The translations under genes and the position numbers were made by a program. From an uncultured Thermoplasmata archaeon (GTDB taxonomy: Archaea; Thermoplasmatota; Thermoplasmata; RBG-16-68-12): a stretch of 64,000 bases of DNA. The stretch's first letter is position 1; every line of letters starts with the position of its first letter. The DNA lies in the NCBI GenBank assembly GCA_963768855.1, contig CAVYJM010000010.1, positions 3,545 to 67,544 of the forward strand, read 5' to 3'. Positions 1 through 64,000 of the stretch are shown piece by piece. The notes beneath the pieces were generated by a model. That model ran no database searches and had not been told where the DNA came from. It saw only the letters and a list, made by a program, of their open reading frames with translations.

Positions 1-1
1 T

Positions 2-223
2 GTCGTGACGGCTCGGTATCCCGGAGCGGATGCGCGGTACGGATACCAGTTCGAAGAGACCTCCGGGGGCACGAGGATCCTCCTGACCGTCGACGTCCGC
101 CCTCGCCATGTCGGTCGAGTTCTGCTCCCTCTGTTCTCCGGGTGGGCGAGACGCTACGCGGAGCGGGATACGGACGACCATCTGAGACAGATGTCCGAGG
201 ATTTGCGCGGTCCCCGATCGTGA
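2..223 (+). CDS. C-terminal fragment of a small SRPBCC/polyketide-cyclase-like protein; the 5' end lies outside the window
   Basis: The frame is open from the window edge to the stop at 223. The tail ...YQFEETSGGTRILLTVDV...LFSGWARRYAERDTDDHL resembles SRPBCC-fold C-termini. The family call is weak. Confidence 0.3.
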   Translation, partial: VVTARYPGADARYGYQFEETSGGTRILLTVDVRPRHVGRVLLPLFSGWARRYAERDTDDHLRQMSEDLRGPRS

Positions 224-299
224 GCGTACTTTCGGGCACCTCCCTTCGGCGCTCTCCTTTATAGCGACGCGTCCATCGACGGAGGAACGGGGAGGAACC

Positions 300-1094
300 A
301 TGGTCCTCATCACGGAGACGCTCGCCGCCCCCGAGACTCGCCTCGAGACGCGCAAGGCCCTCACGACCTCCGTGCCGACCCTGGACCGCCTCCTCGGCTC
401 CTTCGAGGCGGGGAAGGTCACGCTCCTCGACAGCGGGAGCGATTTCGTCTTCCACCTCACGACCCTCCTGTGCGTGCGCGCGGTCATGGAGGGCGGGAGC
501 GTCGTCTTCGTGGACGGCGGGAACTCCGTCGACCCGCACGGCATGGTCGCCCTGGGGAAACGGGCCGGCCTGACGCGGGACGAGATCCTCCCGCGGGTCC
601 ACGTCGCGCGGGCGTTCACCTGCCACCAGATGACCACATTACTATTGGACATGCTGGATAAAAAGCTCGAGGAGACTCACGCCGAACTCGCGGTCCTCGC
701 CTGCCTCCCGGAGATGTACCTGGACGAGGACGTCGACGTCGGCGAGGCCCACGCGCTCTTCCAGAAGTCCGTGCGGGCGATCCGCCAGACGGTCACGAAC
801 CGCGACGTCGTCGGCCTCGTGACGAACGCGGGATTGTCGAAGCTCTACCGACGCCGCTCGATCCGGCGACAGCTCTACGAGTCCGTGGACCGCGTGGTCC
901 GCATTGCCCACGGAAGGAGCGGCGTGCTCATCACCCGCTCCGATGCGGACGCGGCGGAATGGTACCGCCCCGTGCCCCCGGACCAGCGCACCCTGGACGA
1001 CTTCGAGGACGCGCGGCCGAGGATCGTCGACCTCGCGGCGGTCGGCGTGCCGAGGCCCATCCGGAACGCGGAGCACATGCGGTTCTCCTGGTGA
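300..1094 (+). CDS. RadA/RadB-like RecA-superfamily paralog lacking a Walker A P-loop
   Basis: Rad51/RadA-type blocks are present: LDRLLGSFEAGKVTLL and RVHVARAFTCHQMTTLL (compare xVARAYNSxHQ). The P-loop position reads DSGSDFVFHL instead of GxxGSGKT. A TATA-like CCTTTATAGCG sits about 40 nt upstream. Confidence 0.6.
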   Translation: MVLITETLAAPETRLETRKALTTSVPTLDRLLGSFEAGKVTLLDSGSDFVFHLTTLLCVRAVMEGGSVVFVDGGNSVDPHGMVALGKRAGLTRDEILPRVHVARAFTCHQMTTLLLDMLDKKLEETHAELAVLACLPEMYLDEDVDVGEAHALFQKSVRAIRQTVTNRDVVGLVTNAGLSKLYRRRSIRRQLYESVDRVVRIAHGRSGVLITRSDADAAEWYRPVPPDQRTLDDFEDARPRIVDLAAVGVPRPIRNAEHMRFSW

Positions 1095-1101
1095 GACGCC
1101 G

Positions 1102-1746
1102 CTAGGGGAATCCCGTGAAGGCCGTCCAGGCGAGGTAGACGGCGAAGACGACCAGGACGGCAATCGAGAAGACGAGGACGAGGTGGTACGTCCTCGCATA
1201 CCGCTTCTGGGCCGCCTGCAGCAGGAAAGGGAAGGCGAGGATCCAGAGGAGGATCCCCACGACGAAGCCGACGAGGACGGAAGGGCCGAGCTCGTCGATG
1301 AGCGCAATCCCGGCCGTGAGCCACCAGAGGATCGGGTAGGGGCTCGTGAGGTTCGCCGCGACCCCGGTGGCAAACGAGGTCGCGCGGACGACGGACGCGG
1401 AGGTCGCCACGACGGGTTCCGCCTTCCAGGCTTTCGCCGCGCCCCAGGCGAAGTACGCCATGACGCCCGCGCCCACGAGGGCGATCGCCGGGAAGATCGG
1501 TCGCATCCCCAGGAGGAGGGAGTGGGCGAGCACGGAGAGAGCGAGCCAGAGCATGTCGATCGTGAGCGCGCCGAGGCCGATCAGGAACCCCGAGCGCCAC
1601 GAGCGCGTGACGGCGTGGCTCGCCATGAGCGCGTTCACCGGGCCGGGAGGAGCGGTGAGCGAGAGGGCCAGCAGGATCCCGATGCCCGCGCTCACGAAGA
1701 CCTCGAGGACCACGCGACGCGAACGCGAGCGCGGCACATGAAGCAT
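1102..1746 (-). CDS. LysE/RhtB-family amino-acid exporter (membrane protein)
   Basis: About 6 TM segments. The N-terminal LTAPPGPVNALM motif is typical of the LysE family. I chose the ATG at 1746 (MLHVPRS...) so the gene does not overlap the divergent neighbour. Confidence 0.6.
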   Translation of the reverse strand: MLHVPRSRSRRVVLEVFVSAGIGILLALSLTAPPGPVNALMASHAVTRSWRSGFLIGLGALTIDMLWLALSVLAHSLLLGMRPIFPAIALVGAGVMAYFAWGAAKAWKAEPVVATSASVVRATSFATGVAANLTSPYPILWWLTAGIALIDELGPSVLVGFVVGILLWILAFPFLLQAAQKRYARTYHLVLVFSIAVLVVFAVYLAWTAFTGFP

Positions 1747-1786
1747 CCCGCGAACCCTTATACCGCCCGCAGCCATCGGCCGCCTC

Positions 1787-2521
1787 GTGCGCATCGGCGC
1801 GTCGACGTACAGCCGCGAGCCGTTCCCCAAGCAGATCGAGGAGGCCCGCGAGGCCGGGTACGACTACGTCGAGCTCGACCTGACCTGGGTGAACTGGGAG
1901 CCTGCGAAGCTCCGGGAGGAGGCCGAAGGCTTCGCGAAGAAGATCCCGCTCGAGACGGCCCACTTCCCGCCCTCCCATTTCCATGACCGGGACCTCGCGC
2001 GGTTCGCGGGCTTCATCGACGCCCTCGCGCCGGTCGGCACGCGGGTGTTCAACGTCCACTTCCTCCAGGCGCGCTCCGCGCCGACCGTCTCGACGGAGGC
2101 GAAGATCTCATGGCTCGCCGACCTCGCGAAGGCCGCAACAAGTCGTGGCGTTGTGGTCACCGTGGAGAACCTCGACGAGACCCCGCAGGAATTGCGAAAG
2201 GTGCTCGACGCGGTGCCGGACCTGCAGTACTGCCTCGACATCGGGCACGCCCACCTCGACAAGCGCGAGGACGGCGGGCGGACGTACCTGGAGGCGCTTG
2301 GAGATCGCCTCGGGCTCGTCCACATGCACGACAACCATGGAGGCCACGGCAAGGAAGGGGACGAGCACCTGCCCTTCGGCCAGGGAACGATCGACCTGGA
2401 GCGGGACGTCCGCGCGCTCAAGGCGCGCTACGAGGACCGCGTGACCTTGGAGATTTTCAAGGGAATCCCGGATGACCGCAAGGCGTGCCTCCGCAAGATG
2501 CGTCGGTGGGCGCGGCCGTAG
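1787..2521 (+). CDS. Sugar phosphate isomerase/epimerase (xylose isomerase-like TIM barrel) family protein
   Basis: GTG start. Blocks ...AREAGYDYVELDL..., VTVENL..., LDIGHAHL and HMHDN match the AP endonuclease 2 / xylose isomerase-like TIM barrel pattern. Confidence 0.55.
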   Translation: MRIGASTYSREPFPKQIEEAREAGYDYVELDLTWVNWEPAKLREEAEGFAKKIPLETAHFPPSHFHDRDLARFAGFIDALAPVGTRVFNVHFLQARSAPTVSTEAKISWLADLAKAATSRGVVVTVENLDETPQELRKVLDAVPDLQYCLDIGHAHLDKREDGGRTYLEALGDRLGLVHMHDNHGGHGKEGDEHLPFGQGTIDLERDVRALKARYEDRVTLEIFKGIPDDRKACLRKMRRWARP

Positions 2522-2537
2522 ACGATGCGGCTGGGAA

Positions 2538-2559
2538 GTCAACCTTGTTTAAGGTTGAC
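2538..2559. promoter_or_regulatory. Copy a of the recurrent palindrome GTCAACCTT-GTTT-AAGGTTGAC
   Basis: Perfect 9-bp arms with a 4-nt spacer. It lies 17 nt after the stop at 2521, is followed by TTTTCC, and ends 40 nt before the ATG at 2599. It contains a TATA-like TTTAAGG. Confidence 0.5.
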
Positions 2560-2598
2560 TTTTCCGGGACACTTTCGGGGACCTCTCCCGGGCATCCG

Positions 2599-2925
2599 AT
2601 GATAGCGGACACAGACCATAGCGAGCGCATGGGCCGCACGATCCCGACGTACCGCCTCCACCTCGAGTCGATCCTGAACGACTGGATGGACTACCGCCGC
2701 GCGCTTCGGGAGAGGGACCGGGAGGTCTTCGACCGTCTCCTGAACAAGGCGAGGCAGCACGCGAGCGCCGCGAGCTACTCCGCCCACCTGGACCCCACGG
2801 ACCTCGCGTTCCTGTCCATCCTCCTCGAGATGGAGAAGGAGCTGGAGACCCTGCGGACCCGACGCGAACGTTCTTCCGGCCCGGAGGAATCCGCGGCCCG
2901 TGAACCTCCGCGAGGCACGGCCTGA
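2599..2925 (+). CDS. Hypothetical protein (108 aa, helical, charged)
   Basis: An ORF with coding-like composition. I recognise no family. The start could instead be the ATG at 2629. Confidence 0.35.
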   Translation: MIADTDHSERMGRTIPTYRLHLESILNDWMDYRRALRERDREVFDRLLNKARQHASAASYSAHLDPTDLAFLSILLEMEKELETLRTRRERSSGPEESAAREPPRGTA

Positions 2926-3415
2926 GGACCGTCCGGCGATCGAGCGGATCTCGCGGGCCTCCTTCGACCGCGTGTACGCGTTCTTCTCGATCCACGGGAG
3001 CCGCCAGGGCTGGCCCCAGCTCATCGCCGAGGAGGATGGCGGGGTAGTCGGGTTCCTCGAAGGGCGCCTCTTCGACGGACGGCCGCCGATCGGCTACGTG
3101 TACTTCGTCGCGGTGGACTCGGAGCACCGGAGGCACCACGCGGGACGGTTGCTCGTGGAGGAGTCCCTGCGGAGATTCGAGTCCCGCGGAGCCACGCGGG
3201 TCTTCGCCGCGGTCCCCGATGGCAACGAAGCGTCCATGGGACTTTTCAAGGTCCTCAGATTCCAGGAAGTCCCGCGGGGCGCAATGTGGCAGTGGTACCG
3301 GTGGCGCAGCCTCGCGGTCCAGATGAACATGATGATCGCGCCGCACGAGATCCTGCTCGCGCGCACTTTCACGGACCCCTCCCCGGCATCGGACCAAGAG
3401 CCCCCTCGACCCTGA
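2900..3415 (+). CDS. GNAT-family N-acetyltransferase
   Basis: GTG start. Has the acetyl-CoA motif region VAVDSEHRRHHAGRLLVEESLRRFESRGATRV and GNAT beta-strand spacing. Confidence 0.7.
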   Translation: MNLREARPEDRPAIERISRASFDRVYAFFSIHGSRQGWPQLIAEEDGGVVGFLEGRLFDGRPPIGYVYFVAVDSEHRRHHAGRLLVEESLRRFESRGATRVFAAVPDGNEASMGLFKVLRFQEVPRGAMWQWYRWRSLAVQMNMMIAPHEILLARTFTDPSPASDQEPPRP

Positions 3416-3485
3416 AGGAGGGCCCCGGGGGAGTTTCACGCACGGATGGATCATCGACGCGTACGCGGACTACGACAAGGACGCG

Positions 3486-4970
3486 GTGGTCCTCCGGCTC
3501 TGGAACGAGCAGGGCGCGCACCGCATCGAGGACCCGCGACTCGTGCCGTCGTTCTTCCTCCACGCATCGCCGGGCGACCTGCCTTCCCTCCGCCGCCGCA
3601 TCGAGATCCTTGACGGCGTGCGCGAGATCCGCGAGGTCTCGCGCCGCATCGCCCTCGAGGACGACGAACCGCGTCCCGTCCTCGAGATCGTGCCGCGGCA
3701 CTACCGCGACCTGCGAAAACTCTCCCATATCCTCGACTCGAACGGCGGCTATGTGGACCACCGTCTCTTCGATGTCGACCTGCGGTTCAGCCAGCGCTAC
3801 GCAATCGAGCACGATATCTTCCCCATGGGCCTCGTGCGCTACGCGAACGGCACATGGCGGGCGGAGGAGGAACACTTCGCCCTCGACTATCCGCTGCCGC
3901 CTTTGAGGCGGTCTCTCCTCGACCTCCATGTGGACAACCCGGCAGGCATGCCGCGGATGCAGGATCGGCTCCTCGGAGCTCGTATGGACGACGTTGAGAT
4001 CGACGGGAGCGAGGAGGCGATCCTCCGAGGCATCGACGAGACGGTCCGCTCGAAGGACCCGGACATCCTGATGACGGATGGTGGAGACGCCTTCGTCATG
4101 CCGTACCTCGCGCGGAAGGCCGCGGAACTCGGCGTGAATTTGCAGCTCGGCCGTGATGCGGACAAATTCGCGGAGAAGAAAGCGAAGTCCTACTTCACGT
4201 ACGGGAAGATCGTCTACAAACCCGGGCAATACATCCTGCGCGGACGGCTGCACCTGGACCGCGGGCACTTCGCGTTCCGGGAGAGTGACTTCGCGGGGCT
4301 CGCGGAGCTGTCCCGCCTGTCGACCCTGACACCCCAGGAGCAGGCGCGGCTCACGCCGGGCACGGCGATCACCGCGATGCAGGTGAACCAGGCACACAAG
4401 GACGGTTGCCTCGCGGCCTGGAAGAAGAACCGTCCGGAGGAGTTCAAGAGCGCGGAGTATCTGCTGCGGGGGGACCGCGGCGGATTCATCTTCGAGCCCG
4501 AGGTCGGATTGCACGAGGGACTCTACGAGCTCGATTTCTTCGCGCTGTATCCGAACATCATGGTGAAGTTCAACATCAGCCCAGAGACGCTCGATTGTCC
4601 TTGCTGCTCCTCGGACGGGCGTGGCGTTCCCGAGTTGAATTATCATCTTTGCACGCGACGCGCAGGATTGATTCCTCGTGTCTTGAGGCCCGTGGTCGAG
4701 CGGCGGCGTTACTACAAGAAGATGAAGAAGGAGCCGGGCCCGCTACAGGAGGTGTATGCGGGCAGGGACACGATCCTGAAGTGGCTCCTAGTGACGTGCT
4801 TTCGGTTACACTGGCTACAAAAATGCCCGCTTCGGCCGCATCGAATGCCACGAGGCCATCAACGCGTACGCGCGCGACGTTCTCGTCCACTCCATGGAAA
4901 TCGCGGAGTCACACCGCTACGAGGTGGTCCACGGCATCGTCGACTCGCTGTGGCTCCGCCCCAAACCTGA
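3486..4970 (+). CDS. polB: Family B DNA polymerase-like protein, N-terminal fragment (frame-disrupted, PolB2-like degenerate motifs)
   Basis: Motif A LDFFALYPNIM is intact. Motif B begins at LKWLLVTCF and then the frame is lost at about 4803. Exo I reads LDLHV (DxE becomes DxH). Exo II reads GDAFVMPYL (FD becomes FV). The conserved N-terminus (W)IIDAYADYDKDAVV lies upstream of the first in-frame start codon. Confidence 0.8.
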   Translation: MVLRLWNEQGAHRIEDPRLVPSFFLHASPGDLPSLRRRIEILDGVREIREVSRRIALEDDEPRPVLEIVPRHYRDLRKLSHILDSNGGYVDHRLFDVDLRFSQRYAIEHDIFPMGLVRYANGTWRAEEEHFALDYPLPPLRRSLLDLHVDNPAGMPRMQDRLLGARMDDVEIDGSEEAILRGIDETVRSKDPDILMTDGGDAFVMPYLARKAAELGVNLQLGRDADKFAEKKAKSYFTYGKIVYKPGQYILRGRLHLDRGHFAFRESDFAGLAELSRLSTLTPQEQARLTPGTAITAMQVNQAHKDGCLAAWKKNRPEEFKSAEYLLRGDRGGFIFEPEVGLHEGLYELDFFALYPNIMVKFNISPETLDCPCCSSDGRGVPELNYHLCTRRAGLIPRVLRPVVERRRYYKKMKKEPGPLQEVYAGRDTILKWLLVTCFRLHWLQKCPLRPHRMPRGHQRVRARRSRPLHGNRGVTPLRGGPRHRRLAVAPPQT

Positions 4971-5784
4971 TGCAGACGACATCCGCAAGGTCCAGGACCA
5001 TATCGCCGGTGCAACAGGTCTCCCCATCGAACTCGAGGGCCGCTACAAGTGGATCGTCTTCCTCCCCTGCAAAACGACCGGCGTCGGCGCGCTGAACCGC
5101 TACTACGGCCTCTACGACCACGATGAGTTCAAGCTCCGCGGCATCGAGCTGCGGAAACACGACACGCCGGAGTTCATCAACATCGCCCAAGAGGCGATGC
5201 TCGGAGAGCTGAGCCTCGCCTCGAACGCGGCGGAGTTCCACGAGCGCATCCCCCGCGCCGTGAACGTGCTGCGCTGGACCGCGAAGCGCGTCCTCGACCG
5301 CGCGATCCCCGTGCACCAGTTCGTCCTCACGAAGAACGTCTCCCGCACCCTGCCCGAGTACGTCGTCCTCACGGCGACCGCGGCGGCCCTCAAGCAGATG
5401 GAGAAACGCGGCTTCACGGTCGAGCCCGGAGAGACCGTGCGCTACGTCCTCCTCGACGTCCGAGCGCGCGAGTCAGAGCGGAAGGTGCGCGTCGCGGAGT
5501 TCCTCGATGGAGACGAGAGGCCGGATGCGTGGGAGTACATCCGCCTCCTGTGCCGCTCGGGGCAGACGCTCCTCGCGCCCTTCGGCATCACGGAGGAGGA
5601 CCTCTTCGCGAGCTGCAAGGACCTCTCCGACGTCGCGTCGCCGGGGAGTCCGCAGGAGATCGAGATCAAGGACCCGGGACGCGGGTACGGGCACAGCCGC
5701 GCGCGGGGGGGCGTGGGCTACACGCACACGTGGCGCATCGAGGAGGACGAGGCGGAGCCCGGCGAGATCCCCGAAGAGGGATGA
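4894..5784 (+). CDS. polB: Family B DNA polymerase-like protein, C-terminal fragment
   Basis: In this frame the homology already starts at 4804 with GYTGYKNARFGRIECHEAINAYARDVL, which completes motif B. The motif C position reads VVHGIVDSLW instead of YGDTDS. The thumb region follows. Confidence 0.8.
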   Translation: MEIAESHRYEVVHGIVDSLWLRPKPDADDIRKVQDHIAGATGLPIELEGRYKWIVFLPCKTTGVGALNRYYGLYDHDEFKLRGIELRKHDTPEFINIAQEAMLGELSLASNAAEFHERIPRAVNVLRWTAKRVLDRAIPVHQFVLTKNVSRTLPEYVVLTATAAALKQMEKRGFTVEPGETVRYVLLDVRARESERKVRVAEFLDGDERPDAWEYIRLLCRSGQTLLAPFGITEEDLFASCKDLSDVASPGSPQEIEIKDPGRGYGHSRARGGVGYTHTWRIEEDEAEPGEIPEEG

Positions 5785-5802
5785 TGCGCCGGCCCGGCGC
5801 GC

Positions 5803-6027
5803 TCACTCGAGTTCCAGCGGCTCTTCCTGGAGTCCGTCCGTCGCGGCCACGAGCTTCGTCACGCGCTGCTCCGCCTGGGCCAGCATGCCGTGGCACCGGC
5901 GGTACAGGGCGAGACCTTCCTCGAAGGTCGCCAGGGCTCGGTCCAGCGGCACGTCGCCGCGGGAGAGCTCCTCGACCTTCGCCTCGAGCGCCGCGAGGGC
6001 GTCCTCGAACGACGGTTCGTCGGTCAT
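5803..6027 (-). CDS. xseB: Exodeoxyribonuclease VII small subunit
   Basis: 74 aa. SFEDALAALEAKVEELSRGDVPLDRALATFEEGLALYRRC is the classic XseB helical hairpin. The gene lies immediately downstream of xseA. Confidence 0.85.
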   Translation of the reverse strand: MTDEPSFEDALAALEAKVEELSRGDVPLDRALATFEEGLALYRRCHGMLAQAEQRVTKLVAATDGLQEEPLELE

Positions 6028-6028
6028 G

Positions 6029-7291
6029 TCATGGGTCCTCCTGTTTCGATTCGACGTGAACGTGAAGGCGGCCGTCCTGGAGGCGGACGACCAGGTTGTC
6101 TGGGACGAGCACGGAGCGGGCGAGGGTGACCACGCCGCCCGCGCCGCGCTCGACGATCGCGTACCCGCGGCGCAAGGTGCCCAGGGGGCTCACGGCATCC
6201 AAGCGGTCGGCGACGGAGTCGAGCCGTTCCGACCGGGCCGCCAGCATCCGGACGGTCGCGTCCCGGAGGCCACAGCCCAGCTTCCCCAGCCGCACTGTGG
6301 AGTCCGCGACCTCGTTCCGGAGCGCGAGCGGGGAGAGACGGCCTCCCGCGACGGCCGCGGCCCTCCTTCGCTCCCGCAGCGCGTCCCGGATCGCGGCCAG
6401 GGACGCCTCGGCGAGGGATTGCAGGTGGGCCTGCAGGTCCTCCGAGTCTGGGGAGACGAGCTCCGCGGCCGCGCTGGGCGTGGGCGCGCGGACGTCGGCC
6501 ACGAAGTCCGCGATCGTGACGTCCGTCTCGTGCCCGACCGCACTCACGACGGGCACGGGGCATGAGGCGATGGCCCGGGCCAGGGACTCGTCGTTGAAGC
6601 ACCAGAGGTCCTCGAGGGAACCGCCGCCGCGGGCGACGATGACGAGGTCCACGCGTTCCTGCACGGCGGCGAGAGCCTGCCGCAGGCTGGCGGGGGCCTC
6701 GGGTCCCTGCACGAGTGCGGGAGACAGGACGACGTCCGCGAGGGGATAGCGCCGTCGCAGGATCGTCACGAGGTCATGGAGGACGGCACCCCGCTCCGAC
6801 GTCACGAGCCCGATACGACACGGGTACGTCGGCAGGGGCCGCTTCCTCGCGGCGCCGAACAGGCCCTCCGCGTCGAGGGTCTTGCGCGTCCGCTGGAACG
6901 TCGCCCAGAACAGGCCCACGCCCTCGGGGGCCAGGGTGTGCACGACGAGCTGGATCTCCCCACGGCGCGCGTACAGGTCGACGTCGCCGGTCGCGAGGAC
7001 CGCCATGCCATCCGCCAGGTCGAAGGGGAGGGACTCCGCATCGCCGCGGAACAGGACACAGGGGATCTGCGCGTTCTCGTCCTTGAGGGTGAAGAACACG
7101 AGGCCTCCGGAGACGCGCTGCACGTTGCTCGTTTCGCCGCGGACGAGCACGCGCGTGAGGAGGGGGTTGGAGCGCACCGTGTCCCGCAGGAGGCGGGTGA
7201 GCTCGGACACGGTCAGGGCTCGGGCCCCGCCGCCGTCTCCGTCCGCCCGGATCGTGATCGTGCCCATGATGCCCTCGAAGGAGGAGACCAC
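6029..7291 (-). CDS. xseA: Exodeoxyribonuclease VII large subunit
   Basis: N-terminal OB fold (VRGETSNVQRVSGGLVFFTLKDENAQIPCVLF), a catalytic core (RIGLVTSERGAVLHD..., IVARGGGSLEDLWCFNDE) and a C-terminal coiled coil. Confidence 0.85.
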   Translation of the reverse strand: MVSSFEGIMGTITIRADGDGGGARALTVSELTRLLRDTVRSNPLLTRVLVRGETSNVQRVSGGLVFFTLKDENAQIPCVLFRGDAESLPFDLADGMAVLATGDVDLYARRGEIQLVVHTLAPEGVGLFWATFQRTRKTLDAEGLFGAARKRPLPTYPCRIGLVTSERGAVLHDLVTILRRRYPLADVVLSPALVQGPEAPASLRQALAAVQERVDLVIVARGGGSLEDLWCFNDESLARAIASCPVPVVSAVGHETDVTIADFVADVRAPTPSAAAELVSPDSEDLQAHLQSLAEASLAAIRDALRERRRAAAVAGGRLSPLALRNEVADSTVRLGKLGCGLRDATVRMLAARSERLDSVADRLDAVSPLGTLRRGYAIVERGAGGVVTLARSVLVPDNLVVRLQDGRLHVHVESKQEDP

Positions 7292-7345
7292 GGGATCGCG
7301 CGTATTTCAACGGGCCCGGGAGGGATGGGCGAAAGTGCCGAACCC

Positions 7346-7885
7346 CTACGCGCTCGCGAGGAGGTCCTTCGCGGTCACCAGTGCATGAAGGTGCACGGCG
7401 ATCTCCGCGAGGGCCATCTTCCCGCCTTCCTCGCGGTCGACGACCGCGACGACGTCGTCGATGACCGCGCCCTGCGCGCGCAGCCGCTCGATCGCGCCGC
7501 GTAGCGTGCCGCCCGTCGTGATGACGTCCTCGACGAAGAGCACCCGGTCGCCCTTCGCAAGTTCGCCTTCGAACTCCTTCTTCGTCCCGTGCTCCTTCGT
7601 CGCCTTGCGGACCATGAGGTAGGGCTTGTTCGACGCCAGGCTGACGGCCGCAGCGATGGGGACCGCGCCAAGTTCCACGCCCGCGATCCGGTCCGCGTGC
7701 GCCGCGAAGGGGGCCATCCCCTCGCCGATCGCACGGAGCAGGGCGGGCCGCGTCACGGCCTTCTTGATGTCGATGTAGAACGCGGAGGTCTTGCCCGAGG
7801 CCAGGGTGAACGTCCCGAACTGCAGCGCCCCGCACGCCTTGAGGTCCGCCAGGAACGCGGCGCGGTCGAACTCACCAGGGCTCAT
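7346..7885 (-). CDS. pyrE: Orotate phosphoribosyltransferase
   Basis: FGTFTLASGKTSAFYIDIK and the PRPP-binding motif VLFVEDVITTGGT. It overlaps the upstream gene's end by 14 nt, which suggests an operon. Confidence 0.9.
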   Translation of the reverse strand: MSPGEFDRAAFLADLKACGALQFGTFTLASGKTSAFYIDIKKAVTRPALLRAIGEGMAPFAAHADRIAGVELGAVPIAAAVSLASNKPYLMVRKATKEHGTKKEFEGELAKGDRVLFVEDVITTGGTLRGAIERLRAQGAVIDDVVAVVDREEGGKMALAEIAVHLHALVTAKDLLASA

Positions 7886-8969
7886 GCTTCTTCCCCATCC
7901 GGTAGCCGAGGATGTTCACGCCGCGATGCAGCGCGGGCGTGATAAGGATGATGGCGAGCACGCCATACCATGCGTCGCCCGAGAAGAACCGCGGCACGGA
8001 CCAGCCCGCGGCGAGGAGGCTGAGCAAGAGCCCACCCGCCACGAAATCGTACTGATCGAGGCCCGGCGCCTTCGCCCCGCGCGGCTTGTGCATCCGTCGC
8101 TTGACGAACGCGCCGACCAGGTCGCCCAGGAGCGCGCCGAACGCGAGGAGGCCGGACGCGAGGAACGCGTCGAGCGGCGCGCCGAAGGACCAGCCCGACG
8201 ACGGATCGAGGAAGACGAAGGGCAGGGCGAGCAGGAGGCCGAGGAGCGCCCCGCTCAGGGTGCCCCCGACGAGGCCCCGCCACGTCTTTCCGTCCCCGAA
8301 GAGCCGCTCGCCGTCCCGAAGGGTCTTCCCGAAATCCATCGGACGCCCGCCGCCCCACACGACCGCCATCGGGTTCGCGACGTACGCGGGCAGGAAGAAC
8401 CAGAGGGCCTGCGGGATCGCCTCGAGGGCCATCGCCGCGGCGAAGGGGATGGTTCCATATAAGCCACCGCCCGCCGGGCGCGAGCCACCATATTCGGAAC
8501 GGAGGCGCTTCCGCATCTCGAGGTTCATCTCGCTCTGGGAGACGACCTCGTAACCCGAGCTTTCGTACAGGGCGACGGCCACCGTGTTCCAGCGGAACAC
8601 GTTCAAGTGGAGCCATGTCACGCCGGCTTTCAGGAGACGGCGCTCGACCGCCTGGAGGAGACCGCGGCCGTATCCCTTCCCGCGGAGCGCGTCGTCGACG
8701 ACGATCTCGAAGAGCCATCGCTTCCCGCGGGCCCCCTTAGATCCCGGCACAGGCCCGAACCACGCCCAGCCGATCCGGCGGCCCGCGTCGTCCACGGCGA
8801 CGAAGAACTCGTGGCCCCGTTTCGCCGGGCTCGTTCCCACGGTCGAGGCGATCTCCCTGCGCGCCCGCGCGAGCGACTCCTCGCGGGACCAGAATCCCGC
8901 GCGCGCCTTCGCCTCGGCGTACTCGAACGCTTCCCCCTCGAGCGCGTTCCGGCGTTGGGTCGCGGTCAT
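7872..8969 (-). CDS. carS: GNAT acetyltransferase domain fused in one ORF to CDP-archaeol synthase (CarS)
   Basis: The N-terminal ~200 aa are GNAT-like (LFEIVVDDALRGKGYGRGLLQAVE). The C-terminal ~183 aa are CarS/DUF46-like (LPAYVANPMAVVWGG, DGKTWRG, GDLVGAFVKRR, ...GYRMGKKHEPW). There is no stop codon between them. An internal ATG (MALEAIPQALWFF) could also start a stand-alone CarS. The ORF extends up to 9050; I chose the ATG at 8969. Confidence 0.7.
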   Translation of the reverse strand: MTATQRRNALEGEAFEYAEAKARAGFWSREESLARARREIASTVGTSPAKRGHEFFVAVDDAGRRIGWAWFGPVPGSKGARGKRWLFEIVVDDALRGKGYGRGLLQAVERRLLKAGVTWLHLNVFRWNTVAVALYESSGYEVVSQSEMNLEMRKRLRSEYGGSRPAGGGLYGTIPFAAAMALEAIPQALWFFLPAYVANPMAVVWGGGRPMDFGKTLRDGERLFGDGKTWRGLVGGTLSGALLGLLLALPFVFLDPSSGWSFGAPLDAFLASGLLAFGALLGDLVGAFVKRRMHKPRGAKAPGLDQYDFVAGGLLLSLLAAGWSVPRFFSGDAWYGVLAIILITPALHRGVNILGYRMGKKHEPW

Positions 8970-9120
8970 CCGAACGAGCCGGACCGTCCGCGGGGAAGAA
9001 CGCGAAGACGGACCACGACGCGGAGCCACGACTCGATGACAACCCGCCACCCGCCATAGAGCTTGCCCGGACCGGTACCGCCCCGGTCCGCGCGCGTTTT
9101 CGGGGGTGATAATCTCCGCA

Positions 9121-9133
9121 CCACCCCTTTATA
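9121..9133 (+). promoter_or_regulatory. TATA-box promoter core CCACCCCTTTATA upstream of KaiC-like paralog 1
   Basis: The identical 13-mer occurs at 10717-10729 upstream of paralog 2. It ends 29 nt before the ATG at 9163. Confidence 0.5.
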
Positions 9134-9162
9134 GCGCGAGGGGCTCGTTTCGCCTCGGTTCC

Positions 9163-9864
9163 ATGGATCGGGTCAAGACCTTCGTCGAGGGCTTCGACGA
9201 GGCCCTGGGGGGCGGCGTCCCGCGGGGCTCCGTCGTCCTCGTGGCCGGCACTCCGGGCACGATGAAGACCGCCCTGACCTTCTCGATCCTCTACGAGAAC
9301 GTCAAGGCGGGGTCCCGCGCCCTCTACATCTCCCTCGAGGAGAGCCAGGAGGAGCTCCGCGCCTCCATGGCCGACCTCGGCATGACGAGCTTCGAAGACC
9401 TCGAGCTCTACATCCTCGACATCGGGCGCATCCGCCTCGAGCACAAGGAGGAGGAGCTTTCGAAGAACTGGCTCGACGTCCTCCAGAAGTACATCGAGCA
9501 GCGCGTCCGGGTGAACAACTTCGACCTGATCGCGATCGACAGCCTCGAGGCGCTGTACAGCCTGAGCCGTCTCGAGAACCCGCGGCGGGAACTCTTCCAC
9601 TTCTTTGGGTTCCTGCGCTCCCTGAACGCGACCGCGTTCCTGATCACGGAGATCCCGTCCGGCTCGCAGGGCGGCTTCGGCCGCTACGACGAGGAGTTCC
9701 TGGCGGACGGCATCCTGCACCTCAAGCAGGCGCCCATCGGCGAGACCGACGTCCAGCTGCGGATCCGCTGCGTCAAGATGCGCCGGTCCAAGCACGAGCA
9801 CGGCGACTTCGCGCTCGTCCGCGGCGCGGAGCAGTTCCAGATCACCCGCGTGATCTCAAAGTGA
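9163..9864 (+). CDS. Single-domain KaiC/RecA-like ATPase-fold protein, paralog 1 (non-canonical P-loop GTPGTMKT)
   Basis: FDEALGGGVPRGSVVLVAGTPGTMKT; ISLEES; Walker-B-like LIAIDSLEAL; FLADGILHLK; GETDVQLRIRCVKMR. Typical COG0467-like layout. Confidence 0.75.
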   Translation: MDRVKTFVEGFDEALGGGVPRGSVVLVAGTPGTMKTALTFSILYENVKAGSRALYISLEESQEELRASMADLGMTSFEDLELYILDIGRIRLEHKEEELSKNWLDVLQKYIEQRVRVNNFDLIAIDSLEALYSLSRLENPRRELFHFFGFLRSLNATAFLITEIPSGSQGGFGRYDEEFLADGILHLKQAPIGETDVQLRIRCVKMRRSKHEHGDFALVRGAEQFQITRVISK

Positions 9865-10629
9865 CGTCTTCGCGAGGAGCTTGAGGAGCGCGTCGGCGTA
9901 CCGCGCGGCCAGGGGCTCGTTCCCGAACGTCCGCACCGCGGCGGCCTTGTTCTCCTCGATCGCCTCGACCGTCTTCGTCAGGACCGAGACGACGTCCTTC
10001 CCCGGCGCGCGGCGGAACAGCGCGACGATGGCGGTCGTCTCCCCCGTCATGACGACGAGGCGTCCGACGGGGAGGTGCATCACGTAGGTCCCCTGGGCCG
10101 GCCGGCCCGTCTCGCGGCGGATCGCGTCCGCGACGTCGGGCTGGTCCAGGTACGCGGTCTCCCCGGCCTTCGCGAGCACGCCGTGCCCGCGCCGCAGGAT
10201 CAGGAGGGCGATCGCGTTCGACTCTCTCTCCTTCGCCGCGAGGTCGGACCAGAAGGTCGCCTGGAGGGAGAGCGCCCGGAGGCGGCGGCGCAGCGCCGTG
10301 ATGCCGTCGCGGTCTCGCGTCTTCGAGAGCTCGCGAAGCTGCATCTCGAAATCCTTTGCCTCGCGCGGGGCGAGGAGATGGCGGAAGGTCTGGAACTCCT
10401 GATCGAGGGCGTCCAGCTCCGTGGTGGGGCGAGTGCGGACGGGTCCCGGGGCGGTCGCATGGGGCGCGGGTTCGTGGGGCGACAAGCTCGGCACCTCCTG
10501 TTCAATCAGATCGACGGCCTCGGCCAGGTTCTTGTCGGGATGGCGTAGCATGGCCTCCTTGACTTGGTCGCCGCGGCCCTCGAGCTCCCAGAGGAGCAAC
10601 CGGAGGGCTGCCTCGTCCCGTCTACCCAT
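9856..10629 (-). CDS. Hypothetical protein, convergent partner of KaiC-like paralog 1
   Basis: 257 aa with coding-like composition. The C-terminal half (ALLILRRGHGVLAKAGE...GRLVVMTGETTAIVALF) is faintly Roadblock/LC7-like, which I cannot verify by eye. Tail-to-tail overlap of 9 nt with the gene at 9163-9864. Confidence 0.4.
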   Translation of the reverse strand: MGRRDEAALRLLLWELEGRGDQVKEAMLRHPDKNLAEAVDLIEQEVPSLSPHEPAPHATAPGPVRTRPTTELDALDQEFQTFRHLLAPREAKDFEMQLRELSKTRDRDGITALRRRLRALSLQATFWSDLAAKERESNAIALLILRRGHGVLAKAGETAYLDQPDVADAIRRETGRPAQGTYVMHLPVGRLVVMTGETTAIVALFRRAPGKDVVSVLTKTVEAIEENKAAAVRTFGNEPLAARYADALLKLLAKTSL

Positions 10630-10716
10630 CCCTTCTCGCGGAGGCGGAAAGCCGTCTCGCTACAAAAGCGTTCCCTCCAGGAAAACGGATGGGTATCGAC
10701 GCCGATAACTAGGTCG

Positions 10717-10729
10717 CCACCCCTTTATA
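10717..10729 (+). promoter_or_regulatory. TATA-box promoter core CCACCCCTTTATA upstream of KaiC-like paralog 2
   Basis: Identical 13-mer to 9121-9133. It ends 25 nt before the ATG at 10755. Confidence 0.5.
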
Positions 10730-10754
10730 ACGTGGTCCTCGTCCTCCACCCGCG

Positions 10755-11474
10755 ATGGACTCCGAGGTGCCCGTTTTCCATTCCTACGTCGAGGGCTTGG
10801 ACCGCGCCCTCGGAGGTGGCATCCCGAAGGGGAGCACGATCCTCGTCGCCGGCACCCCGGGCACGATGAAGACGTCCCTCATCCTCTGGATGATGCACGA
10901 GAACGCCCGCCTGAACGGCACGCGCTCCCTCTACGTCAGCTTCGAACAGTCCATGGACAGCCTCCGCGCCGGGGCCGCCCGGATGGGCATGACCCAGGTC
11001 GACGAGGCCCACGTGTACATCCTGGACATGGGCCAGCTGCGCCGCGGGATGGAGCGGTCCGAGTCCACGAAGGACTGGGTCACGATCCTCCTCGAGATCA
11101 TCAAGGAGGCCGTCAACTCGAGCCAGTACGAGGTCCTCGCCCTGGACAGCCTCGAGGTCCTCTACGCGCTCACGGAGATGAAGAACCCGCGTCGCGAGAT
11201 GTTCCACTTCCTCACCGGGCTCAAGGAGCTCGACCTGACGACGTTCCTGATCGCCGAGACGCCCTTCGGCGCGCAGCGGCTCGCCCAGTGGGGGGAGGAC
11301 TTCCTCGCCGACGGCATCCTCCAGCTGCGCCAGGTCGAGATCGGCGAGACGGACGTCCAGCTCCGCCTGCGCTGCGTGAAGATGCGATGGATGAACCACG
11401 ACCACAATGCGCTCGCCCTGACCCACGACGGCGAGAAGTTCTTCGTGACGCACGTCCTCGCCAAGAAGAAGTGA
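10755..11474 (+). CDS. Single-domain KaiC/RecA-like ATPase-fold protein, paralog 2 (P-loop GTPGTMKT)
   Basis: LDRALGGGIPKGSTILVAGTPGTMKT; VSFEQS; VLALDSLEVL; FLADGILQLR; GETDVQLRLRCVKMR. Confidence 0.75.
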   Translation: MDSEVPVFHSYVEGLDRALGGGIPKGSTILVAGTPGTMKTSLILWMMHENARLNGTRSLYVSFEQSMDSLRAGAARMGMTQVDEAHVYILDMGQLRRGMERSESTKDWVTILLEIIKEAVNSSQYEVLALDSLEVLYALTEMKNPRREMFHFLTGLKELDLTTFLIAETPFGAQRLAQWGEDFLADGILQLRQVEIGETDVQLRLRCVKMRWMNHDHNALALTHDGEKFFVTHVLAKKK

Positions 11475-11511
11475 AGGGAGGGCGGCCTCCCGCCCTCGTG
11501 GACGCGGCGTC

Positions 11512-12531
11512 TCACTGCGGATTGAGGGGCGGCGCGGGGCCGCTCGGCGGCGGGGACTGAGGCGGCATCGCGTACGGGGACGTCAGGACGGCCCCCGAAG
11601 CTCCGCCGGGGTGCGCGGGGATCTCCCCGCGATTGATCCGCGCCCATGCGAGGTAGTCCGCGGCAGCGAAGAGCAACGCAGGGATGACGTTGAGGAGAGC
11701 GTAGGTGCCCTGCAGGGCGACGACGCTGTCGTAGTCGGCCTGGGTGACCACGGCACCGACCACGGAGCTCAGGAGAAGATACATGGCGATGCTCACGGCG
11801 ATGTTCGCACCGTACGCTGCGAACAGGATGACCCGCCCGGGCTGCGCCTGCAACCCGTAGGTGAACAGGACCTCCGCGATGCCGAGGATGATTGCCGCGG
11901 GAATGGCGCCCAGGAGGCTCGCGTTGAGCGCTGCCGCGAGAATCGGGGGCGTGATCGTGACCGCCCCGCCGCTGCCGAACTGGCCCGCGATGCTCGCCAG
12001 CGCCGCGATGACGGTCACGCCGATCACGACCAGGACGCCGACGATGAACAGGACGATCGAAACGAGGATGTTTCTCGAGTGAGCAGCTCCAAACGCCTTC
12101 CGTCCGAGGATTACGAGGATGACGCCGATGAAGATGAGGAGGTAGCCGATGATCGAGATCAACGGCAGCCATGAGAGCAGGGTCCCGATCAGCAACAGCA
12201 GGACGCCGGTCTTCGTGCGGTCGACCTGCCTCGAGCGGTCATAGTCCCCGGCAGGCGGATAGTAGCCCGCGGCGGACGGATATCCCGGGGGCGCGCCGTA
12301 GGCGGCCGGGGGAGCCACCGCCGGCGCGCCGGCCGCCGCGCCGAGGGGGGCGCCGCAGTTCGTGCAGAACGTGTACCCGGGCTGGTTCTGGTAGCCGCAA
12401 CGCGTGCAGGAGAGAGAGGCTGACACGGACAGTCCTTCGACCCGGCCCAAAGAGGGACACGGGGAAAAAGGTTTCGCGGGCTCTCCGAAGGCTTTTTCAC
12501 CGCCCGCCGTCGTGGGAGGATGCATGGCCAT
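11512..12531 (-). CDS. Zinc-ribbon plus multi-pass membrane protein (DUF973-like)
   Basis: N-terminal CTRCGYQNQPGYTFCTNCGAPL, a Pro/Ala/Tyr-rich linker, then about 6 TM helices. A GTG at 12426 is an alternative start that would remove the head-to-head overlap with the gene at 12524. Confidence 0.55.
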   Translation of the reverse strand: MAMHPPTTAGGEKAFGEPAKPFSPCPSLGRVEGLSVSASLSCTRCGYQNQPGYTFCTNCGAPLGAAAGAPAVAPPAAYGAPPGYPSAAGYYPPAGDYDRSRQVDRTKTGVLLLLIGTLLSWLPLISIIGYLLIFIGVILVILGRKAFGAAHSRNILVSIVLFIVGVLVVIGVTVIAALASIAGQFGSGGAVTITPPILAAALNASLLGAIPAAIILGIAEVLFTYGLQAQPGRVILFAAYGANIAVSIAMYLLLSSVVGAVVTQADYDSVVALQGTYALLNVIPALLFAAADYLAWARINRGEIPAHPGGASGAVLTSPYAMPPQSPPPSGPAPPLNPQ

Positions 12532-12937
12532 TCCGGGCGCCTGGGACCGCTGGATCTCCCTCGAGCTCGGACGCCTGAACGCCGGGCTCGTCGTGGAGCG
12601 GAAGAGCCTAGCCCACCTCCTCCAGGAAGCCGAGCCGGCCTGCCGGGACCGCGAGGGCGCGGACCACCCGTTTGACCCGGCCGCCCTCCGAAGGCTCGCC
12701 CGCGTGCTGACGGCGCAGGAGGCGGAGACCCTCCGACTTCCGGTGACCGTCTTCGTCGCAGGGGACCTGGAGGACAGCGTCTACATCGCAGAGGAGCTGG
12801 CCGCGAAGGCGTTGCGTGCCACGGAGGACTTCGGCCCCGCCTTCCCCTTCCGCGGGGGACGGATGTACCTGCCCCACTCCCTGGCGGTGGACCTCGTGCG
12901 GCGAAGCGGCGGGACCCTGCAGCTCGCGTTCGGGTGA
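12524..12937 (+). CDS. UPF0216/DUF61-family archaeal protein
   Basis: WISLELGRLNAGLVVERKSLAHLLQE...HPFDPAALRRLARVL...LRLPVTVFV matches the DUF61 pattern as I remember it. Confidence 0.5.
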   Translation: MAIPGAWDRWISLELGRLNAGLVVERKSLAHLLQEAEPACRDREGADHPFDPAALRRLARVLTAQEAETLRLPVTVFVAGDLEDSVYIAEELAAKALRATEDFGPAFPFRGGRMYLPHSLAVDLVRRSGGTLQLAFG

Positions 12938-12946
12938 GCGTCCGGG

Positions 12947-13381
12947 TCACTTGGGCGCGTCCGCCGGCTTCTCCCGGCGCGCGATCCAGAGGTCCTCGGG
13001 CACGTCGTCGTAGATCGTCTGTCCGACCCCGGCCTCTTCCTTGGCGCGCTGGGCCTCGACGAGCTCGAAGATGCGGTCCTTGCGGAACATCCAGTAGTGG
13101 ATCCGCCACTCCCGGCCGTCGTAGAGGGTCGTCTCCTCCCGCTCCGTCGTCAGGATGCCGGAGTCCTCGAGCATGTAGAACGCATCCCGGTCCTCCGGTT
13201 CGAGGACGTTGTCGATGATGCGCTCGGAATAGCCGAAGAAGTTGAGGACGTGGGTCGCCATGGCGCGGGCCTCCTCCTCCTTCATCCCCGTGCGGTCGAT
13301 CGAGTTCTTGATCGCGCGGGTGAGGTCGTCCACGGTGATCGTACCGGCTGGTCCCCGCTCAGGCTTCGCCTTCACAGACAT
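12947..13381 (-). CDS. Conserved hypothetical protein (144 aa)
   Basis: ATG at 13381, about 35 nt downstream of a TTATATA element read on the minus strand (13414-13424). The sequence is globular and charged. Family not recognised. Confidence 0.45.
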   Translation of the reverse strand: MSVKAKPERGPAGTITVDDLTRAIKNSIDRTGMKEEEARAMATHVLNFFGYSERIIDNVLEPEDRDAFYMLEDSGILTTEREETTLYDGREWRIHYWMFRKDRIFELVEAQRAKEEAGVGQTIYDDVPEDLWIARREKPADAPK

Positions 13382-13518
13382 GGGTCGCCCCGAAGGAGTA
13401 CTACTTGGGCAGGGGCCTATATAAGCATTCTGTCGGAGGGACCTCGGGATGATTCTCACCCCGCCGCCGGACAGGACACGGCAAAGACCGTTCCAAAGCA
13501 TAAAAGCGAGCCGGTCGC

Positions 13519-14415
13519 ATGCCGGGCAGCGGGATGTTGCAGGACGGGGACGGGACGGAACCGGGCGGGCCGGTTCCCATTGACCGGGGGACACCCGCGA
13601 CGCCGCCAGGTGGGTCCGAGGCGGAGATCCGGACCCTGCGGGACGAGGTCCGCCGTCTGCGCGAGCAGGTGGCCGCCCTGGCCGCCCGGACGAAGGACAC
13701 CGACGCGCGCGTGCCGACGTACGTGAAGGGGCTGGACGCGGCCCTGCAGGGGGGTGTGCCCCGCGGTCACGTCGTCGGGATCGTGGGGCCGGGCGGCTCG
13801 ATGAAGACGTCCCTCGCCCTCTATACGTTGATCCGGAACCGCGCCGCGGGGACGCGCGGGGTCTTCGTCACGATCGAGGAGAGCCGGGACTCGATCGTCC
13901 AGACAATGAAGCGGCTCGGCCTCGGGGACGCTGAGGACTTCGTCGTCGACATCAGCCGGCTGCGCCTCGATTACGCGGGCGCCGAGGAGATCCGCGACTG
14001 GGTGCGGGTCCTCGAGGACTACCTGAGCCGGAGGCGGGAGCGGGACCCGCTGGGTGTCGTCGTCATCGACTCCCTCGATGCGCTGGCCGCCCTCACGCAC
14101 ATCGAGGACGTGCGGCGCGAGCTGTTCCACTTCTTCCACTTCCTGCGTGGCCTCGGGGCCACGTCCTTCGTGCTGGCCGAACAGGACCCGGCGCGGCCCG
14201 GCGTGGACCACGACGTCGCCTTCCTGGCGGACGGCGCGTTCGAGCTCCGCTTCAGCGGCGTCGGGGAGGGAAGGGTCCAGCTCCTGATCCGCATCTCGAA
14301 GATGCGGCACACGAACCACTCGCGGGACTACTTCGTGCTGGACTACGGGCCGGAAGGGTTCACGGCGAGGCCCTACGAGCTCCCGAAGCCGCGCCGCTGG
14401 GGACGGCGGATCTGA
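13519..14415 (+). CDS. KaiC/RecA-like ATPase-fold protein, paralog 3, with an N-terminal coiled-coil extension (P-loop GPGGSMKT)
   Basis: LDAALQGGVPRGHVVGIVGPGGSMKT; VTIEES; VVVIDSLDAL; FLADGAFELR; GRVQLLIRISKMR. The start could be the ATG at 13534, about 30 nt after a CATAAAAG TATA-like element. Confidence 0.7.
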   Translation: MPGSGMLQDGDGTEPGGPVPIDRGTPATPPGGSEAEIRTLRDEVRRLREQVAALAARTKDTDARVPTYVKGLDAALQGGVPRGHVVGIVGPGGSMKTSLALYTLIRNRAAGTRGVFVTIEESRDSIVQTMKRLGLGDAEDFVVDISRLRLDYAGAEEIRDWVRVLEDYLSRRRERDPLGVVVIDSLDALAALTHIEDVRRELFHFFHFLRGLGATSFVLAEQDPARPGVDHDVAFLADGAFELRFSGVGEGRVQLLIRISKMRHTNHSRDYFVLDYGPEGFTARPYELPKPRRWGRRI

Positions 14416-14421
14416 GGCGGC

Positions 14422-14808
14422 TCAGAAGCTGCCCTTGATCTTCGCCCGGTCGATCTTGATGCCGGCCGGGGTGGCCATCATGACGTTCTTGCCGACGACG
14501 GCGACGTCGCCGCCGCAGTCCCGGATTGCACTCTTTAGCTCGGCCGTGATCCGCTTCAGGGCGAGCTCGTCGCTCGACAGGCTCGTGAAGTCGATCAGCA
14601 GGATGTTCCCGTTGTAGACGTGGGTCGTCAGATCTGCCACGTCCTCGTAGCGGTAGATCTCCGCGACCTTGACGAGGTGTTCGACCGGTTCTCCAAGCGC
14701 TCCGCCCTCGCCATCAAAGGTCAGCTCCCCCAGGTCGATGTACGTGTCGGCCTCTGCGGCGGAGCCTCCTTCAGCGAGGCGTTTGAACGGCTTCTTGATG
14801 AAGGCCAT
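14422..14808 (-). CDS. sepF: Cell division protein SepF (archaeal FtsZ anchor, DUF552)
   Basis: 128 aa. The amphipathic N-terminus MAFIKKPFKRL plus the core VKVAEIYRYEDVADLTTHVYNGNILLIDFTSL...AVVGKNVMMATP are typical of SepF. Confidence 0.7.
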   Translation of the reverse strand: MAFIKKPFKRLAEGGSAAEADTYIDLGELTFDGEGGALGEPVEHLVKVAEIYRYEDVADLTTHVYNGNILLIDFTSLSSDELALKRITAELKSAIRDCGGDVAVVGKNVMMATPAGIKIDRAKIKGSF

Positions 14809-14819
14809 CCCAAATCCCT

Positions 14820-14985
14820 TCTGGTTCCGGCATATCCAGGAGGGAGAATTTAAAAGTATCGTGAAGACGGAGCCTCGGGTTGACAGAATGGCGATAAAAA
14901 TAAAAGTGACTGTATTATAGCTGTGCTCTTTCGTGCCACGCCGTGTCGCGGGGAATAGTCGGGTAACAAGATTTTTAAGGGGTGG
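14820..14985. promoter_or_regulatory. AT-rich divergent promoter region between sepF and the FNR-like gene
   Basis: Several TATA-like elements are present: ACTTTTAAATTC read on the minus strand about 40 nt before the sepF ATG; GATAAAAATAAAAG; GTATTATAGC; and GATTTTTAAGGGG about 25 nt before the ATG at 15005. Confidence 0.5.
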
Positions 14986-15004
14986 GTCTTTGTCGCAAGA
15001 CGCC

Positions 15005-15949
15005 ATGGTCTACGACGTCGTCGTCGTAGGGGGAGGCCCGGCGGGCCTGACCGCGGGGATCTACGCGAGGACGCGGAGCCTTTCGACCCTGATCCTGGAA
15101 GCCCAGGCGATGGGGGGCCAGCTGGCCTGGCTCTACCCTACGAAGTCCGTGTACGACTACCCGAGCTACATTGCGATCGAGGGCGGCGAGCTCGGAGAGC
15201 TCTTCACGATGCACGCCCGCGAGAGCGGCGCGGAGATGGTGACCGGGGAGATGGTCGACCTGAAGCGGGACGGCCAGATCTTCCACATCGCGACCCGGGA
15301 CGGGACGACGTACGACGCCCGAGCGGTCATCCTGGCGGTGGGCATGGGGCTGTTCGAGCCCAAGCGCTTGGACATCCCCGGCGAGACAGAGCTCGAGGGC
15401 AAGGGCGTCACGTACCAGGTCAAGGACCGCCACGAGTTCCGGGGCAAGCGCGTGCTGATCGTCGGCGGCGGCGACAGCGCCCTGGAGTACGCGCTCGAGA
15501 TCGTCGCGTCCGCGAAGGAGGTGACCCTGGTCCACCGACGCGGCGAGTTCCGCGCGATGGAGAAGAACGTGGAGGCGGTCAAGAAGGCGCCCATCCAAGT
15601 TGTGTTCAACGCCGAGCTGACGTCGATCGAAGGGGACGGCAGCGTGGAGCGGGCCGTCGTCTACGACAACCGGACGCTGAAGAAGACCGTCTTCGAGATC
15701 GACACGGTCCTGATCAACATCGGCTTCGAGCCGAAGATCACGCCGCTGCCCAAGTGGGGGATCGCTCTGGAGGGCGAGCGGCTCATCAAGGTGAAGGCCG
15801 ACATGTCCACGTCCGTACCGGGCGTGTATGCGTGCGGCGACATCGTCTCCTATCCGGGGAAGGACAAACGCATTGTGACGGCGTGCGGGGAGGCCGTGAC
15901 CGCGGTCATGTCCGTCTACAAGTACCTCAAGTCACCGTACTGGGCGTGA
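15005..15949 (+). CDS. Thioredoxin-reductase-like ferredoxin-NADP+ oxidoreductase (no redox CxxC)
   Basis: Two dinucleotide folds (VVVGGGPAGLTAG and VLIVGGGDSALE). The TrxR CATC site is replaced by GKGVTYQVKDRHEF, as in YumC-type FNR. C-terminal GDIV motif. Confidence 0.7.
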   Translation: MVYDVVVVGGGPAGLTAGIYARTRSLSTLILEAQAMGGQLAWLYPTKSVYDYPSYIAIEGGELGELFTMHARESGAEMVTGEMVDLKRDGQIFHIATRDGTTYDARAVILAVGMGLFEPKRLDIPGETELEGKGVTYQVKDRHEFRGKRVLIVGGGDSALEYALEIVASAKEVTLVHRRGEFRAMEKNVEAVKKAPIQVVFNAELTSIEGDGSVERAVVYDNRTLKKTVFEIDTVLINIGFEPKITPLPKWGIALEGERLIKVKADMSTSVPGVYACGDIVSYPGKDKRIVTACGEAVTAVMSVYKYLKSPYWA

Positions 15950-16592
15950 GGGCGCGCATCAGGGGCGGCAGTGCCGCGGGCGTTTCGACGAGGTACCCCA
16001 CCCCCGCCTCCTCGAGTCGCGCGCGGGTCCCGTAGCCCCACGTGACTCCGATCGTCACCGCTCCCGCGTCGCGGCCCGCCTGGACGTCGTTCTCCGTGTC
16101 TCCGACGACCGCGCAGGCGGAGACGGGGACCTTCAGGGCCTCCGCGGCCTGGAGGACCGGGTCGGGAGCGGGCTTCTTGTGCGCGACGGAGTCCCCGCCG
16201 AGGACGAGCGCGAACCGATCCTCCAACCCGGCGAGGCGGAGGGCCTCCAAGGTCGTGTCGTGACGCTTGTTCGTGATTGTCGCGAGCTGCCAGGCTCCGA
16301 GCGAGGATAGCATCTCCCGTACGCCGGCGTAGGTCCGCACGCCGCGCCCGAGCGAGGCGGCCTCGCTCCGCTGGAACTCCCGGACCGCGGCGGTCAGGAG
16401 CTCTCCCGAGAGCCCGCACCGCTCCGCGTAGATCATCTCGATGGGTGTGCCGATCCACCGGGCCCCTTCGACGCCGGACATCGCTCGGGAGCCGATGGCG
16501 GACAGGCCGTCGTCGAACGCGGCGATCCAAGCGTCCCGCGTGTCGAGGAGAGTCCCGTCCACGTCGAAGAGGACTGCCTGAAGGGCGACCAC
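15927..16592 (-). CDS. HAD-superfamily hydrolase (phosphoglycolate phosphatase-like)
   Basis: A GTG start 1 nt after the upstream stop. HAD motif I is LFDVDGTLLDT, motif II ITNK, motif IV VGDTENDVQAG. Confidence 0.7.
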   Translation of the reverse strand: MVALQAVLFDVDGTLLDTRDAWIAAFDDGLSAIGSRAMSGVEGARWIGTPIEMIYAERCGLSGELLTAAVREFQRSEAASLGRGVRTYAGVREMLSSLGAWQLATITNKRHDTTLEALRLAGLEDRFALVLGGDSVAHKKPAPDPVLQAAEALKVPVSACAVVGDTENDVQAGRDAGAVTIGVTWGYGTRARLEEAGVGYLVETPAALPPLMRALTPSTVT

Positions 16593-16593
16593 G

Positions 16594-17091
16594 TCACGAC
16601 TCCTCCTCCCCGAGGCGCCAGAGGTCGTCCCCGACGTGGTGGATCGTCTCGATCGCCTTGCCGCGCTCCTCGCGGGCCATCGTCGGGCCATCCATGATCG
16701 CGCGGCCGACCGCCAGGGGGCGACGGTTCTTCTCATCCCGGACCCAAACGAGGTCTCCCGCCCGGATGGCGGGGTCCGCGTCCACGATCCCCGGCGCCAT
16801 GACATCCGCGCCGTTGTAGACAAAGGGGACCGCTCCCATGTCGACCGTGACGTGGCGCTTGCTGGCCGGGAAAGCGAGGAGGCCGCGAACGGTAGGTCCG
16901 ACCGTTTCGCCCAGGACCAGGGCGACCGCCTCGTCGTCGAGGAGCAGGAGGCGCATCTCCCCCGCGTCCGCCGCATCGATCGGAGTCTCATCGGAGGGCA
17001 TCGCCATCCCAAAGTCCTCGCCGAGTCGACGGAACCACGCCTCGACTTCCTTGCGCCGGAGGCGGGTGCGGTGGCGCACCCTCAGGACCAT
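16594..17091 (-). CDS. PUA-domain RNA-binding protein
   Basis: C-terminal PUA pattern: VDMGAVPFVYNGADVMAPGIV...GDLVWVRDEKNRRPLAVGRAIM. Confidence 0.6.
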   Translation of the reverse strand: MVLRVRHRTRLRRKEVEAWFRRLGEDFGMAMPSDETPIDAADAGEMRLLLLDDEAVALVLGETVGPTVRGLLAFPASKRHVTVDMGAVPFVYNGADVMAPGIVDADPAIRAGDLVWVRDEKNRRPLAVGRAIMDGPTMAREERGKAIETIHHVGDDLWRLGEEES

Positions 17092-17176
17092 TGGAGGCCC
17101 TCATGAGCCCGAAGAAGATAACCCTTGCTCGGATTGGCGAGCCTGTCTTTTATCCATATGAAAGAATAAAAGGCTC

Positions 17177-19303
17177 CTACCCTGACGCGGGCGTCAGGTC
17201 CCGGAGACGGAGGGCCCGCTCGAGGTGCGGGTCCAGATCGAGCGCCCGGTCGAGCAGGCGGCGGGCCTTCGCCTCCTGGCCGCAAGACCGCCAGGCGACC
17301 GCAGCATCGCACCAGTATTCCGGGTCGGCCGGGTTGAGCCCGAGCGCGGCGTCGAAGCACCCGGCGGCCTCCTTCGATCGGCCGTCGGCGAGGAGGAGCT
17401 TCCCCTTGCGGTGGTAGGCGACGTCCCGGACCGCGGGATCGACGCGGACCGCGGCGTCGCAGGCGGCGAGGGCTTCCTCCCTCCGGCCGAGGGCGTGCAG
17501 CCAGTCCGCCCGGAGGAGCTGGGACGCCGCGTCCAGATCGGAGTCGTCGCCTAGGGTCTCGACCGCCGCGTCCGTGCGGCCCAGGGCCGCCAGGGCACGC
17601 GCCCGGTCGACCCGCGTGCCGACGTCGTCCTGAAGGGCGGCGGCTTTCTCCAGGAACGGCAGGGCGCGCTCCGGGTCTCCGCGGGTGAGCCAGGCTCGGC
17701 CCGCTGCGCGCCATCCGCGCGGATCCTCGGGGAACCGCACCCGGGCCTCGTCCGCGGGGGCCAGCGCGTCCGACCCGCGGCCCGCTCGGATGAGGGCGTC
17801 GGCCAGGGCGGCGAAGGGCTCGGCGTCCTTGGCGCGGGACGCTGCGGCGGCGTACGCCTCGAGGGCGTCCTCCGTCCGCGCAAGCTCGTCCAGGAGGCGA
17901 GCCTTCCGCAGCCACAGCGACGCGTCCGCCGCATCCATCTCGAGTCCGGCGTCGAAGCAGCCCAGGGCCTCCTCGTAGCATCGCTCCGCCTCGAGGGCGT
18001 TCCCGATCTCCTCGAGCACCTGGCCGCGGAAGATCCACGCATCCTCGAACCCGGGGTTCAGGATGAGCGCGTTGTTGAGCGCGTCTCGGCACTCCTCGAG
18101 GCGGCCCAGCGCGCGCAGGGCCTCCGCCTTGGCCATCCAAGCGTGGTCGTAGTTCGGGTTGAGCTCGAGGCTCTGGGTGATGAGCTCCAGTCCCTCCTCG
18201 TGGCGGCCGAGCTTGTGGAGGCTCTCGCCCTTCGCGTACAGCGCGTAGTCGAAGTCCGGCTTGATCTCGAGGGACTTGTCGTGGTACGTCAGCGATTCGG
18301 CCCACTTCCCCATCTTGTTGAGCGCGTTCCCGATGTTGTTCCACGCAATCTCGTACTTCGGGTTGACCTCGAGGGCCTTCTCGAAGTAGGGGATCGACTC
18401 CTCGTATCGCCCGAGGTTGTACAGGGCGTTCCCCAGGTTGTTCCAGAGGACCTCGTCGCCCACGTCGAACTCGAGGGCCTTCTGGTAACAGACGACGGCC
18501 TCCTCGAGGCGGTCGATGCCGTGCAGCGTGTATCCCTTGTTGTACCACGCGGCCTTGTAGTGCGGGTCCAGGGCGATCGCCCGGTCGTAGCATCGGAGCG
18601 CCTCGTCGTGGATGCCGAGCATGAAGAACGTGAAGCCTTTGTTGTTCCACGCCGGCGCGTCGTTCGGGTCGATCTCGAGCGCTCGGTCGTACGCCTCGAC
18701 TGCCTCTTCGTATCGCTCGAGGGCGAAGCGCGCATCGCCGAGCGCGGACCACGCCGTGCGGACCTTCGGGTCGAGGCCCACCGCGGCCTCGAGGGCCTCG
18801 GCCGCCTCCTGGGGGCGGTCCAGATCGAGGAGCAGGCGACCCTTCCGCACCCAGGCCGTCCCGTTCTTCGGATCGCGGCGCAGGAAGTCCTCGTACAGGG
18901 CGACCGCAGACTTCGCGCGCCCCAGGTGGGCGAGGGCCGCCGCCTTGTCGAAGAGCACCTCCGCGTAGTCCGGGCGGAGGGCGAGGGCGCGGTCGTACGC
19001 CTTCAGGGCATCCTCGAAGCGGCCCAGGTGGGCCTGCGCGTTCCCGAGGTTGTACCACGCGACGTCGTAGTCCGCCTTCCGGCCCAGCGCCTTGCGGTAC
19101 GAGTCGAGGGCATCCTCGTCCCGGCCGAGGCCGTCGAGCGCCACGCCGCGGTTGTTCCAGAGCACGTGATCCTCGTAGCCCAGGGCGACGGCGCGGTCGT
19201 AGCACTCGACCGCGTCCTCGTAGCGGTGTGCGTCGCAGAGGTCGTTCCCGCGAAGGAACTCCGACTCCCCGCGGGCGAGGTCCTCGGGCGGGGACGGGGG
19301 CAT
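17177..19303 (-). CDS. Tetratricopeptide (TPR) repeat protein, about 20 repeats
   Basis: A repeated 34-aa unit with the W-N-x-G-x-A-L...A...Y..AL...P signature (for example AWYNLGNAQAHLGRFEDALKAYDRALALRPDY) runs the whole length. Confidence 0.85.
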   Translation of the reverse strand: MPPSPPEDLARGESEFLRGNDLCDAHRYEDAVECYDRAVALGYEDHVLWNNRGVALDGLGRDEDALDSYRKALGRKADYDVAWYNLGNAQAHLGRFEDALKAYDRALALRPDYAEVLFDKAAALAHLGRAKSAVALYEDFLRRDPKNGTAWVRKGRLLLDLDRPQEAAEALEAAVGLDPKVRTAWSALGDARFALERYEEAVEAYDRALEIDPNDAPAWNNKGFTFFMLGIHDEALRCYDRAIALDPHYKAAWYNKGYTLHGIDRLEEAVVCYQKALEFDVGDEVLWNNLGNALYNLGRYEESIPYFEKALEVNPKYEIAWNNIGNALNKMGKWAESLTYHDKSLEIKPDFDYALYAKGESLHKLGRHEEGLELITQSLELNPNYDHAWMAKAEALRALGRLEECRDALNNALILNPGFEDAWIFRGQVLEEIGNALEAERCYEEALGCFDAGLEMDAADASLWLRKARLLDELARTEDALEAYAAAASRAKDAEPFAALADALIRAGRGSDALAPADEARVRFPEDPRGWRAAGRAWLTRGDPERALPFLEKAAALQDDVGTRVDRARALAALGRTDAAVETLGDDSDLDAASQLLRADWLHALGRREEALAACDAAVRVDPAVRDVAYHRKGKLLLADGRSKEAAGCFDAALGLNPADPEYWCDAAVAWRSCGQEAKARRLLDRALDLDPHLERALRLRDLTPASG

Positions 19304-19473
19304 GGAGGGCTTCCATCCGGGAGGGCTTGCTTAAACTTTCCGCGGCGGCCCTCCGTCCTGAGAGCGTCCCGGGTGCCGCGGACTCAGATTTAAGTAGCGA
19401 CACCCCCTTGAACCCGGTTCAGGGCGCGTCCTTGACGACCTTCGATGTAGAGTCCTTCTCCAAGACGAAGGCC

Positions 19474-20508
19474 ATGGAACTTCCGCGCTACGTCGTCGTG
19501 GGCCACGACGGCATCCTGCAGACGGGCGACGTCTGCGCGTCCCTCAAGCTCGGGCGGAAGGCGCTCCTCGTGGCCGACGAGATCACGATGAAGGTCGCAG
19601 GTGCGACCGTCGTCGACTCCCTAGCGAAGAAGCGTATCAAGACGCAGATCTTCCTGATCCCCGATGCCACGATGGAGGAAGTCCGAGAGGCGGAGGACCT
19701 CATCCGGAAGGGCAACTTCGATTTCGCCCTCGGCGTCGGGGGCGGCCGGCCTATCGACGTTGCGAAGTGCGCGTCCTTCAACGCCGGCGTGCCGTTCGTC
19801 AGCGTGCCGACCGCGGCGAGCCACGACGGCGTCGTGTCGTCCCGCGCCTCGATCACGAAGGGCGGCGAGAAGGTGAGCCTCGCCGCGCAGACGCCCATCG
19901 CGGTCATCATGGACACGGGGATCATCGCCGAATCGCCGTTCCGCCTCCTCGCCGCGGGATGCGGGGACATCATCTCGAACCTCTCCGCGGTGAAGGACTG
20001 GGCCCTCGCTCGGAACCTGAGGAATGAGTACTATTCCTCGTACGCAGCTGCGCTGAGCGAGCTGGCCGCGCACCTCGTAATCGAGAACGCCCCGACGATC
20101 AAGCCGCGGCTCGAGGAAAGCGCCTGGTTCGTGTGCAAGGCGCTCGTGTCGAGCGGGGTGGCGATGTCCATCGCGGGTTCCTCCCGGCCCGCGTCGGGGA
20201 GCGAACACAAGTTCTCCCACGCGCTTGACCGCGTCGCGAAGAAGCCGGCGCTGCATGGGGAGCAGTGCGGGGTCGGGACGATCATGATGATGTACCTCCA
20301 CGCCGGGAACTGGGAGGAGGTGCGGGACGCCCTCCTGGCGATCGGCGCGCCCACGACGGCCCACGCGCTCGGGGTCACGGACGACGAGGTCGTCCAGGCG
20401 CTCGTCCACGCGCACGAGATCGCGAGGGACCGCTATACGATCCTGGGGGACACGGGCCTCACGGAGGAAGCCGCCGAGCGGCTCGCGCGAATCACGAAGG
20501 TCATCTGA
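19474..20508 (+). CDS. egsA: sn-Glycerol-1-phosphate dehydrogenase
   Basis: MELPRYVVVG..., GVGGGRPIDVAK, VPTAASHDG and the His cluster SGSEHKFSH...HGEQCG are typical of archaeal G1PDH. Confidence 0.85.
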   Translation: MELPRYVVVGHDGILQTGDVCASLKLGRKALLVADEITMKVAGATVVDSLAKKRIKTQIFLIPDATMEEVREAEDLIRKGNFDFALGVGGGRPIDVAKCASFNAGVPFVSVPTAASHDGVVSSRASITKGGEKVSLAAQTPIAVIMDTGIIAESPFRLLAAGCGDIISNLSAVKDWALARNLRNEYYSSYAAALSELAAHLVIENAPTIKPRLEESAWFVCKALVSSGVAMSIAGSSRPASGSEHKFSHALDRVAKKPALHGEQCGVGTIMMMYLHAGNWEEVRDALLAIGAPTTAHALGVTDDEVVQALVHAHEIARDRYTILGDTGLTEEAAERLARITKVI

Positions 20509-21241
20509 GCACGCCGAACTTGTCCCGCGAGTCGATGAGCCGATCGACGAACGGTTCGATGTCGATCGTGAGCCCATATTTCCGGAAGTACGCTCCGAGC
20601 GCGTCGAGGCCGTGCCAGAGCGCCTCGGTCGCCTCGGTGAGGCGGATCCATGCGGACGTCCCGATCCGGTCGACCCGGAGGCCCTCGCTGAAGTCGATGA
20701 ACCAAGGCTCGCCCTGATGGACGAGGATGTTGAAGGCGCTAAGGTCGCCATGGACCACTCCGGCCCGGGCGAGGGACTCGACCCCGGCGAGCACCGCCTC
20801 GAGGAAGCGGTCGGGATCCTCGAGCCTCACGTCCTGGAGCCGGGGAGAGGGCCCATCCTCCCCGCCGAGGTACCGCATGGAGAACATGTTCTCGACGCGT
20901 CGGGCGGGCGCGGGCACGCGCGCGCCTCCTCTCCAAGCCTGGCGGGTGATCTCGAACTCGTGCGCAGCGCGCCAGCCCATCGAATCAGCCTTGATGGGCC
21001 CGCCTCCGCGGTGGGAGGTGCGGTAGAGGCGGCACACCTTGATCGCGAGCGGCGCTCCCTGGTAGCGCCCCAGGTAGACGTCCGCCTCCTTGCCTGCGTT
21101 GATGAGGCCGACGACCTCGGTCGCGAGGCCGGAGGAGAGGATGGCCTCCGACGTGGAGCGGTACCCCGACTCGTGTAGGTCGAGCGTTCCCGCCTTGATG
21201 CGCCACTGGACGCTCGCGTCCAGGTATGGTGTGTTCGGCAT
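20501..21241 (-). CDS. RIO-type serine/threonine protein kinase
   Basis: GKEADVYLG, LAIKVCR, catalytic HGDLSAFNILV and metal-binding IDFSE. Confidence 0.8.
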   Translation of the reverse strand: MPNTPYLDASVQWRIKAGTLDLHESGYRSTSEAILSSGLATEVVGLINAGKEADVYLGRYQGAPLAIKVCRLYRTSHRGGGPIKADSMGWRAAHEFEITRQAWRGGARVPAPARRVENMFSMRYLGGEDGPSPRLQDVRLEDPDRFLEAVLAGVESLARAGVVHGDLSAFNILVHQGEPWFIDFSEGLRVDRIGTSAWIRLTEATEALWHGLDALGAYFRKYGLTIDIEPFVDRLIDSRDKFGVLR

Positions 21242-21499
21242 TCCCTGGCTCTCGATGTCAACGATGACAGCGTTCGCACAGCAAGCTCACGAACGCCGGA
21301 GAGCCGAGGACGATCTCACGCGGCTCCCGGCGTCGCTCGGAAAACCCATTCGGACATCATCGCCGGGAACCTCCTGGTCCACTGGACCAGCCCTCCAAAA
21401 CGACGACCCCTAGATGAAGGTGCCGCCCCAGTCAGGGCCGGCACAGCGGTCGACGGTGGGCTTAAGTCCGACCGGAGCGTAGAGCCACCGGGGAGCCTC

Positions 21500-21934
21500 G
21501 TGGCCCAGATCACCTTGGTGGGGGAGCGGCAGGCCGTCGAGGGCCACGAGTTCGTGTACCGTGGGCCGCAACCCGAGTGCCGCGAGTGCCGCGTGAAGGC
21601 GGCATGCCTCAATCAGGACGTCGGGCGACGATATCGGATCACGCATGTCCGCGACGTGAGCCATCCCTGCCTGCTGAACGAGGAGCGCGCTCGCGTTGTC
21701 GAGGTCGAGGCGGCGCCCCCGGAATGCAGCGTCCCTGTTCGCGCCGCGGTCGAGGGCGCGCTTGTCAGCTACGAGCCGCTCCTTTGCTCGAACGTGGCCT
21801 GCCCGAACTACCGCCTGTGCCATCCCATCGGCATCCAGGCGGGTCAGCGCCTGCAGGTTCAGGATGTCGGACGGGAGCTCGACTGCCCCCTCGGCTACGA
21901 CATCGTGCCCGTCCACGTCGCGTATTCGGAGTGA
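21500..21934 (+). CDS. UPF0179-family archaeal protein
   Basis: ITLVGERQAVEGHEFVYRGPQPECRECRVKAACLN...GRRYRITHVRD matches the UPF0179 N-terminal signature. GTG start. Confidence 0.6.
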   Translation: MAQITLVGERQAVEGHEFVYRGPQPECRECRVKAACLNQDVGRRYRITHVRDVSHPCLLNEERARVVEVEAAPPECSVPVRAAVEGALVSYEPLLCSNVACPNYRLCHPIGIQAGQRLQVQDVGRELDCPLGYDIVPVHVAYSE

Positions 21935-21944
21935 TGGCTCATCC

Positions 21945-22367
21945 ATGAAAGCGTCCCTGCCGCGGCGCATGACGCTCCACGCGATCGAGGCTGCGTTCCT
22001 GACTCTGGACTACCGCGTGAAGCGGGAGACCTTCGACCTCGTCGCGTTCAAGCCGCTCCTTCGCGGCCGGCGGTTCCACATGCGGCTCGAGACCCACGGC
22101 CTCGAGACCGTGCCCAAGGGATCGGAGATCGACCTCCACGTCGATTTCCTGCGGGAGAACGCCCACGCGAGCTTCCACGGCTCCCAGGCGGAGTCCGAGG
22201 CGATCGCGTTCGAGATGGCGCAACTACTCGGCGCGCTAGGTCGCCAAGACCCGAACCGCTCGAGGCCCCGCGTGCGCTGCCCGGACTGCGGCAAGGAGTT
22301 CGGACAGGACGTGTTCCAGGCGCACCGCGCGGTCGTCCACGGGCGTCAGGGGAACCCGCGGCTGTAA
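21945..22367 (+). CDS. Hypothetical protein with a C-terminal C2H2-type zinc finger
   Basis: CPDCGKEFGQDVFQAHRAVVH near the C-terminus. The rest is unassigned. Confidence 0.45.
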   Translation: MKASLPRRMTLHAIEAAFLTLDYRVKRETFDLVAFKPLLRGRRFHMRLETHGLETVPKGSEIDLHVDFLRENAHASFHGSQAESEAIAFEMAQLLGALGRQDPNRSRPRVRCPDCGKEFGQDVFQAHRAVVHGRQGNPRL

Positions 22368-22789
22368 ATCGTGCGCCCCGTGTTCCGGAAGCCCAGGGAC
22401 TTCCAGAATGCCGCCGCCGCGGCGTTCGTCGGGAGGACCTCCAAGTCGATCTGGTCCACGTGCATCGCTTTCGCCTCGTCCACGAGCTTCGTGGCGAGCG
22501 CGCGCCCGATGCCTTTGCGGCGCAGGGTCGGATCGACGTAGAAATCGTTGACGACCAGGACGCGTCCGAGCTCCGCGGACGGCTGGTAGACCGCCAATGC
22601 GATGCCCACGACGGCACGCTTCTCGCGGGCGACGAGGAGGACGCCACCAACTCGGTTTCGAAGGAGCTGGTCCACGGCCCAGGAGATCCGCTCGGGCCGC
22701 GGCTTCACGCCCTCGCTCGCGTGATAGGCTGCGATGAGACGCTCGACGTCCGGGCGGTCCGGGGGGACGGCGCGATCGACGAGCACCAT
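22346..22789 (-). CDS. GNAT-family N-acetyltransferase
   Basis: VNDFYVDPTLRRKGIGRALATKLVDEAK (Q/RxxGxG motif) and ...AAAAFWKSLGF. Confidence 0.7.
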   Translation of the reverse strand: MVLVDRAVPPDRPDVERLIAAYHASEGVKPRPERISWAVDQLLRNRVGGVLLVAREKRAVVGIALAVYQPSAELGRVLVVNDFYVDPTLRRKGIGRALATKLVDEAKAMHVDQIDLEVLPTNAAAAAFWKSLGFRNTGRTIYSRGFP

Positions 22790-22836
22790 GGCGCTTCGCG
22801 AGTCAGGTCTCCCGTATAAGGGTTACGAGGCATCAA

Positions 22837-24105
22837 TCAGAAGAGGGTCACGCGGACGGTCTCTCCCTTCTCCACGAGGTCGACGTTCGCGGGAATCTCG
22901 ATGTAGCCGTCCGCATGCGCCATCGACGTGATCGCGCCGCTCTCCTTGTAGGCGGGAACGGCCACCCCGTCGACGATGCGCACGGTGTGGAACTCGACAC
23001 GGCCGAGGGCGCTCGTCAACCGCTTCGCGAGCGGCGCCTCGACGACGCGCTCGACGGCGGGCGGGAGACGGGCCATGCGCCGCAGCATCGGAGCCAGGAT
23101 GAGGTAGCAGTTGCTCAGGCACGACGTCGGGTAGCCGGGCATTCCGAGGACCGCCTTGCCCTCGACGCGACCGAGGACGGTCGGCTTGCCCGGCTTGACC
23201 GCGACCCCGTGGAACAGGAGGTCTCCCATCTCTCGGAGCACGTCGATGATCATATCCTTCTCGCCGACGCTGGAACCGCCGCTGAAGACGACGAGATCCT
23301 CTCGGACCGCCTTCGCGAGGGCGTCATGGAGAGCGTCGAGGCGGTCTGCGACGCGGCCCTGGAGGACCGGCTCCCCGCCGTTCTCCCGCACAATCGAGGA
23401 CATCGTGTTCGCGTTGATGTCGTACACCTGGCCAGGGCGGATTGGATGCCCGGGCGGCACGACCTCGTCGCCCGTCGTGAGGATTGCGACCCTCGGCCTC
23501 GCATAGACGGAGACGCGATCCCGACCGATTGCCGCGAGCGCACCCACCTTCGCCGGGGTGAGCCATTCGCCCAGCGTGACGACGAGGGAGCCCTTGCGGA
23601 TGTCCTCTCCCTGGCCTGAGACGTTCTCCCGCGGATGCACGGGGCGGTATACCTTGACGACGTCCTTCTCGCGCTCCGTGTCCTCGACCATGACAACCGC
23701 GTCCGCTCCGCGAGGCAGGGTCGCACCCGTCGCGACCTCCGTGCACCGTCCCTTCGTCACGCGCTTCGCCGGCACGCCGTCCGCGTAGACTGTCTCCAGG
23801 ATTCGGAGGACCATGGGCTTGAACTTCCCCGCGCGGAACGTCTCGCGGGCGACGACGGCGTACCCGTCCATCGCCGCGCGGTCTGCCAGGGGCACGTCGA
23901 TCGGCGAGCGGACGTCCTCCGCGTTCACCCGGCGGAGAGACTCGAGGAGCGGGACCGTTTCGTGGCGCTCCAGTGGGACGGCGAGGTCCATGCACATCGT
24001 GAGCGCCTCGTCGAGGGCGATGAGCGCCTTGAGCGGGCGCATGCCGTGGCCCGGGTGCTCGCGGTCGTCGTGATCGTGCCCGCGGTGCGCGGTCGCTCGG
24101 TTCAT
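22837..24105 (-). CDS. moeA: Molybdopterin molybdenumtransferase MoeA
   Basis: MoeA N-terminal and linker domains plus the MoCF domain (VVFSGGSSVGEKD). The ATG at 24105 adds a His-rich leader (HRGHDHDDREHPGHG). The ATG at 24042 (MRPLKAL...) is the alternative start. Confidence 0.85.
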   Translation of the reverse strand: MNRATAHRGHDHDDREHPGHGMRPLKALIALDEALTMCMDLAVPLERHETVPLLESLRRVNAEDVRSPIDVPLADRAAMDGYAVVARETFRAGKFKPMVLRILETVYADGVPAKRVTKGRCTEVATGATLPRGADAVVMVEDTEREKDVVKVYRPVHPRENVSGQGEDIRKGSLVVTLGEWLTPAKVGALAAIGRDRVSVYARPRVAILTTGDEVVPPGHPIRPGQVYDINANTMSSIVRENGGEPVLQGRVADRLDALHDALAKAVREDLVVFSGGSSVGEKDMIIDVLREMGDLLFHGVAVKPGKPTVLGRVEGKAVLGMPGYPTSCLSNCYLILAPMLRRMARLPPAVERVVEAPLAKRLTSALGRVEFHTVRIVDGVAVPAYKESGAITSMAHADGYIEIPANVDLVEKGETVRVTLF

Positions 24106-24602
24106 CGGTTCATCACCCCGACCGCATGCCCGAGCTCCGGGAGAATGAGCTTCTCCATCGCGAGGCGGCACGCGTCGGGCGAGCCAGGGAGGCAGAACAC
24201 GATCCGGCCATGGTACACGCCTGCGGTGGCCCCGGAGAGCCAGGCCGCGCTCCCAATCGAGTCATAGGAAAGGCGCCGAAACAGTTCGCCGAAGCCGGGG
24301 AGCGTGCGCTCGAACTGCGGGGCCAGCGTCGGAATCGTCACGTCGCGTCGCCCGAGCCCGGTGCCCCCGTTCGTGATGATTGCCTCGCAGGTCCACGACG
24401 CCTGCTCGACTGCATCGGAGATGGCCTTCGGCTCGTCCTTGACGACCACGTAGAAGAGGACCGCGTGGCCCGCCTTGAGGAGGAGCTCACGGATGAGCCT
24501 GCCCGAGTCATCTGTCGCCTCTGTGCGGCTGTCCGAACTCGTGACGATCCCACATTTCACGGAAGCGGGAGCGTGGTCCTTGTGGTCCTGATGGACGGGC
24601 AT
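24102..24602 (-). CDS. moaB: Molybdenum cofactor biosynthesis protein MoaB/Mog-type
   Basis: VKCGIVTSSDSR..., ITNGGTGLGRRDVT and FCLPGSP. The start could be 24632, which would be leaderless relative to the palindrome/TATA at 24649-24670. Confidence 0.8.
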   Translation of the reverse strand: MPVHQDHKDHAPASVKCGIVTSSDSRTEATDDSGRLIRELLLKAGHAVLFYVVVKDEPKAISDAVEQASWTCEAIITNGGTGLGRRDVTIPTLAPQFERTLPGFGELFRRLSYDSIGSAAWLSGATAGVYHGRIVFCLPGSPDACRLAMEKLILPELGHAVGVMNR

Positions 24603-24648
24603 GCGCCAGAGGAGAAGACCAGCCAAGGTCAAAAGGTTCGTCCCGCAG

Positions 24649-24670
24649 GTTAACCTTATTCAAGGTTGAC
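24649..24670. promoter_or_regulatory. Copy b of the recurrent palindrome (GTTAACCTT-ATTC-AAGGTTGAC)
   Basis: 8 of 9 arm positions pair. It lies in the divergent intergenic region between moaB and the M50 protease gene. Confidence 0.45.
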
Positions 24671-24907
24671 GCAGATTTCTCCCCGACACTTCCGGAATGG
24701 CGTCTGATTGAGGCTGCGCACGTCTCACCATCCCGTGACGTGTTCGCGGACTGGCTCCGAGTGCAGTCGAGCCCAGGATGAATCCACACGAACGCTGGAA
24801 TCGCGGGAACCGAATCTGCCGCCAAGAACCCCCGCTGAACCGTCTAATACGGAGCGCGACATTGCCGCGGCGTGCCCTCCGCACGTGTCGAACCAACCCG
24901 TGCAGGG

Positions 24908-25600
24908 ATGCGGTTCACTCGCGTAGAGGGTAGGCAGATCTCCATCGGTGTTGCCGTGATGACGTTCGCGTTTGCGATCGCCTACATCGGCGGCGCACGG
25001 AATCTGGAGAGCTACTTCCGCTTCGGTGGCGACCTTCTGTTCCTGATCGTCCTCACCGGCTCCTTCGTCGCGGTCGTGACCGCGTTCTTCCTCCACGAGC
25101 TTGCGCACAAGGCGGTCGCCCAGCGTTACGGCGCGGTCGCGGAATACCGCTACTCTCCCGCGGGCCTCCTTGCGGGGCTCGTCACCGCCTTCATCGGCTG
25201 GATGCTCGCGATGCCGGGGGCCGTGGTCATTTCCGGACGGATCACCCCTCGACATCAGGTGCGAATCAGCGTGGCGGGACCCGCGGCGAACCTCGCCTTC
25301 GCGGCCGTGTTCATCGGCCTCTCGGTCGCGCTCGGCACGACCCCTGGTCGGTTCAGGGAGCCGATCCCGATCTTCGTCGGCACCCTTGCCTTCGTGAATC
25401 TGCTCCTGGCGGGGTTCAACCTCATCCCGGTCCCGCCCATTGCCTTCCATCGCGTCATTGCCGGGAGACTCCCTGTGAATGTGACGCTCCCCGCGAGCGA
25501 CGGGTTCCTGATTCTGGTGCCCAGCAAGGTGGTGTGGGCCACGTCGGTCGTGGCGCTCTTCGCACTGGGCATCGGGGGCCACTTGCTTGAAGTCTTCTAG
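24908..25600 (+). CDS. Site-2 protease family (M50) membrane metalloprotease
   Basis: HELAH zinc motif in a TM helix; FNLIPVPP...SDG downstream; multiple TM segments. Confidence 0.65.
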   Translation: MRFTRVEGRQISIGVAVMTFAFAIAYIGGARNLESYFRFGGDLLFLIVLTGSFVAVVTAFFLHELAHKAVAQRYGAVAEYRYSPAGLLAGLVTAFIGWMLAMPGAVVISGRITPRHQVRISVAGPAANLAFAAVFIGLSVALGTTPGRFREPIPIFVGTLAFVNLLLAGFNLIPVPPIAFHRVIAGRLPVNVTLPASDGFLILVPSKVVWATSVVALFALGIGGHLLEVF

Positions 25601-25705
25601 GTCGCGTTGACCGTCGCCGTCAGGCATCCCGCGCCGAGCCCATTGGCCAGGTTTGCGATTCATCGGCCGGGGGACATGCGTTGAGCATCGCTTGTCTCTC
25701 GGAGA

Positions 25706-26398
25706 CTAGGCGGCCGGTGGTGCAACGGAAGGCGAGGCAGCTTTGGGGGATATCTTAGGAACTCTGCGGTAGGCGTCGAGGTACGCGATGATGAATAGAG
25801 CGTAGGTCAGCGCAAAATAGGATCCGAAACCGGCAACCGATGCGTTGAGAGAACCGTCGGCGAGCGTGCGGGTCTGAAAGTCTTGGATAATCGCGCCGAA
25901 GTCCTGGGCAAGAACTTGCCCCATCCAGAAAGAAACAACCGCGGCCCAGCCAAGGGCGAGGAGGAGGAGAGCTTTGCCGACCCATGCTGTCAGATGGAGG
26001 GCAAGCAACACATACGTCGCGAACGTGAGGAACAGGGAAGCCATGAGCGCAGCGCCGAACACCCACGACACCCACCAGGATATCGGCGCGGCCGACCCGT
26101 AGCTGGACCAGACAAGCGTTGCGGCGCCCGCCACGAGAGCGACGAGGCTGAGCCCGAACGTCCGATGAGCGTGTCGGAATTCCCGGCTGAGGAGATCGTT
26201 CCACTGGTTGCGCCCCATCCAGAGGACAAAGATACCGGCCAGGGTGACGAAAGGCCCGAGGATGAAAATCACAGCGGCGTAGGGCAATCGGTAGCTGCGG
26301 CTGACGTACGCGTACGCCTCCATCGCCCCTTCGATTGCGAACCCTATGGTAAGAATCGCAAGGGTGAGGCGGAGCTTGGACACCACGGGCAACGGCAT
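25706..26398 (-). CDS. Multi-pass membrane protein, unknown function
   Basis: 230 aa with about 7 hydrophobic segments. No recognisable motif. Confidence 0.45.
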   Translation of the reverse strand: MPLPVVSKLRLTLAILTIGFAIEGAMEAYAYVSRSYRLPYAAVIFILGPFVTLAGIFVLWMGRNQWNDLLSREFRHAHRTFGLSLVALVAGAATLVWSSYGSAAPISWWVSWVFGAALMASLFLTFATYVLLALHLTAWVGKALLLLALGWAAVVSFWMGQVLAQDFGAIIQDFQTRTLADGSLNASVAGFGSYFALTYALFIIAYLDAYRRVPKISPKAASPSVAPPAA

Positions 26399-26468
26399 GC
26401 ATGCCTCCGGGCCTCTTCAAGAGGCCGACGCCGCAGCAAGCGAGACCGACATTTCCATCACCTGCATG

Positions 26469-26591
26469 GTGTCCTCACGTCTTCATGATGTCTCGGTCTG
26501 CCGGGCGTTTGCGGACGCGACCGCGGCCAACCGTCGAGTTGGCGGCATGCCTCTTGGCCGCGGTCTTCCTGCCGCCTCGGCTCTTCTTTGC
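26469..26591. repeat. Copy 1 of a 123-nt ungapped direct repeat (degenerate microprotein copy)
   Basis: Aligns without gaps to 27112-27234 with 103 of 123 identities (manual count). Read on the minus strand it gives ...TAKKSRGGRKTAAKRHAANSTVGRGRVRKRPADRDIMKT*, but the ATG is replaced by ACC. Confidence 0.8.
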
Positions 26592-26607
26592 GGTTCTTGC
26601 GTCACCT

Positions 26608-26751
26608 CTACCTAACCTTGATGACTCCCATGAGCAACAGGACCACAACCGCTAGCACGATTGCGCCAAGGAGACCAAACACCAGCCAGCCGATCAGGAA
26701 TGCCACCACGGAGCCCAGTCCAATGTGAGACCATTGCACGGTTATTGCCAT
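26608..26751 (-). CDS. Possible 47-aa single-pass membrane peptide
   Basis: MAITVQWSHIGLGSVVAFLIGWLVFGLLGAIVLAVVVLLLMGVIKVR. It follows the 111-aa membrane gene after a short gap. Support comes from hydrophobicity only. Confidence 0.3.
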   Translation of the reverse strand: MAITVQWSHIGLGSVVAFLIGWLVFGLLGAIVLAVVVLLLMGVIKVR

Positions 26752-26761
26752 CCATTCCACC

Positions 26762-27097
26762 TCACAGAGGACCGATGACGGTGGGCAGGATAAAGCCCAC
26801 GACCGCAGCGACAATCCACACGATGACCGCGACCACGAGCGCCTTGAGCCATCCCATCTCGTACAGACTCCCGAGCGCCAGCAGCCATACGAAGCCACCG
26901 ATCAAGCCCGCAAGGAGCCCCTGACCCAGGAAGTAATACGCCAAGGCGTAGATGATGGCCCCGACGAGGGCGGCCAACAAGGCCGTCCCGATCCCTTCCT
27001 TCTCCCCGAAGAGCTTCGTGACCACGTAGATGATGATCGCCGAGATGATCCATCCGATGAGGAAGAAGACCAAGGTCGTGACGAGCGACACTGCCAT
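26762..27097 (-). CDS. Small membrane protein (about 111 aa, 3-4 TM)
   Basis: MAVSLVTTLVFFLIGWIISAIIIYVV...; immediately downstream of the microprotein ORF. A truncated copy of its 5' end (MEMSVSLAAASAS*) follows repeat copy 1. Confidence 0.45.
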   Translation of the reverse strand: MAVSLVTTLVFFLIGWIISAIIIYVVTKLFGEKEGIGTALLAALVGAIIYALAYYFLGQGLLAGLIGGFVWLLALGSLYEMGWLKALVVAVIVWIVAAVVGFILPTVIGPL

Positions 27098-27111
27098 TTC
27101 CAATCACCCCA

Positions 27112-27234
27112 GTGTCCTCACGTCTTCATGATCTGTCGGCCTGCTTTGCGCTTTCGGACACGACCACGTCCACCCGGGGACTTCGCGGCCCGCCTCTTGG
27201 CCGCGGTCATTCTGCCGCCTCGGCTCTTCTTTGC
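27112..27234. repeat. Copy 2 of the 123-nt direct repeat (intact microprotein copy)
   Basis: See 26469-26591. Confidence 0.8.
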
Positions 27235-27237
27235 CAT
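27118..27237 (-). CDS. Candidate 39-aa Arg/Lys-rich microprotein
   Basis: An ATG-initiated ORF, MAKKSRGGRMTAAKRRAAKSPGGRGRVRKRKAGRQIMKT. The paralogous copy keeps the reading frame (no indels in 123 nt), which argues for coding constraint. It is below the ORF-track length cut-off. Confidence 0.4.
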   Translation of the reverse strand: MAKKSRGGRMTAAKRRAAKSPGGRGRVRKRKAGRQIMKT

Positions 27238-27358
27238 GAGTATAACCTTCTCCGATATCCAGAATCGCCACTCCACGGTTGGCCTCCCCCCTCAGGCCTG
27301 CGCGGCCCTCGGACAAGTATATTAGGTTCGTGTCCGATTCCCCCAACGGTTCTGGTTT

Positions 27359-28276
27359 ATGTGGTCACCAGACGACCAAGACATTCGTATCGTCAGGGCG
27401 CTGGCTTCGCCCCACTCGTTTCAGTGGGACGTCCGGATTTCCTATGCTAACGTGGCCAAGGGGCTCGCCCTCGACGAAGAGACAGTCAGGAACCGGCTGA
27501 GACGCATGAACGAGGTGGGGTTCCTGCAGGGATGGCAGCTCGTTCTCAACCCGAGCATGCTTGGCCGAAAAGCCGCCATGGTGGAGCTGGGGGTCAGCGC
27601 CCCGGAATCGAAGACCAGAGCGATTTCACGACTCAGACTCCTGGAGGGCGTGACGCTCATCGATGACTTCTATGGCAACAAGCTCGCCGTCCAAGTCTTG
27701 TACGTGAATGTGGGGACGCTGGAGAGACAGGTTCAACTGATCGCCTCCCTTTGCGACTGGCCAACCCCGGTTTGGTGGAAGCTCGGCTTCCCTCCCTGCG
27801 ATCTGACCCCTACCAGGACGGACTGGCAGATCATCCAAGCCCTGCGACAGAATGCGAGAGGGAGCCTGTCCGACGTCTCCCGCAGCCTGCGGATCTCTAC
27901 TCGGACAGTCAAGAGGCACCTGCAACACTTGGTCGAAGGGAATGCGTTCTACCTCGATCCCGTCCTGGACTTGGGAAAGGTCGGCGGCGTGCGATGCCGA
28001 CTCTGGGTCGTCTGCGAAGCGAACAAGAAGGAAGCCGTCGACCAGATGATTCTGTCCGGACTCCCGAGGATTATCTCGACCCACACCGCGCCGCAGGAGT
28101 ACTCCCTTTTCGTCGTCCACTGCTCCAACGCGTCGGAGGTGCAGGAGATCTCGCAGTGGGCGGGGAAGCTGGAGGGCGTCAAGGAAGTCCGATCGAACAT
28201 CGACGTGGAACATATCCACATTCAGGAATGGCTTGACGAGGAAATTGAGAAACGGTCGTCGACGCCGGCCTCCTAG
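27359..28276 (+). CDS. Tandem (double) Lrp/AsnC-type transcriptional regulator
   Basis: Two HTH plus ligand-domain modules in one chain: DIRIVRAL...SYANVAKGLALDEETVRNRLRRM... and DWQIIQALRQNARGSLSDVSRSLRISTRTVKRHLQHL... Confidence 0.6.
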   Translation: MWSPDDQDIRIVRALASPHSFQWDVRISYANVAKGLALDEETVRNRLRRMNEVGFLQGWQLVLNPSMLGRKAAMVELGVSAPESKTRAISRLRLLEGVTLIDDFYGNKLAVQVLYVNVGTLERQVQLIASLCDWPTPVWWKLGFPPCDLTPTRTDWQIIQALRQNARGSLSDVSRSLRISTRTVKRHLQHLVEGNAFYLDPVLDLGKVGGVRCRLWVVCEANKKEAVDQMILSGLPRIISTHTAPQEYSLFVVHCSNASEVQEISQWAGKLEGVKEVRSNIDVEHIHIQEWLDEEIEKRSSTPAS

Positions 28277-28375
28277 CCTGCACACGCCTCCACTAGGAAG
28301 ACCGGCGGACCGCTCTTGACGGAGAGTCTCCCGCAGGTTGGGGGAGACCAGGAAGCGCGTTGCGCGCGTCCGCCA

Positions 28376-28720
28376 TTACTGGAGGACCGGATCGCGGCAA
28401 TCCCTTCTGCGTCCAGGCCTGGAAGGCAGGGGACGACCAGCGCAAGGAAGACCATCACGCCGAGCGGCGACCGATGCGATTAGGAGACGAGATCGACAAA
28501 CGATCCATTGCGTGCCGCCAGGAGGCGCCGCCCCAGCGGTGCTCTCACTTGTCGCGTTGTCGACGAGCTCGCAGATGAATCGCGACACGGAAACGCCGTG
28601 GAGAGCGGCCTCCGCCCTCCACTCCCCGAACATGTCGGAGGTCGGGAAGTAGACCGTCACGGTCCTCTGTTCGGTCGTATGCGTTTTTCCCCGCTTGGAG
28701 CTTGCCGGGCCTTTCTTCAT
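28376..28720 (-). CDS. Ribbon-helix-helix (CopG-like) DNA-binding protein
   Basis: The N-terminal RTVTVYFPTSDMFGEWRAEAALHGVSVSRFICELV shows the beta-alpha-alpha RHH pattern. The C-terminal ~60 codons read through direct repeat A and may not be genuine. It is divergent from cls with only a 39-nt spacer. Confidence 0.5.
   Translation of the reverse strand: MKKGPASSKRGKTHTTEQRTVTVYFPTSDMFGEWRAEAALHGVSVSRFICELVDNATSESTAGAAPPGGTQWIVCRSRLLIASVAARRDGLPCAGRPLPSRPGRRRDCRDPVLQ
28416..28519. repeat. Direct repeat A (left flank of the RHH-cls-PHP cassette)
   Basis: About 75-78% identical, with one 1-nt indel, to 31333-31435 (manual alignment). It carries a degenerate copy of the radical SAM gene's last codons and stop (AARNGSFVDLVS* versus AERVGSFVGLAS*). 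Confidence 0.75.
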
Positions 28721-28759
28721 GTGTATCGGTATTTAGAGCGCTTCACTCATACCACTTGT

Positions 28760-30226
28760 ATGGCCTTGGTGGACGTCTGGAACTTCATACTGGGCGACCC
28801 TCTGAAGATTTTCCTCTGGATTAACGCGGCCCTCATCATCATCACCATCATCTTCATAAAACCCAGGAAGGTGACCTCGGTCTATCTCTGGATCGCTGCC
28901 TTCCTGGTCCTGCCTGTGGTCTTCGTTCTGATCTTCTACCTCTTCTTCGGCCGTGACTATCATCACCGCCAGGTCTTCAGGAACAAGGGAGTAAGCGATG
29001 TCCAGGTGGTGGAGCTGCTCCGGCAGCAGCGGAAGACGCTGGCCTTCTCCAGTGACACCTACGAGAACACGCTGCACGAGAACATGTGGCTGGCGAAGAT
29101 GCTGCTCAACACGAACCGCAGCTTCGTGACCTCGGACAACGAGGTGCGCTACATCAACGACGGCAACGAGTTCTTCGAGACCATGTTCGCGCAGATTCGC
29201 AGCGCGAAGCACTTCATTCACCTCGAGATGTATATCGTGCGCGACGACGAGCTCGGCAGAAGACTGGCGCATGAGCTCGCCCTGAAGGCCAAGGAGGGCG
29301 TAGAGGTCAAGCTGCTGGTGGACGCGGTGGGCTCGCACAAGCTGCCCCGCAAGTTCTTCCAGGAACTGCGGGATGCGGGAGGCAAGACGGCCGAGTTCTT
29401 CCCCTCCTGGATCCGGGCCGTCAACACCCGCTTCAACAACCGCAACCACCGCAAGCTGATGATCGTGGATGGCGAGGAGGGCTTCTGCAGCGGCTTCAAC
29501 GTCGGCATCGAGTATATCGGCCGAGGCCCGCTGGGCCCGTGGCGGGACGACGCGGTCTTCCTCAGGGGCGGGTCGACCATCGCGCTGGAGGCGCGTTTCA
29601 TCCAAGACTGGAACTTCGCGGCCAAGGACAATACCACAATCACGCCGTATCTGCCCGATGGCCCGGGCCCCGGCAAGAGCCAAGTGCAAATCGTCTCCGG
29701 AGGGCCGGACACGGAGTACAGCCCCATCAATCATCACTATCTGAAGATGATCACCTCCGCCACGAAGAAGGTCTACATCCAGACGCCCTACTTCGTTCCA
29801 GAAGACCCCATCGCCACCGCCCTGCGAATGGCGGCCGAGTCGGGGGTCGAGGTGAAGCTCATGATCCCCAGCAAGCCGGACCATCCCTTCGTGTTCTGGG
29901 CCACGACCTACAACGCAGGCGAACTGCTGAGGTCGGGAGTGCATGTCTACAAGTTCCGACCCGGGTTCATCCATGCTAAGATCTGCATGATCGATGACCA
30001 GGTCGCCAGCGTGGGGAGCGCCAACTTCGATGTGAGGAGCTTCGAGCTTAACTTCGAGACCAACGCCGTCATCTACGATGCCGATGTCGCGGCCGCCATT
30101 CGTGACAAGTTCCTTGACGATGTCGCCAACCGCAGCGACGAGCTGACCAAGGAATCGTACGCCCAGCGCGGGAATTGGGTCAAGTTCAAGGAGGCCATCG
30201 CGCGCCTCTACACCCCCATCGCCTGA
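28760..30226 (+). CDS. cls: Cardiolipin synthase (PLD superfamily, two HKD motifs)
   Basis: Two N-terminal TM helices, HKD-1 HRKLMIVDGEEGFCSGFNVG and HKD-2 IHAKICMIDDQVASVGSANFDVRSFELNFE. Visibly lower GC than the flanking chromosome. Confidence 0.85.
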   Translation: MALVDVWNFILGDPLKIFLWINAALIIITIIFIKPRKVTSVYLWIAAFLVLPVVFVLIFYLFFGRDYHHRQVFRNKGVSDVQVVELLRQQRKTLAFSSDTYENTLHENMWLAKMLLNTNRSFVTSDNEVRYINDGNEFFETMFAQIRSAKHFIHLEMYIVRDDELGRRLAHELALKAKEGVEVKLLVDAVGSHKLPRKFFQELRDAGGKTAEFFPSWIRAVNTRFNNRNHRKLMIVDGEEGFCSGFNVGIEYIGRGPLGPWRDDAVFLRGGSTIALEARFIQDWNFAAKDNTTITPYLPDGPGPGKSQVQIVSGGPDTEYSPINHHYLKMITSATKKVYIQTPYFVPEDPIATALRMAAESGVEVKLMIPSKPDHPFVFWATTYNAGELLRSGVHVYKFRPGFIHAKICMIDDQVASVGSANFDVRSFELNFETNAVIYDADVAAAIRDKFLDDVANRSDELTKESYAQRGNWVKFKEAIARLYTPIA

Positions 30227-31126
30227 TCACTTAGGCTTTTCCTGGTTCAGCTCGTTCCGCACCCGGCGGAGGTAGTGCTTGAACCGCGGGGCGTTTTGCT
30301 GGTAGTTTATGGCCATGGCGGGCAGGAAGTAGCGGCTGTGCTTGGCCACCATCACCATGCCCGTGGCCAGCTTCTGCAGCGGCCCCTTCTCGCAGCCTAT
30401 GACCACGTTCCGGCGGGCCGCAATCGCGTCCAAGAAGCCCTCCAACGTCGTCTCGTGAGCGCAGGTGACGACGCCCCCCACGTCCGAGAGCATGTGTCCG
30501 TCCGTGCCGCCGGTGAAGGCCATCTTCCTTTCATGCGCCAGCCGCATCGCCTTGACGTTCAGCGAGTGCGTCATGCCGCCGGATATCACCTCCAGGCCAT
30601 CGAAGCGCCTCACGGTCTCCGGCGACAGGTACTTCGCGCCAATGCTCTTCAGCAGACCCTTGTTGAAGATCAGATAGCCATAGGGGTGCGCCGCGATCGT
30701 GACGCAGTTGTACTCCTCGGCGCGGTCGACAATCTCCTGCGTGCCTAGCTTGATGGCCAGCCAAGGGCTGCCCTGCCGGTTCGGCTCGATGTGGCGCCTG
30801 AAATAGTCCTCCAGGTCGCGAGGCGAATAGAAGTAGGTGAGGATATGGGGGCCGTCGAAGGCGCTGACCTCCATGCCCGGGACTACCAGCAGGTCCCCCC
30901 GGTCCCTGAAGGCTTGCAGAGATCCGGAGATGACGTTGTGATCGGTGATGGCCACCCCGAAGTCGCGCATGCGGGCTTTCGCCAGCACATCGTGCACCCG
31001 GGCATGGCCGTCCGAGTGGTCTGTGTGGAAGTGCATGTCGACGGCCGATAGGCCTTCCGTCTCCAGCTGTACCATGTCGGGGATCTCGAAACGGACCGGC
31101 CCGCTGCTGTGGTCTGAGCGCGGCAT
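30227..31126 (-). CDS. PHP-domain metal-dependent phosphoesterase
   Basis: DMHFHTDHSDGH, ITDHN, AAHP and GGTDGH metal-ligand blocks. Its stop codon abuts the cls stop with zero spacer. Confidence 0.7.
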   Translation of the reverse strand: MPRSDHSSGPVRFEIPDMVQLETEGLSAVDMHFHTDHSDGHARVHDVLAKARMRDFGVAITDHNVISGSLQAFRDRGDLLVVPGMEVSAFDGPHILTYFYSPRDLEDYFRRHIEPNRQGSPWLAIKLGTQEIVDRAEEYNCVTIAAHPYGYLIFNKGLLKSIGAKYLSPETVRRFDGLEVISGGMTHSLNVKAMRLAHERKMAFTGGTDGHMLSDVGGVVTCAHETTLEGFLDAIAARRNVVIGCEKGPLQKLATGMVMVAKHSRYFLPAMAINYQQNAPRFKHYLRRVRNELNQEKPK

Positions 31127-31332
31127 CTAGTCCTCGGCCAAGATAGCGACGGGTGGGGTTAGAAGCTATGCGCCAACCTAGCACCAAATAGGCGCTCAGG
31201 ATCGCATTTCGCCGGTGAGGAACGAATGCGTCTTCACCCCTCCTGCCGGTTCGCTTCCATCGATGAATCGATGTTGCTCGGGCTGGTCGCTGGGTTCTTC
31301 ATCAGCATCGGTTTCGTCTCTCCGACAGCCAA

Positions 31333-31435
31333 GGCATGGAAGGCAGGGATCGCCGTCCGAGGGAAGAGCGTCGCGCCGGGCGGTGACGGAACCGATTAGG
31401 AGGCAAGGCCGACGAACGATCCAACGCGTTCCGCT
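31333..31435. repeat. Direct repeat B (right flank of the cassette; contains the true 3' end of the radical SAM gene)
   Basis: See 28416-28519. Confidence 0.75.
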
Positions 31436-33021
31436 ACGGCGGGATCGTCGAGGGCGGCGGCGAATTCGACCAGGGTCGCAAACGGTCGGCGCCGCACGAT
31501 GCGCGCCGCGCGCTTGGCCCCGACGCCGGGCAGGGCCTCAAGGGCCCTCAACGAGGCGCGATTCACGTCAAGCGGGAACTCCACGCCGGTCACGGACCGC
31601 TCGCCGTGGCTCGTGATCTTCACGTCCACGAACCGAGTGACGTCGAGATCATAGGGCAAGCCGACGAGGATTGGATAAGTTCCGATCTGGCGCCCGTACG
31701 TCACGTGGCCGTGTCGAATCTCGAGATACACGTCTCGCAGAACGGTTCCTTCGGGGAGGACGCGGCGGAGCATTTCATGGTCGACGCCTGCCCGCACAGA
31801 TTCCTTGAAACGCCGGAACTCGGAATGCAGCCCCGTGGGCTCGAATTCCTGGCGTACGGGACGAACCTGGCGGATGTTGATCCGCCGAACCCAGAGGTCC
31901 TCCTCGAGGAGATGCTTCAGAAAGGCGAGATTCAGATCGAAGGTCTTCTTCGTTTCGCCCGTCAAACCCGTGACGAAGTTGAGACCAGGTAGGAGCTGCG
32001 GCAGGCCGTTTTCCCCACGCTCCCGGCCCACGGCGTTGACCATGCGGATGGCCTGAAGACATCCGTCCGCGTCGATGTTGAGGTTGTTCGCCTCCGTGAC
32101 CGCGGGATCCGCGGACTCGAGGCCGAAGGAGAGAAGGTTGCCCGGGGACGTGTACCGCACCAGGAGGCGGAGAGCCGCCGTGGCCTCGTCCGGATGGGCG
32201 ACCATCATCGCAGGGTCGCCGTTGTCCGTGTGGAGGATCCGCAGCCGCGGCGCGGCCTCGTGGATCCCGCGGAGGAGGGCCTCAAGCGCCGGGACGTTGA
32301 CCTGCGGCGTCGGAGAGCCGCCGAGGCCGATCGCCTGGTAGCTGAAGAAGTCCGCCTGGCCTCCGAGGCGGAAATTGACCGCGCCGAGGGACGCGAGCTT
32401 CCGGACCTCCGCAAGGATCCCGTCCAGCGGGCGGAACTTCGTGATCCCGTACTGAGGCTCGACACAGAAGCTGCAGCCGCCGTTCACGTAGCGCACGCAG
32501 CCCTTCGTGGTGTCGATCTCGACGATGAGCGGTTCCGGGAAGTCAGGATGCCGGGCGATGACGTCCGCGCCGAGGAGGGCCCAACGGTCCCACTCCGCCA
32601 TCGTGCGGTCGCGGTCCTCCCACTCGCCCTTCGTCAGGTGGTCGTACACGCAGACATCGAGGTCGCGGACCGCCACATGGTCGAACGGCTCGACGAGGGC
32701 GTCGTCGAAGAAGCGGAACCGGGCCAGGGGACCGCCGAACACGCTCGGGCCCTTGAAGGCGGTTGCGTGACGGAGGATCTCCTTCTCGCTGATGGGCAGG
32801 CTCCGGAGGTACTTGCCCGGGACGATCGGCCCGGAGATGATCGCGAGGAGGTCGCCGTGGAGCGGGTGACCGGCGCGCGCCCGGTCGATCGTGACATACT
32901 CCCATTCATGGCCCGCATCCGCCACGGCGCCTGCGAGGTACCGCGGGTACGGGGAAATGAAGGGCGGCACGCCGAAGTTGGACGGCTCGTCGACGTAGCC
33001 GTCCAGGATCACGACCTTCAT
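31396..33021 (-). CDS. Radical SAM-family protein with a C-terminal helix-hairpin-helix
   Basis: Cys cluster TKGCVRYVNGGCSFC, TIM-barrel-like core (NFRLGGQADFFSY, HTDNGDP) and C-terminal HhH LEALPGVGAKRAARIV. Confidence 0.6.
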   Translation of the reverse strand: MKVVILDGYVDEPSNFGVPPFISPYPRYLAGAVADAGHEWEYVTIDRARAGHPLHGDLLAIISGPIVPGKYLRSLPISEKEILRHATAFKGPSVFGGPLARFRFFDDALVEPFDHVAVRDLDVCVYDHLTKGEWEDRDRTMAEWDRWALLGADVIARHPDFPEPLIVEIDTTKGCVRYVNGGCSFCVEPQYGITKFRPLDGILAEVRKLASLGAVNFRLGGQADFFSYQAIGLGGSPTPQVNVPALEALLRGIHEAAPRLRILHTDNGDPAMMVAHPDEATAALRLLVRYTSPGNLLSFGLESADPAVTEANNLNIDADGCLQAIRMVNAVGRERGENGLPQLLPGLNFVTGLTGETKKTFDLNLAFLKHLLEEDLWVRRINIRQVRPVRQEFEPTGLHSEFRRFKESVRAGVDHEMLRRVLPEGTVLRDVYLEIRHGHVTYGRQIGTYPILVGLPYDLDVTRFVDVKITSHGERSVTGVEFPLDVNRASLRALEALPGVGAKRAARIVRRRPFATLVEFAAALDDPAVAERVGSFVGLAS

Positions 33022-33069
33022 GGACCGGAATCCATGCCGCCCTCGCGATAAAAGGGCTTCGCCCCATCC

Positions 33070-33342
33070 TCAGGCAGGCTTCTTCTCCGGCTCCTTGCCC
33101 GCGAGGCGGCTGATCAAGATGATGAAGATGATCAGCACGACGGTGAGGATGACGGCCGTCACGACGAAAATGCCCCACCCTGCCCAGTTCGCCGGCGCAG
33201 TGGTGCTAACCCCTGCCGCCGAAAGGCCGCCCTGCACGACTTGGTTCCACAACAGCGCAATCACGAAGCCGAAGGCCGAAGCCATCGACGTTGCAATCGT
33301 TTTGCGCACTTCCGTCACCGAGAGTTTCTTGTCCTCCGCCAT
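33070..33342 (-). CDS. Small membrane protein (DUF5654-like)
   Basis: 90 aa. SAFGFVIALLWNQVV plus a C-terminal TM helix. Confidence 0.4.
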   Translation of the reverse strand: MAEDKKLSVTEVRKTIATSMASAFGFVIALLWNQVVQGGLSAAGVSTTAPANWAGWGIFVVTAVILTVVLIIFIILISRLAGKEPEKKPA

Positions 33343-33414
33343 ACCAACCCTCGGAGGGGGAATCGACCACCCGAGAATTGTGCTTTTCGGCCCCCGTCCG
33401 CTCGTGTTCGGATC

Positions 33415-33867
33415 CTAGTGGGACCGCCGCGCCGGACCTTTCTCCTTCGAGACCACCCGGATCCCCTCGATCTGCGCGGCGGGGTACTGCCCCCGCGCAT
33501 CCTTCTCGAGGGACTTCACCATGTCCCAGACCGTGAGCAGCGCGACGCTCACGCCGTACAGCGCCTCCATCTCGACGCCCGTCTTGTACGTCGCCGCGAC
33601 GGTCGTCGTGCAAACGACGCGGTCCGCGCGGACGTCGAGCTCGACCGCCGCCGACGTAAGGGGGATCGGATGGCAGTGGGGCAGGGCCTGCCACGTGGAC
33701 TTGATCGCCTGGAGCCCGGCGACTTCCGCCGCGGCGATCGGATCGCCCTTCTCCACGCGCCCGGCGCGGATGGCGCGGACCGTGGCGGCACGGAGGCGGA
33801 TCGTCCCGGTGGCCACGGCCCGCCGCGGCACGTCGGGCTTCGCCTGGATGTCGACCATCCGCGCCAT
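33415..33867 (-). CDS. moaC: Cyclic pyranopterin monophosphate synthase accessory protein MoaC
   Basis: MVDIQAKPDVPRRA..., KGDPIAAAEVAG and YKTGVEMEALYGVSVALLTVWDM. Confidence 0.85.
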   Translation of the reverse strand: MARMVDIQAKPDVPRRAVATGTIRLRAATVRAIRAGRVEKGDPIAAAEVAGLQAIKSTWQALPHCHPIPLTSAAVELDVRADRVVCTTTVAATYKTGVEMEALYGVSVALLTVWDMVKSLEKDARGQYPAAQIEGIRVVSKEKGPARRSH

Positions 33868-33913
33868 GGGTCCCCGCAAGCGAGGCGTCGCTATATCACG
33901 ATTCGCGCGCCCG

Positions 33914-33988
33914 GGCATTGTCAACACACGTGCGCACGTCCGACGCATCGGACGGTCCATTCCCATCGCGCGCGCGAGGCATTGTCAA
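33914..33988. repeat. Two copies of GGCATTGTCAA (each preceded by TCGCGCGC and followed by TCGGACG) upstream of moaC
   Basis: Copies at 33914-33924 and 33978-33988, 64 nt apart, in the 340-nt intergenic region upstream of the moaC TATA (GATATAGC on the minus strand). Confidence 0.45.
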
Positions 33989-34207
33989 GTCGACTGTGTC
34001 GGACGCCGGAGCGCTTAACTACGCCCCGGGCCGCTGAGGCGAGCTCGTGCGGATGGGACATGGCGCGCACGAAGGGATGGGACGGGACGCCGCGACGCGG
34101 CCTCCTGAGATGGCGATTCCTTCACCGCGTCCCCGCCGCCAAGCCTGGCCGGCTGAGCGGTCCGCGAACGGCTCCGGGGCCGGGCGAGACGACGTGAGGC
34201 GAAGGAC

Positions 34208-34690
34208 ATGGGAAACCTGAGAAGAATCGTGGGCGTGGGCCTGGCCGTCGCCTTGGTGGCGACGCTCGCAGTCTACGTGCTCATCCCCAAGACGGGGACC
34301 ACCGCGAACAACGTGGTGGTCAATGAGCCGCAGAGCCCAACGAGCGGCGGCACGACCAGCACGACGACCGGTGGTCACGGCCACGGCGGCCATGCCGGCG
34401 GATCGGGCACGACCCCGACACCGTCGACCCCGCCGACGAGGCCGCCGAAAGCCCATGGGCAGAACAGCAACGGGCCCAAGCACGTGATCTGCCTGCCCGT
34501 GAAGGACCACTCGGGCAACGGGGTCTCGGAGTACCAGGGCGCGAACCAGTACCGCGGACAGTGCGCGGCTGGGTCGGCGCTCGGCGCCCAAGGCCACGGA
34601 CACCAGGCAACGGCCTCGACCGGGGATGTCGCATCGGCGCAGGCGCTCTTCCGCGCACACGCCAAGAACGGCAGCCACGGGAGCAACTGA
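34208..34690 (+). CDS. Hypothetical membrane-anchored or secreted low-complexity (Thr/Gly/His/Pro-rich) protein
   Basis: An N-terminal TM/signal segment IVGVGLAVALVATLAVYVLI followed by TSGGTTSTTTGGHGHGGHAGGSGTTPTPSTPP. Confidence 0.4.
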   Translation: MGNLRRIVGVGLAVALVATLAVYVLIPKTGTTANNVVVNEPQSPTSGGTTSTTTGGHGHGGHAGGSGTTPTPSTPPTRPPKAHGQNSNGPKHVICLPVKDHSGNGVSEYQGANQYRGQCAAGSALGAQGHGHQATASTGDVASAQALFRAHAKNGSHGSN

Positions 34691-34756
34691 ACCTGCTTCC
34701 CCCTCCGGGGGTGCGGCCTGGGGCCGATGCGGCCCCGGGCGCCGATTTCTGGCCTG

Positions 34757-35146
34757 CTAGCGCGAACGCCGTTTCGGATGCGGCGGCTCTGACTTCCAGA
34801 TGGGTACGATCCGTTTGACCTCGTCCATCGCCCAGGCGCACGCATCGAAGGCCTCGCGGCGGTGCGCCGCCGAGCAGGCGATCGCCACGGAGTCCCCGCC
34901 GACCGGGACGCGGCCGACGCGGTGCATGATGGACATGTCTAGGACGTGGAACTTGGACCGCGCCCGGTCGACGAGCTCCGCGAAGACCTTCTGGGCCATG
35001 GGCCCATAGGCCTCGTAGTCCAGGGCGGCCACGCCGGAATCCGCGCGGACGGAGCCGAGGAACAGGACGATCGCGCCCGCGTCCTCGCGGCGGACGCTCG
35101 CCACGACCGCCCCGACGTCGATCCGGCGTCGGGTGATCTCGATCAT
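34757..35146 (-). CDS. moaE: Molybdopterin synthase catalytic subunit MoaE
   Basis: GAIVLFLGSVR..., LDYEAY..MA and the IWKSE C-terminal motif. Confidence 0.8.
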   Translation of the reverse strand: MIEITRRRIDVGAVVASVRREDAGAIVLFLGSVRADSGVAALDYEAYGPMAQKVFAELVDRARSKFHVLDMSIMHRVGRVPVGGDSVAIACSAAHRREAFDACAWAMDEVKRIVPIWKSEPPHPKRRSR

Positions 35147-35394
35147 CGCGCGCCTCCGCTCACCGGGGGGAGCAGGGCGACCTCATCGTCCTCGTGCAGG
35201 ACCTGGGACGGATCTGCGAGGGCCTGGTTGACCGCGAGCATCATCGTGCCGCGATGCGGGGCGAGACGCGGATGGCGTCTCAGGAAGACGTCGAGGAACT
35301 CGCCGAGCGTGGCCCCCGGATCCGCCGTCCACACGACGTCCTTCGCGCCGACGATCTCGCGGTACGTGGCGAAGAGCTTGACGCGGAAACGCAT
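35143..35394 (-). CDS. moaD: Molybdopterin synthase sulfur-carrier subunit MoaD (ubiquitin-like)
   Basis: 83-aa beta-grasp pattern (RVKLFATYREIVG...DEVALLPPVSGG). The Gly-Gly is followed by two extra residues (AR). 4-nt overlap with moaE. Confidence 0.7.
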   Translation of the reverse strand: MRFRVKLFATYREIVGAKDVVWTADPGATLGEFLDVFLRRHPRLAPHRGTMMLAVNQALADPSQVLHEDDEVALLPPVSGGAR

Positions 35395-35435
35395 CGGGGC
35401 GGCCGATGCCGGGGCCGCCATTTGGGGTTTGCGCC

Positions 35436-35672
35436 TCAGAATGGCGGGAGCTTCGCGAGCAGGGCCGCCCGCCGCTCCCGCAGCTCGACCGCCACCCGGT
35501 CGAAGTAGGCCGCGACCGCGGCCTCGAGCCTCGGCCGGGCGGAGGCGGAGCGGGGGGAGCCAATGTACTGAAAGACCTGGACCCGACGCCCCGCGCGCTC
35601 CTCGTACCGCCAGAAGTAGAGGTAGGGGCGTCCCCGGATCACCTTGACCGTGAGACCGCAACCGACCTGCAT
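35436..35672 (-). CDS. Hypothetical 78-aa protein, first gene of the moaD-moaE transcription unit
   Basis: The ATG lies 16-36 nt downstream of palindrome copy c, giving leaderless geometry. Family not recognised. Confidence 0.35.
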   Translation of the reverse strand: MQVGCGLTVKVIRGRPYLYFWRYEERAGRRVQVFQYIGSPRSASARPRLEAAVAAYFDRVAVELRERRAALLAKLPPF

Positions 35673-35687
35673 CGCGCGTGGAACGAT

Positions 35688-35708
35688 GCAACCTTACTTA
35701 AGGTTAAC
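35688..35708. promoter_or_regulatory. Copy c of the recurrent palindrome (GCAACCTT-ACTT-AAGGTTAAC)
   Basis: Lies in the divergent intergenic region between the 78-aa ORF/moaDE unit and hflX. Confidence 0.45.
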
Positions 35709-35800
35709 TCGGCCGGACTCCCGCGAATGGGCGTCATGGACCCCCACCCCACCATTTCCTGTGGAAACGCTTATCGGATGGCCCTCCCTTCGACGGAACG

Positions 35801-37051
35801 TTGGACGTCCTCCTGGTCTCCCTCACGGACGACACGAATGAGATCGCGGCCCTCATCGATTCAGCGGGGCACCGCATCGTCGAGCGCATCGTCCAACGCC
35901 GGGACCACCCAGACCCGCAGACTTTCGTCGGGCGGGGCAAGCTGGAGGAGGTCCGGGAGCGGGTCGAGCGAGGCGACATCGTCCTCGTCGTGTTCAACGG
36001 CGAGCTCCGGCCCACGATGCACTATCACCTGGAGCAGGAACTCGGCGTCGAGTGCTACGACCGGCTCCGCGTGCTCCTCGAGCTGTTCGCGCAGCGCGCG
36101 GCGACCCGGGAGGCGAAGCTCCAGGTCGAGCTCGCCCTCCTCCACTACGAGGTCCCGCTCCTCCGGGAATGGATCCACGAGGCGGACATCGGCGAACGCC
36201 CGGGCTTCATGGCCGGCGGCGAACTCCGCGTCGACGCGTACTACGAGACCGTGAAGCGTCGCCTGAAGAAGATCAAGGACGAGCTCGAGACGATCCGACG
36301 GGAGCGCGACGTCCGACGCCAGCTGCGGAAGGAACGCGGGTATCACCTCGTCGCCCTGGCCGGGTACGCGAACGCGGGGAAGTCGTCCCTTCTGAACGCG
36401 CTGGCGAAGGAGCACGTCGTCGTCGATTCCCGGATGTTCTCGACCCTCTCCACGACGACCCGCACCCTGCCCGGCCCCCACCGGCGCATCCTTCTGACGG
36501 ATACGATCGGGTTCGTGGACGGAGTCCCCTTCTGGATGATCGAGGCGTTCAACGCCACGCTGGAGGAGATCTTCCAGGCCGATCTCATCCTCCTCCTCGT
36601 CGACGCGTTCGATCCGGTCGAGGAGATCCGCCGGAAAGTGCGTCTGGCGGCCCGGACGCTGCTCCCCAAGGTCCGGGTCGAGGCGATCCTGCCCGTCCTG
36701 GCGAAGGTGGACCTCCTCCCCGCGGACGCCGTCGCGGCGAAGGCCCGCGTCCTAGCCGAATCCGAGTTCCACCAACCGCCCCTGCGCCTCTCCGCCCGCA
36801 CGGGAGAGGGACTCGAGGATCTGCGCCGTGTGATCCAAGACCTGTTCGCTTATCCGGTCGAGATCCATCTGCTGCTCCCCCTGGACCCGGAAAGCGAGGC
36901 GAAGCTCCACTGGCTCCACGAGCGCACGGACGTCGTGTCCGTCGTCCACGCGCCGGATCGGATCGAAGCGGTCGTCCGCTGCCGGCCCCAGGACGAGGCC
37001 GCCGTGCAGGAACTCGGCCGGGTCGTGCTGCGACGGGATCTCAGCTCTTGA
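35801..37051 (+). CDS. hflX: GTPase HflX
   Basis: HflX N-domain plus G-domain: G1 GYANAGKSSLLNAL, G3 DTIGF, G4 AKVD. Apparent TTG start. Confidence 0.85.
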   Translation: MDVLLVSLTDDTNEIAALIDSAGHRIVERIVQRRDHPDPQTFVGRGKLEEVRERVERGDIVLVVFNGELRPTMHYHLEQELGVECYDRLRVLLELFAQRAATREAKLQVELALLHYEVPLLREWIHEADIGERPGFMAGGELRVDAYYETVKRRLKKIKDELETIRRERDVRRQLRKERGYHLVALAGYANAGKSSLLNALAKEHVVVDSRMFSTLSTTTRTLPGPHRRILLTDTIGFVDGVPFWMIEAFNATLEEIFQADLILLLVDAFDPVEEIRRKVRLAARTLLPKVRVEAILPVLAKVDLLPADAVAAKARVLAESEFHQPPLRLSARTGEGLEDLRRVIQDLFAYPVEIHLLLPLDPESEAKLHWLHERTDVVSVVHAPDRIEAVVRCRPQDEAAVQELGRVVLRRDLSS

Positions 37052-37418
37052 TGCGGAACTCCTTCCGCTTCGCTTGATACCTCTTCTCGTAGGAGGAGGG
37101 GAGGTGGTAGTACGCGAGTTCCTCGATCCGCTTCTGATTCTTCACGAAAATCTCCTTCGACGTCGTCGTCACGAGACGGTCGAACTCCCGCTCCTTGCGG
37201 ATCGTGTCGATGAAGTAGTACCCCCCGGCCAGGAGTGCGAGGAATCCGAGGAAGGCCACCCAGATCATCCAGTTCCCGATCCCGTTGTTGATGCTCTTCA
37301 GCCAGTCCGGGGTCTGGTTCGGGATGAGCCAGTAGGTGATGGAGAGGATCATGCTGAGGATGCCGAGCCCGAAGACGAGCGTGCTCAACTCGTAGCGGAA
37401 GTCTCTCAGGGAGACCAT
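37041..37418 (-). CDS. Small two-TM membrane protein
   Basis: 125 aa with two hydrophobic helices and then a charged helical tail. Family not recognised. Confidence 0.4.
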   Translation of the reverse strand: MVSLRDFRYELSTLVFGLGILSMILSITYWLIPNQTPDWLKSINNGIGNWMIWVAFLGFLALLAGGYYFIDTIRKEREFDRLVTTTSKEIFVKNQKRIEELAYYHLPSSYEKRYQAKRKEFRIKS

Positions 37419-37507
37419 GCGCCGCGGGCTATGGGTGCGACGGTCATAAGCTTTGCTCGCAGCAGCCCAAGGTTCAACCTCCGAGTCTGCATCTCCTCCC
37501 TCATCCC

Positions 37508-38683
37508 ATGGTGCTTCGGACGCCTTTGTATGACTGGCACGTCGCCGCGGGTGCACGCCTGATCGAGTTCGGCGGCTGGGAGATGCCTCTCCAGTACTCC
37601 GGGATCATCGAAGAACACCTCACCGTCCGGCGGGCCGCGGGGCTCTTCGATGTGAGTCACATGGGTAAGCTCCTGGTCCAGGGTCCGTCCGCGCACGCGT
37701 TCCTCGATGGGCTGAGCGCGAACGACGTGGCGACCATGCCCGGTCGGGCGCGCTACACGCATCTCCTGCGGGAAGACGGCACGACCATCGATGACCTCAT
37801 CATCACCACCCTCGCCTCGGACCGGTTCTTCGTCGTCTGCAACGCGGGTCCCCGCCCCGCGGTCCTCGCCTGGCTCGAGGCGCACCGCCCCGCGGACGTG
37901 CGCATCGATGACCTGACCTTGTCCCACCTGTGCCTCGCGTTGCAGGGTCCTGAGGCGCCCGACCTGCTCCAACGGTTCACGTCCGTCGAGCTGCGCGGGG
38001 TCAAGCCGTTCTGGGGCGCGGTCTTGGACTTCGACCCGTCCCGGGGGCGGGTTGCAGTGGAAACCGAGGGGTGGGGGTCTGTGGTTCAGGACGCCCTGAC
38101 GGCGGCCGCCTCGGGCTTGGAGGCCACCTCCGGTTCCGGTGGAGCCCGGTTCCTCGCCACCCATACGGGCTACACCGGGGAGATGGGGTTCGAGCTCTTT
38201 CCACCCGCAACGATGGGGCGGGGGGTCTGGGAAACCCTTCTCGCGGCCGGCGCGGATGTCGGCATCAGGCCAATCGGCCTGGGCGCCCGCGACACCCTCC
38301 GCCTGGAAAAGGGCTACCTCTTGTCGGGGCAGGACTTCACGGGCACGCAGACCCCCCTTGAGACAAACTGTGCGTGGATCGTGAAGTGGGACCGCCCGTT
38401 CGTCGGGCGAGCGGCCCTCCAGGCTCAGCGCTCCCGGGACGACTACCCTCGGCTGGTCGGGCTGAGGCTCTTGGACCGTGGGATTCCCCGGCACGAGTGC
38501 GCGGTCCTCTCCGAAGGCTTGCCGATCGGGCGCGTCACGAGCGGCACGCTCTCGCCATCCCTGCGCCTCGGCATCGCGCTCGCTTCCATCGATAGGGCGC
38601 ATGCCGCGCCCGGCGTTCGGGTCGACGTTGACATCCGCGACACACGGCATCCCGCGCAGGTGGTCCGCCTCCCCTTCTTGTGA
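37508..38683 (+). CDS. gcvT: Glycine cleavage system aminomethyltransferase (T protein)
   Basis: TPLYDWH...GARLIEFGGWEMPLQY and AGLFDVSHMGKL; full-length GcvT architecture. Confidence 0.85.
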   Translation: MVLRTPLYDWHVAAGARLIEFGGWEMPLQYSGIIEEHLTVRRAAGLFDVSHMGKLLVQGPSAHAFLDGLSANDVATMPGRARYTHLLREDGTTIDDLIITTLASDRFFVVCNAGPRPAVLAWLEAHRPADVRIDDLTLSHLCLALQGPEAPDLLQRFTSVELRGVKPFWGAVLDFDPSRGRVAVETEGWGSVVQDALTAAASGLEATSGSGGARFLATHTGYTGEMGFELFPPATMGRGVWETLLAAGADVGIRPIGLGARDTLRLEKGYLLSGQDFTGTQTPLETNCAWIVKWDRPFVGRAALQAQRSRDDYPRLVGLRLLDRGIPRHECAVLSEGLPIGRVTSGTLSPSLRLGIALASIDRAHAAPGVRVDVDIRDTRHPAQVVRLPFL

Positions 38684-38766
38684 ACCGCCTCCCTATGGAG
38701 AGATTTCGGTTCTCCTCAAGTCCGCACCCGCAGGGTTAAAGGCCCCCGCTGCGTTGTCAGGACCAA

Positions 38767-38809
38767 CTGGTAACAAACATGGTAAACGAATGCCGGGCGG
38801 CTGGTAACA
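38767..38809. repeat. CTGGTAACA direct repeat (two copies plus a GGTAAAC half-copy) upstream of nrdJ
   Basis: Copies at 38767-38775 and 38801-38809, with GGTAAAC at 38781-38787. The site is just upstream of a TATA-like AAAAAGAACTATA at about 38821-38833. Confidence 0.4.
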
Positions 38810-38923
38810 GACGTGCTTCAAAAAGAACTATACCCCCTCACCCTGTTCGCCGCGCCCACCCCCAGGGATGGTCCGTAACGACTGGCCTGTCCGTCACCGA
38901 ACCCTGTCTGGAGAGGTTCTTCC

Positions 38924-41188
38924 ATGGAGCAGATCAAAGTTGAATCGAAGGGCATCGACGTCCTCGCCCCTGAGCCCGATCCCAAGCTGTCCGAGAACGC
39001 CCTCCGGGTCCTCGAGAAGCGATACCTGAAGCGGGATGACAAGAACAACGTCACGGAGACTCCCAAGGAGCTGTTCGTCCGCGTGGCTTGGAACCTGGCC
39101 CAGGCCGAACGCTACTACGGCGCCGACGAGACGCGCGTCGCGGAGATGGCCCGCCGTTTCTACCGCCTCATGGCCGACCTGGATTTCCTGCCGAACAGCC
39201 CTACCCTGATGAACGCGGGGCTCGAACTCCAGCAGCTGAGCGCGTGCTTCGTCCTGCCCGTCGACGACAGCCTCGCCGGAATCTTCGAGGCGCTCAAGCA
39301 GCAGGCGCTCATCCACCAGTCCGGCGGCGGCACGGGTTTCTCCTTCTCACGGCTCCGGCCCAAGGGCGACTTCGTCAAGTCCACGATGGGGGTGGCCTCG
39401 GGCCCCGTCTCATTCATGAAGATCTTCGACGAGGCGACGCAGCAGGTCAAGCAGGGGGGAAAGCGCCGCGGAGCGAACATGGGCATCCTCCGCGTAGACC
39501 ACCCCGACATCCTCGAGTTCATCACGTGCAAGGACAAGACCTCGGAGATCACGAACTTCAACATCTCCGTGGCCGTGACCGACAAGTTCATGGAGGCCGT
39601 GAAGGCCGGCACGACCTACGATCTCGTGAACCCCCGGAACAAGCAGGTCGTGAAGAAGCTCGACGCCCGCGAGGTCTTCGACAAGATCGCCTTCCAGGCG
39701 TGGAAGAACGGCGAGCCGGGACTCTTCCTCGTGGACGAGACGAACCGCCGGCAGTCGACGCCGAACGTCGGCCTGATGGAAGCGACGAATCCGTGCGTCA
39801 CGGGGGACACCTTGGTGTCGACCGAACGCGGCTTGGTTTCCATGGCGGAGCTCGCAGAGAGATACCCTGATGGCGGGATTTCTATCGTAACGGACCGTCG
39901 CGTCCCCGCAGAGGTCGTCACCGAGTCCAACGGCATGCTCCTCGCCTCGCGGGACGAAGCGGAGCGCGGCACGCGGCTCGGGCCTATGCTCGCGGCTTGG
40001 CGGACGGGCGTCAAGCCCGTGTGGAGGATTACGACGAAGTCCGGGTTCGTGCTGAGCGGCACGGCGGACCACAAGGTGCTGACCACAGAGGGGTGGGTTC
40101 CGATAGGAGACTTGGTCCCAGGGGTCCACAAGGTGCTGATTCAGTCGGGCGAAGGGAAGTATACAGAGGACCGAAGCCTCCCCTTTGAGCCAATCAACGT
40201 TCACATCGGCGGCAACGGGAAGACGACGATTCTCAACCTCCCGACCAAATGGTCCCGAGAACTCGGTTTGGTGCTCGGCTGGCTCTTGGGCGACGGCTGG
40301 TTGCGGTCCGGCGACAAGAACTGCCGAGTGGGTTTTACGTTTTCGAAGAGTGACGCACCGATGTTTGCCTCGCTCAAGCCGATCTTGAATCGATGGTACG
40401 GACGGGAAATTCGCGGCGTTCGCAGAACCAACGGCGTCTACCATCTGTCCTATCACTCACGGTTCTTCGTCGAGTTCTTCGAGCGACTTGGCGTGAAATC
40501 TGTCGACGGTGCCGAGAAGGAAGTTCCCCGGTCCTTGTTCACCGCGCCGCGTGAAGCAGTGGTTGGATTCCTACAGGGCTTGTTCACCGCAGATGGTACT
40601 GTGAGGGATCACCGGAACTGCAACAGCTCCGGGATCGCCCTCACCTCCAAGAGCCATGAGCTACTCCGAGGCGTGCAGTTGCTCCTCCTGGGCCTCGGAA
40701 TCCGCTCCCGGATTCTGAACCGGAGTCGCGCACCTCGGAAGGCGTTGTTCAGATATGTAACGAAGGACGGAGAGGATCGAACCTACGGCTCCGATGGTGT
40801 GTTGTATGAGCTTTTCATCTTCGGGGAGTCAAGGCAGCGATTCGAGCACGCCGTCGGATTTCTGGATGAAAAGCACGCCCAGCTATCTCACGTCCGCTAT
40901 CCGCGCTTCTACCAAACGAAGTTCGAGGACAAGCTGACCGGAAAGGAACTCCTCGGGGATCGCGAGGTCTTCGATCTCACAGAAGCCTCTTCGCATTCAA
41001 TGATATGCAACGGCATCGTCGTTCGGCAGTGCGGCGAGCAGCCACTCTTCCCCTACGAGTCCTGCAACCTCGGTTCGGTCAACCTCGAGAAGCACATGGT
41101 CCGCGGCCGGGGCACGACCGGTGGGAGGTCGACTGGAAGAAGCTCGAAGCCACGATCCGGACGACCGTCCGCATGCTCGACAACGTGA
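38924..41188 (+). CDS. nrdJ: Class II (adenosylcobalamin-dependent) ribonucleotide reductase, N-extein plus intein plus start of the C-extein; the frame is lost after about 41100
   Basis: LPNSPTLMNAG, SACFVLPV, GGGTGFSFSRLRP, GKRRGANM and ...LMEATNP|intein|CGEQPLFPYESCNLGSVNLEKHMV. After that the frame decays into Arg/Ser/Gly-rich sequence and reaches a stop at 41188. Confidence 0.85.
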   Translation: MEQIKVESKGIDVLAPEPDPKLSENALRVLEKRYLKRDDKNNVTETPKELFVRVAWNLAQAERYYGADETRVAEMARRFYRLMADLDFLPNSPTLMNAGLELQQLSACFVLPVDDSLAGIFEALKQQALIHQSGGGTGFSFSRLRPKGDFVKSTMGVASGPVSFMKIFDEATQQVKQGGKRRGANMGILRVDHPDILEFITCKDKTSEITNFNISVAVTDKFMEAVKAGTTYDLVNPRNKQVVKKLDAREVFDKIAFQAWKNGEPGLFLVDETNRRQSTPNVGLMEATNPCVTGDTLVSTERGLVSMAELAERYPDGGISIVTDRRVPAEVVTESNGMLLASRDEAERGTRLGPMLAAWRTGVKPVWRITTKSGFVLSGTADHKVLTTEGWVPIGDLVPGVHKVLIQSGEGKYTEDRSLPFEPINVHIGGNGKTTILNLPTKWSRELGLVLGWLLGDGWLRSGDKNCRVGFTFSKSDAPMFASLKPILNRWYGREIRGVRRTNGVYHLSYHSRFFVEFFERLGVKSVDGAEKEVPRSLFTAPREAVVGFLQGLFTADGTVRDHRNCNSSGIALTSKSHELLRGVQLLLLGLGIRSRILNRSRAPRKALFRYVTKDGEDRTYGSDGVLYELFIFGESRQRFEHAVGFLDEKHAQLSHVRYPRFYQTKFEDKLTGKELLGDREVFDLTEASSHSMICNGIVVRQCGEQPLFPYESCNLGSVNLEKHMVRGRGTTGGRSTGRSSKPRSGRPSACSTT
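39794..41029 (+). mobile_element. Intein (412 aa) with a LAGLIDADG homing-endonuclease domain
   Basis: Block A is CVTGDTLV. The LAGLIDADG motifs are LVLGWLLGDGWL and VVGFLQGLFTADGTV. Block G is NGIVVRQ, followed by the +1 Cys of NPCGEQ. A spot count gives 53% GC for the line at 40741. Confidence 0.85.
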
Positions 41189-42531
41189 TCGACATGAACG
41201 CCTACCCGGTCAAGGAAATCGAGGAGATGACGAAGGCCACGCGGAAGGTCGGCCTGGGCGTCATGGGCTTCGCGCGCATGCTCTTCATGCTCGAGGTCCC
41301 CTACGACGGCCCCGAGGGCGTCGAGTGGGGACGCAAGATTATGCGGTTCCTCCACGAGACCGGCTACGACGAGAGCCAGAAGCTCGCGGCGGAGCGCGGC
41401 ACCTACCCGGCGTGGGAGGGGAGCCGCCATTGGGAGCAGGGCCTCCGGATGCGCAACTCGTACGTGACCACGGTCGCGCCGACGGGCACCCTGTCCATGA
41501 TCGCGGACACGTCCGGCGGCTGTGAGCCCGAGTTCAGCCTGATCTGGTTCAAGCGGGTCATGGAGGGTGAGGAGCTTCCATACTTCCTCGAGTACTTCGA
41601 GGAGGTCGCGCGTCGGGAGGGATTCTGGCGGGAGGACCTCGTCCAGCGGATCACGGAGAACCACGGATCGACCCGCGGCATTGCGGACATCCCGGAGAAG
41701 TGGCAGCGCGTCTTCGCCGTCGCCCACGACGTCGCGCCGGAGTGGCACGTCCGGATGCAGGCCGCCTTCCAGGATTACTGCGACGCCGCCGTGTCCAAGA
41801 CGATCAACCTTCCGAAGGAGGCGACCGCGGAGGACGTCAAGAAGGCGTACCTCCTGGCCTTCGACCTGAAGTGCAAGGGCATCACGGTGTACCGCGACGG
41901 CTCGCGCGAGGACCAGGTGATGAACATCGGCGTCTCGGAGACGGAGAAGCCGAAGGAAGTCAAGATCCAGGTCCCCGCGGAGGTCCCCGTGGCCCTGCGC
42001 CCGCGGCCCCGTCCGGACGTGATCACGGGCCGCACCCAGAAGATCCTGACGGGCTACGGCGCCCTGTACGTCACGGTCAACGAGGACGACAGGGGGCTGT
42101 TCGAGGTCTTCGCCCAGATCGGCCGCGGCGGCGGGTACACCGCGTCCTTCACGGAAGGCATCGCGCGCCTCGTGTCCCTCTGCCTGCGGTCCGGCGTCCC
42201 GGTCGATGAGATCATCGACCAGCTCGAGGGTATCCGCAGCCCGCGGATCGCCGTCGACCACGGCGAGCGGGTGTACTCCGTCCCGGATGCGGTCGCGAAG
42301 GCGATGAAGCGCCACATCGGGATGCAGAAGACCGGCGTCCAGCCGCCCGTCGAGACATACGACGAGCTCGGGGGCGCCGTCGAGACGGACGTCGAGCTGG
42401 AGAAGGAGTCCCGCGACGTCGAGGAGATGCTCAAGAAGGGCCTGAACCCGGAGTGCCCGGAGTGCGGGAAGCAGCTCGTGTACGAGGAGGGCTGCGTGAA
42501 GTGCCACTCCTGCGGGTACTCCGAGTGCTGA
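41005..42531 (+). CDS. nrdJ: Class II ribonucleotide reductase, C-extein remainder (frame is -1 relative to the upstream part)
   Basis: Homology resumes at about 41128: EVDWKKLEATIRTTVRMLDNVIDMNAYP, VGLGVMGF, TVAPTGT, SKTINLP and the C-terminal zinc ribbon CPECGKQLVYEEGCVKCHSCG. Confidence 0.85.
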   Translation: MQRHRRSAVRRAATLPLRVLQPRFGQPREAHGPRPGHDRWEVDWKKLEATIRTTVRMLDNVIDMNAYPVKEIEEMTKATRKVGLGVMGFARMLFMLEVPYDGPEGVEWGRKIMRFLHETGYDESQKLAAERGTYPAWEGSRHWEQGLRMRNSYVTTVAPTGTLSMIADTSGGCEPEFSLIWFKRVMEGEELPYFLEYFEEVARREGFWREDLVQRITENHGSTRGIADIPEKWQRVFAVAHDVAPEWHVRMQAAFQDYCDAAVSKTINLPKEATAEDVKKAYLLAFDLKCKGITVYRDGSREDQVMNIGVSETEKPKEVKIQVPAEVPVALRPRPRPDVITGRTQKILTGYGALYVTVNEDDRGLFEVFAQIGRGGGYTASFTEGIARLVSLCLRSGVPVDEIIDQLEGIRSPRIAVDHGERVYSVPDAVAKAMKRHIGMQKTGVQPPVETYDELGGAVETDVELEKESRDVEEMLKKGLNPECPECGKQLVYEEGCVKCHSCGYSEC

Positions 42532-42586
42532 TTCCGCCACCCCGACGGTCGAAAGGGAGAAGTGCCCGCGCGGCTACCCGGGTTCG

Positions 42587-43582
42587 ATGGCCCGCGTCCT
42601 CTTCACCTGCTCAATGGACGCCGAGCGCCGTGCGGTCCTCGCGGAGCGGAACCGGGACGCGTTCGAGGCCGTGATCCTCGACGATCTGCCGGAGCCTTCG
42701 CGGGTCACGGCCTGGTCCCAGGCGGACGTCCTCGTCACGACGGGCTTCGGGCGCGAGATTCCCGACGACCTGGCGGCTCGCGCGCCGCGCCTCCGGATGC
42801 TCCAGACCTTGGTCGCCGGGGTCGACCACCTGCCGTACCGCTCCCTGCCGAAATCTCTCCTCGTGTGCGGGAACGCGGGTGCGTACAACACCTCCGTGGG
42901 GGAGCACGCGATGGCGCTCCTGCTCTCCGCGGCGAAGGACGTCCCGCAGCGGACCCGCGAGATCGCGGCCGGCGTGTTCGACCAGAACGCACCGAGCAAA
43001 GCCCTCTCCGGCGCGACGGTCCTGATCCTCGGAATGGGCGGGATCGGGACGACCGTCGCGGGTGCGTGCAAGGCCTTCCGGATGCACGTGATTGGCGTCA
43101 GCCGGTCCGGGACGCTCGTCGCGCCCGCGGACGAGGCGGGCACCTTGGCGGACGTCCCCCGTCTCCTCCCCCGGGCCGACTACGTCGTCCTCGCGCTGCC
43201 CCTCACCGCGACGACCGTGGGCCTCGTGAACCGAGCGTTCCTGTCCGCGATGAAGGACGACGCGGTCCTCGTGAACATCGCCCGCGGCCGGATGGTCGTC
43301 GAGGACGACTTGTTCGAGCACCTGCGCGCCCATCCGGACTTCCGCGCCGCGCTGGACGTCTGGTGGGTCTACCCGGCCGGGACGTCCGGTCGACCCTTCC
43401 ATCGCCCGTTCCACGAACTCCTGAACGTGATCATGACCCCGCACAACGCGAACGCGATCCCGGGGCAGCGCCGGTGGGCCATGGAGGCGGCCCTCGACAA
43501 CGTCCTCCGATTCCTGCACGGGGAGACGCCCCGGAACGTCGTGGACGTGACAGAATATGACACTGGCGCCGGGTCCCGTTAA
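42587..43582 (+). CDS. D-isomer-specific 2-hydroxyacid dehydrogenase family protein
   Basis: NAD fold ATVLILGMGGIGTTVA, LVNIARG and the catalytic MTPHNA region. Confidence 0.75.
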   Translation: MARVLFTCSMDAERRAVLAERNRDAFEAVILDDLPEPSRVTAWSQADVLVTTGFGREIPDDLAARAPRLRMLQTLVAGVDHLPYRSLPKSLLVCGNAGAYNTSVGEHAMALLLSAAKDVPQRTREIAAGVFDQNAPSKALSGATVLILGMGGIGTTVAGACKAFRMHVIGVSRSGTLVAPADEAGTLADVPRLLPRADYVVLALPLTATTVGLVNRAFLSAMKDDAVLVNIARGRMVVEDDLFEHLRAHPDFRAALDVWWVYPAGTSGRPFHRPFHELLNVIMTPHNANAIPGQRRWAMEAALDNVLRFLHGETPRNVVDVTEYDTGAGSR

Positions 43583-43696
43583 CCGATGGGCGCCGTTACC
43601 CCCTAGACAATACCTTGTGACATAAAGGCTTAAAAGGGGTCCCCCCTACTTGCCGGCACTCCCGATATCCACGTGTGATGTCCGGGAGGTGTGTCT

Positions 43697-44959
43697 ATGC
43701 CGAAACCGAAGGAATCTCTGAACCCCTTTGAGGTCGCCCAAGAGCAGATCGACCGGGCCGGGAAGAAGCTGAACCTGGACGCCGATCTCCTCGAGCTCCT
43801 CAAGCACCCGAAACGCGAACTCCACGTGAACTTCCCCGTCAAGATGGACGACGGGCATACGAGGGTCTTCACGGGGTATCGCGTGCAGTACAACGACGCC
43901 CGCGGACCGTTCAAGGGCGGGATCCGGTATCACTGGAACGTCAGCATCGACGAGGTCCGAGCCCTCGCGTGCTGGATGACGTGGAAGTGCGCGGTCATGG
44001 ACATCCCCTACGGCGGGGCGAAGGGCGGCATCATCTGCAACCCGAAGGAGCTGTCCAAGGCGGAGAACGAGCGCATGACGCGCCGCTACGCGTCCGAGAT
44101 CTCGATCATCATCGGCCCCGAGAAGGACATCCCAGCCCCGGACGTCTACACGGACGGCCAGACGATGGCCTGGATCATGGACACGATCTCCATGGCCAAG
44201 GGCTATACCGTCTCCGGCGTGGTCACGGGCAAGCCGATCCCGATCGGCGGATCCCTCGGCCGAGACGAGGCCACGGCCCGCGGCGCGGTCTACACGACCC
44301 GCGAGGCGGCCAAGAAGATCAAGCTGAACCTGAAGGGCGCGACCGTCGCGGTCCAGGGATTCGGCAATGCCGGCTACCACTACGCTCGCCTCATGCAGGA
44401 CGAGTACGGCTCCAAGATCGTCGCCGTCTCGGACAGCAAGGGTGGCATTTACAGCGAGAAGGGCTTCGACCCGAAGGAAGTCATGGCCTACAAGGAGAAG
44501 ACCGGATCTGTCGTGGGCTTCCCCGGAACGAAGAAGATCACGAACGAGGAGCTCCTCGAGCTCGCCGTGGACATCCTGTCCCCCGCAGCCCTGGAGAACC
44601 AGATCACCTCGGAGAACGCGCCCCGCATCAAGGCGAAGATCAGCGCGGAGTGCGCGAACGGCCCGACGACCCCCGAGGCGGATGACATCCTCTTCAAGAA
44701 GGGCGTCCTCGTGATCCCGGACATCCTCGCGAACGGCGGCGGCGTGACCGTCTCCTACTTCGAGTGGGTCCAGGACCTCGCGAACTTCTTCTGGACGAAG
44801 CCGGAAGTCGACCAGAAGCTCGAAGGCATCATGGTGCGTGCGTTCGACGCGGTCTGGAAGATGCACGAGGAGAAGAAGTGCGACATGCGCCAGGCGGCGT
44901 ACATGGTCGCGATCAACCGCGTCGCGGAAGCGTACAAGTGGCGCGGCATCTATCCGTAG
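43697..44959 (+). CDS. gdhA: Glutamate dehydrogenase
   Basis: FKGGIRYH, MTWKCAVMDIPYGGAKGGI and VAVQGFGNAG. A TATA-like CATAAAGGCTTAAAAG sits about 60 nt upstream. The ORF could start at the GTG at 43691. Confidence 0.9.
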   Translation: MPKPKESLNPFEVAQEQIDRAGKKLNLDADLLELLKHPKRELHVNFPVKMDDGHTRVFTGYRVQYNDARGPFKGGIRYHWNVSIDEVRALACWMTWKCAVMDIPYGGAKGGIICNPKELSKAENERMTRRYASEISIIIGPEKDIPAPDVYTDGQTMAWIMDTISMAKGYTVSGVVTGKPIPIGGSLGRDEATARGAVYTTREAAKKIKLNLKGATVAVQGFGNAGYHYARLMQDEYGSKIVAVSDSKGGIYSEKGFDPKEVMAYKEKTGSVVGFPGTKKITNEELLELAVDILSPAALENQITSENAPRIKAKISAECANGPTTPEADDILFKKGVLVIPDILANGGGVTVSYFEWVQDLANFFWTKPEVDQKLEGIMVRAFDAVWKMHEEKKCDMRQAAYMVAINRVAEAYKWRGIYP

Positions 44960-44971
44960 GCGCGAAAACCC

Positions 44972-45007
44972 GGGGGCCACTCGGCCCCCTTTCCCTCTTT
45001 TCATTTT
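44972..45007 (+). terminator. Terminator-like hairpin plus T-rich tract after gdhA
   Basis: A 7-bp stem GGGGGCC-actc-GGCCCCC followed by TTTCCCTCTTTTCATTTT, starting 13 nt after the gdhA stop. Confidence 0.5.
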
Positions 45008-45091
45008 CCCGCGGCCCGAGCGAGGGCGCCGCCCTCCGGAGCGCGGGGGGCGCGACACGATTAAATAGCGTCCGTTCCTACGCGCGCTCAC

Positions 45092-45889
45092 ATGCCCCTC
45101 AACCTCATCGTCTGCCTGAAGCAGATACCCAATCCGGACCTCCAGTTCGCCATCGCGCCGACGGGGAAGGACATCAAGCGCGAGACCCTGAACTACAAGA
45201 CGAACGGGTCCGACGAATACGCCCTGGAGGAGGCCGTGCGGATCAAGGAGAAACACGGCGGCCGCGTGGTCGCGCTCACGATGGGCCCGAAGCGCGCGGA
45301 CTCCATGCTCCGCGAGGCGCTCGCCAAGGGCGCGGACGAGGCCGTCCGTATCTCCTACGAGGACGTCGGGGGCTACGACGCAGGGAAGACGGGGCGGATC
45401 CTCGCCGCGGCAATCAAGACGCTCCCCCACGACCTCGTCCTCACGGGCGTCCAGTCGGACGATCTCGTGAACTCGGCCACCGGCGCGCTCGTCGCGGGCC
45501 TGCTCGGCCTCGCCCACGTGAGTGTCGTCACGAAGGTCGAGGTCCAGGGGACCGGCATCGAGGTCTGGAGCGAGCTCGAGGGCGGCCTTTCGCGCCGATA
45601 CTCCGTCCCGCTCCCCGCACTGGTCTCGATCCAGTTCGGGGCGAACGTCCCGCGGTACGCGCCCCTCCCCGCGATCATGAAAGCCACGAGGCAACCGATC
45701 AAGGAAATCGCGCCCGCGGCCCTGGGCGTGCCGGGCTGGGACGCGATCGCGACGCCGTACGCGTTCGCGATCCGCAAGCTCTCCCCGCCCGAGGCGAAGG
45801 GCCACGCGACGATGATCTCGGGCAGCCCCGAGGAGCAGGCGAAGAAGCTCGCCCAGATGCTCCGCGAGAAGGGCTTCGTGAGGAGGTGA
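45092..45889 (+). CDS. etfB: Electron transfer flavoprotein beta subunit
   Basis: IVCLKQIPNPD..., NGSDEYALEEAVRIKE and VLTGVQSDD. A TTAAATA element lies about 30 nt upstream. Confidence 0.85.
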   Translation: MPLNLIVCLKQIPNPDLQFAIAPTGKDIKRETLNYKTNGSDEYALEEAVRIKEKHGGRVVALTMGPKRADSMLREALAKGADEAVRISYEDVGGYDAGKTGRILAAAIKTLPHDLVLTGVQSDDLVNSATGALVAGLLGLAHVSVVTKVEVQGTGIEVWSELEGGLSRRYSVPLPALVSIQFGANVPRYAPLPAIMKATRQPIKEIAPAALGVPGWDAIATPYAFAIRKLSPPEAKGHATMISGSPEEQAKKLAQMLREKGFVRR

Positions 45890-45893
45890 TCGC

Positions 45894-46862
45894 ATGGGCA
45901 AGGACATCCTCCTCCTGGCCGAGCATCTCGAGGGCAAGCTCGCCCCCTCCACGCTGGAGATCGTCGCGAAGGGACGCGAACTGGCGGCGCAGTCCGGCGG
46001 TGTCGCGAAGGCCGCGCTCTTCGGCCACGACGCCGGCGGTCTCGCGCAGGCCCTTGCGGGCTATGGGCTCCCGGTGCTTCTCGTCGACGATGCCTCCCTG
46101 TCCGAGTACACGGGGGGCGGGTACGGCCAGGCGGCCCGCGCCCTGGTCGAATCGCTCGCTCCGCGCGTCGTCCTCGCGGCCCACACGTCCCAGGGATATG
46201 ACCTGGCGCCCGGCCTCGCGGGTGCGATGGACCTGCCGCTCGCGTCGAACTGCGTGGACATCCGGCTCGAGGGCGACAAGCTGGTCGCGACGCGCCGTAT
46301 CCTCAACGAGAAGGTCCAGGGCGAATTCGAGATCTCATCCGAGAAGCCCTACGTCGTCACCCTGCGGCCCGGATCGACGAAGCCCGCGGAGCCCGCGCCT
46401 GGCGGCCAGGTCACGCCGATGGCCGTGGCGATCGAGCCGTCCCAGGTCCGGGAGAAGTTCCTCGGGATCGAGCGGCCCCAGGTCTCGGACATCGACATCG
46501 CCGCCGCGGACGTCATCGTCTCGGCAGGCCGGGGCATCCAGAAGAAGGAGAACCTCGCAATCATCGAGGAGTTCGCGAAGATCCTCGGCGGCGTCGTGGG
46601 CGCCTCCCGGCCCCTGACGGACCTGGAGTGGCTTCCGAAGACCCGCCAGGTGGGGCAGAGCGGGAAGACCGTGCGCCCCAAGCTCTACATCGCGTGCGGC
46701 ATCAGCGGCGCGATGCAGCACGTGGCCGGGATGAAGGACGCGGGGCTCATCGTCGCGATCAACACGGATCCGAGCGCGCCGATCTTCGAGATCGCCCACG
46801 TGGGAATCGTGGGCAACGTCCTCCAGGTCGTGCCGCTCGCGGTGAAGGAGCTCAAGGGCTGA
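45894..46862 (+). CDS. etfA: Electron transfer flavoprotein alpha subunit
   Basis: C-terminal FAD-binding signature VSAGRGI..., RPKLYIACGISGAMQHVAGM and IVAINTDPSAPIF. Confidence 0.85.
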   Translation: MGKDILLLAEHLEGKLAPSTLEIVAKGRELAAQSGGVAKAALFGHDAGGLAQALAGYGLPVLLVDDASLSEYTGGGYGQAARALVESLAPRVVLAAHTSQGYDLAPGLAGAMDLPLASNCVDIRLEGDKLVATRRILNEKVQGEFEISSEKPYVVTLRPGSTKPAEPAPGGQVTPMAVAIEPSQVREKFLGIERPQVSDIDIAAADVIVSAGRGIQKKENLAIIEEFAKILGGVVGASRPLTDLEWLPKTRQVGQSGKTVRPKLYIACGISGAMQHVAGMKDAGLIVAINTDPSAPIFEIAHVGIVGNVLQVVPLAVKELKG

Positions 46863-46924
46863 GCCTCCCCGCCCTCCGACGGGCCCCCGGAGCTTTCATC
46901 TAGACCGCGGCGCCATCCCGATGC

Positions 46925-47326
46925 ATGGTCCAGCCGCCCCCGCAGCCGTACTGGCCTCCCGCGCGGCCGCTCGCCTGGCAGTCCCCCGGGGCGATTATCG
47001 GGATCGTGCTCGCTGCGGTCTTCGGGATCTTCTTCCTGCTCTTCGTCGTCTCGGGGTTCGGGATGAGCGGATTCCCCGGGGTCATGTTCGCACCATTCTG
47101 CGCGATCTTCCTAATCATCGTCGTCGTCATCGTACTCGCGGCGTCCCAAGGCCTGAGGCGGGCCCCGATTCCCCCGCCGCCCCCAATCCAGCAGCCCATG
47201 GTCCCCGCGGGCCAGATGGGCCCAGTCGCCCTGAACTGCCCCAACTGCGGCGCGCCCCCGCAGAACGTGGACCGGTTCGGAGTCGCGACCTGCACGTACT
47301 GCAACGCGCGCTTCCTCGTGCGGTGA
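46925..47326 (+). CDS. Membrane protein with a Pro-rich linker and C-terminal zinc ribbon
   Basis: Two TM helices and then CPNCGAPPQNVDRFGVATCTYCNARF. The next gene starts 6 nt after its stop. Confidence 0.5.
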   Translation: MVQPPPQPYWPPARPLAWQSPGAIIGIVLAAVFGIFFLLFVVSGFGMSGFPGVMFAPFCAIFLIIVVVIVLAASQGLRRAPIPPPPPIQQPMVPAGQMGPVALNCPNCGAPPQNVDRFGVATCTYCNARFLVR

Positions 47327-47332
47327 GGGTCC

Positions 47333-48157
47333 GTGCCGCGGTTCATCTCCGTGGAGCTCGCCCGGAACACCTACTACACGGGCGACGTCCTCGAGGGGAC
47401 CGTGGTCCTCGAGACGACGAAGGAGACCCCGAGCCGCGGGCTCTACGTCGACTTCACCGGCAAGGAGGAAACGCAGATCACGCGGAGCAGCGGCAAGCAG
47501 AGCGTGACCTACCGATCCGAGGCGGCGCTCGTGAGCTGGCGCCTCCCGCTCCAGGGCGAGGCGACGATCGCCCCGGGCGCCTACCGGTTCCCGTTCAAGT
47601 TCCAGGTGCCCCTCCAGGGACTGCCTTCCTATCAGGGTCGCCACGCGGTCGTGAAGTACATCCTGAGCGCGCGGCTCGACGTACCCCTGTGGCTCGACAC
47701 GGTCTGGAGCAACGAGGTCTTCGTGTTCTACGACCGGCCGAGCGTCCGCACGTTCTCCGAGCCCGCGCGGTTCCGTTCCGGCGGGGATGGTCCCGAGGTC
47801 TACGTCGAGCTGGACGGGGACCGGTTCTTCGCGCGCGAGATGATCGGCTGCCGGATCACCCTGCTCCGGGCAGGGGACCAGCGGATCCGGCGCCTGTACG
47901 CGCGCCTCATCGGCGCCGAGTTCGCCCAGGCCCAGAGCCAGCACGAGGAGACGACGACCTTCCGCACCGAGGTCGATGTGCCCGCAGAACAGATCAAGCT
48001 CGGGGTCCCGTTCACGTTCGAGATCCCGATCCCCGGCAACGTGCAGTCGGCCTATCGCGGGACGTACTCGTACTACAGCTACATGCTCCAGATCGGCCTC
48101 GACATCGCCTGGGGGTTCGACTTGGTCGCCCAGACCCCCATCGTCATCGTCCGCTGA
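47333..48157 (+). CDS. Arrestin-like / Spo0M-like beta-sandwich protein
   Basis: GTG start. N-terminal Y-x-x-G-D-x-L-x-G-x-V pattern (YYTGDVLEGTVVLETTKE...LYVDFTGKEE) and a second similar half (FFAREMIGCRITLL...RRLYARLIGAE), as in the two arrestin lobes. Confidence 0.45.
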   Translation: MPRFISVELARNTYYTGDVLEGTVVLETTKETPSRGLYVDFTGKEETQITRSSGKQSVTYRSEAALVSWRLPLQGEATIAPGAYRFPFKFQVPLQGLPSYQGRHAVVKYILSARLDVPLWLDTVWSNEVFVFYDRPSVRTFSEPARFRSGGDGPEVYVELDGDRFFAREMIGCRITLLRAGDQRIRRLYARLIGAEFAQAQSQHEETTTFRTEVDVPAEQIKLGVPFTFEIPIPGNVQSAYRGTYSYYSYMLQIGLDIAWGFDLVAQTPIVIVR

Positions 48158-48190
48158 GCGACCGGGGCGCGGCCGCATCGTCTGATGCGA

Positions 48191-48213
48191 GTCAACCTTG
48201 TTTAAGGTTGCAC
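48191..48213. promoter_or_regulatory. Copy d of the recurrent palindrome (GTCAACCTT-GTTT-AAGGTTGCAC)
   Basis: The first 20 nt are identical to copy a. It begins 34 nt after the stop at 48157 and ends 50 nt before the ATG at 48264. Confidence 0.5.
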
Positions 48214-48263
48214 GGGATTCGCGTCAGCCTTTTGCCCGCCCGCGGCCTGCGTGCGTTCCGTCC

Positions 48264-48551
48264 ATGGCCCGACGCAAGCTTTTGCCCGAAGCGGAAATCG
48301 AGGTCCGCCTTCGGAAGGTTCCTGCCTGGAGGCGGGAAGGCGCCGCAATCACCCGCGAGTGGATATTCGAGGACTTCCCGCCCGCCCTCGCCTTCATCAA
48401 CCGAGTCGGGGGCCTCGCGGAGGCCGCGAATCACCATCCGGACATCTTCAACTCGTGGAACCGTGTCCGGCTCAGCCTCACCACCCACGATGCCGGCGGG
48501 CTCACGGATCGCGACTTCGCCTTGGCCAAGCGGATTGATGGTCTCGAATAG
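48264..48551 (+). CDS. Pterin-4a-carbinolamine dehydratase (PCD/DCoH family)
   Basis: 95 aa. FINRVGGLAEAANHHPDIFNSWNRVRLSLTTHDAGGLT is the PCD signature. Confidence 0.75.
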   Translation: MARRKLLPEAEIEVRLRKVPAWRREGAAITREWIFEDFPPALAFINRVGGLAEAANHHPDIFNSWNRVRLSLTTHDAGGLTDRDFALAKRIDGLE

Positions 48552-48607
48552 TTGGAGGCCTCGATTCTCCGACGCCCCCCGGCGGCAGTCCCCCTTGGCG
48601 CAGGCAG

Positions 48608-48638
48608 ATTTCGGATGTCCGAAATTTCCTCGTCTTTT
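48608..48638 (+). terminator. Terminator-like hairpin plus T-rich tract after the PCD gene
   Basis: A perfect 8-bp inverted repeat ATTTCGGA-tg-TCCGAAAT followed by TTCCTCGTCTTTT. Confidence 0.4.
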
Positions 48639-48705
48639 CGACCGTCGTACAAGAACGCTTTAAGCGCACCCCCGCGGTGGGCGGCCGCCCAACGGAGGCG
48701 GAAGC

Positions 48706-49344
48706 ATGCGAAAGGCAACCCTCATCGTCACGGCCCTGCTTGCCGTGCTAGCTCTGTCCGTTGGAGCCCTCGCCTACCCTGTGGTCGTGGGGGTTCACCC
48801 CTTCGCGACGGTCCATCCTGCCGCGCCGGCCACCGCGAGCCATCCCAGGGGAGACGACAACTCCACGGGCAATCAGACGAACGACAATGAGACGGGCGAC
48901 CGTGAGACGCCGCCCGCCGGGAATGAGTCGGACAACGAGACCGGCGACAATGAGACCGCTCCGCCCGTTCCGCCCTCGCCTGAGGGCAACGAGACCGAGA
49001 ACGAATCCGAGATGAACGTGTCCGTCGAGCACAATGTGACCGTCGTCCAGGCGGACAACACGACCTGGATCAACGGCACGATCGTCGTGACGCAGGGCAA
49101 CGTGACCCTGGTGGATGTCACCTTCCAGATCGTCGTCCATGACAACGGCACGGCCAATGTGACCTTCGACGGGACCCAGACGGTCGGTTCGATGGTGATT
49201 TCGGTCCACGGCGTCGCGGTCTTCGAATCCGACAGCCGGACCCTCGTTGCGTTCGGGACGGCCACGGCCAGCCAGAACGGGACGGTCCAGTGGACCCGGA
49301 CCTTCGGGTTCGAACTACCCCTGTCCGACCCCGTGAGATGCTAA
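48706..49344 (+). CDS. Secreted or anchored hypothetical protein dense in N-glycosylation sequons
   Basis: Signal/anchor MRKATLIVTALLAVLALSVGALA, then many N-x-S/T sequons (NST, NQT, NET, NES, NVS, NVT, NTT, NGT...). Confidence 0.5.
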   Translation: MRKATLIVTALLAVLALSVGALAYPVVVGVHPFATVHPAAPATASHPRGDDNSTGNQTNDNETGDRETPPAGNESDNETGDNETAPPVPPSPEGNETENESEMNVSVEHNVTVVQADNTTWINGTIVVTQGNVTLVDVTFQIVVHDNGTANVTFDGTQTVGSMVISVHGVAVFESDSRTLVAFGTATASQNGTVQWTRTFGFELPLSDPVRC

Positions 49345-49401
49345 GTCCAACCCTCTTCCACCCCGGATGCCGGGGAAGGGACCGTCCGCCGGGGCGGCCG
49401 C

Positions 49402-51498
49402 CTACAGTGTTTTCTCCAAGAGTTCAGCGATGTCCGCGCGGGCGAGGTCCTCCCGGTTCTTCGTCTTCGCCGCGTCGTCGAACATGATCAGGCAGTACGG
49501 GCAGGCGGACGCGACCGTCTTCGCGCCGGTCTCCGCGACCTGGTCGAGCCGGCGATGGTTCACCTTCTGGCCGACCTTCTCCTCCATCCACATCCGCGCC
49601 CCGCCCGCCCCGCAGCAGAAGCCCTTGTCGCGGCACATCTTCATCTCGACGCTCTTCACGCCGGGGAGGCGAAGCAGGACGTCCCGGGGCTCCTCGTAGA
49701 CCTTGTTGTACCGTCCGAGGTAGCAGGCGTCGTGGAAGGTCAGGAACTCCTGGACCTCCTTCGTCGGCCTCAGTTTGCCCGCCTTCAGGAGCTCGTCCAG
49801 GAAGACGGAGTGATGGACGACGTCATAGGCGCCCCCGAAATCCGGGTACTCGTTCTTGAGCGTGTTGAAGCAGTGGGGACACGCCGTCACGATCTTCTTC
49901 ACAGCGTACCGGTTCAGCGTCTCCACGTTCGCCTTGATCATCATCTGTGCGCGGAACTCGTCCCCGAGGCGCCGCGCCGGGTCGCCTGTGCACTTCTCCT
50001 CGGGCCCCAGGATCGCGAACTTGACGCCCGCCTTCTGCAGGAGCCGCGAGAACGACTGCGCGACCTTCTTGTTCCGATCGTCGAACGACGCGGCGCAACC
50101 GACCCAGTACAGGACGTCGACCTGCTCGCCCGCGGCCACGACCTCGGAGAGCGTTCGGACGCCGAGACCCGCGGCCCAGTTGCCCCGCTGGTCCCATCCG
50201 ATTCCCCAGGGGTTGAAGTTGGTCTCGATGTTCCGCAACATCGCCTGCGTTTCCTCGGGCATCTTGCCAATCTCTAGGACGAAGTTGCGGCGCAGCTCGA
50301 CGATGAGCGGGACGTGGCGGATCGAGACCGGGCACTCCTGCATGCATGCCATGCACGTCGTGCAGTCGAACAGCTCCTCGTAGCCGACGTACTCGGGCAA
50401 CGGTTCCCCGAGCGTCTTCCCGCGCGCCTCCTTGACCATCGCGTCCTTCAGGTCCAGGATCACGTGCATCGGATCGAGCGGCTTCCCGGTGCTCCACGCG
50501 GGGCACACGGACGTGCACCGCCCGCAGATCGTGCACGCGTCCAGCTGCAGCCGGTCGAACCACGAGAACGCCTTCGTGGAGGCGGCGCCCAGCATGGGCT
50601 GGGGTGCTCCCTCCTGCATGATCAGGTCGACGTCGAAGTCCTTCGGGAGGCGTCCATACGGTCCCGCGCTCTCGTAGAACGTCCGGGCGGGACTGAAGAG
50701 GAAATGGCTCGCCTTGGTCCACGGGAGCGTGGCGAGCACGAAGGACCAGGTCCCCGCATGGAACCACCACAGGGCGCCGTACGTCCAGGCGAGCACCGGC
50801 ACGGGCGTGATTGTGACGCTCGTCGCCGTCACGGTCACGGTCGCCAGGCTCGAGTTCACGCCGACGGCTCGGAGGAGGAGCGAAAGGCCGTATCCGAAGA
50901 AGGACCACTCCTGCCACGGCGGCTGGAGGACCGCGAGCCGGATCGCCTCGAGGAGGTATCCCTGGAGGATGAGGAGGAACAGGACGCCGGGAAGGAATAG
51001 ATCAGGCCGCTCGTTGCGGAGGTACTTCGGCCGCTGCGCGAGGCGCCGGAAGAAGACCATGCCCAAGCCCACGAGGAAGGCGAGGCCCATGAAATCCAGG
51101 GCTGCCTTGAAGATCAGATACGGGTTGCCGCGGAGGACGTCCCAGTTCACATGGGAGGTCACGTCCATGTTGACGGCGACGATTGTCGTGCCGATCGCGA
51201 GGGCGATGAAGCCCGTGTAGAGCAGGAGGTGCATCACGCCGGCGTACCGCCGCCGCGCGACCTTCTTCTGGAACACCCCGACGACCAAGAGCCTCTGGAG
51301 GTGGAGCCAGAAGGACGCGCCCGTGGAACCGGCGGCGCCACCTTTCCAGATCCGCCATCGATCCCAGAGGCCGTACGCCGCGATGAGGAGCGCGACGCCG
51401 GTGACCGCGTAGATCGCGAGCGAGGTCCAGTCCGGCAGGAAGTTGAGGTTCGTCCGGCACGGGACGGCTCCAGTGGGGTCGCAGGCTGGGAGAGGCAT
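49402..51498 (-). CDS. Membrane-bound Fe-S oxidoreductase: NarI/DsrM-like TM domain fused to an HdrD/DsrK/GlpC-like domain (EtfD-like)
   Basis: An N-terminal ~330 aa with about 6 TM segments. Two 4Fe-4S motifs, CTICGRCTSVCP and CTTCMACMQECP. Two CCG-type Cys-rich regions (WVGCA...CTGD...ACPHCF and HDACYLGR...FCCGAGG...ACPYC). Confidence 0.7.
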   Translation of the reverse strand: MPLPACDPTGAVPCRTNLNFLPDWTSLAIYAVTGVALLIAAYGLWDRWRIWKGGAAGSTGASFWLHLQRLLVVGVFQKKVARRRYAGVMHLLLYTGFIALAIGTTIVAVNMDVTSHVNWDVLRGNPYLIFKAALDFMGLAFLVGLGMVFFRRLAQRPKYLRNERPDLFLPGVLFLLILQGYLLEAIRLAVLQPPWQEWSFFGYGLSLLLRAVGVNSSLATVTVTATSVTITPVPVLAWTYGALWWFHAGTWSFVLATLPWTKASHFLFSPARTFYESAGPYGRLPKDFDVDLIMQEGAPQPMLGAASTKAFSWFDRLQLDACTICGRCTSVCPAWSTGKPLDPMHVILDLKDAMVKEARGKTLGEPLPEYVGYEELFDCTTCMACMQECPVSIRHVPLIVELRRNFVLEIGKMPEETQAMLRNIETNFNPWGIGWDQRGNWAAGLGVRTLSEVVAAGEQVDVLYWVGCAASFDDRNKKVAQSFSRLLQKAGVKFAILGPEEKCTGDPARRLGDEFRAQMMIKANVETLNRYAVKKIVTACPHCFNTLKNEYPDFGGAYDVVHHSVFLDELLKAGKLRPTKEVQEFLTFHDACYLGRYNKVYEEPRDVLLRLPGVKSVEMKMCRDKGFCCGAGGARMWMEEKVGQKVNHRRLDQVAETGAKTVASACPYCLIMFDDAAKTKNREDLARADIAELLEKTL

Positions 51499-51576
51499 TC
51501 AGAACTCCTTCCTCGGAATCCCCGACTCCTCTGGGGGCCTCCGCAGGCGCCCGGGCGACGAAGGTCGTGACGCTAT

Positions 51577-52305
51577 TTAACCCCGCGCGGCCGGGCGCGC
51601 GACGAGGACGAACTTGCGTCGGTCCGCCGACACGGGCTCCTGGTCCCAGCCGCCGTAGGTGGCCTCGACGTGCCAGCCCGCGCTCGCGAGGAGTGCATGC
51701 GTCTCGTGCGGTGCCAGGAGTTGCAGCGTCGCGGAGGACTCGCTCCGGAACCGCAGGTCCGGGCCGACGCGCTCGTAGAACTTCCATCGGAGGTCGAGGA
51801 GGCCCGACGTCCCGTCGAACGTCCGGAACTCGTGCTGCTCCAGGTCGCCGACGACATGGTAGGCGAAGGGCCTCGGGCGGGCGGCGAAGAAGTCCCGGTG
51901 CAGGAAGTCGACGAGGAGGATCCCGCCCGGGACGAGGTGGCCGCGCAGGCGGATCAGGAAGTCCCGTTCCTCGTCGCGGGGTCCTCGCCCCAGCGCGTGG
52001 TCGAGGCACAGGGCCGCGTCGAACTGCTCCGCGACGGGAGGGCCCGGCATCGTCTCCTTGGACGCCGTGCGGAAGGTGAGGCGGCCCTCAAGCTTCTTCG
52101 GAACCCGTTGCCGAAGCGCCCCGATTGCGACCTCGTTCGCGTCCACGGCGGTCACGTGGAAGCCGCGCTCGGCCAGCTCGAACGCGCGGCGACCGATGCC
52201 GCAGGGCGCGTCGAGGATCCGCGCGTCGCGGGCCACCCCCTTCGCGGCGAGAAATGCCTCGATCTCCTCGGCCTCCTGCGCGGGCGGTCGGGGGACCGGG
52301 GGCAC
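51577..52305 (-). CDS. Class I SAM-dependent methyltransferase (paralog 2 of a tandem pair)
   Basis: Motif I ILDAPCGIGRRAFELAERG. The GTG start directly abuts the upstream stop (TGAGTG). Confidence 0.7.
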   Translation of the reverse strand: MPPVPRPPAQEAEEIEAFLAAKGVARDARILDAPCGIGRRAFELAERGFHVTAVDANEVAIGALRQRVPKKLEGRLTFRTASKETMPGPPVAEQFDAALCLDHALGRGPRDEERDFLIRLRGHLVPGGILLVDFLHRDFFAARPRPFAYHVVGDLEQHEFRTFDGTSGLLDLRWKFYERVGPDLRFRSESSATLQLLAPHETHALLASAGWHVEATYGGWDQEPVSADRRKFVLVARPAARG

Positions 52306-53196
52306 TCACTTCCTCCCGATCACGACGAGGCCGGGCGCATCGATTCCCGGAGCGTCCATCTCGTATCCTCCGAACGTCCCCTCGACACGCCAGCCGCCCC
52401 GCTCGAACAGGGAACGGAGCTCGTGCAGGCTGTAGATGCGGTGATCCACGTCCATCGCGGCGATCCCTTCGAGGTCCTGCCCGCTCTTCCGGAAGAAGCG
52501 CCAGTGGTTGCGCATCCACGACGCGTCGAGGTCCAGGCGGCGGTCTTCGATGTGGACGAGGTCTCCGAACTCCTCCCATCCCTGGGGATCGAAGTGACGC
52601 ACGACTCGGTCGCGGTTCACGACGTAGAGGACGAAGATCCCCCCGGGACGCACGAGGTCCGCGTAGCCGCGGAGGATGGCGACGTCCGTCTCCTCGCCGT
52701 AGTAGCCCAGGGAGGTCCAGAGGTTCACGGCGGCGTCGAAGGGGCGCTCGTCCTCCGGGACGGATCGGCCGAGCTCCCGCATGTCGCCGACGCGGTACCT
52801 CGCCCGGTCTGCGACGCCCTCCCGCTCTGCGAGCTCCTGGGCGCGCCGCACATACGCGGCCGAGAGGTCGAGGCCAAGGGTCCGGTACCCGATCTTCGCC
52901 AGTCGGGTCGCGTGTCGTCCGATGCCGCACGGGACGTCCAGGACGCGTCCTCCCTCCGGGACGCCGAAGCGGTCGAGGATCGCCTTCAGATCCCGCGCCT
53001 GGGCCTCGCCCGCCTCCCATCCATGCTCGTGGATCCGGAGGAAGATCTCATCGTGATCCAGGAAGAGCTGCCGGGTCCAGTGTTCCTCCGGCACGGGAGC
53101 CGCGATGGCCTGCAGGACTATAAGCCCGCGCCGCCACCGAAGCCTATTCATGTCCGCGATCCGGTTCGGGACCGATGCAGGGATCCTCGTCCCCAT
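52306..53196 (-). CDS. Class I SAM-dependent methyltransferase (paralog 1 of a tandem pair)
   Basis: Motif I VLDVPCGIGRHATRLAKIG. The domain order is alignable with the downstream paralog. The start may be the ATG at 53151. Confidence 0.7.
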   Translation of the reverse strand: MGTRIPASVPNRIADMNRLRWRRGLIVLQAIAAPVPEEHWTRQLFLDHDEIFLRIHEHGWEAGEAQARDLKAILDRFGVPEGGRVLDVPCGIGRHATRLAKIGYRTLGLDLSAAYVRRAQELAEREGVADRARYRVGDMRELGRSVPEDERPFDAAVNLWTSLGYYGEETDVAILRGYADLVRPGGIFVLYVVNRDRVVRHFDPQGWEEFGDLVHIEDRRLDLDASWMRNHWRFFRKSGQDLEGIAAMDVDHRIYSLHELRSLFERGGWRVEGTFGGYEMDAPGIDAPGLVVIGRK

Positions 53197-55193
53197 CCCG
53201 CCATCCGCTCGATGCGGGTCTCGTCCTCTTCGTCACGACCTGGTTCACGGTCGAGGCGCTGCGCGTCTTCCTCGCGAGCGTCTATGCGATGAACGTGCTG
53301 ACGGTGAGCCTGAACGCCTCGATCCTCGCCGTCCTGCTGCTCCTCGTGCCCGCCGTGTACCTCCTCGGCCTCGCGCGCGTGCGGATTCGCGTCCTCATCG
53401 TAGGCTTCGCCGCTGCCTTCCTCGGGCTCCGGCTCCTCCTCCTTGTGCCCTGGTCGGTGGAGATCCTCACCCTCGTCAGCGGATTCGCCGTCGTCTCCTA
53501 CCTCCTGTTCTTCATCCCGTACGTCGCGTCGAACCTCCGCCTCGCGGGAGGCGGTGGCACCGTCGCGGCCGCCCTTGGGCTCGCCTTCGGGATGGACACC
53601 GCGCTGCGCGTCGTCGGGAACAGCCTGGATCCCGGGGCGACCATCTGGTCGGCGGCCTTCCTCGTCCCCCTGGGCGCCGTGGTCCTGTACCTGGTCTATC
53701 GCGGAGACTCGCCTCCTCCGAAGGGATCCGGCCCGGGCTGGAGCCGGACCGTCGGGCTCGCGGGCCTGGGATTCGGCGGGTTCCTGAGCCTGACGGCGAT
53801 TGTCCTCCTGTATCCCGCCTTCGTGGCCCGATGGACCGCGGAAGCGTTCGCGCCGTTGCTGGCGGCGGTCCTCTTGGGATTCGGGACGGGCGCCTATCTC
53901 GCGAAGATGGGCCTGGGGCCGGGCCGGCGCGCCGCGCGCTGGTCCGGCGTCCTCCAGGGGCTCGCGCTCGTGGCCGCGGTCGACCTCGGGCTGGGCGGAG
54001 GCTTCCTGACCTTCCTGCTGATCTTCTTCGCGGCGGTCGCCTCCGTCGTCGGGCTCGAGCGCATCCTCAGCGCCCTGGCCGCGGCGCGTCCCTCCGTCCG
54101 GAGCGTCGGCTGGGTCGTGTTCCTCGGCTGCGTGGTCTTCCTCTTGGCCCTCATGGCCTTCGTGTTCACCCTGACCTACGCCTACGTCCCCGCGTCGGGG
54201 CTGTGGCGCGGGCACGCACCCGTGGTGTTCTTCCTGGCCGCCGCCTGCCTCGCCGTGCCCGCGCTGCTCCTCGGAGGCGTCTCGCCGAGCGCGGCGCCGA
54301 GCCTCGCCTCCCGCCGCTGGGTGACGGGCGCCGTGGCGGTCCTCCTGATCGTCGCCGCCGGTGGGATCGTCGCGAACCCCACCGCCGGCGTGCCCGGTGC
54401 GCCCTCCGTCGGGATCCGCGTGATGTCGTACAACGTCCACCAGGGGTTCAGCGCGAACGGCACCCTCAACGTGCAGCGCATTGCGGACAACGTCCGGTAT
54501 GTCGATCCGGACATCCTGGCCCTCGAGGAGAGCGACTCGGTCCGAATCACGTCCGGCGGTGTAGACCTCGTGAACTACCTTGCGACCAGCCTCGGATACA
54601 ACGTCGCGTACGGACCGCCGACCTCCGCCCAGACGTACGGCGTCTCCATCCTCACCCATCTCCCGATCAAGGCGTGGAACTACACGCTGCTCCCGAGCCC
54701 GGGCGACAACCGCGTCGTGGTCCACGCAGTCCTCCTCGCGGGGAGCGTGGACGTCCACGTCTTCGCGGTCCACCTGGGGCTCGACGGCACGGAACGCGAC
54801 GCGCAGATTGCCGCGGTCCTCCAGCTGGCCGCTGGGTTCCCAGAACCGCGCATCCTACTCGGCGACTTCAACGCCTGTCCTTCTGGAATCTGTCCGGAAG
54901 CGGGCGCCACCGCGGACCACGTCTACGCGGACGTCAACGCCTCATGGGACGACACATGGAGGGAGGCGAACCCCACCACGCCGGTCGGCATGAGCTACAC
55001 GTACGACTCCGTGAGCCCGTACGAGCGCATTGACTACGTCTTCGTCTCGGGTGGCGTGCACGTGACTCGTGCGGCGGTCGTGGGACAGTGCACGGTCGAG
55101 GTCCTCCCCCCGATCCAGCTCACCTGCATGTTCCCTCCGGCCCGCGACGCCTCGGACCACCTACCGGTCATCGCGGACGTCACGTTCCCCTGA
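53175..55193 (+). CDS. Polytopic membrane protein with a C-terminal endonuclease/exonuclease/phosphatase (EEP) domain
   Basis: About 390 aa with 10 or more TM segments, then EEP motifs VMSYNVHQG, LALEE, LLGDFN and SDHLPV. Confidence 0.65.
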   Translation: MQGSSSPSRHPLDAGLVLFVTTWFTVEALRVFLASVYAMNVLTVSLNASILAVLLLLVPAVYLLGLARVRIRVLIVGFAAAFLGLRLLLLVPWSVEILTLVSGFAVVSYLLFFIPYVASNLRLAGGGGTVAAALGLAFGMDTALRVVGNSLDPGATIWSAAFLVPLGAVVLYLVYRGDSPPPKGSGPGWSRTVGLAGLGFGGFLSLTAIVLLYPAFVARWTAEAFAPLLAAVLLGFGTGAYLAKMGLGPGRRAARWSGVLQGLALVAAVDLGLGGGFLTFLLIFFAAVASVVGLERILSALAAARPSVRSVGWVVFLGCVVFLLALMAFVFTLTYAYVPASGLWRGHAPVVFFLAAACLAVPALLLGGVSPSAAPSLASRRWVTGAVAVLLIVAAGGIVANPTAGVPGAPSVGIRVMSYNVHQGFSANGTLNVQRIADNVRYVDPDILALEESDSVRITSGGVDLVNYLATSLGYNVAYGPPTSAQTYGVSILTHLPIKAWNYTLLPSPGDNRVVVHAVLLAGSVDVHVFAVHLGLDGTERDAQIAAVLQLAAGFPEPRILLGDFNACPSGICPEAGATADHVYADVNASWDDTWREANPTTPVGMSYTYDSVSPYERIDYVFVSGGVHVTRAAVVGQCTVEVLPPIQLTCMFPPARDASDHLPVIADVTFP

Positions 55194-55625
55194 GCCGACC
55201 GGGGCTGGCTTCTTGAACGGGAGGAGGAGTCCCTTCGGATCCTGGCTGCGGATGCGGCGCACGACTCCGGGGATCTCGGTCGACGGATAGACTTCGTCGT
55301 ACGCCGCTGTCGGCAGGGCGGCCACGTCCGGGTCCGAGGTGATGATGACCAGCACAATCTCGGGTGAGTGCGTGTCGAGGAACCGCTCGAGGAGCTCCAG
55401 CCGACCTGGGTCCGCGGCTCCTCCCGAGAGCGGCTCGATCAGGAACAGGATCGCCCCACGGCGCACGACGAGGTCCGGTGTGAATTCGACGATCGCGCCA
55501 TCAGACTGCTGGACGCGGAAATGGAGGGACCGGTGCTCGTGGGGCACGTTCTGCCGTCCCAGCTCCGCGCACAGGTCGCCCTCGAGCGGCGAGCGGGAGG
55601 CGTGCGAAGCCGGCGAGGGAACCAC
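55161..55625 (-). CDS. Hypothetical protein (154 aa)
   Basis: There is no internal ATG. A GTG sits 1 nt after the icd stop (TGAgGTG). FTPDLVV...ILFLIEP faintly resembles a PD-(D/E)xK core but lacks the Lys. Its 3' end overlaps the convergent EEP gene by 33 nt. Confidence 0.35.
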   Translation of the reverse strand: MVPSPASHASRSPLEGDLCAELGRQNVPHEHRSLHFRVQQSDGAIVEFTPDLVVRRGAILFLIEPLSGGAADPGRLELLERFLDTHSPEIVLVIITSDPDVAALPTAAYDEVYPSTEIPGVVRRIRSQDPKGLLLPFKKPAPVGSGERDVRDDR

Positions 55626-55626
55626 C

Positions 55627-56883
55627 TCATGCCTTCTGGAGTCGCTCCGCGATGGACTGGGCGAAGGCGGTCGTGCTGACCTCCTTCGACCCCGGCATTT
55701 GGCGGGCGAGGTCGTACGTGACGACCTTCGCGGCAATCGTGGCCCGCACGGCCTCGCGGAGCCGCGCCGCGGCCTCTTTCCATCCGAGGTACTCGAGCAT
55801 CATGACGCCCGCCAAGATTTCCGCGGTCGGGTTCACCTTGTCCATGCCCGCGTACTTCGGCGCGCTGCCATGGATGGGTTCGAACAGCCCGTGCGCGTCG
55901 CCGATGTTCGCTCCGGGGGCGACGCCGAGCCCGCCCACTTGGGCCGCGGCTGCGTCGCTGAGGTAGTCTCCGTTCAGGTTCGTCGTCGCGAGGACATCGT
56001 ACTCGTCCGGGCGGAGGAGGAGCTGCTGGAACATGTTGTCCGCAATCACGTCCTTGATGAGGACCTTGCCTTCCGGCGTCTTCCCATCATGCTTCTCCTG
56101 GACCTCCTTCCAGGTGATCGTGTCGTTCGGGAACTCGGTGCGCGCGAGCTCGTAGCCCCAGTCGCGGAACGCGCCCTCTGTGTACTTCATGATGTTCCCC
56201 TTGTGGACGAGGGTCACGGACCGCCGGTGGTTGTCGACCGCGAAGTGGATCGCCTTCCGGATGAGACGCTTGGACTCGTACTCGCTGATCGGCTTCACGC
56301 CGATCCCGCTGTCCTCGCGCACGTGGACGTTGAACTGGGTCCTCAGCGTCTCGACCATGAGCTTCGCCTCCGGGGAGCCCTTCGCCCATTCGATGCCCGC
56401 GTAGACGTCCTCCTCGGCCTCGCGGAAGATGATGATGTCCAGCCGCTCCGGGTGCGTCACCGGGCTCGGCACGCCGGGCATCCAGTAGATGGGTCGCACG
56501 TTCGCGTAGAGGTCGAGGGTCTGGCGGAGCGTCACATTGAGCGAGCGGAAGCCGCCCCCCACCGGCGTCGTGAGGGGTCCCTTCAGCGCCACGACGTACT
56601 CCTTGATCGCGGCAAGCGTGGCCTCCGGGAGCATGTCCCCGTACCGGAACATCGCGGTCTCGCCCGCGGGGACCGGGTACCACACGATCCGCCGCCGGCC
56701 GTGGTACGTGGTCTCGACGGCGGTGTCGATGACGCTTCGGGCGGCGCGCGTCACGTCCGGGCCGATGCCGTCCCCCTCGATGAGCGGGATGATCGGATCC
56801 TCGGGGACGCGGAGGCCCGTCTCGGTGATCAGGATCTTATGCCCCTGCGAAGGGGGCGTCAGCTTGAGGGGTTCCGTCGGCAC
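55627..56883 (-). CDS. icd: Isocitrate dehydrogenase (NADP-type, prokaryotic homodimeric family)
   Basis: RSLNVTLRQTLDLYANVRP, NLNGDYLSDAAAAQVGGLG and GSAPKYAG. Confidence 0.9.
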   Translation of the reverse strand: MPTEPLKLTPPSQGHKILITETGLRVPEDPIIPLIEGDGIGPDVTRAARSVIDTAVETTYHGRRRIVWYPVPAGETAMFRYGDMLPEATLAAIKEYVVALKGPLTTPVGGGFRSLNVTLRQTLDLYANVRPIYWMPGVPSPVTHPERLDIIIFREAEEDVYAGIEWAKGSPEAKLMVETLRTQFNVHVREDSGIGVKPISEYESKRLIRKAIHFAVDNHRRSVTLVHKGNIMKYTEGAFRDWGYELARTEFPNDTITWKEVQEKHDGKTPEGKVLIKDVIADNMFQQLLLRPDEYDVLATTNLNGDYLSDAAAAQVGGLGVAPGANIGDAHGLFEPIHGSAPKYAGMDKVNPTAEILAGVMMLEYLGWKEAAARLREAVRATIAAKVVTYDLARQMPGSKEVSTTAFAQSIAERLQKA

Positions 56884-56944
56884 GTGATCGCCAGGTCCGC
56901 AAGGCGGGTTCCTTCCTTAATGCTACCGTGTGTATCGATCCGCA

Positions 56945-58111
56945 TCACGTGCGCTGGTCGATGGGCACGTACACGTTGTCCGTCGGCCCGATGTAGTAGT
57001 CGAGGGGGCGCACGAGTCGGTTGTCCTCCCAGTACTCGATGACGTGGGCCGTCCAGCCGGCGACTCTGGAAATCGCGAAGATCGGCGTGAAGAGGTCCGT
57101 GGGGATGCCGAGCAAGTGGTACGTCAGGCCGGAGTAGAAGTCGACGTTCGGGTAGATGTGCTTCGAGGCGAGCTCCCGGACGACCGTGTCCTGGACGATC
57201 TCGGCGACCTTGAACAGATCCTCCTGTCCGCGGAGGTCGCTGAGCTGCCGCGCATACTCCCGGAGGATGAGGGCGCGCGGGTCCCAGGTCTTGTATACGC
57301 GGTGGCCGAACCCGAAGATCTTCCCGTGGTTGCGGAGGGTGTTCTGCACATACGACTCCGCGTTCTCCGGTTTCCCGATTGCGAGCATCGTCTTCAGGGC
57401 TGCCTCGTTCGCGCCGCCGTGGAGCGGTCCCTTCAGCGTGGCGACGGCCGCGACGATCGTGCTGTACAGGTCGGCGAGCGTGGAGGCCGCAACGGTCGCG
57501 GCGAACGCGGACGCGTTCATGCTGTGGTCCGCGTGCAGGATCAGGGCGACGTCCATCACCTTCGCCGACAAGCGGTCGGGCTTCCGGCCCGTGAGCATCC
57601 GGAGGAAGTCTTCCGCGATCCCGAGGCTCGGGTCCGGCGCGACGGGCCGCTTCCCCTCGCGGATCCGCTGGGCCGCCGCCACGAGGGTGGGGAACTTCCC
57701 GATCAGGCGCTGCGCCTTCCGCATGTTCGCGGCCCGCGTGGGGTCGTCCCGCTCGGCATCGAAGTTGCTCAGGTACGAGACCGCGGTGCGCAGGACGTCG
57801 ATCGGCGGCGCATCCGGGGGCATGCAGCGAAGGAGCTTCACGACCTCGGGGCCGATGCCGCGGTTCTCCGCGAACGCCTGTCTCGCCTCCCCGAGCTCCG
57901 TCTTCGTCGGCAGCCGGCCGTGGATCAGGATGTAGATGGTCTCCTCGAAGGTGGAGTGTTCCGCAAGGTCGCGGATGTCCCAGCCCCGGTACAGGAGGCG
58001 GCCCTTCACGCCGTCCACCAGGCAGATCGACGATTCCTTTACGTAGACGTCATCGAGGCCCTTCTCGATCTTCGGCTTCGCCTCGACGGTCGGCTTCTCG
58101 GTCATGTTCAC
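56945..58111 (-). CDS. gltA: Citrate synthase
   Basis: ILHADHSMNAS, GPLHGGAN and GFGHRVYKTWDPRA. Confidence 0.9.
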   Translation of the reverse strand: MNMTEKPTVEAKPKIEKGLDDVYVKESSICLVDGVKGRLLYRGWDIRDLAEHSTFEETIYILIHGRLPTKTELGEARQAFAENRGIGPEVVKLLRCMPPDAPPIDVLRTAVSYLSNFDAERDDPTRAANMRKAQRLIGKFPTLVAAAQRIREGKRPVAPDPSLGIAEDFLRMLTGRKPDRLSAKVMDVALILHADHSMNASAFAATVAASTLADLYSTIVAAVATLKGPLHGGANEAALKTMLAIGKPENAESYVQNTLRNHGKIFGFGHRVYKTWDPRALILREYARQLSDLRGQEDLFKVAEIVQDTVVRELASKHIYPNVDFYSGLTYHLLGIPTDLFTPIFAISRVAGWTAHVIEYWEDNRLVRPLDYYIGPTDNVYVPIDQRT

Positions 58112-58150
58112 GTCACACGCCTCCCCAACACGTGGCGGGGACCACCGGCC

Positions 58151-58648
58151 TCACGTCCCTGCGATGACGAGGTCCCCGTGGTGTTTGATGTACTCCACGA
58201 GGCCCCCCTCCTCCAGGATCCGCGCCATGACCGCCGGCAGGGGCGGGAACGTGAGGTCGATCCCTTTCGTCCGGTCATGGACGATCCCCTTCTCCAAATC
58301 AACGTCCAGGTCATCGCCCTCCGCGATCCGGTCCGTATCGACCACGATCGCGGGCAGGCCGATGTTGATGCAGTTGCGGTAGAAGATGCGGGCGAATGAT
58401 TTTGCGAGGACCGCCCGCGCCCCGGCAATCTTGATGATCACGGGGGCGTGCTCCCGGGAGGATCCCTTTCCGAAGTTGCGTCCTCCGACGACGAAGTCGC
58501 CGGGCTTCACCTGTGACGCGAACTCCGGTCGGGCGTCCTCGAGGACATGCTTCGCGAGTTCGGGCAGGTTGGACCGCAGATGGTAGAACCTCCCGGCGGC
58601 GATCAGGTCCGTGGAGATGTTGTCGCCGAACTTCCAGGCGCGCCCCAT
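58151..58648 (-). CDS. Aconitase-family dehydratase small subunit (LeuD/HacB-type)
   Basis: AWKFGDNISTDLI and GRNFGKGSSREHA. The start overlaps the large-subunit stop (TGATG). The substrate loop reads FYHLRS. Confidence 0.8.
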   Translation of the reverse strand: MGRAWKFGDNISTDLIAAGRFYHLRSNLPELAKHVLEDARPEFASQVKPGDFVVGGRNFGKGSSREHAPVIIKIAGARAVLAKSFARIFYRNCINIGLPAIVVDTDRIAEGDDLDVDLEKGIVHDRTKGIDLTFPPLPAVMARILEEGGLVEYIKHHGDLVIAGT

Positions 58649-59919
58649 CACTTCACCTCCCGCGGGTCCGTGATCACGCCGCGGATCGCCGTCGCGGCCG
58701 CCGTGGCCGGAGAGGCCAGATACGTGAACGCGGCCGGGTTCCCCATGCGGCCCACGTAGTTCCGGTTCGTCGTGGACAGGACGTTCTCCCCGTCGCCGGG
58801 GACGCCCAGATGGACGCCGGGGCAGGCGCCGCATCCCGGCGAGTTGATCGTCGCGCCCGCGTCGAGGAGGATCTCGAACAGCCCTTCCTTCATCGAGCGC
58901 GTGTACGCCTCCTTGGACGCCGGGACGACGATGAGCCTCGTGCCGTTCGCGACCTTCTCCCCCTTCATGTAGTTGCAGAACACCTGGATGTCCTCGTAGC
59001 GGGCGTTCGTGCACGAGCCGAGGTAGACCTGGTGGATCTTGAGGCCCTGGACGCTCGGGTCCGTGACCGGCACGACGTTGTCCTCTTGGGGCGGCCGGGC
59101 CACCATGGGCTCCAGGTCGCCCGCGTCATACGGGTGCACGACCTCGTATGAGGCGTCCGCGTCGGCGTGGATCTCCTTCCAGTCGCCTTCGCGGCCGTGC
59201 TCGCGGAGGTAGCGCTTCGTCTCTTGGTCGGACGGCTGCGGGCCGCACTTGCCCCCGCCCTCGATGGCCATGTTGGAGAGCACCATGCGTTCGGTCATGG
59301 GCATCGCGGCCCACGCGGGTCCGCCCCACTCCATGGCCTTGTACGCGGCGCCGTCCGTCTTGATGTCTCCGAGCACGCGGAGGATCAGGTCCTTGGAGAA
59401 TACGCCCGAATGGAACGCTCCGGTGACTTCGAACTTCATCGTCTCGGGCACGCGGAGCCACGTCTTTCCAAGGGCCAAGGCCACCGCGACGTCCGTGGAG
59501 CCCATCCCCGTCGCGAACGCGCCCATCGCGCCCCCCATCACGCTGTGGCTGTCCGCGCCGATGACGACATCCCAGGGGCGCACGAACTTCTCGAATGCGA
59601 CCTGGTGGCAGACGCCCTGGCCGACGTCGGAGAGGACCATGCCCGTCTTCGCAGCGAACTCCCTCAGGTAGACGTGGTCCGTCGCCAGCTCCCGCCGCGG
59701 CGGAGGGCTCGAATGGTCGATGAACACGACGGACCGCTCGGGGTTCGCGGCCTTCACGAGGTTCATCTGTTCCATCATGCGGAACGTGAGGGGTCCGGTC
59801 CCGTCCTGCACGTACGCGAGATCGACCTTGGCGATCGTGATGTCCCCCGCGTGAACGGGATGGCCTGAGGCGCGGGAGAGTACCTTCTCGACAATCGTTT
59901 GCCCCGGCATGCCTTCCAC
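58648..59919 (-). CDS. Aconitase-family dehydratase large subunit (LeuC/HacA-type)
   Basis: DLAYVQDGTG and GADSHS, with Fe-S ligand regions GSCTNARYED and SPGCGACPG. Confidence 0.85.
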   Translation of the reverse strand: MEGMPGQTIVEKVLSRASGHPVHAGDITIAKVDLAYVQDGTGPLTFRMMEQMNLVKAANPERSVVFIDHSSPPPRRELATDHVYLREFAAKTGMVLSDVGQGVCHQVAFEKFVRPWDVVIGADSHSVMGGAMGAFATGMGSTDVAVALALGKTWLRVPETMKFEVTGAFHSGVFSKDLILRVLGDIKTDGAAYKAMEWGGPAWAAMPMTERMVLSNMAIEGGGKCGPQPSDQETKRYLREHGREGDWKEIHADADASYEVVHPYDAGDLEPMVARPPQEDNVVPVTDPSVQGLKIHQVYLGSCTNARYEDIQVFCNYMKGEKVANGTRLIVVPASKEAYTRSMKEGLFEILLDAGATINSPGCGACPGVHLGVPGDGENVLSTTNRNYVGRMGNPAAFTYLASPATAAATAIRGVITDPREVK

Positions 59920-60016
59920 CGTCTTGTGGTGACCTCGCTAAAGCTCCCTGTGCTATTAAAAGTGCGGGGTGATGCCCTGCGAACTCGATTCGCGACCGCG
60001 CGGATTTCGGCGCGGC

Positions 60017-60904
60017 TCACAGTCTCAACGCGAGGGGCACGAGCGCGTCGGCCATCATGGCGACGAGGATCAGGGCGAGGTAGATGCCGGAGAACTTGTA
60101 CCCCGCCCACGCCCGCTCCTGGGTGGGGTCGCGCAGGAACCGGATCGTCAGGTACAGAAGGATTGCGCCCAGCGCGACGGCGACGACGAGGTACCCGTCG
60201 TGGAACGCATCCGTGAAGAAGAAGGCGATGCTCGCGATCGCGACGATCGCGGACGAGAGGCCGATGGCCCGGGCTGACGTGGCGGCGTCCTTCACCGCCG
60301 GCAGCATCGGAAGTCCGGCGCGCCGGTAGTCCTCCCGGTTGCGGAAGGCCAGCGCCCAGAAATGACCTGGAGTCCAGAGGAACACGAGGAGGGCGATGAG
60401 CGCCGCGGGCAGGCTGATCGCGTTTGCGGCCGCGGCGGATCCGGCGAGGGCCGGGCAGGATCCCGCGAATCCCCCGATGACGATGTTGCTGATGTGGGTC
60501 CGCTTCAGGCCCAGGGTGTACACGCCGACGTACACGGCGAATCCGAGGCCGATCATGGCGGCCGTCAGCGGGTTGATCGCCACGTACGCCATGCCGAGCG
60601 CGAGGGCCGTGAGCCCGAGTCCGAACACGAGGGCGCGCGTCGCGGGGTCGATGCGGCGGGCCGGGAGCGGGCGGGTCGAGGTGCGCCGCATGACCGCATC
60701 GATGTCGCGGTCGATGTAGTGGTTCACGGCGCTCGCTCCGCTGCTCGCGAGGAGTCCCGTGAGCATCAGCAGCCCCAGGGCGGCCGGGTCGATGCGGGGG
60801 CCGCTCGTCGCCACATACCCCGCTGCGGCCACGAGGAGTAGGAGCGCGTCGATGCGCAGTTTCATGAGTTGAACATAATCATCGAGGGACAAGGTCGGTC
60901 GCAA
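60017..60904 (-). CDS. ctaB: Protoheme IX farnesyltransferase (heme O synthase, UbiA family)
   Basis: NHYIDRDIDAVMRRTSTRPLP plus about 8 TM segments. The ORF opens with TTG at 60904; the ATG at 60865 is the alternative start. Confidence 0.8.
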   Translation of the reverse strand: MRPTLSLDDYVQLMKLRIDALLLLVAAAGYVATSGPRIDPAALGLLMLTGLLASSGASAVNHYIDRDIDAVMRRTSTRPLPARRIDPATRALVFGLGLTALALGMAYVAINPLTAAMIGLGFAVYVGVYTLGLKRTHISNIVIGGFAGSCPALAGSAAAANAISLPAALIALLVFLWTPGHFWALAFRNREDYRRAGLPMLPAVKDAATSARAIGLSSAIVAIASIAFFFTDAFHDGYLVVAVALGAILLYLTIRFLRDPTQERAWAGYKFSGIYLALILVAMMADALVPLALRL

Positions 60905-60939
60905 CCCGCGCCAAACCTCTTGCTGTTCTTAATCCTTTG

Positions 60940-61650
60940 TTACCCACTCCGCGCGGCTGGTCTCCCGGGACGCGCTCCTCGTCGGGCTCCGCGCTGACGG
61001 GCGCGGTACCAGTCGCAGTCGCGACGCACGGGACACGCATTGCAGAGGGGATTGCGGGCGCGGCAGAGCTCGCGTCCGTGCGCGATGATCGCGAGATGCC
61101 AGGCCATCCGTTTCGCGGGCGGCGTCCAAGCCTCGAGGGCGGCGCGGGTGGCTTCGTAGTCCGAGCGGTCGACGATGCACCATCGTCGGGCGATCCGGGC
61201 GATGTGAGTGTCCACCGGGAACGTGGGATGGTCCCCTGCCATGGCGAGGACCACATCGGCGGTCTTCGGTCCGACCCCCGGGAGCGACATCAAGGCGTCC
61301 CGCGCCTCGCGCGTCGGCAGGGCGAGGACAGGGTCCAGGGAGCCGCCCCAGCGCTGCCTCACTTCACGTGCGCAGGCACGGATCCGCGGGGCCTTCTGGC
61401 GTGCGAGCCCTGCGTGCCAGATAGCCTTCGCGATCGTGAATTCCGAGGCCGCCACGACCGAGTCAGGCGTGATGCGTCCCAACGCCCGCCTCAACCCGTC
61501 GAGGCCGCGTCGTTCGTTTGCGACGGTCGTGCTTTGCGAGAGGATCGTGGAGACCAGGGCCTCGAACGGACTCATCTCTGCAGCCCAGTCCACCGGCGGA
61601 TGGCGCCGCTCGAGCGTCCGCATCGTCCTCCGGAACGCCCTGCGGTCCAC
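60940..61650 (-). CDS. nth: Endonuclease III (DNA glycosylase/AP lyase)
   Basis: HhH-GPD LMSLPGVGPKTADVVL, a catalytic D in VDTHIARI and the [4Fe-4S] cluster loop CRARNPLCNACPVRRDC. Confidence 0.85.
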   Translation of the reverse strand: MDRRAFRRTMRTLERRHPPVDWAAEMSPFEALVSTILSQSTTVANERRGLDGLRRALGRITPDSVVAASEFTIAKAIWHAGLARQKAPRIRACAREVRQRWGGSLDPVLALPTREARDALMSLPGVGPKTADVVLAMAGDHPTFPVDTHIARIARRWCIVDRSDYEATRAALEAWTPPAKRMAWHLAIIAHGRELCRARNPLCNACPVRRDCDWYRARQRGARRGARPGRPAARSG

Positions 61651-61690
61651 GGAGTCGCAACCCGCCCGCGCGAGATAAAGGCCTGGGCTC

Positions 61691-62533
61691 TCAGCCGGTG
61701 ATGAGCGAGCGGACCATCGTGATGATGTTCCTCGGTCGTTCCCGCAATCGGCGGGTGAAGTACGGCAGCCAGGTCGGCCCGTACGGGATGTACTCGGCGA
61801 CGGCGTGACCCTGGGACACGAGCTCGGCCTTAAGCGGATCGCGGACCCCTTGGAGCATGGCGAACTCGAACGGGACGTCCGGGTGCTCCTTGGCGAGGGA
61901 GAGAGCCCGGTCGATCATCTTCCCGTCGTGGGTCGCGACGGCGAAGTGCGTCCCGGCGGTGAACAGAGTCTCAAGGAGCCGGAGGTACTCCCGGTCGATC
62001 TCCGGGTGGCGCGTGAACGCGACGTCCTCCGTTTCTTTGTAGGCGCCCTTGACGAGGCGGATCCGGGCGCGCAGCGCGAGCAGGTGCCTCAGGTCGTCCT
62101 CTGTGCGGCGGATGTTTGCCTGGAGGCAGAGGCCGACCTTGTCGTACCGCTTCAGGAGGTTCTCGTAGACCCAGATCGTGTCCGCGACGGTCGAGGCGCC
62201 CTCCATGTCCACCCAGAACACGTGGCCCCATGCCTTCGTCGCATCGAGGATCGGGATGATTTGGGAGAGCGCGTATTCCTTGTCGATCAGGATGCCGAGC
62301 TGGGTCGGCTTGATGCTCACGTCCGTGCGGACGTCCGCGGCACGGAGCTTCGCCACGAGACGGAGGTACTCCTGCGTCGTGGCTTCGACGGGCGGCTTCT
62401 CGTGGTAGTGCTCCCCGAGATGGTTCACGACTCCTTGGATGCCGCGCCGGTTCGCTTCCTTCGCGACCCGCAGGGCATCGTCCATCGTCTCCCCCGCGAC
62501 CCACTGCCGAGCGAATCGAATGAGGAGCCCCAT
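61691..62533 (-). CDS. Proline dehydrogenase
   Basis: TIM-barrel PRODH blocks: DVSIKPTQLG, RIRLVKGAY, FAVATHD and EFAMLQGV. Confidence 0.75.
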   Translation of the reverse strand: MGLLIRFARQWVAGETMDDALRVAKEANRRGIQGVVNHLGEHYHEKPPVEATTQEYLRLVAKLRAADVRTDVSIKPTQLGILIDKEYALSQIIPILDATKAWGHVFWVDMEGASTVADTIWVYENLLKRYDKVGLCLQANIRRTEDDLRHLLALRARIRLVKGAYKETEDVAFTRHPEIDREYLRLLETLFTAGTHFAVATHDGKMIDRALSLAKEHPDVPFEFAMLQGVRDPLKAELVSQGHAVAEYIPYGPTWLPYFTRRLRERPRNIITMVRSLITG

Positions 62534-62590
62534 GGGTCGGGGGATTTCCCGCCTTCGCTCAAATAGCTTCCGACTTGGGCAGCGAGACGG

Positions 62591-63049
62591 TCAAATGGGC
62601 TTGCCGCACGAGATGCAGAACTGCGCCTCTTCGGGGTTTAGGCGTCCGCACGCGCGGCACCGCACCTTCACGTCGCCCGCCTGCATGGCCTCCCGCCCGC
62701 GAACCGTGTCCGCGGAGTTGTTCGTACCCGCGACGGCTCCGAACAGGAGGAAGAGCCACCACAGCCGGACCATCCACCCGCCGACGCCCGCGAGCACGCC
62801 GCCGAGGACGAAGAGCATCATCGCGCCGAAGAAGCCGTTGAAGAACCCGGTGATCGAGAAATCCGAGCTCGTTGCGTTCCCGATCGTGCCGCCGATGAAC
62901 GCGAACATGCCGTAGAGGATGATCAGGATGCCGGCAATCATAAGGACGGCGCCGACGAGGAGTACGGTCACTGCGCCCCAACCGAAGGGCAGGGAGGGCG
63001 CGTTTCTCCGGTTCCGGGTCATGGCGTACGCGGCGAGGGGCAGGGCCAT
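62591..63049 (-). CDS. Membrane protein with a C-terminal zinc ribbon
   Basis: Three or four TM segments and then RCRACGRLNPEEAQFCISCGKPI. The start is ambiguous (63049 or 63022). Confidence 0.45.
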   Translation of the reverse strand: MALPLAAYAMTRNRRNAPSLPFGWGAVTVLLVGAVLMIAGILIILYGMFAFIGGTIGNATSSDFSITGFFNGFFGAMMLFVLGGVLAGVGGWMVRLWWLFLLFGAVAGTNNSADTVRGREAMQAGDVKVRCRACGRLNPEEAQFCISCGKPI

Positions 63050-63162
63050 ACTGTGCGAGCTCCTGGGGCGTCCCGAACGGGACGTCGTCCTGCGAGGTTC
63101 GGTTTGCCCCCTGATATACTTTTCAATGGCGTTCCCACGGTTGGTACTGACGCACGCTGGGG

Positions 63163-63570
63163 TCAGTGCAGGTCCGGCCGGGCGACGACGGTCTCCGCGA
63201 ACAGCACGCCCTTCACGGTGCGCAACCGATCCGCCAGCTCCGCGACCTGCTTCGACTCCCCTTCGACGATGAGGACCTCGAGGCATGCTTCTTCGCTCAG
63301 GTGTGTGTGGGCCGTGGCACGGATGGTGCCGAGGAAATCGTGCTGGCGGTGCAGGACTCGGTGCGTCACCATTCCGACGTCATGGCGATAGACGATTGTG
63401 ATCGTGCCGACAACGTGACCGCCCGCCTGGATGCGGCGCTGCACGAGACCTTGTCGAATCAGATCTCGCAACGCTTCCGAGCGGCTCGCGTACCCCTTCT
63501 CCCGGACGAATCGGTCGAACTCTCCGAGCAGGGGGCCTTCCAGAGAAACGCCGATGCGCTCGACGGCCAT
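63163..63570 (-). CDS. nikR: Nickel-responsive transcriptional regulator NikR
   Basis: N-terminal RHH RIGVSLEGPLLGEFDRFVREKGYASRSEALRDLIR. The C-terminal ACT-like metal domain has His/Cys ligand spacing (HVVGTITIVYRHD...HRVLHRQHD...AHTHL...EACLEV). Confidence 0.8.
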   Translation of the reverse strand: MAVERIGVSLEGPLLGEFDRFVREKGYASRSEALRDLIRQGLVQRRIQAGGHVVGTITIVYRHDVGMVTHRVLHRQHDFLGTIRATAHTHLSEEACLEVLIVEGESKQVAELADRLRTVKGVLFAETVVARPDLH

Positions 63571-63659
63571 GTGCTACCCGCCGTGGACGAAGTGCTACTC
63601 CCGGATGAATCCTACGGTTTTCGCCTCCTACCCCCGCGCTAAAGCTTTAAGTTGCGGCA

Positions 63660-63686
63660 GTGTTACTCTCACAACCGGCGTCATAC
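63660..63686. promoter_or_regulatory. Candidate NikR operator: imperfect dyad GTGTTA-N15-TCATAC
   Basis: Lies between a TATA-like AAAGCTTTAAGTT (63641-63653) and the transporter ATG (63698). TCATAC equals the E. coli NikR half-site; the other half matches GTATGA at 4 of 6 positions. Confidence 0.3.
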
Positions 63687-63697
63687 CGCCCTTTTGC

Positions 63698-64000
63698 ATG
63701 TCCGACCCCGTCCCTCTCTGGGTGTTCACGCTCGCGGCCCTCGGTCTGGGCCTTCGCCACGGCGTCGACTACGACCATATCTCCGCGATTTGGGACATCA
63801 CGAGCAGCCAGAAGACGGTCCGCGGCGGCGTGGTCCTGGGATGGTTCTACGCCGGTGGCCACGGGACCATCGTGGCGATCCTCGGGATGGCGGCGGTCCT
63901 GGTCGGCCTGCGGCTGCCCCCCGGTGTGGACAACGCGATGACGATCGTTGTGGGGGTCACGCTGATTGTCCTGGGCGTCTACGTCATCAACATGCTCGTC
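63698..64000 (+). CDS. Nickel/cobalt transporter (NiCoT/NicO-like), 5' part; continues beyond the window
   Basis: ATG at 63698. LRHGVDYDHISAI matches the HxxDxDH metal motif in TM2 of Ni/Co permeases. Divergent from nikR. Absent from the ORF track because it runs off the end. Confidence 0.6.
   Translation, partial: MSDPVPLWVFTLAALGLGLRHGVDYDHISAIWDITSSQKTVRGGVVLGWFYAGGHGTIVAILGMAAVLVGLRLPPGVDNAMTIVVGVTLIVLGVYVINMLV

What the first reader, a model, noticed from the sequence alone, without database searches (positions are those of the whole stretch)
9121..14415. Three adjacent KaiC/RecA-like paralogs that all carry a Gly-to-Met substituted P-loop (G-x-x-G-x-M-K-T)
Three same-strand ORFs lie within 5.3 kb: 9163-9864, 10755-11474 and 13519-14415. 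They are mutually alignable single-domain RecA-superfamily (COG0467/KaiC-like) proteins. They share G[VI]P+GS..L[VI]xG, a Walker-B-like hhhhDSL[ED]AL, FLADG and GE..VQL.I+..KMR blocks. In all three the P-loop reads GTPGTMKT, GTPGTMKT or GPGGSMKT. The Gly directly before the catalytic Lys of GxxxxGK[ST], normally invariant, is therefore Met. The ATG codons are visible at 9262-9264, 10866-10868 and 13801-13803, so this is a family trait and not a base-call error. Paralogs 1 and 2 also share an identical promoter 13-mer, CCACCCCTTTATA. Each paralog is convergently paired with a non-enzymatic partner: a 257-aa unknown, a zinc-ribbon membrane protein, and SepF. A DUF61 gene and another conserved unknown are interleaved. 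A bulky Met in the phosphate-binding turn predicts altered or lost NTP binding. That would suggest a set of pseudo-ATPase or sensor subunits next to the cell-division anchor. I know of no described function for such a module.
Basis: partly seen in the sequence, partly recalled or inferred. Interest (0 to 1): 0.7.

Follow-up and report, generated by a model that had tools for sequence, protein, structure and literature searches.

The report
KaiC-like ATPases with Met P-loop
Three neighbouring genes in an uncultured Thermoplasmata archaeon belong to a large, undescribed branch of KaiC/RecA-type ATPases in which the normally invariant glycine before the catalytic lysine is a bulky residue (mostly Met) while every other catalytic residue is kept, so they look like modified working switches rather than dead enzymes.

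Summary
K1 (9163-9864), K2 (10755-11474) and K3 (13519-14415) are single-domain PF06745 KaiC-like proteins with GTPGTMKT, GTPGTMKT and GPGGSMKT.

The Met is a clade trait. About 140 of the best 150 representatives at 50% clustering carry M, L, Y, F or R at that position. None of the single-domain ones has Gly. All named members come from Thermoplasmata or Thermoplasmatota MAGs, and genomes hold at least 7 paralogs.

The pseudo-ATPase reading is not supported. These residues are 97-100% conserved in 131 diverse members:
- Walker-A Lys and Ser/Thr
- catalytic Glu
- Walker-B Asp
- the trans-acting K-x-R
- a nearby His (92%)

The residue two after the Lys co-varies: Ser/Thr/Ala here, Val/Leu/Ile in canonical KaiC.

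Family context fits the archaeal "KaiC hub" idea:
- zinc-ribbon and TPR fusions
- neighbouring Roadblock/LC7 proteins
- Ras-family GTPases
- DUF835

The 257-aa neighbour models as a Roadblock/LC7-like protein.

K3 lies convergent and adjacent to SepF in 72 of 74 SepF-anchored loci. The whole block is syntenic, however, so a division role is only suggestive.

Verdict: a new variant of a known kind, of moderate to high interest. Biochemistry is needed.

The parts
9108..9133 (+). K1 promoter: GATAAT element, then CCACCCCTTTATA (BRE/TATA-like)
   Evidence: The composite pattern GATAAY-N12-20-YTTTATA occurs only here and at 10704 in 64 kb, with 0 expected. GATAA[TC] lies at -58..-51 from the ATG in 29/31 orthologous K1 promoters.
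9163..9864 (+). K1: single-domain KaiC-like ATPase. P-loop GTPGTMKT at 9247-9270, Met codon 9262-9264.
   Evidence: PF06745 E = 1e-38. KaiC PDB hit E = 2e-37, with Met aligned on the Walker-A Gly. AF2 pLDDT 90; Foldseek top hits are KaiC CI, PH0186 and PH0284 at TM 0.8-0.87.
9856..10629 (-). U257: lineage-restricted protein with N-terminal helices, a disordered linker, a helical hairpin and a C-terminal Roadblock/LC7-like domain (residues ~107-226)
   Evidence: No Pfam hit. Only 215 homologs. AF2 pLDDT 73 with an a-b-b-a-b-b-b-a topology. The top 50 Foldseek PDB hits are all Roadblock/LC7, LAMTOR or longin folds or complexes built from them, E from 4e-3, TMt mostly 0.4-0.6. hhalign against a PF03259 family is weak, P = 0.027 over 93 columns.
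10704..10729 (+). K2 promoter: GATAAC element, then CCACCCCTTTATA
   Evidence: GATAA[TC] lies at -55..-49 in 27/29 orthologous K2 promoters.
10755..11474 (+). K2: single-domain KaiC-like ATPase. P-loop GTPGTMKT at 10851-10874, Met codon 10866-10868.
   Evidence: PF06745 E = 4e-34. 49% identical to K1. Groups with K1 in the NJ tree.
11512..12531 (-). ZnRTM: N-terminal zinc ribbon, Pro/Ala-rich linker and about 7 hydrophobic segments
   Evidence: PF13240 E = 5e-8. Hydrophobic segments. Adjacent to K2 in 25 loci but missing in some. The same type of zinc ribbon is fused N-terminally to about 25 of 36 long members of the clade.
12404..12937 (+). DUF61 protein (probable start near 12524)
   Evidence: PF01886 E = 1e-16, with the match starting at residue 48 of the ORF.
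12947..13594 (-). DUF6015 protein (probable start at 13378), divergent from K3
   Evidence: PF19479 E = 5e-32, with the match starting at residue 86 of the ORF. Conserved next to K3 in 32 loci.
13519..14415 (+). K3: KaiC-like ATPase with an extra N-terminal heptad-like helix (about 13615-13683). P-loop GPGGSMKT at 13786-13809, Met codon 13801-13803. Probable start 13534.
   Evidence: PF06745 E = 1e-30. The N-terminal helix is conserved in all K3 orthologs. Convergent and adjacent to SepF in 72/74 SepF-anchored loci.
14422..14808 (-). SepF (FtsZ membrane anchor) with N-terminal MAFIKKPFKRL
   Evidence: PF04472 E = 6e-14. Ortholog alignment.

Best explanation
Summary. K1, K2 and K3 belong to a large branch of single-domain KaiC/RecA-superfamily NTPases. 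As far as seen, the branch is specific to Thermoplasmatota. Its hallmark is a deviant Walker A, G-x-x-G-[TSA]-[M>L>Y/F/R]-K-[ST].

Shown:
- The fold is that of the KaiC CI domain.
- The whole catalytic apparatus except that one Gly is under strong purifying selection.
- The residue two positions after the Lys has changed in step, to Ser/Thr/Ala from Val/Leu/Ile.

Inferred:
- They still bind and slowly hydrolyse ATP at subunit interfaces of ring-shaped homo- or hetero-oligomers, as KaiC does.
- The bulky residue at the N-cap of helix alpha-1 packs against the now-small K+2 residue.
- This retunes nucleotide affinity or turnover rather than abolishing it.

By domain fusions and neighbours, the family acts as nucleotide-dependent regulatory switches of the archaeal 'KaiC hub' type. 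These work through protein-protein contacts.

In this locus:
- K1 and K2 share a promoter architecture (GATAA element plus BRE/TATA), so they are probably co-regulated.
- K1 sits with a Roadblock/LC7-like protein.
- K2 sits with a zinc-ribbon membrane protein.
- K3 carries an extra N-terminal coiled-coil-like helix and sits beside SepF. A role for K3 in regulating membrane- or division-associated assemblies is possible but unproven.
For: Clade trait.
- P-loop position 6 is M 116, L 17, Y 5, F 2, R 1 among the best 150 representatives at 50% clustering. Gly occurs only in three triple-domain proteins.
- It is Met in 117/117 close K1 orthologs.
- It is M 107, L 12, F 1 in a second subclade.

Catalytic site kept, in 131 diverse domains: K35 131/131, S/T36 131/131, E59 127, D126 131, R141 130, K205 130, R207 129, H211 120. 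In HMMER alignments these fall on the KaiC CI motifs GKT, FEE, IDS and K-x-R-G-x-x-H. Mapping them to named KaiC residues is from my own knowledge.

Fold. The AF2 model has pLDDT 90. The P-loop block scores 94-97, and a strand-loop-helix has the helix starting at K35. Foldseek gives TM 0.8-0.87 to KaiC CI, PH0186 and PH0284.

Co-variation. K+2 is S/T/A in about 99% of 374 distinct non-Gly P-loops. It is V/L in KaiC and T/V/I in canonical outgroup domains.

Hub-type context.
- About 25 of 36 long members carry an N-terminal zinc ribbon, with or without TPR.
- Same-strand arrays combine Ras-family GTPases (PF00071, E = 3e-38), Roadblock/LC7 (PF03259, E = 5e-14), a DnaA-AAA+DUF835 protein and multi-zinc-ribbon proteins.
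- Genomes hold at least 7 M-type paralogs, for example L027+L068 and L004+L073.
- U257 models as Roadblock-like.

Promoters. K1 and K2 share a conserved architecture.

Published framework. KaiC-like ATPases have been proposed as archaeal signalling hubs, and 'inactivated KaiC' domains are a described concept (PMC5847659, citing Makarova 2017).
Against: - No biochemical data exist for any member.
- In Ras, the equivalent G15A change dramatically lowers nucleotide affinity (PMC4905258). From my own recollection, RecA tolerates no substitution at the equivalent Gly71. ATP binding could therefore be much weakened despite the conserved surroundings.
- Conserved K, D, E and R residues could serve a structural role or another phospho-ligand.
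- Oligomeric state, and hetero-oligomers among K1-K3, are untested.
- The packing of Met against K+2 is inferred from sequence co-variation and helix geometry, not from coordinates.
- Every K gene is convergent with its 'partner', so none is co-transcribed with it.
- U257, K2 and ZnRTM are dispensable in related lineages.
- The key 2017 survey of archaeal KaiC-like families could not be read. It may already list this group.
Confidence: 0.55

Rival explanations
1. Pseudo-ATPase or scaffold. The bulky residue blocks the phosphate-binding turn. The proteins no longer bind NTP and serve only as structural or sensor subunits, perhaps in rings with active paralogs.
For: The Gly before the Lys is otherwise invariant in KaiC-type P-loops: all KaiC alignments, and all 8 canonical outgroup domains. 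Ras G15A causes a dramatic loss of nucleotide affinity (PMC4905258). Inactivated KaiC-like domains are a recognised category in archaea (PMC5847659). A truly degenerate KaiC-like protein with no Walker A exists in a related genome (L160).
Against: Near-invariance of Lys, Ser/Thr, catalytic Glu, Walker-B Asp and the trans K-x-R across paralogs that have diverged to 27-45% identity is not expected for a dead site. The genuinely degenerate relative in L160 has lost these motifs. All paralogs seen in these genomes' K clusters are M-type, so no obvious 'active partner' sits beside them.
Confidence: 0.2
2. Partner-gated switch. The bulky K-1 residue lowers intrinsic nucleotide affinity so much that loading or release depends on a partner (Roadblock/LC7-type, zinc-ribbon or TPR modules). 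These KaiC-like proteins would then behave like exchange-factor-dependent GTPases rather than autonomous slow ATPases. A changed ligand, such as another NTP or a phospho-protein, is a variant of this idea.
For: The Ras G15A analogy: low nucleotide affinity and tight binding to exchange factors (PMC4905258). M-type genes recur with Roadblock/LC7 proteins and Ras-family GTPases. U257 is Roadblock-like. The bulk requirement (M/L/Y/F/R, never Gly) points to positive selection for a side chain.
Against: Purely inferential. Roadblock partners are absent from many loci. No interface or complex model was made. Roadblock proteins in those arrays may serve the adjacent small GTPases instead.
Confidence: 0.15
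3. K3 is a dedicated SepF/FtsZ division regulator. The conserved convergent K3-SepF pair reflects a functional partnership, for example nucleotide-dependent control of SepF polymerisation or membrane binding through the K3 N-terminal helix.
For: An M-type K is adjacent and convergent to SepF in 30/30 K-anchored loci that contain SepF and in 72/74 SepF-anchored metagenome loci. This includes Sysuiplasma-like genomes, where SepF is only 53% identical. The N-terminal helix is K3-specific and conserved. Archaeal sepF is reported to have an otherwise variable context (PMC8178401).
Against: The genes are convergent, so they are not co-transcribed. The entire XseA-PyrE-CarS...SepF-TrxR-PUA block is collinear in these genomes, so adjacency may be inherited gene order. 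The SepF-PUA order is also kept in Sysuiplasma. The two most divergent SepF loci lack an adjacent K (L158, L159). In the NJ tree, the Sysuiplasma SepF-adjacent K groups with K1/K2, not K3, and lacks the helix.
Confidence: 0.25

Closest known systems
KaiC CI domain (cyanobacterial circadian clock ATPase)
   Same: Best sequence and structure match: PDB E = 2e-37 and TM about 0.8. The same strand-P-loop-helix arrangement. The same catalytic Glu pair, Walker-B Asp-Ser and trans-acting K-x-R...H motif. Like CI, it has acidic or hydrophobic residues where CII carries the phospho-sites.
   Different: A single domain rather than CI+CII. NF006799 score 107 against a cut-off of 408. No KaiA or KaiB nearby. 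The Walker-A Gly is replaced by Met. K+2 is Ser instead of Val/Leu. The Gly after the Arg finger (K-x-R-G) is also lost.
Archaeal single-domain KaiC-like ATPases (PH0186, PH0284, SSO2452; the 'KaiC hub' families of Makarova et al. 2017)
   Same: Same size and fold: TM 0.87 to PH0186. Same COG0467-type family. Same tendency to expand into paralogs and to fuse or associate with sensor and adaptor domains (framework in PMC5847659).
   Different: Those proteins carry canonical GxxGxGK[ST]. The present clade never has Gly at that position. It scores far below the curated TIGR03877/03880/03881 cut-offs: 82-97 against 248-307. Where named, it is confined to Thermoplasmatota MAGs.
ArlH/FlaH (KaiC-like ATP-binding protein of the archaellum motor)
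   Same: A single-domain KaiC-like protein that acts as a nucleotide-dependent regulator by binding a partner rather than as a fast ATPase.
   Different: NF052589 score 58 against a cut-off of 215. No archaellum genes in the locus. ArlH keeps the Walker-A Gly (my own knowledge).
Inactivated KaiC-like domains ('iKaiC') and other degenerate RecA-family paralogs
   Same: They deviate from the Walker-A consensus within the KaiC superfamily (PMC5847659).
   Different: iKaiC-type domains are described as divergent and possibly inactivated. Here every catalytic residue except one is conserved.
Ras G15A / Rho G17A-type P-loop mutants
   Same: Substitution of the same P-loop Gly, the residue just before the Lys. 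This is the only well-studied precedent for what such a change does: a dramatic drop in nucleotide affinity (PMC4905258).
   Different: These are engineered point mutants of a GTPase. They are not natural and not accompanied by a compensating K+2 change. The P-loop class is different.

Membership tests
Pfam PF06745 KaiC domain (RecA superfamily, COG0467-type) | Profile match above the gathering score (26.6 bits) | tested here: met
   133, 118 and 107 bits for K1, K2 and K3.
Pfam PF06745 KaiC domain (RecA superfamily, COG0467-type) | RecA-like fold with strand-P-loop-helix, superposable on KaiC CI | tested here: met
   AF2 pLDDT 90, pTM 0.90. Foldseek TM 0.80-0.87 to 4tlb, 2zts and 2dr3.
Canonical Walker-A P-loop NTPase | GxxxxGK[ST], with Gly directly before the Lys | tested here: not met
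   Met in all three. M/L/Y/F/R across the clade.
Catalytically competent KaiC/RecA-type ATPase | Walker-A Lys and Ser/Thr, catalytic Glu after strand 2, Walker-B Asp, trans-acting Lys/Arg finger | tested here: met
   97-100% conserved in 131 diverse members. Aligned on the KaiC motifs.
Catalytically competent KaiC/RecA-type ATPase | Measured ATP binding and hydrolysis; hexameric ring | not testable with these tools
   Needs recombinant protein. No multimer modelling was available.
Circadian KaiC proper (NF006799 / TIGR02655) | Two tandem KaiC domains and a score above the equivalog cut-off | tested here: not met
   A single domain. 107 against 408 bits, and 63 against 546 bits.
Circadian KaiC proper (NF006799 / TIGR02655) | Ser/Thr autophosphorylation pair (S431/T432 of CII) and KaiA/KaiB partners | tested here: not met
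   In the CII alignment, the K1 residues opposite I-S-T-I-T-D are E-F-L-A-D-G (residue numbering is my own knowledge). No KaiA or KaiB match among the neighbours.
TIGR03880 / 03881 / 03877 archaeal KaiC families | Score above the curated cut-off | tested here: not met
   Best scores 97 against 249, 82 against 248, and 82 against 307.
ArlH (NF052589) and RadB (TIGR02237 / NF006861) | Score above the curated cut-off | tested here: not met
   58 against 215 for ArlH. 28-29 against 172-278 for RadB.
Pseudo-ATPase (decayed active site) | Loss of several catalytic residues and relaxed constraint on the site | tested here: not met
   Only the Gly is changed, and all other site residues are near-invariant. 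Contrast the degenerate relative in L160.
Roadblock/LC7 (PF03259), for U257 | Profile match, or the a-b-b-a-b-b-b fold | tested here: inconclusive
   No Pfam hit even at E = 10. hhalign gives P = 0.027. The AF2 topology fits, and the top 50 Foldseek hits are all Roadblock, LAMTOR or longin folds or complexes built from them, but E is only 4e-3 and TMt mostly 0.4-0.6.
SepF (PF04472), for the gene at 14422-14808 | Profile match above the gathering score, plus an N-terminal amphipathic membrane-targeting helix | tested here: met
   52.6 bits against a cut-off of 27. MAFIKKPFKRL is conserved in orthologs.
Anti-phage defence system (PADLOC) | A match of the genes to a known defence-system model set | tested here: not met
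   Only one weak generic P-loop hit: K2 to mad8, 24 bits.

The most novel reading that the evidence does not exclude
The bulky residue before the Walker-A lysine defines a new functional class of P-loop. It would be a naturally 'G15A-like' KaiC-type NTPase whose nucleotide loading or release is gated by partner proteins: Roadblock/LC7-like, zinc-ribbon or TPR modules. Thermoplasmata would thereby have a large family of exchange-factor-dependent ATP switches. One of them (K3) would control the SepF/FtsZ division apparatus.
Probability: 0.12. Interest if true: 0.85.

Novelty: new variant of a known kind. Interest (0 to 1): 0.6.

Why it matters
- The Gly before the Walker-A lysine is one of the most conserved residues in biology. 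Changing it in Ras cripples nucleotide binding.
- Here thousands of natural proteins carry Met, Leu, Tyr, Phe or Arg at that position: 2604 clusters at 90% identity with E <= 1e-10 for one subclade profile alone.
- They keep every other catalytic residue and show a co-varying second-shell change.
- This is a ready-made natural experiment on how a P-loop can be retuned.
- The family is the dominant KaiC-like expansion in a widespread group of uncultured soil and sediment Thermoplasmata.
- It is wired to Roadblock proteins, small GTPases and zinc-ribbon proteins, and sits physically next to SepF.
- If even part of that wiring is functional, it gives an entry point into signalling and division control in archaea that cannot yet be grown.

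Tried and rejected
- Sequencing error or chance: rejected. The Met is conserved in 117/117 orthologs and across paralogs.
- Met-specific chemistry (redox sensing, metal ligation), prompted by the neighbouring thioredoxin-reductase-like gene: unlikely, because L, Y, F and R substitute freely.
- Membership of circadian KaiC, ArlH, RadB or the TIGR0387x families: rejected on curated cut-offs.
- Defence system: rejected.
- U257 related to DUF61, DUF6015, SepF or the f49 family: no signal in hhalign.
- Rosetta-stone link between N-terminal extensions of long clade members and U257, DUF61 or SepF: none. Only the generic zinc ribbon matches ZnRTM, plus one marginal DUF6015 hit at E = 0.005.
- Literature:
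  - No paper contains the motifs GTMKS, GTMKT, GSMKS or GSMKT in a relevant context.
  - Nothing links SepF with KaiC in archaea.
  - Makarova et al. 2017 (PMC5717392) is not held. Prior mention there cannot be excluded.
- My first GC3-based gene caller missed DUF61, DUF6015 and SepF. I replaced it with a codon-usage model.
- The NJ tree could not decide whether the Sysuiplasma SepF-adjacent gene is a K3 or a K1 ortholog.
- No RNA genes lie in the window.

Full report
**1. Observation**

| Gene | Coordinates | Identity |
|---|---|---|
| K1 | 9163-9864 (+) | PF06745 KaiC domain, E = 1e-38 |
| K2 | 10755-11474 (+) | PF06745, E = 4e-34 |
| K3 | 13519-14415 (+) | PF06745, E = 1e-30 |
| U257 | 9856-10629 (-) | 257 aa, no Pfam match |
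| ZnRTM | 11512-12531 (-) | zinc ribbon plus about seven hydrophobic segments |
| DUF61 | 12404-12937 (+) | PF01886 |
| DUF6015 | 12947-13594 (-) | PF19479 |
| SepF | 14422-14808 (-) | PF04472 |

- The K genes score far below every curated NCBIfam cut-off for KaiC, the archaeal KaiC families, ArlH and RadB.
- Alignment A1 gives 50% (K1/K2) and 43% (K1/K3) identity. tblastn gives 49%, 42% and 38% (K2/K3). There is no further copy in the window.
- The Met codons are exactly where stated.
- In HMMER alignments to solved KaiC structures, LVAGTPGTMKT lies on LVAGTPGTGKT. The Met therefore replaces the second Walker-A Gly.
- The 13-mer CCACCCCTTTATA occurs only at 9121 and 10717.

The window is about 67% G+C. 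The closest relatives are MAGs labelled Thermoplasmata, Methanobacteriota or 'Euryarchaeota archaeon RBG_16_68_13'.

**2. The Met is a clade trait**

- All 117 close K1 homologs (67% identity or more) with a readable P-loop carry Met.
- I searched a profile of K1-K3 against 1.84 billion representatives clustered at 50% identity. It gave 339 hits at E <= 1e-30.
- Among the best 150, the residue before the Lys is M 116, L 17, Y 5, F 2 and R 1. The only Gly P-loops belong to three triple-KaiC-domain proteins.
- A profile from a second subclade found 2604 clusters at 90% identity with E <= 1e-10. The best 120 are M 107, L 12 and F 1.
- In 79 loci from GTDB species representatives, every K homolog has a non-Gly residue. 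This holds down to 27-30% identity, for example GPPGAMKS.
- Every source name is an uncultured Thermoplasmata, Thermoplasmatota, 'Methanomassiliicoccales' or Sysuiplasma MAG. The annotations are generic: 'ATPase domain-containing', 'AAA family ATPase', 'KaiC', 'GvpD'.
- Single genomes hold at least seven such paralogs, for example L027+L068 and L004+L073.

**3. It does not look like a dead enzyme**

In an alignment of 131 single-domain members (representatives of 50%-identity clusters, plus K1-K3), the conserved positions are:

| K1 position | Conservation | Role (by alignment to KaiC CI) |
|---|---|---|
| K35 | 131/131 | Walker-A Lys |
| S/T36 | 131/131 | Walker-A Ser/Thr |
| E59 | 127/131 | catalytic Glu |
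| D126 | 131/131 | Walker-B Asp |
| R141 | 130/131 | conserved Arg |
| T157 | 130/131 | conserved Thr |
| E163 | 127/131 | conserved Glu |
| D182 | 130/131 | conserved Asp |
| K205 | 130/131 | trans-acting Lys |
| R207 | 129/131 | trans-acting Arg |
| H211 | 120/131 | conserved His |

- These fall on the KaiC CI motifs GKT, F-E-E, I-D-S and K-x-R-G-x-x-H. In KaiC those motifs supply the phosphate-binding Lys/Thr, the catalytic Glu, the Walker-B Asp and the trans-acting Lys/Arg from the neighbouring subunit. That functional assignment is my own knowledge.
- A site no longer used for nucleotide chemistry would not be held like this across paralogs that have otherwise diverged to 30-45% identity.
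- A related genome contains a KaiC-like protein that really has lost its Walker A (L160).

The AF2 model of K1 is confident: pLDDT 90, pTM 0.90, and 94-97 over residues 21-40.
- It shows strand 24-29, loop 30-34 and a helix starting at K35.
- It superposes on KaiC CI, PH0186 and PH0284 at TM 0.80-0.87.

**4. A coupled second change**

- Wherever the K-1 residue is M, L, Y, F or R, the K+2 residue is Ser, Thr or Ala. This holds in about 99% of 374 distinct P-loops.
- KaiC has Val or Leu at K+2. Canonical outgroup domains have Thr, Val or Ile.
- K-1 is the N-cap and K+2 the N3 position of helix alpha-1. Such positions lie next to each other at helix N-termini (general structural knowledge).
- I infer that the bulky side chain lies back on the helix, where room has been made, rather than in the phosphate pocket. 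This step is inference. I could not inspect coordinates.
- Other clade-specific conserved residues are N46, R91, W103, F179-L180, C203 and loss of the Gly after the Arg finger.

**5. What the family associates with**

Fusions:
- Of 36 long members, about 25 begin with a CxxC...CxxC zinc ribbon, often followed by TPR repeats, ahead of the M-type domain.

Neighbours, found with a codon-usage gene caller and all-against-all clustering of the loci:
- Same-strand arrays of the type Ras-family GTPase, Roadblock/LC7 x2, small Cys-rich protein, K, K, K, membrane protein, K. Examples are L067, L068, L073 and L079.
- The order MCM, small protein f42, f31, K, GTPase, GTPase (L065, L070, L072, L078). MCM is my reading of the f41 sequence, not a tested annotation.
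- Clusters with a DnaA-type AAA+ protein ending in DUF835, and with multi-zinc-ribbon proteins.

Pfam confirms these identities:
- PF00071 (Ras), E = 3e-38
- PF03259 (Roadblock/LC7), E = 5e-14
- PF00308 + PF05763 (DnaA ATPase + DUF835)
- PF13240 (zinc ribbon)

This is the type of network proposed for archaeal KaiC-like 'signal transduction hubs' (PMC5847659, citing Makarova et al. 2017, which I could not obtain).

**6. The neighbours in this window**

U257:
- It is an orphan, with 215 homologs and no Pfam match.
- Its AF2 model (pLDDT 73) has N-terminal helices, a disordered linker, a helical hairpin and a C-terminal b-b-a-b-b-b-a unit.
- The 50 best Foldseek PDB matches are all Roadblock/LC7, LAMTOR/Ragulator or longin folds, or complexes built from them. 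E starts at 4e-3, probability is about 1.0 and TMt is mostly 0.4-0.6.
- A weak hhalign match to the PF03259 family spans the same region, P = 0.027.
- I call it Roadblock-like with moderate confidence.

Gene order:
- The order XseA-PyrE-CarS-K1-U257-K2-ZnRTM-DUF61-DUF6015-K3-SepF-TrxR-PUA is conserved in about 30 loci.
- U257, K2 and ZnRTM are missing in deeper relatives. L030, for example, has CarS-K1-DUF61-DUF6015-K3-SepF.
- K2 groups with K1 in a neighbour-joining tree. The K2 unit therefore looks like a later duplication and insertion.

Promoters:
- K1 and K2 share more than the 13-mer. GATAAY-N12-20-YTTTATA occurs only at these two promoters in the window, with 0 expected.
- GATAA[TC] lies at -58 to -49 from the ATG in 29/31 K1 and 27/29 K2 orthologous promoters, against 0.02 expected per 80 nt.
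- These orthologs are related, so the counts are not independent. The element nevertheless persists where the flanking sequence has changed.
- This suggests a common regulator.

**7. K3 and SepF**

- All K3 orthologs carry an N-terminal heptad-like helix (...E-I-R-x-L-R-D-E-V-R-R-L-R-E-Q-V-A-A-L...). It is absent from K1 and K2.
- In 30 of 30 K-anchored loci that contain SepF, an M-type K ends 7-65 nt from the end of SepF on the opposite strand.
- In an independent SepF-anchored scan of metagenome contigs, 72 of 74 loci with enough flank have the same arrangement. All readable P-loops there are G-P-x-G-x-M-K-T.
- The two exceptions are the most divergent SepFs (L158, L159).
- Sysuiplasma-like genomes, where SepF is 53% identical, also have a K next to SepF. 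That K lacks the helix and groups with K1/K2 in the NJ tree.

Against a functional reading:
- The genes are convergent.
- The whole block, including unrelated housekeeping genes, is collinear.
- SepF-PUA linkage is kept in Sysuiplasma too.

Pende et al. report that archaeal sepF has a variable context (PMC8178401). The pairing is therefore unusual but not proof. I put a real K3-SepF functional link at about 0.25.

**8. Mechanism, with its status**

Shown:
- KaiC CI-type fold.
- Deviant Walker A fixed in a large clade.
- Catalytic residues conserved.
- K+2 co-variation.
- Paralog expansion.
- Fusion and neighbourhood pattern.

Inferred:
- The proteins form KaiC-like rings.
- They bind ATP at subunit interfaces. 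The conserved trans K-x-R supports this.
- They act as slow, partner-coupled nucleotide switches.
- The bulky K-1 residue retunes affinity or kinetics.

What the change does quantitatively is unknown. The best precedent, Ras G15A, drastically lowers nucleotide affinity (PMC4905258). That keeps two readings alive: the pseudo-ATPase reading (0.2) and a more interesting partner-gated exchange reading (0.15).

**9. Comparison with known families, and novelty**

- By membership tests, these are PF06745 KaiC-domain proteins of the RecA superfamily.
- They are not circadian KaiC, not ArlH, not RadB, and not members of the curated archaeal KaiC families.
- They fail the canonical Walker-A definition while passing every other catalytic-site criterion.
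- I found no paper describing this P-loop variant or a SepF-KaiC link. The principal 2017 survey was unavailable.
- I rate the finding a new variant of a known kind.
- It is surprising to a P-loop specialist and directly testable with simple biochemistry.
- Its biological role rests on context alone. Interest 0.6.

Noticed in passing
window 9108-9133 and 10704-10729; loci L001-L048 upstream of K1 and K2: A conserved GATAA[TC] element lies 12-15 nt upstream of the TATA box of both K1 and K2. The composite pattern is unique to these two promoters in 64 kb. It is kept in 29/31 K1 and 27/29 K2 orthologous promoters. It is probably a shared transcription-factor site.
   Followed up: partly
window about 13615-13683 (K3 residues ~33-55): K3 and all its orthologs carry an extra N-terminal heptad-like amphipathic helix that K1 and K2 lack. 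It is a candidate dimerisation or partner-binding element. The K3 start is probably Met6 (13534), judging from orthologs and a TATA-like box near 13500.
   Followed up: partly
window 7872-9050 (-): A single 392-aa ORF combines a GNAT acetyltransferase domain (residues ~50-175) with CDP-archaeol synthase CarS (208-392). This appears to be a fusion of a lipid-synthesis enzyme with an acetyltransferase.
   Followed up: no
L067, L068, L073, L075, L079 (same genomes as the K1-K3 loci L027, L004, L028, L010): A second cluster holds 3-4 tandem M-type KaiC-like genes. It is preceded on the same strand by a Ras-family small GTPase, two Roadblock/LC7 genes and a small Cys-rich protein, and followed by membrane proteins. 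It looks like an operon-like MglA/MglB-style module joined to KaiC-like ATPases.
   Followed up: partly
L068 gene 5 (family f28); L160 515-1866 and 1868-2617: Further Walker-A deviants occur among Thermoplasmata KaiC-like proteins: GPPGVGKF (Phe for the Ser/Thr; PF06745 plus DUF7504), GPTGSAKT (Ala before the Lys), and a KaiC-TPR-zinc-ribbon protein with no Walker A at all. This lineage seems to experiment freely with the P-loop.
   Followed up: no
L032, L033, L037-L040, L046, L047, L056, L057: Another recurrent context has a DnaA-type AAA+ protein with a C-terminal DUF835 domain, next to what I read as phosphoglycerate kinase (untested). It holds an M- or R-type K (GTPGARKT or GSPGTMKT), a multi-zinc-ribbon protein, a second K (GPPGAMKS), a coiled-coil zinc-ribbon protein and a giant surface protein ending in zinc ribbons.
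   Followed up: no
window 12524-12531 and 13519-13594: The longest-ORF starts make divergent gene pairs overlap at their 5' ends (ZnRTM/DUF61 and DUF6015/K3). Pfam match positions and orthologs indicate later starts: DUF61 about 12524, DUF6015 about 13378, K3 about 13534. This leaves a 140-nt divergent promoter region with a TATATA box at about 13420.
   Followed up: partly

Follow-up and report, generated by a model that had tools for sequence, protein, structure and literature searches.

Thaumarchaeal integrated mobile genetic elements (iMGEs) occupy the 3′-distal parts of protein genes in 14 of 68 cases and form arrays by re-use of a site (PMC6563490). In E. coli, the element e14 lies between icd and icdC, a C-terminal pseudogene (PMC13626634, citing Hill et al. 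1989). Successive integrations at one target push older elements outward in the tycheposon islands of Prochlorococcus, which also contain degenerate elements, scattered extra partial copies of the target, and adaptive cargo (bioRxiv 10.1101/2020.12.28.424599). Among archaeal cardiolipin synthases (Cls), which a review places mostly in halophiles and methanogens (PMC9385802), MhCls of Methanospirillum hungatei is a ClsA-type enzyme with two HKD/PLDc_2 domains (PMC8141893).

Here, we describe a locus that shares features with each of these systems. It lies in a window of 64,000 nucleotides (the whole stretch of DNA analyzed) from an uncultured Thermoplasmata archaeon, where a cassette sits behind a radical-SAM (rSAM) gene. 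Like the thaumarchaeal iMGEs, it combines direct repeats, one of which overlaps the 3′ end of a gene that stays intact, with an empty site in relatives, arrays formed by site re-use, and cargo of foreign composition. It differs from them in its Thermoplasmata host, in having a radical-SAM/HhH gene as target, in lacking an integrase, in its size, with just 2.8 kb and two genes predicted to work left, and in its repeats, which are longer (104 to 109 nt) and diverged (76 to 90%). These lengths also lie above the 29 to 69 bp of crenarchaeal att sites (PMC6563490), a point against an integrase-based reading. As with e14 and phage 21 in icd, the element provides a substitute 3′ end and the working gene becomes a mosaic; icdC, a diverged tail copy at the far junction, is the counterpart of the cassette's repeat A and of a 72-codon fragment in a related lineage (L075). 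However, e14 retains its integrase and still excises, whereas we find no recombinase here and the longest identical run between the window's two repeats is 12 nt. Tycheposons target tRNA genes and have many tyrosine recombinase copies; the present target codes for a protein, and the lineages examined show no recombinase. The predicted cls product of the window shares with MhCls the ClsA type and the two HKD/PLDc_2 domains. Its gene comes from an uncultured Thermoplasmata lineage sampled in environmental metagenomes and is part of a cassette that has spread laterally.

Direct repeats at the end of the radical-SAM gene

The target gene (31396-33021, minus strand) encodes a radical-SAM protein whose C-terminal domain is a ComEA-like HhH, as identified by the Pfam families Radical_SAM and HHH_3; residues 480 to 534 are matched by PDB entry 2duy. 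Local alignment and a BLASTN comparison of the window with itself set the limits of two direct repeats on the minus strand at 28415-28518 (repeat A, attR-like) and 31332-31434 (repeat B, attL-like). The initial annotation had placed repeats of about 104 nt here; they are real and in the right place, with coordinates one base off. A and B are identical at 79 of 104 positions (76%) with one 1-nt gap. The match has an E value of 5e-15 against the whole window, in which BLASTN detects no third copy. Its score of 81 compares with 19.9 ± 2.4 in 1000 shuffles (z = 25.7), placing the similarity above compositional background, and an independent repeat search of the window recovers an ungapped 73-nt core at 78%.

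Repeat B contains the real last 13 codons of the rSAM gene (...AERVGSFVGLAS, then the stop) plus 64 nt of downstream sequence. Repeat A holds, in the same frame, a non-functional copy of these 13 codons (...AARNGSFVDLVS) with its stop and the homologous 64 nt; the translations agree with the earlier description of B as the genuine gene end and A as a degenerate in-frame copy. No tRNA or Rfam family is found in or near the region. A candidate hairpin after the stop codon was dropped, as it has only four weak pairs and no covariation, and the motif AGCGG, common to the starts of the A/B and C homologies, was judged compatible with chance.

Both repeats recur in relatives, all of which are represented by metagenome contigs or MAGs. 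Orthologous B copies are present in L076, L137, L141, and L143, and A copies in L075, L076/77, L134, and L139 are 90 to 92% identical to, or alignable with, that of the window; the A/B pair itself occurs in at least two further lineages (L076/L077 and L141). Because A copies cluster with one another (90 to 92%) and so do B copies (84 to 85%), the duplication is older than the spread. The single copy in L142 and the L001 to L003 sequences are roughly as far from A as from B and so favor neither as the resident copy. In L141, the copy at the A position is B-like, unlike other A copies, and resembles the B of L076; the two L141 repeats are identical over their first ~70 nt and then diverge, which may reflect gene conversion. 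A and B have exchanged sequence with each other since the insertion.

The inserted cassette and the surrounding island

The 2813 nt between the repeats (28519-31331) are absent from L142, an exact empty site that consists of the rSAM tail, one repeat copy, the A-distal flank, and then Lrp. Aligning L142 with the A and B sides puts both junctions at the repeat edges, and the distance from stop codon to Lrp stop is 204 nt in L142 compared with 205 nt from the pseudo-stop of A in the window. The native intergenic flank that extends beyond repeat A to the Lrp stop (28277-28414) is colinear with the sequence after the single repeat in L142 (77 to 81% over 150 columns). L142 and L145 are both from a single assembly, in which the locus is present in two versions. 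The arrangement that had been sought in relatives, an rSAM gene followed directly by the Lrp-side flank, is thus present, and as first proposed, the cassette appears to be a discrete unit of foreign DNA bounded by the repeats, directly behind the rSAM gene.

The cassette is likewise missing from L002 and L003, the window's nearest relatives in flanking sequence. Neither was accepted as a precise empty site, because tail and spacer are of a different allele: in the 333 nt between the genes, similarity to the window is confined to the part adjoining Lrp and to ~60 nt that follow the stop. A scaffold gap of Ns makes the downstream genes of L001 uninformative. None of 36 rSAM loci from GTDB species has a cls, PHP, or RHH gene, and the carriers of the cassette are the window, L075, L076/77, L134, L137, L139, L141, and L143.

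Three genes had been annotated between the repeats. We find instead two genes under purifying selection and one pseudogene, that is, a cls-PHP pair predicted to be functional and the dead 5′ stump of an RHH gene. A mini-ORF (31226-31399) that had been listed as a further feature, of 42 aa, has a frame that is not conserved in L076 or L137. The cassette was also described as AT-richer than the chromosome, and its GC content is indeed 0.608 compared with 0.674 in the rest of the window; this property is not specific to it, as neighboring island genes have a value of 0.618 and low GC also extends over the 3′ part of rSAM. Other Thermoplasmata cls-PHP loci are homologous at the nucleotide level over ~28736-31186 only, and within the region upstream of PHP (31127-31331, minus strand), positions 31187-31331 are unmatched in those loci. 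The nearest cls-PHP copies (74 to 83% nucleotide identity) belong to lower-GC Thermoplasmata with contigs of GC 0.53 to 0.59. Together, the GC content and the nearest relatives point to a lower-GC source for the cassette.

The cassette is the youngest, innermost layer of a low-GC flexible island (~24850-32000) between rSAM and MoeA (22840-24261, minus strand; Pfam MoeA_N, MoCF_biosynth, and MoeA_C), the native gene on the island's far side. In most relatives, the island is absent and MoeA directly follows rSAM (L004-L009, L012, L016, L017, L021, L022, L025, L029, and L146). Besides the cassette, the island comprises Lrp, mem113, mem230, M50, and the 3′ part of the rSAM gene. Its older layer (24872-28276), absent in most relatives, contains genes for an M50-like protein (24872-25600, plus strand), mem230 (25706-26398, minus), a small basic ORF (26475-26648, minus), mem113 (26762-27103, minus), a 39-aa basic protein (~27118-27237, minus), and an Lrp/AsnC-like protein (27359-28276, plus). 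The rSAM gene is a mosaic with variable crossover points, and identity and GC profiles mark its last ~700 nt (~31396-32100) as a low-GC, recently shared segment. At the distal edge of the island, L075 retains a second rSAM tail that has been displaced, of 72 codons and a stop with a GC of 0.72; this tail and the DNA downstream of it are colinear with island-free L004 (76% over 1.25 kb). The island has grown at the rSAM 3′ end, its older layer having a displaced tail of its own in this one lineage, and the 3′ end of a single housekeeping gene has repeatedly been its point of growth.

Spread of the cassette between lineages is seen at third codon positions. Identity between the window and L077 is 0.62 to 0.65 in the core, 0.74 to 0.81 in the older island and the 3′ part of rSAM, and 0.89 to 0.91 in Lrp and the cassette. 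Further, L003 (88 to 89% nucleotide identity by flanks) is without the cassette, while the more distant L077 (~80%) carries it at 95%. The latest shared block runs from ~27150 to 31100, with edges that ignore the repeats, showing that the latest spread occurred by homologous recombination of a block including Lrp rather than by crossover at the repeats. Transfers of this kind also speak against an integrase-based reading.

The truncated regulator and the origin of the insertion

The RHH-type regulator gene, previously listed as a CopG/RHH gene, is a pseudogene of which a 5′ stump of ~56 codons remains (28552-28720, minus strand), as defined by homology to full-length P0001 and P0004 (161 and 165 aa) that stops at ELVDNA. 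The nominal ORF (28376-28720) extends beyond the stump and crosses repeat A in a different frame, and the frame leading from the stump into A differs in L139. Codon positions 1 and 2 are as conserved as position 3 (identities of 0.91/0.90 and 0.88/0.86), indicating neutral evolution. The spacer to cls measures 42 nt rather than the 39 nt first reported. Profile searches give no Pfam or NCBIfam match for the ORF, whose sequence pattern suggests an RHH fold, and an exact-protein look-up returns no record. The family is absent from GTDB representative genomes and IMG/VR; with four matches in all, it is too rare for its association with a recombinase to be tested. On one contig, L140, which is the source of this link, a full-length RHH gene lies directly upstream of a gene for a 284-aa Phage_integrase/Xer-like tyrosine recombinase (77 nt on), and NurA/HerA-like genes follow. 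With 162 bits on the archaeal XerA model, below the cutoff of 220, this recombinase could be a chromosomal Xer-type gene. In L138, a full-length RHH gene opens an island with DUF499, Vsr, and DNA methylase. The truncated RHH gene abutting the repeat is already found in the mobile unit common to all lineages; the deletion of a presumed integrase must end within ~33 nt of repeat A, a tight constraint on readings that involve one.

Profile searches detect no integrase or transposase in the cassette or island. The 20 further ORFs of the window are all housekeeping genes with no integrase among them, and no integrase is found in any related locus checked; the initial annotation had likewise noted none. 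Downstream of rSAM, the non-syntenic loci L020, L023, and L026 have HerA/Rad50-type and other genes but no integrase, and L005 has an IS (DDE transposase), again with no integrase. Used as a tblastn query against all loci and the window, the L140 recombinase matches nothing but L140 itself. No cls or rSAM relative is found on viral contigs, giving no sign of a provirus.

Our preferred explanation, to which we assign a probability of about one half, is a decayed integrative element whose left and right junction scars are the repeats, left by an old foreign insertion behind rSAM. A circular element would have integrated site-specifically by means of a tyrosine-recombinase type integrase, at an attachment site overlapping the last 13 or more rSAM codons and the next 64 nt. 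The recombination module may have stood next to the RHH gene and been lost in the deletion that truncated it, leaving an immobile, domesticated cargo cassette. A neutrally evolving RHH stump whose full-length relative precedes a tyrosine recombinase fits the suggestion of a decayed element made at the outset. Of the attL/attR-like footprint proposed at the same time, the repeats, the overlap of one with the rSAM 3′ end, and the empty site stand; since no integrase was found, the mechanism is inferred. With respect to mobility, the locus would be a fairly ordinary example of a known phenomenon. It also offers a junction-level record, complete with an empty site, of the gain of a membrane-lipid gene (predicted cls, with a conserved partner phosphoesterase) by an uncultured archaeal lineage.

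More tentatively, the cassette could have been captured without any integrase. A circularized PHP-cls-RHH′ fragment already carrying an rSAM tail would have entered by a single homologous (Campbell-type) crossover, duplicating the ~105-nt homology, and its later movement would likewise have been homologous. This agrees with the lack of an integrase in the checked loci that carry the island or cassette, the clearly homologous latest spread irrespective of repeat edges, the mosaic rSAM gene, the recombination between repeats evident in L141, and the truncated RHH gene already at the repeat in the common unit. However, it requires a donor with the cassette beside an rSAM tail, so that the origin is merely pushed back, and an arm of 105 nt is short for one crossover; this reading also leaves unexplained both a truncated regulator of a recombinase-adjacent family at the junction and a gene end struck twice with different limits (13 and 72 codons). 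It is rather unlikely that the cassette is an old, vertically inherited part of the island that L142, L002, and L003 have lost, in which case the repeat would be no insertion scar set against an ancestral empty site. The L142 arrangement is exactly what recombination between A and B would give, the repeats do exchange sequence, carriers are many, and homologues of mem230 and mem113 adjoin cls-PHP in other Thermoplasmata (L037, L038, L048, and L085). Such inheritance leaves the origin of the duplication unexplained, however, and is at odds with Lrp and the cassette being the youngest shared block by synonymous sites, with the contrasting states of L003 and L077, with the lack of cls in the clade's GTDB rSAM loci (0/36), with an L002/L003 intergenic sequence unlike the product of an A × B deletion, and with the indications of a lower-GC source.

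A transposon- or casposon-type insertion, with the repeats as target-site duplication, is effectively refuted. Casposon target-site duplications are ~14 to 15 bp long, far below the 104 nt of the A/B repeat; a repeat search finds no terminal inverted repeats at the cassette ends, and no Cas1, PolB, or transposase gene is present in the cassette or island. This outweighs the presence of direct repeats around the insert and the targeting of protein-gene 3′ ends by casposons in Thermoplasmata relatives and Thaumarchaeota (PMC6563490). GC-rich DNA does yield many weak matches, as other repeat families in the window illustrate, but chance or composition as the source of the A/B similarity is refuted by the E value and z score given above and by conservation of the pair in several lineages. 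We also consider it improbable, though conceivable, that the rSAM tail and ~60 nt beyond it form a dedicated landing pad for cargo modules in this Thermoplasmata clade, with a trans-acting recombinase inserting and removing integrase-less cassettes such as PHP-cls-RHH′ at the ~105-nt repeat. If so, archaea would have, at a protein gene, a counterpart to the way integrons or tycheposons build islands. Would-be traces of such a pad are the A/B mosaic exchange across lineages, the exact empty site, and the additional rSAM tail displaced in L075.

The cls-PHP pair

The larger cargo gene (28763-30226, plus strand) is predicted to encode a ClsA-type cardiolipin synthase of the PLD type, on the basis of two PLD/HKD domains and a full-length equivalog match. 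Pfam identifies two PLDc_2 domains (E = 1e-43) plus PLDc, and NCBIfam model TIGR04265 scores 477 bits against a cutoff of 290. Identity is 0.98 at codon positions 1 and 2 and 0.91 at position 3, indicating purifying selection. The convergent gene (30227-31126, minus strand) encodes a PHP-family metal-dependent phosphoesterase with PHP (31.7 bits; cutoff, 26.4) and PHP_C (33.9 bits; cutoff, 21.3) domains, also under purifying selection (0.95 versus 0.89). Its PDB relatives are weak (3e0f and 2yb1), and an exact-protein look-up returns no record. Both identities had been assigned correctly, including the stop codons that abut at 30226/30227.

The pair is conserved across Thermoplasmata, Methanomassiliicoccales, and Methanomicrobiales. 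Methanomicrobiales homologues of the window's cls are 41 to 46% identical to it, and several are also paired with PHP, which is absent beside the bacterial cls genes retrieved. The initial annotation had called cls bacterial-type and raised a bacterial origin; as part of a conserved archaeal pair closest to that of lower-GC Thermoplasmata, it is no fresh or direct import from bacteria. The pairing in several archaeal orders offers a practical lead, as it marks the PHP protein as a candidate contributor to a step connected with cardiolipin or archaetidylglycerol metabolism.

Repeats A and B and a single-copy site

Alignment of repeat A (28415-28518) with repeat B (31332-31434) gave 79 identities over 104 columns with one 1-nt gap, and a repeat search of the window returned an ungapped core of 73 nt at 78%. 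BLASTN against the whole window recovered the same limits with an E value of 5e-15 and no third copy. The local alignment score of 81, versus 19.9 ± 2.4 in shuffled sequences (z = 25.7), places the similarity above the compositional background and excludes chance similarity. The initial annotation of direct repeats at the 3' end of a radical-SAM gene is thus borne out; the gene (31396-33021, minus strand) encodes a protein with a ComEA-like HhH C terminus. On the minus strand, B reads ...AERVGSFVGLAS, a stop, and then 64 nt, and A reads ...AARNGSFVDLVS, a stop, and then the homologous 64 nt.

An exact empty site with a single repeat copy is present in the metagenomic locus L142 (GCA_030157145.1, JASDBE010002733.1), which reads radical-SAM gene, one repeat, A-side flank, Lrp. 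The L142 radical-SAM tail upstream of the repeat matches the B side at 93-95%, and past the repeat lies the A-distal flank of the window, at 77-81% over 150 columns, up to the Lrp stop. The distance from stop to Lrp stop is 204 nt in L142 versus 205 nt from the pseudo-stop of A in the window. This arrangement indicates that the inserted DNA comprises 28519-31331 together with one copy of the repeat. Both the repeat and the insertion are genuine, with exactly defined junctions. The L142 repeat is about equidistant from A copies and B copies, and its state could be ancestral or could reflect secondary loss by recombination between A and B. The assembly also holds a second version of the locus (L145), the two lying on 20-kb and 496-kb contigs, indicating that this bin is a mixture of strains or species. 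Another locus, L003, aligns colinearly with window positions ~21.3-45 kb (84-89% nucleotide identity) but has no RHH, cls, or PHP gene, and the same is true of L002; both were rejected as exact empty sites because their radical-SAM-to-Lrp spacer is a different allele.

Between lineages, A copies are 90-92% identical and B copies 84-85%, whereas A and B inside a single genome share 76-79%, indicating that the duplication is older than the spread. The repeats also recombine with each other. The A and B copies of L141 share 90.5% identity, the first ~70 nt being identical and the remainder diverged, and this A is closer to B of L076 (89%) than to other A copies (73%).

Cassette genes and the archaeal cls-PHP pair

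The cassette carries a ClsA-type cardiolipin synthase gene (cls; 28763-30226, plus strand) with two PLDc_2 domains and a TIGR04265 score of 477 bits (cutoff, 290), and a PHP/PHP_C phosphoesterase gene (30227-31126, minus strand) whose stop abuts the cls stop, as initially described. Both are under purifying selection, with identities at codon positions 1+2 versus 3 of 0.98/0.91 for cls and 0.95/0.89 for PHP. The ORF with an RHH-like N terminus (28376-28720, minus strand) has no family match and only four relatives in 5.8 billion proteins. Full-length relatives P0001 (161 aa) and P0004 (165 aa) have about 100 residues more; homology to them ends at ELVDNA, near 28552, and the remainder of the ORF is repeat A in another reading frame. 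In L139, a 1-nt indel shifts this repeat-A part into the radical-SAM frame, and the stop is mutated. Codon positions 1+2 and 3 of the ORF are equally diverged (0.91/0.90 and 0.88/0.86). Of the three genes annotated between the repeats, cls and PHP therefore stand, but the truncated RHH ORF, with its neutral codon positions, is a pseudogene stump. All cassette-bearing lineages in which the junction of stump and repeat is visible have the same one. A 42-aa mini-ORF annotated over repeat B was discarded, as its frame is not conserved.

Other Thermoplasmata cls-PHP loci, on contigs with a GC content of 0.53-0.59, share 74-83% nucleotide identity with the cassette. This homology is limited to ~28736-31186, taking in both genes with ~20 nt ahead of the cls start and 20-60 nt ahead of the PHP start. 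The convergent pair, its stops usually abutting, recurs across Thermoplasmata, Methanomassiliicoccales, and Methanomicrobiales, including Methanoregulaceae, Methanolinea, and Methanocorpusculum. Besides the window, loci with the pair across these groups are L037, L038, L040, L042, L043, L046, L048, L049, L061, L063, L068, L071, L078, L080, L085-L091, and L096-L100; in a few loci (L081, L083, and L084), cls has no adjacent PHP gene. The pairing was not seen beside the bacterial cls genes retrieved, making the cargo a two-gene archaeal module. The proposed bacterial origin of cls is accordingly revised: the gene is not a direct bacterial import but half of an archaeal pair with its nearest homology in Thermoplasmata. 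The pairing suggests that the two genes are functionally linked, e.g., through a phosphatase reaction that supplies or balances cardiolipin synthesis, and its conservation is the most useful by-product of the analysis.

A flexible island at the radical-SAM gene

Close relatives of the radical-SAM protein (70-88% amino acid identity) occur in 30-odd uncultured Thermoplasmata MAGs, usually in the order MoaC, DUF5654, radical-SAM, MoeA, and in most of them the homologue of the window's MoeA gene (22840-24261) directly follows the radical-SAM gene. In the window, ~7 kb separates the radical-SAM gene from the MoeA-side native flank. This segment contains an M50-like protein, 230-aa and 113-aa membrane proteins, small basic ORFs, an Lrp/AsnC-like regulator, and the RHH, cls, and PHP genes, and it coincides with a low-GC zone from ~24250 to 32000. 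The cassette is indeed AT-richer than the rest of the window, as first noted (GC of 0.608 versus 0.674), but the older island (24872-28276) is similarly low at 0.618. Among relatives, the interval holds nothing (L146), an insertion sequence (L005), Lrp and the 113-aa protein (L142), Lrp and an ice-binding-like protein (L145), Lrp, an ice-binding-like protein, a glycosyltransferase, both membrane proteins, and M50 (L003), or the L003 set with the cassette and no ice-binding-like protein (L141). Such variation marks a flexible genomic island. Between Lrp and the 113-aa protein, other island versions encode a secreted ice-binding-like protein, a family-2 glycosyltransferase, or both (L003 12958-15868, L145 12931-14370, and L141 16110-17159), indicating that cargo also turns over at a second position within the island.

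Just upstream of the 113-aa protein gene lies a very basic 39-aa protein (27118-27237, minus strand; MAKKSRGGRMTAAKRRAAKSPGGRGRVRKRKAGRxIMKT), conserved at 77-97% amino acid identity in L003, L028, L038, L048, and L075-L077. A diverged paralogue (26475-26648, minus strand), interrupted in L076 and L077, lies upstream of the 230-aa protein gene, and a direct repeat (26469-26591/27112-27234; 123 nt, 84%) represents the duplication of this ORF. The palindrome AACCTT-N4-AAGGTT occurs four times in the window (2541-2556, 24652-24667, 35690-35705, and 48194-48209; 0.01 expected) and is a marker of the native side at the island's edge. It lies ~50 nt past the radical-SAM stop in many island-free relatives, between the radical-SAM and MoCF/MoeA genes, and near ThiS/MoaE genes, and is probably an operator of a molybdenum-cofactor regulon.

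This gene end had already served once before. L075 carries the whole island, 91.7% identical in nucleotides to that of the window, and its MoeA-side flank is nearest to island-free L004 and L007 (83-84%). Adjoining M50 at the distal island edge is a second radical-SAM tail (L075 2585-2801) of 72 codons and a stop (...VAKRVEPFVSLAS; GC of 0.72), colinear together with its downstream DNA with the native radical-SAM-to-MoeA segment of L004 (76% over 1.25 kb). This tail is the displaced native 3' end of the gene, a relic of the kind that icdC represents next to e14 (PMC13626634). In the window, L003, and L076, the displaced tail is lost, leaving only the shared island end (...CTCCGTATTAGAYGGTTCAG...). 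The last ~700 nt of the working gene (~31396-32100) form a distinct allele in all island-bearing genomes, with a GC content of 56-64% versus 65-73% in island-free genomes. This part is 85-97% identical among island-bearing genomes, whereas the 5' part, at only 75-85%, has diverged as far as core genes have; judged from these identities, the working gene is a mosaic.

Probable integration and later exchange

The order gene, B, cassette, A, older island, displaced tail (in L075), native flank is the order that successive integrations at one site produce, as described for archaeal (PMC6563490) and cyanobacterial (bioRxiv 10.1101/2020.12.28.424599) elements. The best explanation is that the cassette is a decayed remnant of an element integrated site-specifically at the radical-SAM 3' end, with a probability of about 0.5; the locus is a fresh example of an already known kind of event. 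For the decayed mobile cassette first proposed, the repeat and the insertion are confirmed, an empty site was found, and site-specific integration is favored at that probability. The cassette has no integrase, as initially noted, and neither an integrase nor a transposase turned up among the tested window ORFs or in the related loci checked; searches found no viral-contig relatives and no tRNA or Rfam features. In L140, a full-length RHH gene is followed after 77 nt by a 284-aa tyrosine recombinase with a Pfam Phage_integrase match (best NCBIfam, archaeal XerA, 162 bits, under the 220-bit cutoff), and in L138 a full-length RHH gene stands first in an island that also encodes DUF499, Vsr, and a cytosine methylase. 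The window's RHH stump may once have preceded a recombination module that the truncating deletion would have taken away. The L140 context fits such a loss, thinly: it is one contig, whose recombinase may be an Xer-type enzyme belonging to the chromosome.

Integrase-free homologous capture is the main rival, though an unlikely one, and homologous exchange has clearly acted here since. Between the window and L077, third-codon identity is 0.62-0.65 for core genes, 0.74-0.81 for the older island and the radical-SAM 3' part, and 0.89-0.91 for Lrp, the RHH stump, cls, and PHP. This youngest shared block (~27150 to 31100) takes in Lrp and stops short of repeat B, indicating that the latest transfers were homologous replacement rather than repeat recombination. 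Less probable still is an ancestral cassette lost elsewhere; since the repeats recombine, A-by-B recombination could also delete the cassette, and may have done so in L142. L003, the nearest relative by flanks, is without the cassette, and the more distant L077 has it (~95% nucleotide identity), a pattern that demonstrates lateral exchange. A transposon explanation is excluded.

Elsewhere in the window, one 392-aa ORF (7872-9050, minus strand) joins a GNAT acetyltransferase (residues 78-173) to a CDP-archaeol synthase (212-392), either as a fusion or as two genes merged by the ORF call. Also encoded in this archaeal genome is a 274-aa protein (47333-48157, plus strand) with an evident Arrestin_N domain (E = 2.7e-21, 76.6 bits).
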